This document shows, one piece after another, positions 1 through 64,000 of a stretch of DNA of 64,000 bases. The DNA comes from Sminthopsis crassicaudata. Lineage: Eukaryota. Location: positions 71,886,066 to 71,950,065 of the forward strand of contig NC_133623.1 of NCBI RefSeq assembly GCF_048593235.1, given 5' to 3'. Within the stretch, counting starts at the first letter, position 1; every line of letters starts with the position of its first letter. The notes below the pieces were generated by a model. It did no database searches, was not told the origin of the DNA, and was given only the letters and a program-made list of their open reading frames with translations. Position numbers and translations under genes: made by a program.

Positions 1-786
1 AATCGATTGAGTCATCATAAAATTGTGCCATTATTCAAAGGGACATTATTCAAAGAATAATAATTTTTGTCTTTTTCCCTTTGAAAATGTTTCTGTTGTG
101 GACAATATGCAGTTTAGAATTTGTGTATGTGTTGGGGATTTTAGAGCAAAATTATTTGTGTAATGTTTAACTTATGAAAACATCTACTTAGATATGTAAG
201 ATAATTATGTGAATTGACTGGGACAAATTTCTTACTGGTATCAATATAAGGTCATGGTAAATACCTGTTTGGGATTTAGATTTAGATTTAGATTTGTATC
301 TAAAACTTTGGTTAATGAGATTTCTTATTTTTGAATTGGGGTTTGCTGTACCACACAATAGGAAAAGACAACAGTCAAAAGGAAGTTGGAAAGAGACAGG
401 ATGAGGAAAGAGTCACAAGGAGGAGGGAAGAGGGATGAGATGATTGACATTGAAGGCATGAGTTTGAAATTCAAAGTCAAGAAAGAAAGAAATTAAGATC
501 TTAAATAAGCTGTATAAAATGAAGATTTATATTTTCAAATACAAGCCTCTTTTTCTGTTCTCTAGATAAGAAAAAAAAACTCACAGTTGTGGACCTTTGG
601 CATGTTCATAGTAACAAATAGGAAAATTTGAAAAAAAAAAAAAAGTCTAGATGTGAACTGGGGCTATTGATAGGCTGGCTGCAAGACTTTGAATGATAAC
701 AGCTCTGCCCTTAGATCTGTGGCCCAAGTAAAGTATCATTAGGGTAGCTTTTAAAATTCTGATTTCTTACAAGAAAGCTATCCTGA

Positions 787-932
787 GGGGTAACTAGTTG
801 GTATAGTAGATAAAGCACCAGCCATGAATTCATGAGGACCTGTGTTCAAATTTGACCTTAGACACAACATTTCCTGGCTGTGTGTCACTTAACCCCAATT
901 GCTTCACCAAAAAAAAAAAAAAAAAAAAAAAA
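787..932 (+). mobile_element. tRNA-derived SINE (WSINE1-like) with poly(A) tail
   Basis: gggg-ca-ctag..tggtatagtagataaagcacc head, gttcaaat B-box, A tail. Confidence 0.8.
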
Positions 933-1182
933 AGATACCCTTAGCTCTCATGAAAGCAGTTATTCCTTATGGGTCCCATGAAGTANNNNNNNNNNNNNNN
1001 NNNNNNNNNNNNNNNNNNNNNNNNNNNNNNNNNNNNNNNNNNNNNNNNNNNNNNNNNNNNNNNNNNNNNNNNNNNNNNNNNNNNNNNNNNNNNNNNNNNN
1101 NNNNNNNNNNNNNNNNNNNNNNNNNNNNNNNNNNNNNNNNNNNNNNNNNNNNNNNNNNNNNNNNNNNNNNNNNNNNNATGGA

Positions 1183-1775
1183 CTGTAAATTTTTTTTAGT
1201 TTTTTTTTGAGAAATTCTGGGTGGGAAAATAAGTCAAATTTGTGATAAATTTATGGAATAGTATGGGATAGTTTTGGACTTTAAAGACTAGACAAAGCCA
1301 AGGGGACTCCGGGATAAGGTGTATAGTTGGGAGGAGGGGAGCAAAAGGGAAGGCTCCTTTCTGTAGTTTAGGAAATTCCCGAAACCCTCTGCAATTATGA
1401 CATGAGTCAGAGCCTTGCCCATAGACAGTGAGAGAGGTTTCTCCTTATAGAAGTCACCTAAACAATCTCTTTACTCTATCTATATGTGGGGAGGACGTTT
1501 GTCTCATGAAGGCACCTGCCTACCACACAGGTACCATGTGGAGACCCATTGCATCATTGTATCAACAAGGGCAGAATAGTGACTCGGCCTATTTCTTGCT
1601 GGTAAATCAGAAAAATGTACGACTAATGGAGATAGAAATATCAATTGATGCTAGAAAGGGATATAAGTGTGACTCGGGATTTCTAGGGTGGATAGAGCAT
1701 TTAAAGGACCAAAAAGGAAAACAGAGGGCCTCTGTGGTGCCTCTTTTGGTCACAAGATGGCGGCATTTCCACACA
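1183..1775. mobile_element. LTR-like element (probable solo LTR)
   Basis: TG...CA ends, TATA-like gggatataag, caagatggcgg motif. Orientation uncertain. Confidence 0.4.
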
Positions 1776-3479
1776 ACAGGCCATTTACTTCAGCTTCTTG
1801 GAAGGAGGGCTGTATTCATTGTTACCTTTCTGGAGGGCTTTGGCCATGTTCCTTCTAGTGCCCCAAAGAGCCAGGAAGAGATGTTGTTCTGCAATGCCAT
1901 CTCTTCCTCAGCCTTGCCACTCACCTTGCCACTGGCAACTTTAGCCATTAAGACTTTGGCCTAATTCAAGGTTGCTCCAACCTTGGGATCCAAGAAAGTG
2001 CCAGGCTTGTCTCCCTTCACTTTCTCCTTTTTACACACCTTCTAAAGAGCCTTCCCAGCAGCCTCAAGGCCACATCCATACTATACTCTCCTCCCTCTCT
2101 TCTCAGATTCTGGAACCATTATCACAACAACTCTGCCATTGTTCTGGGGAAGAATGTCCATCCATTCCTCTAGGGCTCCACTTGTAGCCTTTCAGACCAA
2201 AATGTAACTGCCTTGAAAAAAAGAATGATCTCTGCTCTTGTATTTGTACCCTTCCTGCTTAGCACAGTGCCTTAGCAAGTAGTAAGTGCTTAATAAATGC
2301 TTTTTCATTTGTTCATAATTCATTCAATTCAACAATAAATCATCAAGCATATATTAAGTATATACTAATGCCCATAAATAACAGCAGATGTAGAATTTGA
2401 TGTTTTGGGACCCCATTTCCCTGGGCTCTGAGTATCTAAAGAGATAGGGCATATTAGAGCCAGACCCCATCTGCCCCCTCAGGGTTTGGAGGGTACCTTG
2501 GATCTTATATTAAGATCTTGAGCCCACATCAGATGAGTTCCTCTCTTTGTTGCCAAGTGAGTAGCAACCCAACTCCCCATTTAACATCAATTAGCTTTTA
2601 CATGGTATATTTCCTTTGGAGCGATAACAAAAGCAAAAAGATTCCTCCAAAAAAAAAACCACCTCAGAAACACGTTTTACCTTATACTACCTCAATCTCT
2701 TAGAAGAATAGGCACAAAATTAGTTCTGTCTATATATTAATCCCAATAAGTCACGTCTAGTGGCAGTTTGCCTGCAAAATGAATCCTTGTCCCACCCACC
2801 TTTCACCTGGCTCCCAGAGATTATTCCTGAAAGTAACTACTTGCTTCTCAATGCATTAATGTTGCCTGGCACTTTGATGCTGGGGTGTTAAGGCACCAGG
2901 ACACAAGTGTTCACTCTTCTAACCATTAGACATTTCCAGGGGCAGAGGTTCTAATCCTTTTACCTAGAACAGAAAAGAACAATTGTAGAGGCCAAAGACC
3001 CCAGTCCATTTCACAGGGCCACATGTTGGCCTCAGTGGGGAAAACCCAAGGTTTCTGCTCTTTCAGAATTTTCTCTTGTTGGATACTAGTGGTAAAGACT
3101 CAAAGAAAGGACAGAGCAGCTAAGAGGAAATGGCCAAGACTAGTCCTTAGTCCCTTTGATTCACCATACAGTTAGCCATCTGAAACCAGTTAAAGGAAGG
3201 TCTCTCCCAGGCACTTCCAATACATCACACACACACCGCTCCAGAAGCTGGCTCTAAGCCTCTTTCACTTAGGGAGAAGCTGTCAGAGGTTCTTTATAAG
3301 TATACCAGGCTCTGTTTCATAACCATATGCTCAACCACATGGTAACCATGACAAGGAAAAGCACATGTAGTTCAGTGGAAAGAACACCAAATTTGGAGTC
3401 AAGATCTGAGTTCTAATCAGAACATGACCATCTACCCTCTTGCTGAACATGCACCAGTCACACAACTGCTATGTGCCTT

Positions 3480-4000
3480 ACCTTCTTTTTTACTTTTATT
3501 TTCCCCACTTACACATAAAAACATGTAACCATGAAAGAAAACCACAAAAGAAAAAAAAGGAGAAAAAAGAAAAAAAAAAAGTGAACATGGCATGTGTTTT
3601 TTCCATATTCAGTCTCCATAATTCTCTCTAGATGTGGATGGCAATTTCCATCCAAAGTTTTTTGGATTGCCCTGGATCACTGAGAAGGGCTAAATCTGTC
3701 ATAGCTCATCATCCCACAATCTGCTGTTACTTTGTACAATGTTCTCCTGGTCCTGCTCATTTCACTCAGCATCAGTTCATGTAAGTCTCTCCAGACCTCT
3801 CTGAAATCATCCTGCTGGTCATTTCTTACAGAACAATACTATTCCATTACATTCATATATCAAAACTTATTCAGTAGGAGTACTGATGGGCATCCACTCA
3901 TTTTCCAGTTCTTTGCCACCACAAAAAGAGCTGCTACAAACATTTTTGGTTTTGTGGTTCCTTTTCCCTCTTTTATTATCTCTTTGGAATACAGACCCAA
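3480..4000 (-). mobile_element. L1 3' end (ORF2 C-terminus and 3' UTR)
   Basis: Antisense translation LLGLYSKEIIKEGKG..KMFVAALFVVAKNWKMSGCPS is the L1 ORF2 C-terminus. Confidence 0.9.
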
Positions 4001-4225
4001 TAGTGTGTGCCTTACTTTTGTCAACACTGTAGTGACGGGGTAAATTAGCTGGCTTTTAAGGTCCCTTCTAGCATGATCTCTGCTGAGAGCTCCTGAACCC
4101 CAGCTTTTTGGAGGCACATTTCCTTTAAAGGAGAGGAAAGCTCCAAGGACACGCAATCCATGAATCCAGCCTTCTGGAGAGAGAAAGAGAAATATTGACC
4201 AATGTCATTCCCCTTGGGACAACTA

Positions 4226-4460
4226 AGTGGCACTTCAGGGGATAGAGTACTAGACCTGTAGTCAGGAAAACTCTTCTTTCTGAGTTCAAATCTGACCTCA
4301 GATAATTCCTAGCTATGTGACCCTGGGCAAGTCACTTCACCCTGATTGCTTCAATTTCCTCATTTGTAAAGTAAGCTGGGGAAGGACATAGCAAACCACT
4401 TCAGTATCTCGGCAAGAAAACCGAAATGGGGTCACAAAGACTTGGACATGACTGAAACAA
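4226..4460 (+). mobile_element. MAR1-type CORE-SINE
   Basis: tRNA head, CORE (gtgaccctgggcaagtcactt), RTE-like tail (gcaaaccacttcagtatc..gcaagaaaacc..gacatgactgaaacaa). Confidence 0.85.
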
Positions 4461-4610
4461 GTAATTCTCTTGGAAAGAGATTAGGGCTTAAAGGTGTTCA
4501 TGTAAAGGCTGTCAGCTAAATCCATCTCTTTCTCACACCCCATCAAGAACAAGATTGAATTTTACCATGTGAAATAACTTAGGAATGAAAATAATTTTCA
4601 CCAAGGCAGG

Positions 4611-4864
4611 CAGTAGTGTGCTGGTAATTGTTTAAAAACCATCTCTCTGAGAAGAAAAAATTTGCAAAATATGCAAGGGATATTTTAAAGTTTAATCTGC
4701 ATTGTTAACATTTTCCATCATTTTCTTAATTCTAAACAATTAACAAAACAATAAATCAAATCCCCTTTCATAGTGTTTGCCAAATTCCAAGGTTTAAATG
4801 CTCACATTGAAAATTTAACAATCAGCTCTTATGATCCTGTTCCAGCTAGCTCCAGCACATCTTG
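4611..4864. mobile_element. Old non-autonomous hAT (Tip100/ORSL-like) DNA transposon
   Basis: Imperfect TIRs cagtagtgtgctgg ... ccagcacatcttg around an AT-rich core. Confidence 0.55.
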
Positions 4865-5274
4865 GCAGTAAGATCATCTTCATTTAAAAAAATTACAAAA
4901 AAGCAAAGGACCAAGCTACACTGATGTTGTGCTAATCAGGAGTTAGTCAATAAGCATGTATTAAGAATTTACTATGCAGCTGGCATTATGCCAAGAACTA
5001 GGGATATAAAGAAGGGCAAAATTACAGATCCCACCCTCACGGAGCTCACAGACTAATGGGAGAAACAACCTATAAATAATGATACACAAATAAGCTTTGG
5101 AAAGGATAAATAAGAAATAATCACCAAAGAGAAGGCAATAGAGATGGGTTGGGGAATGATCCCTGTAAATGATAGGATTTTAGTTGAGATTTAAAGGAAG
5201 GTAGTAGCCAGACATGAGGAAGTAACGCACTCATCTGTGGAAGCTAGACACTGAAAATTGACAGAGCCAAGAGA

Positions 5275-5480
5275 TGGACACCTGAGTGGCACCATGGACA
5301 GACCTCTGAGTCTGGAGTCAGGAAAACCTGAGTTCGAATATGTCCTCAGACGTGACATATGTGACTCTGGGCAAGTTACTTGATCCTGTTTGCCTCAGTT
5401 TCCTCATTTGGAAAATGAGCTGGAGAAGGAAATGACAAACTATTCCAATATCAGGGTCATGGAGTCAGGCGTGACTGAGC
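5275..5480 (+). mobile_element. MAR1-type CORE-SINE
   Basis: Same head/CORE/tail architecture as 4226-4460. Confidence 0.8.
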
Positions 5481-5859
5481 AGCAAGAAATGGAGTGATAA
5501 CCTACACATGAACTAAGGAAAATTTCTCTCTTTTCAAATACAGTAAAATATAAAAATCATTTTTATATCGTAAGCCATTCAAATTGACAGTGAGCTAGAT
5601 TTGGCCTTTGGGTTCTAAGTCCTGCAAGTCCAAAGCATTATCAAGGAAACTTATTGCAGACTTGAGAAGTCCACTCTCTGAGTCCAGTTCTTTCATATAA
5701 TATTTACCTACCCCAGTGTACATTTGTCTTGTTCTAGTTTTTTTCCCCAAAGTGAACTCAATAAACAATGGAGGTCAATTATCAGATAGTTGATATTCTT
5801 AAAACAATCCAAACTGACAGGCTTCCACCACAATTAATGAAATCTCTTGTTTAAAAAAA

Positions 5860-6165
5860 TTACAAAATGGACTGAGTGTGGATCACAACATAGTATTATC
5901 ACTTTTTTGTTGTTTGCTTGCATTTTGTTTTCTTTCCCATTTTGTCCTTTTTGATCTGATTTTTCTTGTGCAGCATGATATATGTGGAAATATGCATAGA
6001 AGAACTGCCCATGTTTAACATCTATTGAATTATTTGCTGTCTAGGGGAGAGGGTGGGAGAGAAAGGAGGAAGGGAGAAAAAAAATTGGAACACAAGGTTT
6101 TGCAAGAATGAATGTTGAAAATTATCTGTGCATGTTTTGAAAATAAAAAGCTTTTATTTAAAAAA
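5860..6165 (+). mobile_element. L1 3' UTR fragment
   Basis: Same 3' UTR as other L1 copies in the window, ending aaataaaaagc plus A tail. Confidence 0.85.
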
Positions 6166-6403
6166 AATGAAAAAGTTACAAAAGGATGAGATTTGTAGGA
6201 TTGCCAAGGAGGTAGTTGATTATCATCTTAGTGCTGTGCCAAGCTCTCCCTCTAGGTCCCAATCTTCTGGTGAGCAAGGCCAGCTCATGAACTCACCCTC
6301 CAATCAGTGTGTGCCTATTTCTCCAAGAAACCCTATAGTAGCTGAAGTGAAGCAGGACTGAGGGACCCAGAACTTTTAGTTCCTATCTTCAGAGAAAGAA
6401 ACA

Positions 6404-7446
6404 GGGAAGGATTCTGGGAAGATGGTGGAGTAGGTATGTAAATTTCAACTCTCCCTATTTCCCCCACAAATAGAACAAATTTGCGCCTCAGTGAAAACAT
6501 AGACTCAGAAAAAATCAAGAATACTTGGGGTAGAACAGGGGTCCTTTAATACAATTTGAGATTAGAAGAAAGACCGGGGCTGGGATTAACCCATGTGAAG
6601 TACAAACACCTCTAGGCTAGCTCCAAGGAAACACCAAATGGGGACTCCCGAGGTGAGCCTCAATAGGAACCACAGAGACTTTCACCTCTTTGTTGAGTGG
6701 GGGTCTGAGTCTGGGAAGACTGAGGGAACCTCACCTGATTAGGAACATCAATCCCTACTGTGCTGCTGAGACTGGGCCTTAGGTGAGAAGGAACCAACAC
6801 CCCGTGAATGCAGAGGCTGTGGGGTAAGGACACTGCTGGCTGTGGGCACTTGCTGGAGGGTGGAGCTCTTGGTTTGGGACTTCTAGTCAGAGGGAAGGGC
6901 TGAAGTAAAGCCAGAGACATCACCCCCTCATCCCAAGATTAGAAGTGTTAACACTAATACTTCTTATTTTTAAAAAATGAGCTGGCAAAGAAGAAAGAAT
7001 CCCACCATAGAAATATACTATGGGAACAGGGAAGACCTGGTCTCATCTTCAGAGCCGAATTAAAGCAAAAGGTCAGCAGGGATAGGAAAGGTGTGTGTAT
7101 GTGTGGGGATGTGTGTATATATCTATCTATCCTTTCTTAATTATAGCCTGCTTAGTGTGAGGGGGAATTAAAGATGGAAAAAGAATAAAGTAAAAAAAAA
7201 AGATGCACAGCAGAAGAATAATTTACAAGAAAGTAAAGAAAAGATGAATGCTCACAAATTTGATTTCTTCTACTAGTAGTCTATATACTTTCTTGAACTG
7301 GTATTTGTGGTTATATATTTTGAATCCTCCCTAATGTTCTGCTGGGCACATGACAATGTTCTCTTTTTTGTTTGTTTGTTTTTATTCCTTTTCTGTTTTT
7401 TTGTTTGTTTTCCTATTCTATTTCTTTAAATAAAATAAATGTGGAA
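6404..7446 (+). mobile_element. Internally deleted HAL1-like (ORF1-only LINE) copy
   Basis: 5' UTR and ORF1 start match 51275-51900; 3' portion matches 54130-54210 plus 55000-55200; possible 9-bp TSD aaagaaaca (6395-6403, 7447-7455). Confidence 0.6.
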
Positions 7447-7499
7447 AAAGAAACATCCACTTTGGAATTTCCAGGGAATCTAAGTCAAACTCCCTGGCC

Positions 7500-8150
7500 T
7501 ATAGTTTGAATGACCAGTTCCCCAATCTTTTTGGAAGATCAGATCAGTTGCTTTTCTCCAATTGTGAGCTATTTCTCCCACTTTTCATCTTTTTTTTTCA
7601 AATCTTAAGGATAGGTGTTCCCAGTGATGGAGTTCATCTGGACCAAGTGGCTGGAATCATCAAGGACAGCCCAGTATCCTATCTGTATCTCTTTACTCAT
7701 GTGAAACAGTGATTCCTTGTTAATCATTTGCAATCTGTTATTCCCAGCAGAAAGATCATTCTACTTTACAGAGAAACCAAAAACAAAATAAGGAATGAGC
7801 TGTTCTGCCTTCTCTAAGTTGTCAGTTATCATGATTCCATCTACCTCTAAGTAAAGGTCTGCTCCCTTCTTTGAATCTTCTTTTTCTCATAAGATAACTA
7901 AAACAGCTCCCCTTTTCTTTCCTCAACATTACTGACACTATTTTTGAAGGATCATGCTACTCTTAGATTCATCTTCTGACTCCTGGCCTTGCCTCCAATT
8001 TCCATGCATTTCATTTTTAAAAAAATCTAAATCAGCTGGTGAACTTCCTGTGTAGCCACATAAGTCTCTTTAAACAAATCCTCATTTTTCTTCCTCAGTA
8101 GAATCATTTACCTTTCTGCCTTTAAATTTTCATTCTTGACAAACAACTTT
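7500..8150 (-). mobile_element. Ancient CR1/L3-like LINE fragment
   Basis: Degraded pyrimidine-rich text resembling antisense CR1 ORF2; identified by eye. Confidence 0.45.
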
Positions 8151-8649
8151 GAAAGGCTTAGGCTCTCGGACCAGTACAGTGGCTAGCCACAAATCCAGAA
8201 GACTCAAAATGAAACATGCTACCCATCTCTTGACTGAGAGGTGATGGATTCAGAGTGCAAATTGAAACATTTGTTAGACATAGCTTGACTATATGTGTCT
8301 GTAACAGAAATTTTTTCTTGATTTCTCAATGTGGCAGGTGGAAAAAGAGAGAATAAATCCAATAAGAAAATAATATTTAACAAAAAATGTAATTATTTCA
8401 TTTTTCAGCATCTTTCATCTCAAGTGGGCCAATTTACCCTGGAGCATTTTACTCTGTGGAATTCTATTTATCTTTCATCTGAACTCTTTGAAATCTACTT
8501 TCCCAAAATCAAGATGTGTGTCCAGATTTCTTCTTCCTTATTACAAATTCTAGGAGGGAGTACTCATTTACCCTCAGGGTTTCCATCATTTTATGCCAAC
8601 AACTAGGTACTCTGTGTTACTGAAAATCAGATCCAAAATAGAAATTCTC

Positions 8650-9340
8650 TTGTTATGTAGCATAACACTGATTACACTGGCCCCCACTGACAAAAGGCCA
8701 AAGATATTACAAACCCCTCTCCCTTCCTCAGAGTTCTCAGGTATCCTTAAGGGAGTTTGGGATTTCCAGGCTCTCTCTCTATCAGTCCCCATAGTATTCC
8801 CTAGATTGTCAGGATGTGGGGTCTCTGAGCTCCACTTTCATTTAGCCACTAATAGTCAGATTAGCTTTTACAAAGAAGTATTTATTTCAAAGTATAATCA
8901 TAAATATATAAACTTCTTGCCTAAGAAGTGAGGCTTAATTCCCACTCTATGCCATCTCACAGAGATGGGAAGGGGAAGTGGATTAAATTCATAGCTTAGC
9001 TGTGTTCCTATGGTACACAGTCCTAAATTCCAAGTCCAAAGCTCCTCTTGGGTTTGAGTCTCAAGTACCTTGGCTTCCCTGTAGGCTGGACGGTTGCAAT
9101 CCTGACTCCAAGGTCAGCACAGCTTTAACTCCAGGGACCAGTGAGGATTATTGCCGACACCTAGAAACTGAACACAAATAAAACAGAATAGAATCATAGA
9201 TCCACAGACCCATTTTTCCAGACACACAAGGCTTAAAAGGAGAGGAGAAAAGAAATACTCTTCCCCCTTACTGATCCAGCTCAAGACATCCATACTGTGG
9301 GTGAAATGTGGGTGATCTTCACCCTCTGGATGCAACAGCA
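8650..9340 (-). mobile_element. Solo LTR, family shared with 10048-10756
   Basis: Collinear blocks shared with the second copy (gttctcaggtat-cttaaggga, ttagctttt-acaaa, gttcctatgg-acaca, gatcttcaccctctgg); minus-strand AATAAA at ~8880. Confidence 0.6.
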
Positions 9341-10047
9341 AAGAACACCCAGGAAAGAAAATGAGACTGTCCTAATTTAAGTTTTTTTTGTTTTTTTTTT
9401 TTTTAAACCGATCCTCTTCCAGTTTCATAGCCAATGACCAGTATACCCAAATACAAAGTTTTGCAGATTCAACAAAACAAGAAACATATCAAAGTTTTCC
9501 CAATATTTCTGTTTGCTTAGTCTTAGCCTTTTCCTAACCCACAAGTAGGTTCATTTAGAAAAGTGGCCAAAAAATGTAAATTATCTGAGAGTTTTAGGCA
9601 CAGGCTTTCTCACCCTAAGAAGTTGTAGGGTATTTTGCTTTCACAAAAAGCAGCCTCCTCAGTCAGTTTAAATGCAGAAAAAAGCAATCAGAGCATTTCT
9701 ACTAGCCTAGTGATTCCATAATTCCTCCTAGTAAACTAATTATCGTGACTCTTTTGGGAAATCCGTCATATAGCAGATATCAGGATAGCAATATTACACA
9801 GGATTTAACAATACAAAAAGTATCCATATTTAAATAGTCAAGCAGTCAGCAATTGAAAAGTTTGCAAAATTATGCCAGTGGAAACTGACTTGTGAAGTAA
9901 CACACACTATTAAAAAATCTGCTGGATTGATTCATTGATTGGGGGGAAGGGCTATCTCTGAGATCTCTTGGTCTAAGGATATCTAAAGCAAATATCCCAG
10001 CCAAAGACTCTCTCCAGGAATCCCCAGATCCCAGATAAGGTCCCACA

Positions 10048-10756
10048 TGTAACACTGGCTACCCTAGCCTTGAGTGTCTGAAGGGTAGGAAAGTTACATT
10101 TCCCTCTTCTCCCAGCGTTCTCAGGTATGCTTAAGGGAGATGGGTCTATAGAGGTTGGGTTATCGAGGAACTATAAGAGATTGGGGTATCTAGGCTCTCT
10201 GCCATTGATTCCAATACTAATGATGTTTCCAAGGGATGTGGAGTCCCCTAAACTCCACATCCATCTAGCTACTAACAGTTGGGTTAGCTTTTTACAAAAG
10301 AATATTTATTTCAAAATATAATTACTAATATACAGACTTACTGCCCCACACATGGGGCTTAATCCCTCCTCTATACCACCAGTCTCTGGGGAGGGAAAGA
10401 GGATTAGGTTCATAGCATAACTCTGTTCCTATGGCACACAATCCCAAATTCCAAACCCAAAGCCCTGCTTGGGCTTCAGTGCCAGGCACTCTGGGCCTCT
10501 CAGGGCTTCCTAATATTGGCTGCAATATTCCACCTGGAATCCTGGCTCTAAGGTAGTCATGGATCTAACTTCAAGATCCATTGGGGATTTCTGCTTCCAC
10601 GAAGAAACTAAGGAACCCCCTGCCCTGACCCATTTCTTAGGGCAATGGGGCTCAAAAATTGAAAGGAGAAAAAAATTCCTCCCCACTTCCTGGTTCAGTT
10701 TAGAGAACCCATACTATGGGTGAATCATGTATGATCTTCACCCTCTGGTCCCATCA
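10048..10756 (-). mobile_element. Solo LTR, family shared with 8650-9340
   Basis: TG...CA ends on the minus strand; blocks shared with 8650-9340. Confidence 0.6.
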
Positions 10757-10848
10757 GAAAAAAAAAAGCAAGCTTGTGCCAGTCTGTTAGTTTTCAAAAC
10801 ACATCCTGGCTCTCTTTGGAGCCAATTGAAGGAGGTAGTAGGGAATCC

Positions 10849-11377
10849 ATGTGGTAAGGAAATAAAGAGAAACAGAGTGCTTCCATCTTACTCAAGCTGG
10901 GAATTTACCAACAAAGCCCATTACAGTAGGATGAAATTAGCATTAAGGGAAGTTAAGAAGTTATTAACTATCCTGCTTTTGTCAGAGTGGGAAAGCTCTA
11001 GCCAATGGGCGGATGATTGAAAACCCCCATCAGTACTATATCATACTTCTGTTCTGAGCTTGTGATCTTTTTTTCTCATTCTGTTTCAATTATCCGTACT
11101 ACATTTCAAGGAGAAAATCCCTCTTGTTTCTCCCTCCTGTAATCTTCACAACTATAACCCTATTCCTGGGTTTCCTCACATTAGTAAAGCTTTTTAATAT
11201 ACAATTCTATTCTATACAATGTATAATTCTGTTCTACCTCACCCAGCTTATGTCTCTTGAATAAAGTAAACCCTTCTAAACCCAAAATCTCATTATGGGT
11301 TTTCCTCTCACTGGTTCTCAGTGAAACCCCTGAGGTCAAATAGACCACCTTTATTTAAGTCATCTAGTTCTTGTTAA
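10849..11377 (+). mobile_element. Solo LTR-like element
   Basis: TG start, CCAAT at ~11002, TATA-like tactatat at ~11035, AATAAA at ~11260. Confidence 0.5.
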
Positions 11378-12420
11378 ATGTGGGACAGTTGTTTATGAAT
11401 ATTTAAGGCCATGACTTTACTACTGGCTCCTTTCTTGGATCTGTCTCCTCTGAACTCCTGAGTGCCTCAATTGCTATTCACCTTCCTTTGGACTAGCTAC
11501 TCTCCATGACACCTAGATTGAAAGATATGCATAGGCAACTTTCTCTCTTCACCCCTCATTTGTAGTGCAAAGCCCCTTTGTTTAGCTAGTTAATCATTCC
11601 ACTAAGGCTGCAGGGCTCTAACCTGGATCTTCCCCAGTCCTTGTGGTTTCTAGCTTCATTACTTCTCAGTAGGGGTCACAAGTTCTCCAGTTCTAACATC
11701 CATTGGTTCCTCACTACCATCCTGATTATATTGGAGACAATTCCACTTTTGTTTCTGCTCTAGGATTTTTCCTCATAAAAGGAAATGAGTAAAAAGTTAT
11801 CTACTGTACAAACATGAGCCAGCTAGAGGACAAATCCTTTATTTTGGCTGCTAACTAGTCATTTACATTTCACCTCTCCGGAGCACAATCCGATCAAACA
11901 TTGTCTTCTTTCTAATGGCCCCTTTTTCTCCTCCACTGATTCTTTGTAAAGAAAACAAGAGATCGGGCTGGAGACACACATGGCACGAGATGAAAGGCAC
12001 AAAATCAGATGATCAGATGGTGGGTCTCATGTCACTATTCCCTTCCTTCTGAGGACTGGAGATTAGGCAGAGAGTGTGTGCCAAGGGATAGAAGTTAAAC
12101 CTGCACAGTAAAAGGAGAAAGTCTGCTCTGCACTGCCTTTCCTATTCCACTCTCCTCAAGGGAAGGTGCAGCAGTCCGAGGANNNNNNNNNNNNNNNNNN
12201 NNNNNNNNNNNNNNNNNNNNNNNNNNNNNNNNNNNNNNNNNNNNNNNNNNNNNNNNNNNNNNNNNNNNNNNNNNNNNNNNNNNNNNNNNNNNNNNNNNNN
12301 NNNNNNNNNNNNNNNNNNNNNNNNNNNNNNNNNNNNNNNNNNNNNNNNNNNNNNNNNNNNNNNNNNNNNNNNNNNNNNNNNNNNNNNNNNNNNNNNNNNN
12401 NNNNNNNNNNNNNNNNGCCA

Positions 12421-13218
12421 AAAATCTGTGAAACCTAAATTGAAATTATGATTTAGAAATCCAAGTATCTTTCTCTGATAAAACTTTTTTTAAAAAATCT
12501 GTGAAATCTAATTGAAATTATGATTTAGAAATCCAAGTATCTTCCTCTAATAAAACTTTTTTTTAAAAAATCTGTGAAACCTAAATTGAAATTATGATTT
12601 AGAAATCCAAGTATCTTTCTCTGATAAAACTTTTTTTAAAAAATCTGTGAAATCTAATTGAAATTATGATTTAGAAATCCAAGTATCTTTCTCTGATAAA
12701 ACTTTTTTTTAAAAATCTGTGAAATCTAATTGAAATTATGATTTAGAAATCCAAGTATCTTCCTCTGATAAAACTTTTTTTTAAAAATCTGTGAAACCTA
12801 AATTGTAATTATGATTTAGAAATCCAAGTATCTTCCTTGATAAAACTTTTTTTAAAAAATCTGTGAAATCTAATTGAAATTATGATTTAGAAATCCAAGT
12901 ATCTTCCTCTGATAAAACTTTTTTTTTAAAAATCTGTGAAACCTAAATTGAAATTATGATTTAGAAATCCAAGTATCTTCCTCTGATAAAACTTTTTTTA
13001 AAAAAATCTGTGAAACCTAAATTGAAATTGTGATTTAGAAATCCAAGTATCTTCCTCCGATAAAACTTTTTTTAAAAAATCTGTGAAACCTAAATTGAAA
13101 TTATGATTTAGAAATCCAAGTATCTTCCTCTGATAAAACTTTTAAAAAAATCTGTGAAACTTAAATTGAAATTATGATTTAGAAATCCAAGTATCTTCCT
13201 CTGATAAAACTTTTTAAA
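12421..13218. repeat. Tandem array, 11 visible copies of a 71-74 bp AT-rich unit
   Basis: Unit aaaaatctgtgaaa(c/t)ctaa(a)ttgaaattatgatttagaaatccaagtatctt(t/c)ctctgataaaactttttt. TCTGTG recurs at 12425, 12498, 12571, 12644, 12716, 12788, 12860, 12933, 13007, 13080, 13151. Starts at the gap edge. Confidence 0.97.
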
Positions 13219-13899
13219 GGCACATGTTCATTCCTTAAATTATTTTTTCTTCTGGCTTCAATGGATAATAATGATGAAAATATAACCTGTTGGTCCTATA
13301 ATCTTCAGTTTTTTCTGCAAGATTTTGTTATCACTAGCAATATAATCAGTGAAGCTGATAAATAAATCAAAAACGTCTGAAAAGACTCCCACCTCTGCAA
13401 AGTAGTGGCAGGAAGAGGTGTCTTTTCATGTTCTCTTTTGGGGACCACTATCTTTCTTTGTAATCTTGTAACCTCAATCTTCTGATTTTTAGCTTTTTAA
13501 AAAACTCAATAATATTTTATTTTCTAAATTCATTTAAAAATACTTTTCAACTTATTTTTGTAAGATTTTCTTCCAAATTTCTCTCTCTCCTTCCCTTACC
13601 TCCCCTCTCCTCAAGACAGAAACCATCTGGTATAGGTTAAACATGTGCAATTTGTAGCCTCAGTTTCCAATTGTTTTGTAGTCAGGAGTCAAAGAGCATC
13701 ATGTTAAGAATCCCTGTTGTTGGGTACAACAATGAGATAACATAACCAAAACTTCTGAACAATTAACAAAAGATAAAGATTTTGTTAGTGGGGGAAGTGG
13801 GAGAAAGTTTATCGGTTCTTTTCTAGTCTTCTCCATCTGGGCCAAATCTTATAATTTGCAGAAAAAAGAAAGACGAAGGGGAAGAAAGGGTAAAGCAAC

Positions 13900-14120
13900 T
13901 CCACCATCACATGTAGCTGTGCCGAGTTGTTTTTCAGTCATGTCCAACTCTTTGTGGCCCTATTTGGGGTTTTCTTGGCAAAGATACTGGAGTGGTTTGT
14001 CATTTCCTTTTCCAGATCATTTTACAGATAAGGAAACTGGGATAAACAGGGCAAAGTGACTTGCCCAGGGTCACACAGCTAGTAAGCTTCTGAGGACAGA
14101 TTGGAAGTCAGGAAGCTGAC
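13900..14120 (-). mobile_element. MAR1-type SINE
   Basis: Reverse complement of the MAR1 tail and CORE (ttcagtcatgtccaactc..ggttttcttggcaaagatactggagtggtttg). Confidence 0.8.
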
Positions 14121-15129
14121 TCAGGAAGAAGCCATACTCTTTTTAAAGAAGAAATACCTGAGTATAATCAGTTCTGGCATCTATATACTGTGTGTTTCAA
14201 AAACATAATATATTAAGGAACAAAAACTTCAGCTTTCCTCACAGATGGTTTCTTCCATAAAAAAAAAAAAAGTGGGAACACAGAAAACTGCACTTCAAAA
14301 TAACCCCCAACTACTGATGGCCACTTCTGCAAGCAAGGGAAAAGTCTTTATCTTATGTATTGTGTATGTTCTAATACAGTAGAAACTGTGGATGGAGGAG
14401 GGCCGGTCCACAACACCTCCAAACCTACCCTCATCCCCTTTGGCCCCTACTCTCATCCCCTGTAGGTCCCAAGGTCCAAAGCCTGCTCGGTTTGCTTATA
14501 CAGACTAGGGTGCAGGCCAAGGAGAATCCTGAGGCTATAGACTGGGTCACTATTTTTTATAGCATTTATTTATTCTTAACCATTAAATATAAGGAAAACA
14601 ATTTTACTGAGGTTTTTTTTTGTTTTTTGTTTTTGTTTTGTTTGTTTGTTTTTTGTTTTTTGGATGTGTTGCTGATGAAATTTCTTTTTACACTGTTGTT
14701 AGGATATAAATCATTTCCTAGTTCTCATTTAACTATATCATTTATACACATCTTCCCAGGTTTCTCTGAAACTGTCTTTTTTGGTTTCTTACAACACATA
14801 GTATTCTATGATATTCATATACCATAATTTTGTCAGTCATTTCCCCATAGATGGACACCCCACTGGTTTCTAGTTCTTTGCCAATACAAAAGGAGCTATC
14901 TACACATGAGGACTTACCCTCATTCTTTGATCTCTTTGGAGATCAAAGGCCTTGTAGCAATATTGCCGGGTCAGTTGAACAGCTTTTGGACTGGTCCAGT
15001 TGACAGCTCCATCCACAATGCCTTGTGCTAGCTGACACCTGTCTCCTTTCTGATGACATGGTTTCCCTGAGCACCCTATTGTGCACTAGTTGCGCTGTGA
15101 ATCATTCTCTCCTCTCACTAGTTGAGGCT

Positions 15130-15900
15130 GGGGAGTTGGAATACTTGTGGTTCCCCGTGGCCATTTCCAGGCTCCCTCTCCCACCATAGATATTGATTCG
15201 ATCCATATTTAACACCCAATTAAGATTTCTAATAACTGCTATCTACAGATCTGCAGACCACTCCCCTTCCTTCCTCAGGGAATTCAGTACTGGCTAACAG
15301 ACTTTCCTCCCCAATTCATGCAAGAGGACCTCAGCATATTCAACAAATATTGTGATAATCTTTCATTTACCACAGTTCTTCAACTTAGTCATTCCCCATG
15401 ATGTCCTCCTCCTCCTCCTCCTCCCACCACGGCTACCTACAGAGGTGGTCTTAGCCTTGATAGTGCCATCACCCTATGCTTTGCTCGTCAAAACCCTATT
15501 CTTCATCCTCCTCAAGACATCCATCCTTCCACTCTTCCTCTCTTTCTCAGGTCAGCATCCTTGCTATGGATACATGCTCTTGTTTTTCTCATCTTTGCCC
15601 CTTTGGTGAAATAGTTCAACACTCCAAGGCCCTCTTCCCTTGCCTCTGTGCCATATTAACAATCTCGTCCTTTTAGTCTCCACATTGGTTTTCCTCTCCT
15701 CTTTTTTTTTCTACTTACTGGCTACTGAACAAAGCTGGAGGAAGTCAGGAAAGTCTGCTGACTGATTTGTGTTCTAGACCCCCAACTGCGTTCTCACTGA
15801 AGCAAGGCAATCCTGCCATATTTCCTTAATCTACTCTCCCACTCACCACAGTGGCTTTGTCAGTCTATGCAATCCCTCTTCAAATCTCCCACAGCTCTTT
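15130..15900 (+). mobile_element. L2 LINE ORF2 endonuclease-region fossil
   Basis: Translates IYRSADHSPSFLREFS and PTYRGG..LD-like L2 endonuclease motifs. Confidence 0.7.
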
Positions 15901-15929
15901 CCATGTGGTCAGCCTTATGACAATGCAGG

Positions 15930-16694
15930 TACTCACACATGCACACACCACACAAACAAGCATGCAGCACAGCACACAAATGAACACGCAAACTCACGTA
16001 TGCACACACTCAGTTGTACATGCATACTCACACAAAACATGCTTGGACAGGTATTTTTGCATTTACATGTAAAACTCTCACACAGAAACATGCAGATTCA
16101 TAAATACCCACAAGTGTGTGTACATTCCGTGACACATGAACACACTCACAAATGGGCACACACATACACAAATGTGCACTTACATACATGCACACGATCA
16201 CCCGATATACATGAGCATGCTCTCACAAATAAGCAAACATACAGTGACGATGTTTGGGTGTGTGCCTGTTTGTGAGTGCTCTAGAAACGCATGTGAGAGT
16301 GTATTTGTATATTTTGCATGACTATGTGAAAGCACCTAAGTCATTTTGTGTACATGTGTGCCTGTTTATGAGTGCTCTGTACATATAAAGGTGTGTTTGG
16401 GTCTCTCCTGTGGCTGTGTGTATGCATGTAAGTGCCTGTTTGTATAAGTGTGTCCCTGTTTGTGAGTGCTGTACACAACTAAGAGTGTGTTTGTATATCT
16501 TGTGCAACTCTGTGCACATGTATAAGTGAACGTTTATGTACAGATGTGACTGTGTTTATACACATGTGAGAGTGTGCTTGTGTATCTTGTGTGACCATGT
16601 CCATGTGGACATGTCACACATATTCATATATGTGTGTTCCTGTTGTGTAAGTGCATATTCATATGTGTCCCTATTTGTGGAAGTGCATATTAAC

Positions 16695-16734
<40 letters not shown>

Positions 16735-17470
16735 CCCTGTTTGTCTAAGTGCATATGAGAATATGTTTGTGTATCTAGTGTGACTTTGTGCATGTAAGTG
16801 AATGTTTGTGCATGTGTGTGCCTGTTTGTGAGTGCTCTGCACATGTGAGAATATATTTGTGTATCTTGTATGACTGTGTGCATATGTGTAAGTGCATGTT
16901 TGTGTACGTGCCTGCAAATTTGAAAGAGTTTATGTATGTTTGTGAGTGCACACAAGTGAGAGTGTTTGTGTATTTTGTGTGCCTATTTGTAAGTACTTTG
17001 AGTATGTGAGTGTGTTTGTGTATCTTTTATGACTGTGTGTGAGTGCATGTTTGTGTATATGTGTCCCTGTTTATGAATGCTCTAGATATGTGAGAGTGAG
17101 TTTATGTATGTGTGTGCCTGTGAGGATTTGTGTACATGTGAGTGTGTATGTACACCTTGTGTGAATGTGTGCCAGTGTGTAGGTTTCTGTGAATGTGTGC
17201 CTATTTGTGACTGCTCTGCACATGTGAGAGTGGGTTTGTCTATGTGTGTGCCTGTGTTTCTGTACATGTGTGTATCTTGTGTGATTGTGTGCATGTGTGT
17301 AAGTGCATGTGTGTGTACACCTGTTTCTGAATGCCCTACAAGGCGAGTGTGTTTGTGTATTTTGTGTCCCCATTTGTGAGTACTCTGCACATGAGAGAAA
17401 GTAATTTGGTGCATGTGTTTAAGTGCATGTTTGTGTATATATGTGCCTGTTTGTAAGTGCTCTGCACATG
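15930..17470. repeat. Degenerate CA/TG minisatellite with an internal inversion
   Basis: CA-rich 15930-16240, then TG-rich 16250-17470. Recurring motif gtg(c/t)c(c)tgtttgtgagtgctctgcac occurs in both orientations. Confidence 0.9.
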
Positions 17471-17879
17471 TGAAAATGACATTGGGACCCAAACTGTGTT
17501 TGTCTTTTGAGGTTTTGCTTATTGATATTATGTGGAATTATTATATTGTTTTGAGTTGGGGTCTTTGGGACTATGTTTGGGGAAGAGTTCTTTAACTTGA
17601 GCTTCCCTTATTTTTTATTATTCTCTTATTTCCATTGTTCTCTGTCTTTCTGAAAGGTAAAAAATAGACTAAAAAAAATCTCCATTTTATTGTTGAGGAA
17701 ACTTAGAAGTTAAATGACTTGTCCAGCATCATGCAGTCCTATGCTGTTAGGTGAGATTTGAACTCAGATCTTCCTTTCCCCAAAGTCCAGTGCTCTGTCT
17801 ACTGTACTACTCAGCTTTTATCCAGAAAACCTAGCACCAATATTAGGCTGCAGCTAAATAACTATGGGAAGCCTAAAGT

Positions 17880-18890
17880 CATGTTCACCAAACCCTAATT
17901 GGGGTCAGCAGGTTACAAGTTCAGACTAAAAGGACAATGGTTATACTTTACCCTAGATAGTATGACTGCAGCTTCCTGGCCTGAGCCACTCTTAAGATTA
18001 CTGAAGAACATAGGATTGAATATCAGAGAAAACTGGAACAAGATCCCAGACAGTATCACTTAGGACCTAATACTTTAACGTTCTTTCTAAAAGTAGGCAG
18101 AGTGTCATCGGGGGGAGGGAATAGAGGGAGGAGGGGGATAAGTTGGAAAAATGAATACAAGGGATAATATTATAAAAAATATATATATATAATAAAAAAT
18201 TAATTAAAAAAATAATAAAAGTAGGCAGAGGTTGGCTCCAGCATAGACTCCCAATTTAGGAAGGATGCTTTTTAAACTAGATGGGTTTAGCTATGGGTTC
18301 TATTGCTTCCTCCTACTCTCTCATAATTGTCAGTTGCTTCTACCTCTCCGTGCCCCCCTCCCCACTTCTTATGGATATATAATGACTTCACATCACTAGA
18401 AAGAAAAACCTGGAAAGGATTTCTAGGAATGATTTGTAGGAATTTTTTTTTCTCAGGAAACTAAAATAAAATAAAATAAACAGGTATCTCAGGATACCTG
18501 TGGTTTTACTTCTTTTGAATGACAGTTGGGGCTTTGAAGAGAGAGGATATGAGAAGTAAACAGCTGGATATTCAGGTGATGTGTCAACAGGACATAGGTT
18601 GATACCATCTGAAGAAATTGGGAATGTTATCACTAGTAGTAGTAGCTGGTGCTTCTCTAGCTCCTCAACATTTGCAAATTACTGAACAAACTATCTCATT
18701 TGAACATTACAACAGCTTTGTTTGGGTAAATGCTATCATTGCCTCCATTTTCTGGATGAGAATACTGAGGATTACAGAGAAAAATGAAGGTTCCCACGAT
18801 CTTGTAAATAGCAAGTATAGGAGCCAGCGAGTCAATCCAGTTCCTTCTGAGGCCAGGAGAGGACATTTCCACTTGACAAGGATGCTCTAA
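17880..18890 (+). pseudogene. Degraded endogenous bornavirus-like nucleoprotein element (EBLN)
   Basis: Collinear matches to recalled BoDV-1 N across frameshifts: [17 protein letters not shown] (18265-) vs [27 protein letters not shown] (18384-18429) vs [17 protein letters not shown] (18488-18505) vs LTIPVV; LAPxTFANY*TNYLI* (18657-18703) vs [24 protein letters not shown] (18810-) vs ARYRRREI. The 5' boundary is approximate. Confidence 0.72.
18089..18230 (+). mobile_element. Extremely 5'-truncated L1 3' end (~115 bp) with 14-bp TSD, inserted in the EBLN
   Basis: TSD aaaagtaggcagag at 18089-18102 and 18217-18230; G-rich L1 3' UTR and A-rich tail between. Confidence 0.85.
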
Positions 18891-20616
18891 TTAGAAGAAA
18901 GATTAGGGATTTTCCAAGCTGGGAAGGGATAAATGAACAGGTTCTCTTTCTGAATTCAGAAAGAGGTGTCCTGCTCCCCCAAAGGAACATAGAAACAATC
19001 ACTGATCAACTTTCCAATAAGACATATGGTTGTTTGAGATGTGTAAGAAAACTCCTTGCATCAATCTTTGGAACTGACTGTTTCTGATCAGCATAGCCTA
19101 GGTCTTGACTAAAGGATCTCTAAGCAGCAGACAGGGATGAGGCAGCTTCCCAGCCATTCTATTCAAACATTGCAGCCCCCATAACTGAATAAAGTTCTCT
19201 CACGGCAAAGAAACAGCCTTAGCATTTGGAACAGAAAGAAATACCTTCATAGGTTTCACTGAGAGGGGACTTGAATCTGACACTAGTCCCTGCTTAAGGG
19301 AAATAACTGTGACGGGGCTGCCAGTAAAGAAATATGTGCCAAGAAGAGACGCGAAAGTGTGGGAGTCCATGTGAGGGAAAATCGTGGTGGGGAGCACTGG
19401 GGTGAAGAAAAGAGGGGCAGCTGCAGTTGGGGACAAATGGAAGAAATGCATTTTGATTATGTAATATAGATGACAAAGCTAGGACACGCTCAGATCACAG
19501 GAGTAATGAGAACCTTTGATCCTCCGGATCTAGTGCCTTTCCACTGATAGTTTAGCTCTCTCAGAAGGCAAAGGGAATCGCAAGGTGGTTTGCTCCAGAC
19601 TTGATTGTGACTCCACAGGGGGTCAAATCCTAGTTTTTCTTACTTTCTCTAGAAAGTATCTCTAGATACTGAGCTTCGGGTTTTGTTTTTTTGTTTTTTT
19701 TTTTTTTTTCCTGGAGGGGGTGGAACTAGAGAGCTCTCAAGGCTCCTTACAACCTGTTGATTTGGGCGATGTCAATTCTAGGACTGAACTCTAGTCTCAG
19801 CACTATTGGTGTGAGACCTTGAACAAGCCCCTTTTCTGGGCCTCTCCCCCCCCCCCCCCTTCCTCAGATGCAGGGATTGAACAGAAGCTTTCTGGAAGGG
19901 ACCTGGAAGTTTTAAAACCTGTCTAACCTGCAAACTTTGGGCTATTATGGGTCTCCATTTCTCTGCAAAAGGAGTGAGAGGGGCTCATTTTCAGGGCAGC
20001 CCACAATTTTAGGAGAGTGCTACCACAAGCAAGCCCCTTCTCTTGTCACAAGGAGGAAGGCTGAGGGGAGATCGGTCCCGGAGAGCCTACCCGGCTTGGG
20101 GTCTAGCCTGAACAGGGTAGTTATATTCACAGGCTCCTCCACCTTCCCGGGACGGGGTGGGCGACCGCTTGCTCCGGGTGGGGGAAGGAGAGACAGGCAG
20201 GGCAGGGGGCATGGGAGGGAGGTTCTCCCTGGGATGGGAGGAAGGAGGGTGGTAGCCCCACATCCATCCAAGGGCATTACTTGGACAAGACGACTTTTGG
20301 GTGGCCCCCTCGGTTTCCTAAATTGAGAGGTCGTTGCACGTGGTGACCCCAAGTTCAGACTTTCCCTTCTTGCCCTCCCCGGGCTCCAGTCTCCCTCTTG
20401 CTACAATGCTTTACACGAGTGTGTACCGGGAGGGAGGGGGGAGGGAGGGAGGTTGTCCTTGAGGACGCTTCCCTCCTACCGTGCGGTTGCTCGAGCACTC
20501 CCCCCCGCCCCTCGCGCGGAAGGTTTTTTCCCCCGCTTCCAGAGACCCGTTAAACCCCTCTCCAAAGCCCCCCCGCCTCGGCGGCAGAAGTGGGCGAGTC
20601 CCTTCCAGAGTCCCAG

Positions 20617-20737
20617 CCAATAGGAACGCGAGAGCAGCTTGGGCGGGGAGGAAAAGGGGGGACAGGGACCCGGATAGGAGCGGCTAGGTGAGAGCGGCGG
20701 GTGTGCGAATCCCGTGACGTCACTAGATCCGACCAAT
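20617..20737 (+). promoter_or_regulatory. HAUS7 core promoter motifs: CCAAT (20617-20621), GC box (~20640-20648), palindromic CRE GTGACGTCAC (20714-20723), CCAAT (20733-20737)
   Basis: Motifs read directly, about 75-195 bp upstream of the ATG. Factor binding (NF-Y, Sp1, CREB/ATF) is inferred. Confidence 0.75.
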
Positions 20738-20812
20738 GAAAAGGCGCACCCTGTGAGCGCGCGGACCCTGCGATCTGTTGGTTCTGTTTGTTGTCCGGTA
20801 GCAGGAGCGACG

Positions 20813-21226
20813 ATGGCCGAGCGTTGGAGCGGATTTGGGGAGGCCGACAGCGATCAGGAGGTGGCGAACGCCAGAAACAGGCAGTGGGAAGAGTTGTGGG
20901 GCACAGAGGAGAACGACTGGGCAGACGAGGAAGACGAGGACGAGGACGAGGAGCCCGAAGACAGGGAGGACGAGGACGAGGAGCCGGAGAGGGACGACGA
21001 AGACGAGGACGAGGACGACGAATGGCAGAGCGTGATCGAGGGGAACTGGGAGGTCGAGGAGGAGGAGGAGGACTACGATTGGGAGGAAGAAGAGCAGCAG
21101 CAGGTGAAGCTGGAGGAGAAGCAGGAGACGACGGTGGTCCAGGACCAACCCGAACAGATGGAGGAGGACGAGGAGGAGGACTCCCAGCTCTCTCTAGAGG
21201 CTCTCCGGGTGCTGGACAGGTTAAAG
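20813..21226 (+). CDS. HAUS7: HAUS7 coding exon 1 (138 codons; long acidic N-terminal extension, then start of the conserved region)
   Basis: ATG in good context (GCGACGATGG) inside the CpG island. Ends SQLSLEALRVLDRLK, which aligns with human SSVSRAAVEVFGKLK (recalled). Donor AAG|GTGCGG, phase 0, in frame with exon 2. Confidence 0.9.
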
Positions 21227-21559
21227 GTGCGGGGCGGAAGGGGCCAGGGCCGCCGCGGCAGAGCGTTTTTAGTGGGAGGGGTGATGCCTAGGCTGAGGAC
21301 GCCGGGTGGGGGCACGGCGAGGTGGGGGGGGGGGGAGAAACTCCAAAGAAGGATGCTGAGGACGGAATGCTGGGTGGGGGGAGACGCCGGGGTGCCCTGG
21401 GGTGGGAATGGGGGTGGGGAGGGAGTCCTGGATCACCAGGGGGTCTACTGCCAGAGAGTCGAGAGAGGAGACTGAGGCCCAGGGAAGGGAGAGGGATTGA
21501 GCGAGCAAACTGTGTTTGAATCTTGCGTCCTTCCAGGTAGTCCTCCGCTGGGCTTGCAG

Positions 21560-22420
21560 CCCTCTCTACCTACACTTCCTCGCGCCCTCTCGCCTCCTTT
21601 TTCGTCTCTTCTTCCTCCGCTTCTCTTCCTTTCCTCTACTCTCTTCTTCCTTCCCACTTTTTCTCTTCTCTCCCCTCTTTCCCCGTCCCTTTCCTTGCCC
21701 CTCGTTTCATCCTTTTCCTTTTTCTTTTCCTTTCCCTTCCCCCTCCTCTTCCTTCTCCTTTCCTTCCCCTCCTCTCCCTTCCCGACTTTGCCTTTTCCTT
21801 CCCCCCCCACGCTTTTTCCCTCCTCCATTCCGCCCTTTTCCTCCATTCCTCTTACCTGCCTTCCCTCCCCCTCCTCATTCTACTCCGTCCTGCCTTTCCT
21901 TCTCTCTTCCTCTTTTCCCTCCCCTCCTTCCTTATTCTCTCCTTCCTTCCTCGCTTTTCCTTACCACCTTTCCCTTCCTGCTTCCCCCTTTCTGCCTCCC
22001 TTACCCCTCCCCCTCATATTCCTTCCTTATCTCCAAGAATTCCCCTCTTCCCCTTCCCCTCCTTCATTCCTACCCGTTTTCAACCTTCTTTCCTCTCCCT
22101 TTTGTCCTCTCCTCCTCTTTATATTCTTCCTCCCTTTCTATATCCTCCTCCCTTTCCTTTCCTTCTTTTTCCTCATCTCTTCCTCTTTTTCTCCCCATCT
22201 TTACTACCTCCTCTCTTTTTTTTAAGCTCCTCTTCCCCCTTCTTCCACTTTCCTTTCTTTCCCCTCCCACTTCTTCCCTCTCCCTCTTCACTTCTCCCTC
22301 CTTTTCCCTTTCTCTTCCTTTCCATGTTTTCTTCTCTTTCTCTCCCTTTTCTTCCTCCTTCCTTCCCTCCCTCATTCCATCTTCTACCCTTTCCTTCTTC
22401 CATCTTCCTCCAGGGCCCGT
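21560..22420 (+). repeat. ~860-bp polypyrimidine (CT-rich) low-complexity tract in HAUS7 intron 1
   Basis: Almost exclusively C/T on the + strand. Confidence 0.95.
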
Positions 22421-22439
22421 CCCCTCCAAGGATTGATAA

Positions 22440-23000
22440 ACCCACAGGCCTCCCCCTTTCTTCCACAGTGTACATTTCCAAGCAATTTCTGCCCCATTGT
22501 TGTTGCTTTTGCTATGTCTTGCTGTCCTCTATAAACCTCAGTAGCTCCCTAGTGTCTCAGTGATCAGACAGAGGGACTCCTAACCCAGCTTTCCGGACAC
22601 TCTACACCTCTCCAGCTTCAGCTCCCCCTGGGCTCCCCTCACATACCCTGTACTCCATTGAAACTGGACCACTTGGCTCACACTAGCATTGCTGTGCTTG
22701 TCTACCTCCTTTCCTTGGCTCACACTGTTCTCTCGGCCCCCACCAGAAATACCAACTCCCATTTTTGTGTGACTTTAGGATTTAGAAAATTTAGGGAGTA
22801 CTTACACATCCTTCTAAGGTTCTTTCCAGGAAGCCTTCTCTGCTCAATGTAGGCAGAAAGGAGTTCTTATTCTCCTAAACCCTTTTTTAAACTGTATATC
22901 ATGTTTGACCTTATGTTAGAGTCACATATATTCATATTTAATTGTCTTGTGCTGAACTGTTTCTAATTTTTTTCTTTTTGTCCCCTGCCATATCTAGTGT
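22440..23000 (+). mobile_element. L2 3' fragment
   Basis: L2-typical ccagctt..cagctcccc..ctggaccacttgg..ggaagccttctc text. Confidence 0.6.
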
Positions 23001-23515
23001 GATGCCTCTCAAGTAAATAAGTAAATATAAATATAGTTCATAAATAAATCTAAATATGTATTTTATAAATAAATATAAGTAGTAAATAAGCATGAAATGA
23101 CTAAGGTAGATTTCAGTTAAAGCAAGCCCTTTAAATAGCTATGAGTGTTGCAAAATGAAAATACTTTGTGTTATGAAAATTGACTAAGAAGAATAAGTAT
23201 GTTAAATTTGGTAAACCAAGAGATCATTAGTAGCCTTGGAGAAGGATGAGCTGAGTAGCTGAGTCAGAAGTCAGATTACAAAGGATTGTGGATGTTGTGC
23301 AGAGCTGGATATTCCAAGAAGCTTAGCTGAGAAGAGCTAGCTAGGGGATGAGAGCTCCCAGAGCTGGGTGAACCTGATGACTGCATGATCATTTGTTGGG
23401 GTTACTGCAAAAATGTTTTGGCCATAGGTTGGGGGGAAAGGGGGGGGTCAAACTATTTATTAAGACCTCTCCTCGTCCTTTTAACTACAACTGATTTTTC
23501 TTTTTCCTAATTCAG

Positions 23516-23631
23516 AGCTTGAACTGTCCATTCATCAAAGGTCTTTATAAAAGTAAGCTGAAGACAGCCAAACAGTTCCTGTGTACTCCTTCAAATTACC
23601 GTTTGGATATTCTGGCATGGTTATTTACACG
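23516..23631 (+). CDS. HAUS7: HAUS7 exon 2 (116 nt) SLNCPFIKGLYKSKLKTAKQFLCTPSNYRLDILAWLFTR
   Basis: Pyrimidine tract with ttcag acceptor; donor CG|GTAATG. Ungapped match to human [39 protein letters not shown]. Confidence 0.95.
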
Positions 23632-24899
23632 GTAATGCCCCTACCTTCTTCTCTGTGGCCTAAGCAGCTCTGCTTCTCAGACAGACATGTTTATCATATT
23701 TTCATGCAATTGTGGCCCCAGAAAGTGCCATATTGTGTCCCCAGATCAGCTTCACAAACCACTTGTTTCAGGCAGGCACATAATGGACACAGACCACACT
23801 GACAAGCATTTTTTTGTTTTGTTTGTTTGCTTTTAAGTGTTTTACTTTGTTTTATTTTTGGAAGCAATTGGGGTTAAATGACCTGCTCAGGCTGACGAAT
23901 CTAGAAAGTATTGAGTGTCTGAGGCTGGATTTGAATTCAAATTCTCCCAACTTCAGGGCCAGTGCACCATCTATGACAGGCATTTGTTAAAGCCCTACTA
24001 TGCACAACACTGTTAGGCACCAGGGTTACAGACACAGAAAGACAGATCAGTTTAAGGAGCTTCTATTCTATTTAAAGAGACAACAAGCTTATAGGAAGGT
24101 ATATGCCTTCCTGTAAATATGATAATACTTGATAAATATGATATACTTTACATATGATATGAGATAAAGATGAGATACTTTAGGATTTTAGGAACTAGAA
24201 GCTAGCCAGGAGGAGGCACTGCCTAGGCTGAATAGGCGCAAGGAGCTGAGAAAAATAGAAAAAGAAAATGTTTGATATCTACTACTGGCACAAACCCAGG
24301 TGATGGAGAAATATCAAAACCTCACTTTTTGGCTAGACTCTAGAGGGCAAAAAGAAAAGTGAGCAGTAATGAGCTTGAAAAGGCAGGAGGGGGTCAGGTT
24401 GTGAAGAAGCTAGACAGTTTTGATTTAATCTTCTGCACAACAGGAGGTCACTGAAGTACACAGAAAAATATGGTTTTCCTTTGAATTTTAGATCTATTGG
24501 TTTTGTTTATGTGAAAAACAATTGTAAATATTAATGATCAAAATTGTCTATTTTCTTCTTTCCAGCCCCCCCCTGCCTCTTTCCCTGTTGCTAGTTTGGA
24601 GTGGCTATTTCTTGTTTAATTTGCTCGTGATGTTTTCTAGCAGTTTTGTTTAAGGAGTCCATACCCTGGGATCTTGGGTCTGGAGGTTGATTTTACACTC
24701 TGGTACCATTTTCATTTTCTTCTGCATGTTCTGTATTCTCCGTTGTTTCATTCTTCTTTTCATTTTAATGGGTTCTATTCTGTAATATAGTTTGTAATCT
24801 AGTCCTCTTGGACCCATTTCCCCACACTTTTGATTGTTATTTCTCTCAAAATTCTTAACCTTTTTTCCTCCAAATGAGGCTCCCAATCTTTCTTTCCTC

Positions 24900-27770
24900 C
24901 CCACCTGCTGCCTTCCTACTAGGAAACTTCAACACTCCCTTAAATGCCTTAACTAGCCGGCTCCTCATCTTCCTCCCCCTTCCCTGAGCTACCGCTTCAC
25001 TCCAGCCCGGCCACACACAGAAACGGTGATACTCTGGTCCTTGCTATCCCCATAAAGGCACTATCCATGTGCATAAGGATGCTGAAATTCATTTCTCACA
25101 TCACAATATTGACTTTCCACCTTTCCTGCTGCCTTCTCATGCCAAATCTTACTCTTTGTCCACAGTGTGGCCCTTAGCCTTTCAGTTCCCTACAGTTGGA
25201 ATTACCCCTGTACTATTCTCTGTTTTCCCACCTTGATCTCTTGGTGAACCAGCTGAACTTCACGTTCTGCTCTTGAATGTCTCTTATGCTATTGCTGCTC
25301 ATGCATTGTCAAGCTTCAGTCTTGGCTCATTCTTACCATGACCTTCAGTCATTTACAACATGAAAGTGGAAAAAAAATTGGAACAGTTTTGACTGGTTTT
25401 ACTGCAACTTTGTTACACAACTTTAATTAAGTCCTCACTGCTGCTAAGCAATTCTTCTACACCTCATCAGCTCTCCATCTTGCTCTCCCTCCTCAAACTT
25501 CTCATGGCTCCCTCTCCTTCCACTCTCAATTGAGAACCTCGACTCACATTGAACTGAAAAAATTGAGGCCTTTCACCATAAATTATCTTTTCTTTCATTC
25601 TCCTCATGTCATATCACTCAGGTGCCTTCCACCATTATCTCCTCCTTCACTCCTGTCTCATGTGAAAAGGTAGCATCACTCCTTAATAAAACTAACCTCT
25701 CTGTCTTCAGAAGTGATCCCGTTCTATTCGGTTTATTCTAAAAGATTTCCCCTCTGCCATCCCTACTCACTTTTTCTGTCCACTGGCTCTTTCCCTACTG
25801 CCTAACGATATGCCCCTGTTTCTCCATCCTTGAAAAACTTTCACTTGATCCTTTGATCCCTGCTAACTCTTATCCTATATCTCTTCTGCTCTTTGTGGCT
25901 AAACTGCTTGAGAAGGCCATCTATTAGATGCCTCCACTTCCTTTCCTCTGGCTCTTATGAACTTGTACACTCCAGCTTCCAACTTCATTATTCCATCAGC
26001 CTGTCCTCTCAGACTGCTTCAGGATCTCCTAACTGCCAAGTCCAGTGGCCTTTTCTCAACCCCCATCCCTCCTGACTTCTCTGCAGCTTTTGATACTGTT
26101 GATCATCCTTTTCTCCTTGATTCTCTTTTCCCTCTAGGATTTCTTTTTTTTTTTTACTTTATTTATATTTTTTATGAATTTTATAATCATAACTTTTTTT
26201 GACAGTACATATGCATGGGTAATTTTTTACATTATCCCTTGCACTCCCTTCTGTTCCGATTTTTCCCTTCCTTCCCTCCACCCCCTCCCCTAGATGGCAG
26301 GCAGTCTTATACATGTTAAATGTGTTATAGTATATCCTAGAAACAATATATGTGTGCAGAACCGGAAGAATTGGATTCAGATGGTAAAAATAACCTAGGA
26401 AGAAAAACAACAATGCAAACAGTTAACACTCATTTCCCAGTGTTCCTTCTCTGGGTGTAGCTGATTCTGTCCATCAGTGATCAATTGGAACTGGATTAGC
26501 TCTTCTCTATGCTGAAGATTTCCACTTCCATCAGAATACATCCTCTTACAATATCATTGTTGAAGTTTATAATGATCTCCTGGTTCTGCTCATTTCACTC
26601 AGCATCAGTTCATGGAAGTCTCTCCAAGCCTCTCTGTATTCATCCTGCTGGTCATTTCTTCCCTCTAGTATTTCAAGACATCCCTCTTCCTGGTTCTCCT
26701 ACCTGTCAGACTGGATCATCACTCTTTGCTGGATCATCACGGCCTCTAGCTGTTGATGACCTTCAGAGTTCTGTCCTGACCTCTATGTCACTCCACTTTC
26801 TGATCCTTGGATTTTATTACCATCTCTATACTGATGATTCTCAGTCTACTTAACCTGCCCTAATCTCTTTGTTGACCCCTAATCTCTCATCTTCAGCTGC
26901 CTCTTGGACATCTAAAATTGGATGTTCAATAGACATCTTAAATTTATAGACGAAACTGAACTAAAAATCTTTCCTCCCCAAGCCTTCTCCCTTTCCAAAA
27001 TTCTCTATTACTGTTGAGGGTACCAACATCTTTCCAGTTTTCCGGAGTAAGCACCTAGGTGTTATCCCTAATTCTCTCTCTATAGCCTACCCCATAGCCA
27101 ATCTTTAGCCTATTGATTTCACCTTTGTAGTATCTTTCAAATAAGCCTTTTCCTGCCCTTTGACATGACTACCATACTGGTGCAGTCCCTCATCAGTACC
27201 GCAGCATCCTGATGCTGAGTCTGTCTGCCTCAAATCTCTCCGCACTCCAATCCATCCTCCATTGAGCCACCAATATGATTTTCCTAAAATGATAAATTCT
27301 AGTGACTCCCTCTTGTCAAAGCCTTGTTTGCCACTCAAGGTTTTTCATAATGAGCTCATTTCCCCCCACCTTTACAGTTTCATACTCCACTTTGATCCAG
27401 TGATCCCAGCCTCCTGGCTATTCCACAAGCAAGATGCTTCATCTCTCAGCTCCCAGCATTCTCTCTGGCTGTCCCCCATGTCTGGAATGCTCTGCTCCTC
27501 ATCTCTACTTCCAGGTTTCCTTCAAGTTTCTGCTAAATCCCACCTTCTACAGGAAGTCTTTCCCAATCCCTCTTCATTCTAGTGCTTTTCCTGTTCCTTA
27601 CTTCCTATTTATCTTGCATGTAGTTTGTTATGTATTTGTTTCCTTGGTGATTCTCTTCCCTGCCCCCATTAGGTGATGAATTTCTTGAAGGCAGGGATTG
27701 GCTTTTCTCTGTATCCTCAGTAAGTGCCTGGCACTTATGAAGTGCTTAATAAGTGCCTATTGACTGACTG
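24900..27770 (+). mobile_element. Long L2 LINE fossil (RT domain to 3' end), interrupted by an L1
   Basis: Translation DLLTAKSSGLFS..DFSAAFDTVDHPFLL (26020-26120) and YHLYTDDSQ (26820-26850); L2 3' end cctggcac..gtgcttaataagtgcctattgactgact at ~27730-27770. Confidence 0.9.
26128..26674 (-). mobile_element. L1 3' fragment inserted in the L2, with TSD
   Basis: TSD ttccctctag(g/t)atttc at 26128-26143 and 26659-26674; poly(T) at 26144-26157. Confidence 0.9.
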
Positions 27771-28443
27771 GGCTGTTGGGAAGATGGAGGTGTTAGGGCA
27801 GTAATTAGCTAAAAAGAGCCTTGAAGTCTTTTTACAAGAAGAAAGTGAGAGATTAGGGCAGAAAGTTTTTGTTTGTTTAGAGAGGAGCTTCCAAATAAAA
27901 GGATTAGTAAATTTGCTCAGCCCAGGCTGGAAATAGTGTATGTAGCAGGAAAAGATGTCTGCAGACCAGAACTCTAAAGCTTTGGCAACATTTCAAAACC
28001 CCTCAAAACCTCTTTCCAATTCTGATTTTAAAAACAAAAATCAAACCATTTTTACCAGCTTTTCCTATTCTAGGTTGTACTAGTCTCTAGAATGCACATT
28101 AAAGGAAACTAAGGAAGGCCTTTGCTCTATTGAGTTGATGCTTTCTGGGAAGAGATACATGACCACTCGTCAGGATGTTTTAGCAAGGATTCTTTTGGGG
28201 TTGGTTGAACTAGGTGGCCACAGATTCCTCTGCCAACTCTCAGCTTCTGGGTCACGGGGCAAGAAATGCCCGGCATGAGGAGGTGGCCAGGTGGCAGAAT
28301 TGCCCACAGCAGAGATGGTGTGGCTCTGACAGGCTTTCACCCTCTCCACATGTAGGAAATGCGATGTTTTTATAGCAAACCAAAGCATAGAGTCCAGGAG
28401 ATCTAACTGCATTTCTTAATGCGTTTTGTTTTGTAGAAAACAG

Positions 28444-28595
28444 TACAAAAATAAAGTACTATATATTAACCAAACTTTCTAAAATACAGGATTCTAAAAA
28501 AGCCTTTTTTCCCTTGACTTCAAAATTCCCTGAGATTTTTTATCATCCGCTGTGCAGCCCCAGGATGGGAACCCTTCCTCAGTTAGGCAGGTGGC
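28444..28595 (+). repeat. 152-bp direct repeat, copy 1 (copy 2 at 30472-30623)
   Basis: tacaaaaataaagtact...cagttaggcaggtggc is present twice with few differences, offset 2028 bp. Confidence 0.92.
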
Positions 28596-29926
28596 TAGAG
28601 GAACCTGGAAAGGCAATAAGCCTTGCCACAGGAAGCAGAAGCTCTTGATTAGGGATCCTTGTTTTTTTACAAGCAAGGACCATATGGTTTCCCTTCACCC
28701 CTTGATTTCCTTGTTGTCATTTTAGAAACTGAGTAAAACCTATCCAATAAAACAACGTGGATTGTGTAGTTTCTCTAATAAGGTCATTTGGGTTTTTACA
28801 CACCATTTTAAGATGTTGAAGTAGTTTATTTGTCTTTAGAAAACTTGAAAGATAGCAAATCTTTGTGTATTCTCCTTTATGTTTTATGCCTTCTAATTAG
28901 GAATATTTCCTTAGCACCCAAGACAAGGCATAAATGTGCCTATTTCCTGAACAAAGCAGCCTTTCCCTACTTCCCCCTCTCCAAATCAGGTTGAATGCTG
29001 GACTATTAAATAGCAGGTTGTACAACTGAGGTAGAGAAAATTGTACATTTAATTAGCTCTTTCATCCCTCCAGACTTGGGGCTGTTCTTTTGTGTCATTT
29101 AGGCACATGGCTTCAGTTTGTACAATTCAGTCACTTTTGGCTGTTCCATATATCAGTTTTCCAAGTTCTCCTTTGCAATGCTGGCTGGTCACTGGTGGAG
29201 CAGAAGAGGCAACAGAGCCTTTGACAAATTTGTTTCCTCTTAGATCCTGTTTCTATCAATGTAAAAGGAGGGTTTGGCAATAACTCTAAAGACCCTTGTC
29301 TGATGGCTTATGATCTGTGAACACCAAAGATATTCGGTAATATTCAGGAAAAGCCCTTTAAGTGGCAAATTTATCCCCTTAACACAACTGTTCACAATCA
29401 ATCTTAAAGTTGAATCTAAGCATAAGGAAAGCCAAGAAGTAAAGGGCTTAGTTAAGCTGCCTCCTTGCTTATGCTAATGCCTCATTTTAGGGACACCCAG
29501 CAATAAGTCAATGTCAGTTACATTCAGGGGAATCCATCGATTATAAATGGAGCACCAGGCCCTTGCTCAAACTGCACAGGCTTGGCACCTTGAAGATGCC
29601 ATGGGTTTCAAGAGGGAAAAAGCCAACTGAATATGTACTGGCTACTTTGGTGAGAGATGTCTGGGGCCATTGGTAGAACCATAACAGGAAGGAATAAAGA
29701 GAGGGGAGATGTGACACATAGAAAGGTGTTTGGCAAGCAACTTGAAACTCTAATTGCCATGTCCCTTTCCATGCTCCATTCTACCATCTGTTACCCCCTT
29801 TTTTAAAAAATTAGGTAGCTTACCTTCAAGATAAAGATTTTCTATAAATCTTAGAAATTCATAATGAGCATAGTTTCTTCCAAGCTATAACACCATGTCA
29901 CATTATACTTTGTTCTTTCCCTTTAG

Positions 29927-29994
29927 ATTGCATCCCCCATTTCAAGAATCATTTGACACTTGGCAGGATTCTAATGCTGAAGACAAAATAATAG
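29927..29994 (+). CDS. HAUS7: HAUS7 exon 3 (68 nt) (R)LHPPFQESFDTWQDSNAEDKII(D)
   Basis: Acceptor tttccctttag, donor AG|GTACAA. Phases 2/1 fit exons 2 and 4. Aligns with human VWPSLQDRFSSLKGVPTEVKIQE. Confidence 0.88.
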
Positions 29995-30471
29995 GTACAA
30001 CTTTATTATGTCAGTGGCTTTATTTGGTCTTTCCTCAGTCCTTTAACATTATTTTGAATTTGACAAACATCAACACAGGCAAACATTTCCTCCTACAAAG
30101 GAGAAGAGAAAATTGAGGTTTGTTGGTGAACTGATTCGTCTCTATTATATTCAGCTTGTTGAATTTCATTCATTTAAGTTAAGTAGATGTTAAAATTAAC
30201 GCAGTTGTTCCCAGTGCTTCCCTGCTTGTTTTTGTCTTCATCTGAACTTCTTTCTGCTCTTGTTACTGTTTTTTTTACAAATGTTTCCTTAGCATTCTTT
30301 TCTTCCCTTGGGGGGTGGAGGATGGGAGCATTATCATTTGACCTTTTTAATTTTCCACATAACTATTTCTCCCATACAATAACAGGTATAGTTAAGCAAA
30401 CCACACTTTTTAGCCATTCCAAAAAATTACATTTACATTACATTACAAATTTACATTACATTACATTACAT

Positions 30472-30623
30472 TACAAAAATAAAGTACTCTATATTAACCA
30501 AACTTTCCAAAATACAGGGTTCTAAAAGCCTTTCTTCCCTTGACTTCAAAATTCCCTGAGATTTTTTTTTATCATCTGCTGTGCATCCCAGGAAGGGAAC
30601 CCTTCTTCAGTTAGGCAGGTGGC
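30472..30623 (+). repeat. 152-bp direct repeat, copy 2
   Basis: See 28444-28595. Confidence 0.92.
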
Positions 30624-31103
30624 CTAGGGGGACCACATCCGACTAGTCTGTCACCTCATTCCTGAGACAGGAGAAGGGGGTTCCATTATCAGGTTTTAAG
30701 AATAGTGATTGGGCATTGCCAACAAAACTGATAATTTCTGTAAAATAGATGAATATTTAAAAATATATATAAAATGGTCATATTAACAAAGTAAAAACTA
30801 ATGAATTTAACCCAATTCCTAAAAAAGAAACTGAACAAACCACGAAGGAACTCCGTAGATAAAAAAAAACACCAGAACCAGATAGACTGAGCAGTGAATT
30901 CTAGTACATACAAAGAATTGATTCTGGTAGTATCTAACTAGTTTACAATAAGGCAAAATGTCAGGTAGCTTTTCTGAGGCAGATATAATCCTGATACATA
31001 GAAAGAAAAAGACTATTCTCTCTAATGTACTAAAAAGTAGGGAATAAAATATTACTGAGAGCCCTCACCTAATAATAATAGTATTATAGTATTATAATAA
31101 TAC

Positions 31104-31135
<32 letters not shown>

Positions 31136-31830
31136 ATAACATATAACTTCAAAGTTTGCAAATTACTTGACAAATATCAAATTCAAATTTTAATCCTCAC
31201 TACTGTGGAGGTGAGTGGCATCATTATCCCAGTTTTATAGATGAGAAAACTGGGTCAGATTAATTAAATAACTTGCTCAGTTCTTACACCAAATAAGAGT
31301 TAGAGATCAAATTTAACTCAAATCCAGAGATCAATAAAATACCCCACCTCACCATCCCTACAACAGCTTGGTTGTTAATAATATTTTTTTTTCTCAATTA
31401 CATATAAAAAAAATTTTAAGTCTTTTAAAAATTTTTTTGAGTTCAAAATTTTCTTTTTTCTCTATCTCATCTGTCCCCTCCTTGAAATGGCTAGCAATTT
31501 CATGTAGCTTATAAATGTGCAATTGTGCAAAATATATTTCTATGTTAGTCATGTTTTGAAAAAAGAAATAGACTCCCCCCCCCAAAAAAAAGAAGAAGTA
31601 AAGTGAAAAATAGTTTGTTTTAATCCACATGCAAACTGTTACTTCTTTCTCTGGAGCTGGATAACATTTTTTCATCATGAGTCCTTAGGAATTGTGTCAG
31701 ATCATTGTATTTCTGGGAATAATTAAATCATTCACAGTTAATCATCATAGAATATTGTGATTACTAGGTACAATATTCTCCTAGTTCTGGTTCTGCTCAC
31801 TTCACTTTGCATCAGTTCTTGTAACTTTTC

Positions 31831-32008
31831 CCAGGTTTTTCTTTTTTCCCTGAGGCTGGGGTTAAGTGACTTGCCCAGGGTCACACAGCTAGGAAGTGTT
31901 AAGTGTTTGAGAGCAGATTTGAACTTGGGTCTTCCTGACTTCAGGGCTGGTGCTCTATCCACTGCGCCACCTAGTTGTCCCCCACCCCCACCCTGGCCAG
32001 GTTTTTCT
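31831..32008 (-). mobile_element. WSINE1-like SINE with 12-bp TSD, inserted in an L1 3' fragment (31380-32030)
   Basis: TSD ccaggtttttct at 31831-31842 and 31997-32008. Confidence 0.9.
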
Positions 32009-32239
32009 AAAATCAATTCCTACAACAACTTATTAAAATGATTATATACTACACCAGCTTGGATTTTTTGTAGAGTGAGGAAAATTGTAAGCATAGTACA
32101 TGACATAACAAAAACAATAAAATAACAAAATATATAAGTAGATGAAAGAAAAGCTTTCCACAAAATACAACACTTCTTTTTTGTAAAAACAAAACAAAAC
32201 ATTAAAGGGCTTAGAAAAAAACAGAGTTTCTTAATAGTA

Positions 32240-32460
32240 CTGTCTAAATAAAAAGTTGGCATTATCAGTAATGGAGGAAACACTAAAGGCCTTTTCAGTA
32301 AAATCAGGGGTAAAGCAGGGAAATCCATCATCACCACTGTTATTTGCTACAGTGTTTAAAATGCTAGCTGCAGCAAAAAGACAAGTTAAAAAGAAATTAA
32401 GGAAATAAACCTAAGGAAAGAAGACAAGAAATTATTGCTTCATTTGGCATTTCCCCTTGG
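32240..32460 (+). mobile_element. L1 ORF2 RT fragment
   Basis: ETLKAFSVKSGVKQGNPSSPLLFATVFKMLA is the L1 RT QG motif. Confidence 0.85.
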
Positions 32461-32949
32461 AAAACTCCGAACTTGGCCAAAGTCTGCTCAGCAAGCAGAC
32501 TTATTTAATTGCTCCCCTTGGTAGCTATACTTTATTTCCATCGGAGCGACTCAGAAGTCTGTGAATGTTTATACAGCTTCTTAGAATTAGGCCTCGCATG
32601 AGAGGCTTGGACAGGAGGCCCTGCCAAAGCAGAGAATCCAAGAAGCAGACAAAGCCCACCTTCTTGGCCGGGCCAGGGGTAGAGGCTTTCGGGGAGACGC
32701 TTCTGGGTGTGGGTAGGGAAGAGTCAATCATGATTGGTCTCTCCTGGAGGGCCGTCTGTGTGGGTCTATGGCACACATGTACCCTCGGGTGTGCACGCAG
32801 ATGTTACACGTGGTGTTCTGAGGACCAGCCCTGCAGTCAAGGTCTCACAGAGATTTCTCTGTAACCTCCTGTTTGCGCTCCGTCTTTTGGCAGAAATTGT
32901 TCCTGACTCAGTTAGGAACTTTAGGAAAATCTGAGCAAAGTCTCAGCCC

Positions 32950-34520
32950 CTTAAGACGCCGAATAACTTTTCCATTTCAAAACGGACTGGAGGCTGAAGG
33001 CCGCATCTGAAACCAGATGGAGTGGAAGAGGGAAAATCGCGTTGCGCCCCGATTTTGGCCCCGGCCAGCGCCGGCCTAATGAAGCAGATGGGGGCGCTGA
33101 CTCGGTCTCTTCCCGGCCAGGCCTGGGGCAGAGCTGATGCTGAGAACAGCAGCATCCCTGGCTGAGGGGACCCAAGGAGCCCCCTGTGCACGGGCTCAGA
33201 AGTGGCTGGAGTCTAGATGATGATGGAAGAGGAGAGAACAGGAATTCGTTGTTCTTTTTTCAGGAAAGCCATCCCCCTGCCCTTGTGGTCGTAAATCACA
33301 GAGCAGAGACTTCAGCACAAGGGCCAGCGCCAAAGGCAACTGCCCCCCACTTACAGAGACTAGGGTTGAAGGTCCAGAGAGGAGCCGATCCCTTCCTCCC
33401 CAGAAGTCAGTGCGGCGTCAGGCCTGGCTCAGCCAGCCCTCTGACTTCCAGGTTCTTTCCCCAACCACAAGGACACTTCCCCCTCCCCTGTTCTCTCTAT
33501 TGGAGACAATGCAGAAAAGGGGGGCTCTTTTCCGGAAGTTGAGCAATCTGGGATGGAGCAGCCGCTCCAAAGCAGACACGTTGCTGTGGGGGTTGCCCGC
33601 CCCCCCCCTTAACACGCAATTAGGTTGGGAAGAGTTAGTGAGCTACAGAAATGCGGCTGATTCCCATTCTTTGTATTAGGTAGGTCCCCCCCTCCCCCCA
33701 CTCCCATGGCTAGTGACACAGATAAGTGCTCTTACCTCAGTCCTAAGTCCCCGGGACTGGTCATTTGCACTGATTGTCCGGCCCAGGCTGGATTCGGACC
33801 CCCCCTCACTCGTCCCCAGTGTGAGCTCACCTTGGCATTAGCGTTTGTGTGGCTCCCTTCCTGGCACCTCGCCGCCCCCCCCCCCTCCAGAAAGCTGGCC
33901 CTCCTTCACAGCTGTTGCCCTCTGGGAGAAGCACCGGGCATGGGCGTCCCTCCGGCTGGGAGGGCGCCCAGGGCCGTCTGCTCCGAGGGTCTCGTGTTGT
34001 GCACGGGGCCCAAAGTGCGCGGGTGCACGGGGCCCAAAGTGCGGGGATGCCGGGGCCTGCGGGTCGGCTCAGAAGTGGGATCGGAACTCGGCTCTCCTGG
34101 CTCGGCATTCTGGGCCCCAGGAGCTCTCTGCTTCCACTCAGGACCTTGGGAGGCGGCTTCCAGCTCAGGCTCTCACCTCCTCTAGATGAGGAGCCTGGGG
34201 CCAGAGAGGGAAGGAGATTGGCTTGGGCTTTCACAGTTTATGGGGGATTAGTTAGGCCTGGGGGGAGGATTAGCATTCAGAGCCTAGTCCACTCTGGCTT
34301 TGCCTTCTCCCCCCCAGGGCTTCCCCTTGGTCAGTCTGGCGGGGTTTTCTCCCTTTCTGCTCTTCCCTGGAGCTACCTGAGCTCCCACTTGCTGGGCCGT
34401 CCTAACTGTGCTGCCCAAACCCTTCCCTGCACTGAAGGAAGCCCAGCTTCTGTGGGAGACCCGGCTGCTCCTAGCGAGAGTCGGAGACCTGGTGTCGGAG
34501 GCACTGAGCGGCCCTCTCCC
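32950..34520. promoter_or_regulatory. Intragenic GC/CpG-rich island in HAUS7 intron 3
   Basis: CpG-dense non-repeat sequence, densest at 33000-33130 and 33850-34110. Confidence 0.65.
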
Positions 34521-34562
34521 CACCTCATGATGGCAATAACTGGGTCTTTTTCATCTTGGCAG

Positions 34563-34624
34563 ACCTCACTAGGCTTGGTCACAAATTGAAGCTGTGCAGA
34601 CCAGACGATCAGGATCTCATTAAG
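34563..34624 (+). CDS. HAUS7: HAUS7 exon 4 (62 nt) (D)LTRLGHKLKLCRPDDQDLIK
   Basis: Acceptor ttttcatcttggcag, donor AAG|GTAAGA. Matches human EMTKLGHELMLCAPDDQELLK. Confidence 0.95.
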
Positions 34625-34666
34625 GTAAGAGAGAGGACCCGCTCACTCACATATTCCTCCCTTCCC

Positions 34667-35229
34667 NNNNNNNNNNNNNNNNNNNNNNNNNNNNNNNNNN
34701 NNNNNNNNNNNNNNNNNNNNNNNNNNNNNNNNNNNNNNNNNNNNNNNNNNNNNNNNNNNNNNNNNNNNNNNNNNNNNNNNNNNNNNNNNNNNNNNNNNNN
34801 NNNNNNNNNNNNNNNNNNNNNNNNNNNNNNNNNNNNNNNNNNNNNNNNNNNNNNNNNNNNNNNNNNNNNNNNNNNNNNNNNNNNNNNNNNNNNNNNNNNN
34901 NNNNNNNNNNNNNNNNNNNNNNNNNNNNNNNNNNNNNNNNNNNNNNNNNNNNNNNNNNNNNNNNNNNNNNNNNNNNNNNNNNNNNNNNNNNNNNNNNNNN
35001 NNNNNNNNNNNNNNNNNNNNNNNNNNNNNNNNNNNNNNNNNNNNNNNNNNNNNNNNNNNNNNNNNNNNNNNNNNNNNNNNNNNNNNNNNNNNNNNNNNNN
35101 NNNNNNNNNNNNNNNNNNNNNNNNNNNNNNNNNNNNNNNNNNNNNNNNNNNNNNNNNNNNNNNNNNNNNNNNNNNNNNNNNNNNNNNNNNNNNNNNNNNN
35201 NNNNNNNNNNNNNNNNNNNNNNNNNNNNN
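34667..35229. other. Assembly gap (N run); other gaps at 986-1177, 12183-12416 and 49643-50078
   Basis: N runs in the sequence. Confidence 1.
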
Positions 35230-35429
35230 CTGTGCTTAGAGCCTGGGGGGGGGCGTTCAGAGGTTAGACTAGGGAAAGATACCCTCAGGCAGCAGGAAGG
35301 TGCTTCTGGGCATTCATGTACACCCCCCATGCCCACCCTGCCCACCCTGCCCACCCTTGAGGTCATTATCAGCATCTCAGTCTACATCAAGAGCTTTAGG
35401 GAACTGCAAAGCCCAGTTCTCGGAGCTTA

Positions 35430-35760
35430 GCCAGGAGAAAGTCAGTTCCCCCAAAGGCAGCATCCGTGAGGGCTTCAGGGAGGAGGTGGCCTGGGATTTG
35501 GCCGTGACCTGAGCAGCCCTTGTAAATGGTTCGGGTGAATGGGACGTGGAACGGGCGCAGCGGTGGGGACAGAGGTAGGCTCGTGGCAGCTGGTGACTGG
35601 GTAGGAACGGCGACAGGCAGGGAATATGCCACTGTCCCCTCATGTCCCAGGTGCGGAAACGGGCCGAATGACGGCTCCCGGGATAAAACAAGGAGAAGGG
35701 CAGGGTGATGGAGTTAACGCGCTTGGAGATCCAGTCAAACTTTTGGCTTTGTGCTAGGGG
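35430..35760 (-). mobile_element. L2 fragment (CpG-rich)
   Basis: gagggcttcagggaggaggtggcctgggatttggcc resembles the antisense L2 block ggaaggcttcctggaggaggtggcatttgagctggg. Confidence 0.6.
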
Positions 35761-36238
35761 AGAGCAGTTCACACGCAGAAATGTCAGCCCTGTTTGTGGC
35801 TTTCTCCCAGGTCTTTGTCCTTCCTGCTCCTTCCCACCCAAGGAGAATCCCAGTCATCTATTTAGAGCTGAGGAGCCAACTTCCTCATTTTACAGATGAG
35901 GAAACTGAGGCGGACAATTTAAATGATTTTTTCCAAGTTATCGCAGGTGGTAGATGGTAGAGTGAGGATTCAAATGCAGCTCTTGGCCCTTGGGCATCCA
36001 GGGTGCCGCAAACAGATGGCAGCCTTTGGTCTGCCTGATTGACTTTGACTGGCTGAAAATCAGGTGGGGAATTGCTGTGACGCATTTGGGACACTGTTGC
36101 ACGCCTCTGTTTGAAGGCTGACTTAGGATGTGGACAGGCCTCACCCACCAGACAGGAAGCAGCCTGACCAGAGACCCCTGGGAAGAGGGAATCTCTGAGC
36201 CCCTGAAGCACCATGATTCCTGTTTGGTTCTCATTGTC

Positions 36239-36418
36239 CGGGGGTTCTCAAACTATGGCCCGTGGGCCCTGAGGACGTTTATGTGTCCCTCGGGGTTCTG
36301 GCAAATGGGCTGAGGGGCGGAGACAGAGGGTGAGCTTTTGTTTTTCCTATAGTCCGGCCCTCCCACTGTCTGAGGGACAGTGAACCGGCCCCCTCTCTCA
36401 AAAGTTTGAGGACCCCTG
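36239..36418. mobile_element. OC1 (OposCharlie1)-type hAT MITE, ~180 bp
   Basis: TIRs c(g)ggggttctcaaact ... agtttgaggacccctg; internal tatagtccggccctcc and tctgagggacagtgaac blocks typical of OC1 non-autonomous elements. TSD imperfect. Confidence 0.8.
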
Positions 36419-37421
36419 GAAGACATTGTTCCCTTTAGACTAAACTAGGCTTCTAGGCAACTGGATATCCATTACTCCGAGTTCTATCCTCTGAGGACCA
36501 AGAAAAATAAAAACCAGCCTCGTTGTCTGTAATAGAAGAGCCTGTCAGATACATGAAGACAACCCTCATGTTTCCTTTCATCCCTGGCCCACCAATTCTC
36601 CATTTCCACCTTTTCCTCACGCGGGCTTATCTCGAGGCCCCTTGCCGCCTTGGCCATTTACTTGAGTATGTTCTCCTTCTGGTACTGAGGAGACTGGGAT
36701 ACCCACAACTCACCACCTCATAGTCCAGCTGGGCCCTTCCAAGGACACGATGCAGAGCTGCCTCCATCTCCTCCGTCCTGGCCACCGGGACTGTGTTCAT
36801 GCAACCCCAAACCACCTCAACTCTGCTCGCAGGGCACGTTCTTGATACACATGACCCCATCAACCACCAGATTCTTACCAGATAGACTAATGTTTAACTA
36901 GTTCTCCCCGATGGGAGACTTAGGAGATTGTTTTTTAAAGGAAAATTAAGTCATGGCACTGAATCCAGTGCAATTCCATCTTAGAGTTAAAGCTAAATTC
37001 TAGCCAGTCATGTTTAGATTCTGGAAGGGACTAGTGGAAATGAGGATGCTATGTTTGTCTTTGCTTCTGCTGCCTCCTAAAAAGCCTGGCTGTATTACTT
37101 TTGAACACAGTTATTATATAATAGTTTTGTATGTTTCCAACGTCCGCTTTCACTTCCCCAATAACTGTGGGTGAAGTGAGACAGGTGTCGTTATTCCCAA
37201 TTTTCAAAACAGGAAACCGAGGCCCCAGAACCTAAGGTGTCTCAAGGTTTCACAGTTAACAGCTCTAAACGCAGGTTCTCTGACTTCCCACCCAGAATTC
37301 TTTCCAGCACGCCACAGAACATGAGGCACTGAGTTTGGAGAATAAGAGGTGCTGGTGAAAGCTGGTCTCTTTGTGGTCTTATATTTGTTCAACAAAAGAT
37401 GTTTGTGTGTTCTTTTTACAG

Positions 37422-37516
37422 GGCTGTACCCAGGGGAAGCGACAACTTGGATTCATGAACGAAGCAATGAATCTGATAGAAAGTTTGAGCTCTGAATTTA
37501 GTGACAAGTGTGCCAG
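37422..37516 (+). CDS. HAUS7: HAUS7 exon 5 (95 nt) GCTQGKRQLGFMNEAMNLIESLSSEFSDKCA(R)
   Basis: Acceptor tctttttacag, donor AG|GTAAAA. Matches human GCACAQKQLHFMDQLLDTIRSL. Confidence 0.9.
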
Positions 37517-38280
37517 GTAAAAAGCCAGGGGATGCTCTCCTGGGAGATCCTGGAGAGAACTGGTAGAGGGGGTGGGAGTGAGGAGATGCACTTTACACCC
37601 TTTTATTTTGGTTCTGTTCTCTCAGGCTGAGATGTGTAGATTCGCACAGTTGGAAAGGATTGTAGAGGTCATACAATAAAACTTCCCACCCAAGGCAGGA
37701 ATCCAGGCCTGACTTCAGAGGGCGACTCCCCTTCTGTCCCATCAGGGCTTATAGGTGATGAAACTACATGAATAAACAGATACTTAATGAGCAACAGGGC
37801 CTAGCCCTGGGCTCTGGGGGAGACCAAGAACATTATACATGGCCCCTGGTTTCAAAGAGTTAACATAGAGAGAACATATGTTTGTGAAAAATTAAGTAGC
37901 ACTCTGGAAGGAGAGAAAAAAGGATAGAAGAGAAAATAACGCTGGGCAATCTGGAACGGATTGCTCCATGAATGGCCTGGCCAGTGAAGCTCTTAGGGTT
38001 TGGAGGAAGGCTCTTGTCACTGAGCCGGAAGGGTCAGCATGGTTTGGGGACCAATGGGAGCTGGATCGGAGAGGCTGGGCTTCTCGGGAGCTGGGGTTTC
38101 GAATGAAGGCATTTCCTCCATGAAACCGAGGGTTGTCCAAAGTTTGTGTCTGGCACTCAGATGAGGCTGAAGCCTGGTATGGGGAAGGGTGTGGTCCTCA
38201 TTTACCCCACCTCTGACTCTGGGAAATTGCTTTTGAGTTGGATTGGCCTCAGTGGGACATCATCATGATCCCATTTGCAG

Positions 38281-38428
38281 AATGAACTTGAACATCTGTG
38301 ACTTAATGAAGAAAAAAATGATGTTAACAAAATCCAAATATACCTCAGGAGATCAGAGACCCCAAGTCAAACCCTTTCCTTCCAGTAGTAGAGCCCCATT
38401 CTGAAAAGAAGGAAAATGTTTCTGAAAA
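38281..38428 (+). CDS. HAUS7: HAUS7 exon 6 (148 nt as assembled; contains an apparent 1-nt frameshift)
   Basis: Acceptor ccatttgcag, donor AAA|GTATGT. The 3' part in a shifted frame (QEIRDPKSNPFLPVVEP) aligns with human QMLLNPECDPWPLDMQP. The entry frame hits TGA at 38402-38404. Confidence 0.7.
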
Positions 38429-40179
38429 GTATGTGCTTGAGGGCCTGGAAAAGGAACCCCTATGGCTAGAGGCCTCGAGTGGCCTGCAGGTCCAGATGCT
38501 GTAGCTGAGTCAGCGTTCTGCAGCAGACTCATCCTCAGGGATACTACAAAGAATGCTTGACTCTATAACAGATGACTTGGGGACACCAATTTAAGTAAAA
38601 ATCAAAACCACCTAACACAAGTTCCCTCTTGTCCCTGTGGGAGTATCTGCCCCTGTAAAGAAGGGTGACCCAACGTCCATTGGCTCAGGTTGGGCCTTAG
38701 GCCACTGATGCGTTCCGAATCGGTGCCGTAGTGTGGCACATAAATCGCACGAGCTAAGATAGGCTGGTGAGGGGAAGAAGGCTGAGCAGGGGGGAGTCGG
38801 GGGGCAGGAGAGAACAGAGTTTCCTTTCAGGGCTCTTGATAAAAATTCCACCCAGTCTTGGGCGATTGAGAGACCTGGCAGCTTCTCACTACTATCAGTG
38901 TGAGCTCTGGCCAAGAAACCGGAGGTAGCTGGGCCATCTCCCATCATCTGGCCACTGTACCCAGATGGCTCTGGAGGGGAAGGTGAGGCAGGTGACTTTG
39001 CCTGGATTAAATCGAACTCAATGGCATGTCATTGCATCTCCTCCCTGATGTCAAAAACGAAGGGCAAACAACAGCAGCAACAGCGATGACAGCTACAAGT
39101 ACCACCACATCTGGTAGGCCAGGCCACTGTGCCAAGGGACAAGGCTCAATTTTTCTCTGGACTGCCTCAGGCACATAGAAAAGGAGAGCCGCCATAATGC
39201 TGATGACCAGCACGTTTCATGTATCAGAATTTACAAAGGACATGTTCCTTTGGTACTTTAAAGTAAGAGATGTGCAGGTTATTTTTACATGAGAAAACTG
39301 AGGGTGAAGTAGAGGGAAGGACTTGCCCAAGGTCACATAGCCAGTAAAGTGGCAGAGCCAGTTCCCTCTTTTCACAACTCTCCAGCAGGGATCCTGGGGA
39401 CCATCTGGCTGGAGTCACTGTTTGGTCCTCAGCTTTTTAGCAAGCAACAGCCATGTTTCTGGGGCCTAGTACCTAGGAAGCGCTTCACACATACTTGTGG
39501 ATTGAATGGATGGCCTCCTTTTGGGGGAGCCATCTTCCTGGGCCTTGTGCCTTAAGGAGCCCTGCAGTATAGACTGGCAGTGACTGACAGGGCATAGGGA
39601 GAAGCTTTTGTGAGAGGCTGCCCCTTTCCAGAGCCCTAAGCCGCCCCTGCCCCCGCCTAAGATTTTCATACACACAGAGCATCCCTCAGCCCTGCCAAGC
39701 ATCCTCTGTAGAGCATCCCTCAGGCTTCATGTCGCCCTTTTGGAGACACGGGAAGGAACAAAGAGCTCTGCTGCCGCTTTCCTTCCCTCATCCTCCCATC
39801 CCCAACAGCGCTGGTTTTGTGAACGCTTTCTGTCCCTTGCTTGATGTTCTCGTGCTCCCTCCCCGGGGACCTAATGCATGCCCATGGTAGTCACTGGTGA
39901 TTCCTCTTCCTACCTGGAGAGCCCCTCAGAGAAGGGACTCTTCATTTTGTAGCATGGAGTCTGCTTCTGGGAAGGAGATCTGTTCCTGGTCCCCTCCTGC
40001 CCCAAGGAGATCTATTCCTCGTCCTGTCCCGAGAAGGAGATCTGTTCCCCGTCCTGTCCCGAGAACGTTTTCATTCCACCCCTGTGGTCCTTGTACGTGC
40101 CATCACTCTCACCTGACCTTGGCCCCATCTGTTTGTGGGCAGGGGTATGCTTAGGAAGCTGACTTGCTTCTCCTTCCAG

Positions 40180-40294
40180 GCCCGTTCCTTCCAGGCCCTC
40201 TCCTCCCAAACCACTGGGGGCAAAGATCAAGGTGGAAGAGCTTTCTGAAAAACTGAATAAACTCACTGAAATGCTGCAGGCACACAAGGAAGAG
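40180..40294 (+). CDS. HAUS7: HAUS7 exon 7 (115 nt) PVPSRPSPPKPLGAKIKVEELSEKLNKLTEMLQAHKEE
   Basis: Acceptor tgcttctccttccag, donor GAG|GTGAGA. Coiled-coil aligns with human KLAELARQLQESAAKLHALRTE. Confidence 0.85.
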
Positions 40295-40415
40295 GTGAGA
40301 GAAGCAGGGGAAGGAGGAGAGCGCGGGGTCCCCGGGAATGTGGGATGACATGAATTGGGAGAAGATGAGGGACTAGGATAATGGAATTTACCGCTGCCGG
40401 CTCTCCCTCCCCAAG

Positions 40416-40481
40416 GTCCTCTGCCGTCAGGAGGGCACCAGTAGGCTGTTTTCACCAAATCCCGCCGGATTCCCCAAGAAG
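40416..40481 (+). CDS. HAUS7: HAUS7 exon 8a (66 nt) VLCRQEGTSRLFSPNPAGFPKK
   Basis: Acceptor ctctccctccccaag, strong donor AAG|GTGAGT. Phase 0/0 bridges exons 7 and 8b. Only weak similarity to human YFAQHEQG. Confidence 0.6.
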
Positions 40482-41108
40482 GTGAGTAACCCGATTCTGG
40501 GGGAGCTAAAGAGGTGGTTCCATAGAAGCTGGAAGGTGAGATCCCTTTCAGATCTTGGGAAAGCTTTCCACTCCTTAAACACTTCTGTGCGCCAGACATT
40601 GGGGACATAAGGACAGTCAGTTCCTGCCCTTGAGGAGTTTATGTTTATGTTCTGCTGAAGTAACGGTCTCTGGCCTCTGGAATCGAGTTCCTCCAGCCAC
40701 TGACCTGCATTGCTTGCCAACCCTGTGTGTTCCTTACCTTGATTCCCTTTCATATGGGGAACTGGGTTGGCTTGCCTCCCCCACTTGAGTAAAAGGTCAT
40801 TGAGGGCAAGCGTTATCTGCTGTTTGTCTTTGTAACCTGGTGCCTTGTCCTCAGCTGCTGCATCAGTGGGTCCTTCTGTAGCCCCCACAGCGCAGCCCCA
40901 AGAGCCCAGGAAGTATTCAGTCAATACTTGTTGGTTCCACTGGAGCTTGCACACATGCATTCATGCCCATTTGTAAGACTGAGGGAGAAACTGAGGTCCA
41001 CGTGCTGCCTGTTGTATCAGTGTGATCCAAGGCAGTGGGGGAGCCCCCAACAAGGTTCTTGGAAGCTCACAGAGTGAAGGCCTTGATCTCTTGTGTCTGG
41101 TTTTGCAG

Positions 41109-41288
41109 CCTTCTTCCCACTGTGGGAAAATCTCCAGCCAAGGTAGCGGCACCTTATTTCCATTCATAGTTTTCATAGACATTTATGAGAATGAGCTTCA
41201 TGAGTTCTGTGATCACCCAACCCCCAACATCAACCCTTGTGGTCCATTATTTCAATCTATAAATGAGACGCTAATGCTCTTGAACCAG
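41109..41288 (+). CDS. HAUS7: HAUS7 exon 8b (180 nt) ending FIDIYENELHEFCDHPTPNINPCGPLFQSINETLMLLNQ
   Basis: Acceptor ctggttttgcag, donor CAG|GTAAGC. Matches human [39 protein letters not shown]. Confidence 0.92.
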
Positions 41289-41454
41289 GTAAGCCCCATG
41301 TGACCTCCCTCCTGGCCCCTCCCTGATGAACTTCAGTCTGAACTGGGACTTGTCATCAGCTCCTGCAGACAGTAACCTCTATGGTCATGATGATGTTCTC
41401 AGGGCCAGGAGGCTCCCCTCCCCTATTGTCCAGAGTATGTCCCAAAGGAGATTT

Positions 41455-43480
41455 TACCCCCTTTTTTAAATATAAAATTTTATTTACATATTTTGTTTAT
41501 CATATCACTAGCATTTTTCCTAGTATCCCTCCATTTGCTCCTCTCCAAAAGTCATCTCATATTACAAATATTTTTGAAGAATTAAAAAGAGGAGGGGGAA
41601 AATAGCAAAAATGATCAATAATAGAAAAAAATTCCAATGTACACAATGTAATCACATATAGACCTCCCCCCTCTGAAGCTTGCTTCTCATCTTTTTACAG
41701 TCACTCTTCTTTTTTGTAATTTTGTAAAATTCACTTTTGATTGTTTTGTGTTGGATTTTTCTACTTCTGATGTATAGTTATGTTTATTTTTTTCTTGCAT
41801 TTATTTACTTCACCATATCAAATCATGTAAACCTTTCCATGCTGCTCTCCATTCATCATATTCACCATTTCACAGTAATATTCTGTTATATTGATGCAGC
41901 ACAATTTGATTAACCATTCCCCAATCCACGGTCCTTTATTTAGTTTTCATTTCCTTGTTGTCACAAAAAAAGTGCTGCTTTAAATATTTTGGCATTTGGG
42001 ATTTTCTTCTTGTCAGTCACCTCATTAGTGGATATGTCTAGCATTGGAATCTTTTGATCAAAAATTATAGATATTTTAGTCACTTTATTTGCTTAATTTA
42101 ATTGCTTTTCTAAAAGATCATAGTGATTCACAGCTCCACCAACAATGCATTAGTGTGCCTACTGCCTTACTCTCTCCAACACTGACTCTTGCAATTTTCC
42201 ACTATTTTTGCCAATTTGCACGTTGTGAGGTTGTTGCTTGTTGTACTTCAGTCTTTCTTTGATGTACAGTTGTCTTACTGTTTCAATACACATACAATGA
42301 GACCTAAGTTTTTCAAAGTTGCTTGTACATAAACTTTTAAATTTTATGCAATCATCTATCTATTTTACCTCCTGTGAGCTTCTCTATCTCATGTGGAATC
42401 TTTGGCTTTCTCATACACCAAATCATATACATATTCATTTGCTCCTGTATATTACGTACCTAATCTATTCCATTGCTCTATTTCTTATATAGTACCAGAT
42501 TATTTTAATGATTATGTCTTTATATAGTATAGTTTGGTATCTAGTATTGCTAGGCTCCCTACCTTCTCACTTTTTTATAAATTAATTTTTAAATTATTCA
42601 ATTTAATTCAAATTCAATTTAAGTTAATCAGATGAGCTTTGTTGTTTTTGATTAATTCTTTTGGTGGCTCCATTAGTATTTCATTGAATAAGTTAATCGA
42701 TATATACTTTTTATGATTTTAAAAAAGGTCCATTTTTGCCTATACTTCATAAGGTTTTTAGCATAAATGAATGGTGGTGTACTTTATTGGAAACTTTTTC
42801 TGTATCAGATTAATCATGTGGTTTTACAGGTTTTTGTTTTTAGTATGAATATTAACTGTTTTCTTAATGTTTAATCTTTGCATCCCTACTATAAATCCAA
42901 TTTGGTTATGACATGATTTCTTGAATTAACTTCTATCATCCTATTTGACAGGATATTTTAAAATTTTGAAAGTTTTGAGAATAATTTATGTAGTATTTTT
43001 ATGTAAAAAGAATATAAACTTTAAAAGTTTGATGATGTTGTCACATGATTTTTAAAAGCTTGGCACGAACTTCACACCTTGAACAAAATTGCATGTTTAT
43101 CAACAGTTTGTCTTATTTAATTATTCATAATTATTCATTGTTCTATGATTTGTTCTTTTACTCTCTAAGATTTAATTCATGTTTCCTTCAGGTGTGTATC
43201 TTTTCTTTGTGCTCCCTGAACTGCTTATTGTTTTTACTCCATTATGGTCTATAAGATTTGTGATTTGTCTTGTTTCTTACCAAATGTAAAGTTTCCAGGA
43301 AAACAGAAACTAATACAGATGGCATCAAGCCCAAATAGAAACAGATCTTTGTGGACCATGTATTGATTTAGAAAACCACAATGAACATCATCTATTTTGT
43401 ATTGTATTGGAATTTATTTGATTAAACATTTCTTAATTACATTTTAATCCACTTAAGGATGTACTGCATTATAGGCTGTT
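41455..43480 (-). mobile_element. Old, fragmented L1 (3' UTR and ORF2)
   Basis: T-rich antisense L1 text (ccattccccaat..gtgctgct..agtatagtttg..ctattttacctcctgtg). Confidence 0.75.
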
Positions 43481-43857
43481 TGAAACCTGCATGCTGTGGG
43501 AGTTTGATACCTCTGCTATAATCTATGGGAGTATGAACATCACAAAAGAACATGGAAGCAGAAGAAGAATATGGGAACCTGGGGAGAAAGGTGTAGGGGA
43601 AGAATAATGGGGGGTTGTAACACATTGGAAATATTTGGGGCTTTCATGGGAATCCACAAGTAAGGAAGGTCCCCTCTTTTAGGGGGGCTGAGACTGATGT
43701 CTAGCAGACTTGGAGTAGAGGAACAAAACCCTAGTATTAAGGGATTTACCATGGATGATTAGTCCCAGTGGAAGGGATGAGATCCAGGGCAGGGCAGGGC
43801 ATTTTCAGGGCTGACATTCCCAGCATGAAGACATTTGTTTCTGTGCTTCTTCCATAG

Positions 43858-44020
43858 AACATGAAAGCTGTAACTGAAGCAAAAACTACTTCTATGAATG
43901 TGGAACAGGAGCAAGCCTGTTTGAGCGGAGGCGACTGCATGATGACTTTGGGGAGGCAGTCTCTGCTTCCTAAACCAGTGACAACCCAAGCTACACAGCA
44001 TGGCGTCCCCTCCTTGGAAA
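43858..44020 (+). CDS. HAUS7: HAUS7 exon 9 NMKAVTEAKTTSMNVEQEQACLSGGDCMMTLG...; 3' end uncertain (43951 homologous, 44020 first usable phase-1 GT, or stop at 44043)
   Basis: Acceptor cttcttccatag. Aligns with human VMAVADTSAKAVETVKKQQGEQICWGGSSSVMSLA. The homologous donor reads G|GGAGGC. Confidence 0.75.
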
Positions 44021-44987
44021 GTGAATTAGGGACATCTCCCTAATGGCTACGACTCAGTGATACATCTGGCCTACCACTCATCCATAATAGAAAAAAAAAA
44101 TAATGATAATCATTTATGTAGCACTTTAAGGTTTGCCAAGCACTTTGCCAGTTATATGTTGTTCAGTTCTCAATTCTGAAAGGGTCATACTGCTGATTTC
44201 TGAGAAAGTCTTCTCTTAGTTACACAAGGAAGGCTCTAATGGTCCCATCTCAGAATGAAGAGTCTATCTTCTAGATCAAAGGGTACATGAAAGCCAGACT
44301 CATGCTCTAAGCTTTCCATTTTCCATAGAAACTAGCACTCTGTACAAATGCTCATTTTTTATAAATTTAGCTCAGTTCCCTTTATATTTCAGAAGTGACA
44401 TCCTTATCAGAGAAACTTGCTGTGAAAAATTTCCCCCAGTTTCCTGCTTTTCTTCTAATTAATGGTTTTGTTTCTGCAAAAAAACCTTTTAATTTCATGC
44501 AATCGTAATTATCAATTTTGCCGCCACTTATCTTTTATCTATTTATATCCAAATATCTATTATTTGGATATAAATTCTTCCCTGATCCATAGATTTAACA
44601 GATAAATTTTTCCATGTTCCTCTAATTTGCTTATAATAGCATTTATGTCTAAACCATCTATCATTTTGACTTTTATTTTGATATATGATATGAGATGTTG
44701 GTCTTTGCCTAGTTTCTGCAAAACTATCTGGTTTTCCCTGGCAGTTTCTGTCAGATATTGGGTACTTGACCTAGTAGCTTGGATCTTTGTATTTATCGAG
44801 CATTAGGTTATTATTTTCATTTACTATTGAGTATTGTTTACCTAATTTATTCCATGACCTTCCACATTGTTTTTTATCCAGTACTAAATTGTTTTCATGA
44901 TATGGCTTTGTAATAATAAAGTTTAAAAGGCTGCCTTCCTTTCTTATTGTTTTTTACATTTCTTTTTCATTCATTCCCTTGATAATC

Positions 44988-45140
44988 TTTTTTTTTTCTA
45001 TTGCTCAGGCAATTGGGGTGAAGTGACTTGCCCAGGGTCACACAGGTAAAAAGTGTTAAGTGTCTGAGACCAGATTTGAACTCAGGTCCTCCTGACTTCA
45101 GGGCTGGTGGCCTATCCACTGGGCCACCAAGCTGCCCCCC
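44988..45140 (-). mobile_element. WSINE1-like SINE within an old antisense L1 (44330-45450)
   Basis: Poly(T) at 44988, reverse-complement head ending agctgcccccc. Confidence 0.85.
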
Positions 45141-46599
45141 AACCTCCCATATTCTTAACATTTTGTTCTTTCAGTTGAATTGTTATTAGGTTTTCTAGAT
45201 AAATATCTAAATATATAATTTAAAATAATTCCTTGGTAGTATGACAGGCATAAAAATGAGTAACTCAATTAATTTAGGCAATATTGCCATTTTTATTCTA
45301 TTGGTTTGGCCTACCGATTGGTGTTTCTCTAATTGTTTAGATCTTTGTTTGAAGACTGTATTTTGGCAGTTTGGTTCCCAAGTATATTATCTGCAGTTAT
45401 TTTAAGTTGAATTTCTCTTTCTCTTTCTGCTGGGTTTTATATTGAGATGGCTTAATATCTGTGTGTTGAATGAATATATCAGGACCTGGGAATGATCAGG
45501 AGTCCATCTGGGATTCTGGGATGTGGCCCCTCTAAGTGTACTAGAGTTCTATTCTTTCTCTCTTCTCTTGGCTTTGCTTGCAGAGAATTAATTAGATGAC
45601 CAACTATTTAGCCCCTCTGCTTCTCCAAAGCAGGTTAAAGAGGGCAAATCAGCTCCAAGTGTAGGACTGTTTCCAAGAGGAGGAAGAGAAGTAAGGGATG
45701 AAAGAGGGATCAAGAAGGGGAAGTTGAACAGATTTTTGATTCTTTCTGACTCAGTTCCAGTGCACAATGTGGCTTCATTATTTTGTTTGAAGTAGATTCT
45801 TGGAATATCACACTTTGCCAGAGTTTCATAGAAGGATAAAATTCATTCCCAAGTCATGCCAGACTTAGTGGATAATTGAATGCTCTGGTGGTACCCATGG
45901 CCTCTGCTCCCCTCATGGCAGCTGGTTGGGAGATGGCTCTTCCCAGCTCTGGGAAGTTTCCTCATTAGGACAGATTGAACATCTGGCAAGTGCCTTTCCT
46001 TCTCAGCGTTCTGGTTTTCCCACCACTGACATGATTAGTTGTCATCTTGAACTTCTGTGAAGTAGCTCCCTTCCCAATAGAACAAGCAAACAGTACCATT
46101 TCCGGGGTGCTATTGTCCTCTCCTTTTTCAAAGCTAAGCAGCTGCTTTGGGGTAAGACTGTCAGTTTTTCCCCTCTCCCTAATCCTGTCCCTAAAAGAAT
46201 GTTAAAAAGTCAGGGTCACACGTGGACAGAAAGGATCCCAGATCCTCGAATGGCTATTTACTAGAGAAGGGACATCAGGCAAGCCTCTATACCTCTCTGA
46301 GCTTCAACTGAGTCACCTAGACAAAGGGGTTGGACTAATGTTTGATAAGGTCCCTCCCAGCTCCAAAAATCTGGCCCAGGAGGAAAGTGCTTTGAAAACG
46401 TTCCTGGGAGTGGTATTTTGTATCTTTGGGGGCAGCGGGTTTGGGGCTGCCGTATTCATTCGACAAAGGTGGTGGGTCTCGTGCTCAATGCTGGGAATAC
46501 GAGTATTGTCGAGGACTCAGACTACCACGAAGGAGCGGCTATTTTACTGGCCTGGGATGGGGGCAAGAAGGGCCGGTGTAGTCCCAGATACTTGGACAT

Positions 46600-47700
46600 T
46601 TTAAGGTGGCATTCAAGAAGAGAGCGAGACAAAACGAAGATCGGTAAAGGGAGAGCCTGTAGCTCGGGGTGGGGTCGGCGTGGCAGAGTGGGAGATGGCA
46701 TGGAGGCCATCAGGAAAGACTGGACCCAAGATTTGGCACCTGAACAAAGAAGGTTCAAAGGCCGAGGGTGAGAGGAGGACATGCCAAGTGTGGGGGCGGG
46801 GGGAGACAACCTAGGCAAATAGCTAAAGGCTGGAGAGGGGCTGCTGAATTCAGGGGGCAGCTAAGAGTCCAGTTTGGCTGGAATTTCACCCTGCCGGGTG
46901 AAATAAGCCTGGACAGAGGATGGCGAGATTGTGGAGGACCTTCAAAGCCAGGCTGAGAGTCCCTGTTCCATCCTGTAAGTGGAAGGGAGCCACGGGAGGA
47001 TGTGGAGCAATGGAATGCCCTGATCAAAACCGTGCCTTAGGAAGCTTCTTTTGGCAGCCTGATGAGTGAGGCCTCGGACAGGGCAGACCCTGGAGACGTG
47101 ATCTCCCCGGGGACGTGGCATCGGTCCTCCGGGAGAGAGGCCGTCCAAGGCACATCTAGTCCACGTTTCCTCCATCCTTGTAGAATGAATGGGAAGCCAT
47201 GAGAGGCTGAATCAGGGAACCCAAAGAAGGGCAGGCAGGTGTCAGGAGAGAGCAGAGGGGGAGGATGGTTGTAGAACTTTGATTTTTATTGGATCATGGG
47301 GGTGGAGAGAAGGAAGAGTCAAAGACTGGATCAAAGGGGCTGGAGCATGGAGGTGCCCTCAACAGAAAAGGGGGAGCGCCTGTAGGGAGGAAGATGAGGA
47401 GGCACGCAGCCTTGACTTCAGTAAGTCTCAGGGGCCACCGGGGCCTCCCCGGAGGTAGTGGCCTAGGGGCAGAGCTGCAGGTGAGAGATGAGAGGGAAGG
47501 AGATGCCTTAGGCCGGGATGTGTAGGTTTCAGGGTCACCTGCATAGAGCTGAGGGAACCTATGGAAGGGAAGGAGCTCACCGAGGGAGAGGAGAAGAGGG
47601 CTTAGAACACCCCCCATTCTAGGGAAGCCCCCAGTTAGAGAGCAAGGAGGAGGACAATGAAGACAACTGAGAGACTGGCCATACAGGTAGAACCTGTAAG
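46600..47700 (-). mobile_element. L2 fossil (CpG-rich)
   Basis: Antisense L2 blocks (gattgtggaggaccttcaaagccaggctgag; gggagccacgggagg; gagaagagggcttagaacacccc). Confidence 0.7.
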
Positions 47701-48125
47701 GGTCAAGTCATGGAAACCTCACTGGGGAGAGCCTGGCGTGGGGTGGGGTGGGGTAGGTTTGGGATGGGCTCAGTGACAGATGTTGCAGTGGTTTGTAGGG
47801 GGAGGGAGACTCGACAGAAGCCCTTGGAGGGCCTCAATGACCTTTAGGGGGAGGGGATTCAGTAGAGTGGGGGCTCCGGGAGCAGTCAGTGGGGGCTTAG
47901 GAATCACCAAAGGTCTTTCTCAGACTCAGCAGGTCGGTGTCAGGGTCCACGGCAAAGCTAGTTTTCTTTGCCTGGGGCTTGGGTTCTCAAGCTGGGGAGC
48001 TCTGAGCGAGCTTTGGACACTGGGAAGAGAGCCCAGCTTGGGGCCGTTAGGGGGCAATGCTCCATGGGAGCAAGAACCCCGCACTCCTGCAACTTCTTAA
48101 TATTCTCTCTTCTCCCCGTTGCCAG

Positions 48126-48199
48126 CTGAGAAAATGAAGGCGTTAATGCAGAAATATGAACTCCTCCAAGACAGTCCTCAGACATCCAATGCAGTATGA
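48126..48199 (+). CDS. HAUS7: HAUS7 terminal coding exon (x)EKMKALMQKYELLQDSPQTSNAV*
   Basis: Long pyrimidine tract with gccag acceptor, phase 1. Matches the human C-terminus ATKMNELMEK. Confidence 0.85.
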
Positions 48200-48269
48200 A
48201 CAAAAGCTAAGCATCCATCCCTCAGTCCTCAGCTCCTTGTGTTTGGGAAACGAGGGGGAAGACGTTGGT

Positions 48270-60299: not shown

Positions 60300-63200
60300 C
60301 CACAAAAACAAGTCTCAAGTAAATCTAAAGAGAAAACAACTGATTAGGAAAACAATTATACAGATGTGCAGGACAACCTGAAAAATGAGAAACAAAAAGA
60401 AATAACATTAACAAAATACAAGATCCCTAAACCAGTAAAAACAACTAATATCTAACATAGGATATATAGAGACAACTTAAAGATCCTAGGTCTCCCAGAA
60501 GAACAAAAATTTTAAAAATGTGAACACCATTTCAATTTTTAAAAAGATAAAAAATTAGTAATAAGGGCATTTGAAACATCCTTTCTTCCAATAGTATTTG
60601 ATTTTTCCAAATACATATAGTTTTCAGCATTAATATTTGTAAAACCTTGTGTTCTAAATTTTTCTCCCTCCCTCCCTAACCTCCACCCTTCCCAAGATAG
60701 CAAGCAATCTGATATAAGTTAAATATGTGTGCAATCCTTTTAAACATGTTCCCATATTTGTCATGTTGTTCAAGAAAAAATCAGACCAAAAAGGGCAAAA
60801 AAACACAAGAAAGAAAAACAAACAAAAAGGGAAAAATACTATGTTTCAATCCACCTTCAGTCTCTATAGTTAGTTCTCTCTTTGGTTGCAGATGGCACTT
60901 CCCATAAGAAATCTATTGGAATTGCTTTAAATTACCACATTGTTGAGAAGAGACAAATCCATCACAGTTGATCACCACTTAATCTTGTAATTGTATACAA
61001 TGATCTGGTTCTATTCACTTCACTCAGCATCAGTTCATATAGGTCTTTCCAGACTTTTCTGAAATCCATCTGCTCATCATTTCTTATAGAACAATAATAT
61101 TCCATTACCTTCATATACTATAGCTTATTCAGTCATCCCCCAACTGATGAGCATCCACTCAATTTGAAGCATTCTTATACTAAAAAATGAGCAGATCAGA
61201 TTAGTCATTTGCAAAGATTCCAAACAAAAATACAATGCTGAATAAATACAGCTACAAAGGAAGAGAAGAAAATAGCTGAAGAGAAATACACCTATGGAGT
61301 TGTTGTTTTTTTAACTCAATGACAAAATACCAAGGAGAATTGATTTTTAAAGATTTTCTTCTAAAATTACATAAGGAGATAGAGGTGAATGTGTAGTGTA
61401 AATAGAACTAATGGTATATGGTTTGAAATGGCATAAAATAAAGCTCACAACACTTTGTCTTACAGATAAATCAATTTTCTTTTGTGAAATAAACTGCCAA
61501 ATAAGAGGCCAGGTAAAGGGGGAAAAGGTGAGAAGAAAACAAAGAATGTATGATGTACCTGAATCAAGTAAATAATGAAATTCGGATGATGTCTCAGGGA
61601 GAGCAAAGGGAGAGATTGAAATAAGGAAAGAAAAGGGGAAATTTCCATTCAATTGTGAGAAGGGGTTTCACTGAAGAATATTCATAGAAGGAAGAATGAA
61701 TTTGTAATGAAAGATGGGGAAATTACAGTGAGTATAAAATACAGGGTGATTTCCTAATGGTTCTCAGAGAAACCACTACTGAGATAATGTGCCTCCTCTG
61801 GGGTCAGCATTCTGGCTCAGGAAAAGGGAAATGAATCAAAGCTCCTCAATTGCTGTCTAGAAGGGTAACAGGGCATGGATCCAGAGAGATTTCATGGCAA
61901 ATGGGAGGGAATGTCACAATGAGAAATGGGCTACAGATTCATAAGCCTAGGAAAATTTCCATGGGGAAATAATTCTATCGTATTTCTGGCAGAAACTGAT
62001 AACTTCCAAAAAATAAGATATGGCAGGAAAAAGAGAGGGGAAACAAGATAACATAAAAACTGGAAGAAGAAACTTAAAGTAGATACCTTGGAAGTTTTAT
62101 TCCTTGAGGAATATAGAGACTAAAGAAGAAATAAATAGGTGTAAGGACCATGGGTACAAGAAAATTATAAAAGAAATACTTTCTTGAAAAAGGCATGGAA
62201 TGTTAAAAAATAACAAAAGAAGTTGAAAAGAGAATTTTTTGACTACTTAACTGAAGGAAAGGAGAATAAAAAACATCAAATAACTAAACAAAAAGGAGAA
62301 AAAATTATTTTTCATTTTCCCTTTTTATTTTAATATTTCATTTTTCCAAACACATACAAAGATAGTTTTGAAAATTCACCTTTGCAAAACTTTGTGTTCT
62401 AAATATGTCTCCCTCTCTCCTCTCCTCTTCCCAAGTCAACAAGAAATCTTATATAGATTTCTTTTATTTTTGGATTTTCTTACATAGATAAACATATTCC
62501 ATTAGAAGAAAAAATTTAAGTAACACTTCAAAACTAGGGAAAGAGAGGACACACAGTAGAGAGGGTCTTGAGGGGAAAGGAAAGAGAGCCCAGGGGAGAA
62601 ATGTTTTAAAGTAAATTAAGCAAAAATAACTGCAGAAATAAAATACTGTCTTTAAAGAAGAACAAAAATCCCCAATTCAGAAAAAGGCTAATATTAGAGA
62701 AAATGGAGAAAAATATTCTTAACTCTAAATGTGGACACATAAAGCAATACAATGAAATGAAAGATAGTGATGGAAAGAAAACAAAACCCTGCAATCTGTT
62801 TCTTAGAAGAAACACAACTAAAATGCAAAGAAATAAGGAGAATAAAAATGAGAGTCTGGAACAAAATTGACTATGTATCAGGTGAATCCAAAAAAGTTGC
62901 AATCATGCCATCAGACAAAGCAAAAACAAAAATTCATGATATAAAAAGAGATAAATAAGAAAATGACATGGTAAAAAAAATGACAATCAACAAACATATA
63001 TATATATGCCTCAAATATCTAAATTGACTAAGCAAAAATTAACTACAAGAGGACATAATCAGTAACAATAATAGCAATGGATTAATGCCCACTCAATTCT
63101 GGACAAATCGAACAGGAAGACAAACAAAAAGGAAAATAGAGAATTGAACATATTCCTAGAGAATATGAAGACTTATAGCATCTTCTAAATGAGAATGCTG

Positions 63201-64000
63201 AAGAATACCCACAGAACTTTTACAAAAATTGACCACATATCAGGTCACAGAGATTGCAAATAAATGTAAAAAAAGCAAAATTCATTAATACATCCTTTTC
63301 AGAGCAAAATGTAATAAAAATCATAATCGTTTCATTGGAGCACAAACAAAAGACCCAAATGGAGACCTAATAATAAATCTTAAAAGAACAAGTCATAGAT
63401 ATAATTAATAACTGTGTGAAAGAGAATTATAATGACAAAAAGACATACTGAAATTTCTTGGATGCTGCTAAAATTATATCCTCAGAGGGAAAATTATATC
63501 AATATCAATTATATCAAAATTAAATAAGAAACTTTAACAAAATAGAAATTAAGGGACTTATTGAACTGAATATGCATTTTAAGATTTTAGAAGCCAATAA
63601 ATATATCCAAAATAATCACCAAAGATAAGATTTTGAAAATTAGAAGAGAAATGTATGCATATATGTACACATTACATACATGTACAATACACATACATAC
63701 ATATAAACTGGAAACCAAAAAAGACTATAGTGATTAAAAATAAAAGTACAAATTCATTCTTTGAAAAGACTAACAAAATTTTAGCCAATCTGATGAAAAA
63801 GAAGAGAGTAGAAAATCAAATAAACACTATAGCAAATGAACAAGGTGAACTCAGATGAAGTAGAACAGGGCGAACAAAGGGAACTAGAAGAAATAAAAGG
63901 TTATTATGGTCAAAACTTGCTCTGCACAGTTCTATGTTAACAAAACTGATGATGCAAAACAAATAGGATGCTTTCACAAATATAAAATAAAGTCAGAAGC
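60300..64000 (+). mobile_element. Decayed L1 (ORF1 remnant and ORF2 endonuclease region), with nested antisense L1 3' pieces (~60565-61165, ~62310-62470)
   Basis: KQNPAICFLEETQLK..RIKMRVWNKIDY..KKVAIMPSDKAK (62775-62940) is the L1 APE endonuclease. Confidence 0.85.

What the first reader, a model, noticed from the sequence alone, without database searches (positions are those of the whole stretch)
20813..21181. HAUS7 carries a ~120-aa hyper-acidic N-terminal extension
Seen: exon 1 encodes 138 aa, 66 of them D/E, with an internal 30-bp tandem duplication (20936-20995, EDEDEEPEDR/EDEDEEPERD). Established: human HAUS7 has only ~20-30 residues before the aligned region (recalled). HAUS7's N-terminal CH-like domain is part of augmin's microtubule-binding end, together with HAUS6 and the basic HAUS8 tail. 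Inference: a tubulin-E-hook-like acidic tail at this position could compete for the basic microtubule-binding surfaces and tune branching nucleation in this lineage.
Basis: partly seen in the sequence, partly recalled or inferred. Interest (0 to 1): 0.7.

Follow-up and report, generated by a model that had tools for sequence, protein, structure and literature searches.

The report
Acidic-tailed marsupial HAUS7 paralogue
The hyper-acidic first exon is real and conserved, but it belongs to an old, fast-evolving marsupial-only extra copy of the spindle gene HAUS7, not to the standard HAUS7, and it is a stretched version of a shorter acidic tail that all marsupial HAUS7 copies carry.

Summary
Exon 1 (20813-21226, +) encodes 138 aa with 66 D/E, and the tail before the first helix has net charge -57. 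It contains an imperfect ~27-30-nt repeat.

The gene belongs to the HAUS7 family (PDB hits to human and Xenopus HAUS7). However, marsupials have three old HAUS7 clades:
- A: has introns and lies next to TREX2, so it is the positional orthologue.
- C: an intronless retrogene.
- B: has introns and evolves fast.

The window gene is clade B. B tails have 118-144 aa before the CPF motif (54-70 D/E; tammar 40), against 48-81 aa in A, 62-82 in C, 34-43 in eutherians and 17-25 in most other vertebrates. The extreme tail is therefore specific to marsupial clade B, not to "HAUS7 in this lineage".

The ATG at 20813 is supported. It is conserved in A and B, has a good Kozak context and follows an in-frame stop. 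Tail dN/dS is about 0.3, all indels are in frame, and the downstream Met is absent in Antechinus and Sarcophilus.

Clade B has also lost parts of the 3' end. Exon 6 is dead, every annotated B model skips exon 9, and the exon 10 donor is destroyed in dasyurids. B probably lacks part of the segment that binds the other half of augmin.

The electrostatic-brake mechanism remains an inference.

The parts
20400..21200 (+). CpG-island promoter region around exon 1, with a TGACGTCA (CRE-like) match at 20715-20722 and CCAAT matches at 20617-20621 and 20733-20737
   Evidence: GC is 0.62-0.65 and CpG observed/expected 0.8-1.0. Positions 20640-20812 are almost identical to the Antechinus clade-B locus. 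The motif matches are consensus hits read from the sequence, not shown to function.
20813..21226 (+). Coding exon 1 of the clade-B HAUS7 paralogue: 138 aa, 66 D/E
   Evidence: A at -3 and G at +4 around the ATG. There is an in-frame stop at 20675-20677 and no upstream in-frame ATG. The GT donor is at 21227. The exon aligns in frame with Antechinus, Sarcophilus, Trichosurus, koala and tammar clade-B proteins.
20813..20920 (+). N-terminal anchor (aa 1-36, MAERWSGFG...ARNRQWEELWGTEENDW), shared in part with clade A
   Evidence: Alignment A4. M1, A2, G7 and A18 are invariant across A and B; W5, W25 and W29 are shared by most sequences.
20921..21166 (+). Clade-B-specific acidic insertion (aa 37-118), absent from clade A exon 1
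   Evidence: This stretch is gapped in all clade-A rows of alignment A4. D/E codons are 36 GAG, 20 GAC, 8 GAA and 2 GAT.
20936..21009 (+). Imperfect tandem repeat (EDEDEEPEDR / EDEDEEPERD ...)
   Evidence: TRF: period 27, 2.6 copies, 87% matches. Ungapped 30-nt units match at 22 of 30 positions.
21020..21052 (+). Non-repetitive conserved island EWQSVIEGNWE inside the acidic tract
   Evidence: Kept in Antechinus, Sarcophilus and Trichosurus, and partly in koala and tammar.
21167..21226 (+). C-terminal anchor EEEDSQLSLEALRVLDRLK, the start of the helix that leads into the CH domain
   Evidence: Invariant or nearly invariant in A and B. It is helical in the AlphaFold model of the Antechinus orthologue, where pLDDT rises to 88-95.
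23516..23631 (+). Exon 2 (SLNCPFIKGLYKSKLKTAKQFLCTPSNYRLDILAWLFT-)
   Evidence: Matches human HAUS7 7sqk_G residues 44-85 at E 3.5e-11 and Xenopus HAUS7. Splice sites.
29927..29994 (+). Exon 3
   Evidence: tblastn with clade-B proteins; boundaries and phase.
34563..34624 (+). Exon 4
37422..37516 (+). Exon 5
38281..38429 (+). Exon 6 relic: the homologous peptide is split over two frames (frameshift)
   Evidence: The same exon carries an in-frame stop in Antechinus and is skipped in its annotated protein P0001. It is intact in koala and Trichosurus.
40195..40294 (+). Exon 7. A second in-frame acceptor lies at 40180, created by a 15-nt duplication.
40416..40481 (+). Exon 8
41109..41288 (+). Exon 9 homologue (hinge and start of the C-clamp). 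It is open here with good splice sites but lacks 8 aa relative to clade A. Whether it is used is unknown.
   Evidence: Hits human HAUS7 280-320 and Xenopus 250-286. It is skipped in all annotated clade-B proteins, frameshifted with stops in Antechinus, and not detectable in Trichosurus clade B.
43858..44043 (+). Exon 10 read through to a clade-B-specific C-terminus (...SLLPKPVTTQATQHGVPSLESELGTSP, then stop)
   Evidence: The donor is GT in Sarcophilus clade A but GG here and in Antechinus clade B.
48126..48196 (+). Exon 11-like sequence (AEKMKALMQKYELLQDSPQTSN), probably no longer joined to the transcript
   Evidence: 82% identical to the C-terminus of Sarcophilus clade-A protein P0011. It is not part of any clade-B protein model.

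Best explanation
Exon 1 is the translated first exon of a marsupial-specific, intron-containing paralogue of HAUS7 (called clade B here). The paralogue arose before the split of American and Australian marsupials. The exon encodes an intrinsically disordered N-terminal tail of about 125 aa, 51% D/E, net charge -57, lying just before the helix that leads into the HAUS7 calponin-homology (CH7) domain.

The tail is an expanded form of a shorter acidic tail found in all marsupial HAUS7 copies, and of a small acidic patch in eutherians. It grew by in-frame gain of GAG/GAC-rich sequence between two conserved anchors, MAERW...WEELW and EEEDSQLSLEALRVLDRLK. It has since been kept under moderate purifying selection, with conserved Trp-containing islands.

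The clade-B protein keeps CH7 and the first coiled-coil helix, which form the N-clamp part of augmin subcomplex TII. Its 3' end has been remodelled: exon 6 is dead in dasyurids, exon 9 is skipped or broken, the exon 10 donor is lost, and a new C-terminus results.

Inferred and not shown: if B assembles with HAUS2/6/8, its tail would add a large negative charge next to the basic HAUS8 N-terminus and the basic HAUS6 CH surface. This would weaken or gate microtubule-lattice binding by electrostatic repulsion or intramolecular competition, as described for the acidic tail of EB1. Loss of C-clamp sequence could also loosen its link to the TIII half of augmin.

My estimates: identity and coding status about 0.85-0.9; the electrostatic mechanism about 0.25.
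For: Family:
- Exon 2 and the exon 9 homologue hit human and Xenopus HAUS7 chains.
- The AlphaFold model of the Antechinus orthologue has a confident CH domain (pLDDT 88-98). Its best Foldseek matches are augmin HAUS7 chains 8fck_G and 8at3_G.

Paralogy:
- The ML tree gives three starred marsupial clades, each holding American and Australian species, together sister to eutherians. Clade B has a long stem of 0.47.
- Clade C is a single 1152-nt exon in Antechinus.
- Clade A in Sarcophilus is followed by an RNase_T (TREX2-like) gene.
- The window is colinear with the Antechinus clade-B locus at 81-90% nt identity.

Tail distribution.

Start codon and coding:
- Conserved ATG and N-terminal motif.
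- The promoter and ATG are almost identical in Antechinus, and the single indel is 9 nt.
- dN/dS is 0.32, from 12 synonymous against 24 nonsynonymous differences, Fisher p = 0.005.
- The Met at ~21158 is GTG in Antechinus.

Disorder: pLDDT is 41-66 over residues 1-112 of the orthologue.

Intact frame: with the exon set of the annotated Antechinus protein, the window gives 368 open codons.

3' remodelling.

Structural context:
- In Xenopus HAUS7 the N-clamp is residues 1-270 and the C-clamp 271-348 (PMC9512787).
- The CH7 surface is negative and its role unclear (PMC12373997).
- The EB1 acidic tail suppresses lattice binding by electrostatic repulsion (PMC3154886).
Against:
- No protein for this gene from the window's own genome appeared in the protein searches, so it may not be annotated as coding there.
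- Clade B evolves fast and has lost exons, which also fits decay.
- The tammar clade-B tail is much less acidic (40 D/E and 21 K/R in 137 aa), so extreme acidity is not strictly required.
- dN/dS rests on a single species pair and 36 differences.
- Nothing here shows that B enters the augmin complex or touches HAUS8 or microtubules.
Confidence: 0.6

Rival explanations
1. Neutral low-complexity growth in a redundant, decaying copy. Clade B would be an expressed pseudogene or on its way to becoming one, and the acidic tract would be replication-slippage debris with no function.
For: - Clade B has a long stem and long end branches in the tree.
- Exon 6 is dead in the window (frameshift) and in Antechinus (stop).
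- Exon 9 is broken in Antechinus and not detectable in Trichosurus.
- The exon 10 donor is lost.
- The tammar tail has lost much of its acidity.
- The database holds no protein model from the window's genome.
Against: - An open frame with the same exon usage and a conserved start and C-terminus is kept in dasyurids and diprotodonts, and clade B includes Monodelphis.
- All tail indels are in frame.
- Tail dN/dS is 0.32, p = 0.005.
- Conserved Trp islands lie inside the tract.
- The CpG-island promoter is almost invariant between two dasyurid genera.
Confidence: 0.2
2. One reading: the lineage's single HAUS7 has gained an E-hook-like tail that tunes branching nucleation by the canonical augmin complex.
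For: The tail is real, and it sits at the microtubule-binding end of augmin (PMC9512787).
Against: - The gene is one of three paralogues. Clades A and C are full-length and are the likelier canonical subunits.
- Annotated clade-B proteins lack the exon that spans the hinge and the start of the C-clamp.
Confidence: 0.08
3. The tail is untranslated. Translation would start at the downstream Met (~21158) or in a later exon, and the acidic frame would be 5' leader.
For: There is no direct evidence of translation. All three frames of this GC-rich exon are fairly open.
Against: - The downstream Met is absent in Antechinus and Sarcophilus.
- The upstream ATG, its context and the first ~30 residues are conserved across clades A and B.
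- The frame is preserved and dN/dS is below 1.
Confidence: 0.05
4. The tail is a docking module: acidic-aromatic short motifs recruit a basic or Trp-binding partner, for example kinesin-1 light chain via W-acidic motifs, importins or histone-like proteins. It would not act as an electrostatic brake on microtubule binding.
For: The 138 aa contain seven Trp, most of them conserved within clade B and flanked by D/E. PMC12373997 suggests that the negative CH7 surface may recruit partners.
Against: The kinesin light-chain pattern (hydrophobic, D/E, W, D/E) is met only by YDWEE in the window. In Antechinus and Sarcophilus the same site is EDWED, so it is not conserved. Pfam finds no family in the exon.
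Confidence: 0.07

Closest known systems
Vertebrate HAUS7 (human chain 7sqk_G; Xenopus chains 8at3_G and 8fck_G)
   Same: The CH7 domain and first coiled-coil are homologous. The exon-intron layout is the same. A short acidic patch precedes the first helix in eutherians.
   Different: About 90-120 extra N-terminal residues with net charge -57. The exon that spans the hinge and start of the C-clamp is skipped or damaged in clade B. The C-terminus is new. The gene is not beside TREX2.
Marsupial HAUS7 clade A (for example Sarcophilus P0011, Sminthopsis P0005, Monodelphis P0013)
   Same: Same two anchors in exon 1 and the same gene structure. It also has an acidic tail, up to 26-30 D/E in 49-65 aa in dasyurids and wombat. 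In dasyurids the 3' half is about 83% identical at the DNA level.
   Different: Clade A lacks the ~80-aa insertion, keeps exons 6, 9 and 11, and sits next to the RNase_T/TREX2-like gene.
Acidic C-terminal tail of EB1/EB3
   Same: An acidic disordered tail on a CH-domain microtubule-binding assembly. It lowers lattice binding by long-range electrostatic repulsion (PMC3154886).
   Different: The EB tail is about 20 residues, C-terminal and ends in EEY. There is no sequence relationship. The analogy is functional only and was not tested here.
Long acidic disordered tracts such as those that earned the Antechinus orthologue the automatic name 'nucleolin-like'
   Same: Composition only: runs of D/E encoded by GAG/GAC repeats.
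   Different: No RNA-binding or other nucleolin domains are present. Everything beyond exon 1 is HAUS7. The database name is a composition artefact.

Membership tests
HAUS7 (augmin subunit 7) family | Significant sequence similarity to HAUS7 across the N-terminal domain and the C-terminal helices | tested here: met
   Exon 2 against 7sqk_G, E 3.5e-11. Exon 9 homologue against 7sqk_G and 8at3_G, E ~3e-6. Profile hits.
HAUS7 (augmin subunit 7) family | Calponin-homology-like N-terminal fold followed by a coiled-coil | tested here: met
   Tested on the Antechinus orthologue P0001, not on a joined window model. The CH region has pLDDT 88-98 and there is a helix at 258-292. Foldseek top hits are 8fck_G (E 3.6e-9) and 8at3_G (E 1e-8).
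HAUS7 (augmin subunit 7) family | C-clamp segment that binds the TIII subcomplex (Xenopus HAUS7 271-348) | tested here: inconclusive
   The exon 9 homologue is open in the window but lacks 8 aa. The exon 10 donor is GG. All annotated clade-B proteins skip exon 9 and end in a new C-terminus. Exon usage in this species is unknown.
HAUS7 (augmin subunit 7) family | Assembly into the augmin octamer | not testable with these tools
   Needs co-purification or complex modelling.
Positional orthologue of eutherian HAUS7 | Lies next to TREX2 on the same strand | tested here: not met
   No RNase_T-like open frame lies in the 16 kb downstream or 20 kb upstream in the window. The clade-A gene of Sarcophilus has an RNase_T gene 10 kb downstream.
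Processed retrocopy | Intronless coding sequence | tested here: not met
   The window gene has at least ten exons spread over about 27 kb. By contrast, clade C in Antechinus is one 1152-nt exon.
Electrostatic autoinhibitory acidic tails (EB1-like) | Disordered, strongly acidic tail on a complex that binds microtubules through basic surfaces | tested here: met
   51% D/E and net charge -57. Low pLDDT over the tail. Basic HAUS8 N-terminus and basic CH6 surface according to PMC12373997.
Electrostatic autoinhibitory acidic tails (EB1-like) | Removing the tail raises microtubule binding | not testable with these tools
   Needs co-sedimentation or TIRF assays with and without the tail.
Kinesin-1 light-chain W-acidic motif | Conserved [L/M/hydrophobic]-[D/E]-W-[D/E] in an acidic context | tested here: not met
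   Only YDWEE in the window fits. The aligned site is EDWED in Antechinus and Sarcophilus.

The most novel reading that the evidence does not exclude
Clade B is a natural 'N-clamp-only' HAUS7. It would still pair with HAUS2/6/8 at the microtubule-binding end but be uncoupled from the gamma-tubulin-recruiting half of augmin, and it carries a -57 charge tail. It would then act as a built-in, possibly tissue-specific, regulator or antagonist of branching microtubule nucleation in marsupials. It would also offer a natural experiment on the unexplained conserved negative charge of the HAUS7 CH domain.
Probability: 0.15. Interest if true: 0.7.

Novelty: new variant of a known kind. Interest (0 to 1): 0.45.

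Why it matters
Augmin is required for building the spindle, and the role of the HAUS7 CH domain and its conserved negative surface is still open (PMC12373997). Marsupials turn out to carry three old HAUS7 genes. One of them has amplified that negative charge several-fold while shedding part of the segment that ties it to the rest of the complex. If expressed, it is a ready-made natural variant for testing how charge at the microtubule-binding end of augmin sets binding and branching.

There is also a practical point. The gene is mislabelled in public annotation ('nucleolin-like', 'uncharacterized protein'). The apparent frameshift in an 'essential' gene noted on this window is explained by paralogy and exon loss.

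I found no paper on these paralogues in the library searched.

Tried and rejected
- Pfam on exon 1: no family at E up to 1.
- PDB sequence search with exon 1: only chance acidic matches.
- Word search with the read-through open frame from the ATG: this worked and gave the first orthologues.
The start site, splicing and tissue expression were not checked.
- Exact look-ups of P0020, P0005 and P0009 found no gene on record. As a result, the distance between clades A and B on the chromosome, and exon 1 of the Monodelphis clade-B gene, remain unknown.
- A second HAUS7 copy or TREX2 inside the window: none found.
- Kinesin light-chain W-acidic motif: considered and rejected because it is not conserved.
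- Retrocopy origin of the window gene: rejected, because it has introns.
- A recent slippage origin for the 30-nt duplication: rejected, because the same peptide repeat is present in Antechinus and Sarcophilus.
Exons were searched one by one by reference and only their lengths and phases were added up. The tree and the structure use database orthologues instead, so the window row itself is not in the tree.

Full report
**1. Observation**

The + strand has an ATG at 20813 with A at -3 and G at +4. An in-frame stop lies at 20675-20677 and no in-frame ATG lies between them. The frame runs for 138 codons to 21226 and is followed by GTGCGG.

The peptide has 44 E and 22 D, 66 acidic in all, against 10 K/R. 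The part before the first conserved helix is 125 aa, 51% D/E, net charge -57, with seven Trp. The D/E codons are mostly GAG (36) and GAC (20).

Tandem Repeats Finder describes the array as period 27, 2.6 copies, 87% matches, at 20936-21009.

The exon sits in a CpG island: GC 0.63, CpG observed/expected 0.8-1.0 over about 20400-21200.

**2. What gene it is**

Exon 1 alone gives nothing in Pfam or the PDB. The next exon (23516-23631) matches human HAUS7 chain 7sqk_G residues 44-85 at E 3.5e-11, and Xenopus HAUS7. A later open frame (41109-41288) matches human 280-320 and Xenopus 250-286. The gene is therefore HAUS7-family.

A word search with the open frame from the ATG found two proteins with the same tail: a 366-aa Antechinus flavipes protein named 'nucleolin-like' (P0001) and a 307-aa sequence (P0002). 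P0002 shares its exon 2 peptide with a Sarcophilus UniProt entry.

Searches with the core of P0001, and then with a profile, recovered many marsupial and eutherian HAUS7 proteins.

**3. Three marsupial HAUS7 clades**

A maximum-likelihood tree of 38 proteins, using the region from the CPF motif onward, puts all marsupial sequences in one group, sister to the eutherians. Inside that group are three well-supported clades, each with American and Australian species.

- Clade C is a single 1152-nt exon on a 265-Mb chromosome in Antechinus, so it is a retrogene.
- Clade A has introns. In Sarcophilus it is followed 10 kb downstream by an RNase_T-domain gene, the arrangement expected for HAUS7-TREX2, so it is the positional orthologue.
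- Clade B has introns, a long stem (0.47) and long end branches.

The window's exons are of clade-B type: 88% identical to Antechinus B in exon 2, against 47-55% to clade A. The window is colinear with the Antechinus clade-B locus through exons and introns at 81-90% nt identity.

The window therefore comes from another dasyurid. Its placement rests on the exon-by-exon comparisons.

**4. Distribution of the tail**

| Group | Residues before the CPF motif | D/E |
|---|---|---|
| Clade B | 118-144 | 54-70 (tammar: 137 aa, only 40 D/E and 21 K/R) |
| Clade A | 48-81 | 10-34 |
| Clade C | 62-82 | 17-24 |
| Eutherians | 34-43 in ordinary models | 3-10 |

 Human has 49 residues before the motif.

A profile search of 1.84 billion representatives gave 42 full-length HAUS7-like proteins. 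Their median is 22 residues before the motif, and none outside marsupials has an acidic run. Named examples are snakes, turtles, alligators, lungfish, sharks, bichirs and clupeid fish.

The alignment of exon 1 peptides shows what happened. Clades A and B share the first ~30 residues (MAERWxGxGDSDxDQ..ARNR.WEE.W) and the last ~20 (EEEDxQLSLEALRVLDRLK). Clade B has about 80 extra residues between them. These consist of acidic runs plus islands such as DW, EWQSVIEGNWE and DWE that are conserved between dasyurids and Trichosurus.

The extreme tail is thus a clade-B character at least as old as the dasyurid-diprotodont split. Whether American clade-B genes have it is unknown, because the only opossum model starts in exon 2 and its locus could not be fetched.

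**5. Is the tail translated?**

- The ATG, its context and the promoter are almost identical in Antechinus.
- The only indel in the exon is 9 nt, and indels among all clade-B tails are in frame.
- Between the window and Antechinus the tail has 12 synonymous differences in about 57 sites and 24 nonsynonymous in about 318. That gives dN/dS 0.32, Fisher p = 0.005.

These points favour translation from 20813.

**6. The rest of the gene**

Taken exon by exon, with the exon set of the annotated Antechinus protein (1, 2, 3, 4, 5, 7, 8, 10), the window gives compatible phases and 368 open codons.

- Exon 6 (38281-38429) is split over two frames here and carries a stop in Antechinus. It is skipped in P0001 and intact in koala and Trichosurus.
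- Exon 9 corresponds to the hinge and start of the C-clamp of Xenopus HAUS7 (N-clamp 1-270, C-clamp 271-348; PMC9512787). Every annotated clade-B protein skips it. It is frameshifted with stops in Antechinus and undetectable in Trichosurus clade B. In the window it is open, with good splice sites but an 8-aa deletion, so its use here is undecided.
- The exon 10 donor is GT in Sarcophilus clade A but GG in the window and in Antechinus clade B. This forces read-through into a C-terminus (...SLLPKP...ESELGxSP) that is conserved across clade B.

The AlphaFold model of P0001 has a low-confidence N-terminus (pLDDT 41-66 to residue 112, with one weak helix at 12-34). It also has a confident CH domain (143-250), one long helix (258-292) and a disordered C-terminus. 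Its best structural matches are augmin HAUS7 chains.

**7. Mechanism**

Shown: a conserved, selected, disordered, hyper-acidic tail immediately before CH7 in a paralogue that keeps the N-clamp part of HAUS7.

From the literature:
- The N-clamp (HAUS2/6/7/8) is the microtubule-binding unit.
- Binding is carried by the basic HAUS8 N-terminus and the basic HAUS6 CH domain.
- The CH7 surface is negative and its role is unclear, perhaps balancing electrostatics or recruiting partners (PMC12373997).

Inferred: the tail multiplies that negative pole. It would either repel the acidic microtubule surface or occupy the basic HAUS8/HAUS6 elements, lowering or gating lattice binding, much as the EB1 acidic tail does (PMC3154886). 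I give this about one chance in four.

Alternatives are a docking role for the acidic-aromatic islands and near-neutral growth in a redundant copy. The selection signal and the age of the tail argue against pure neutrality, but the exon losses and the less acidic tammar tail keep that option open.

**8. Novelty and verdict**

The gene family is known, and acidic low-complexity tails are common. What seems undescribed, at least in the paper library searched, is two things: the triplication of HAUS7 in marsupials, and a paralogue that combines an amplified acidic tail with a remodelled C-terminus.

I rate it a new variant of a known kind, of moderate interest. Its interpretation is partly supported and needs the correction that this is a paralogue, not the lineage's HAUS7.

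Noticed in passing
L004:5001-6152 (Antechinus); proteins P0025, P0027-P0032: Marsupials carry an old intronless HAUS7 retrogene (clade C) on a large autosome-sized chromosome. It is conserved from opossum-like species to Australian ones. It has short branches and a mixed K/E tail of its own.
   Followed up: partly
window 37200-48300 against L003 (Sarcophilus clade A) and L001 (Antechinus clade B): The 3' half of the window gene, introns included, is about 83-84% identical to the Sarcophilus clade-A locus, roughly as close as to the Antechinus clade-B locus (84-89%). The 5' part is only 69-75% identical to clade A. This suggests gene conversion between A and B in dasyurids. It also fits the species-specific residues that A and B share in exons 7-9.
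   Followed up: partly
window 38281-38429: The exon 6 homologue is frameshifted here and has an in-frame stop in Antechinus: independent lesions in an exon that the annotated dasyurid protein skips.
   Followed up: yes
window 41109-41288: The exon 9 homologue is open, with good splice sites, but is 8 aa shorter than in clade A. In Antechinus the same exon has two frameshifts and stops. The Sarcophilus sequence P0002 joins exon 2 directly to it in another frame.
   Followed up: partly
window 40165-40195: A 15-nt tandem duplication (TTCCAGGCCC...) creates two in-frame acceptor sites for exon 7. A Sminthopsis clade-A isoform shows the longer PSRPSPPKPLGAK version.
   Followed up: no
window 32500-34660: A second GC-rich, CpG-island-like block with long open frames lies inside the intron before exon 4, just before an N gap (34667-35229). 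It could be an internal promoter or simply GC-rich repeats.
   Followed up: no
P0001, P0008, P0026 (database proteins): Public names are misleading. The Antechinus clade-B protein is called 'nucleolin-like' and the tammar one 'uncharacterized protein'. A Dromiciops model fuses a HAUS7 copy to basal body-orientation factor 1.
   Followed up: no
proteins P0016-P0019 (Trichosurus, tammar, Petaurus): Several diprotodonts have further clade-A-like copies on different large chromosomes. These are species- or family-level duplicates that pair up in the tree and may be younger retrocopies.
   Followed up: no
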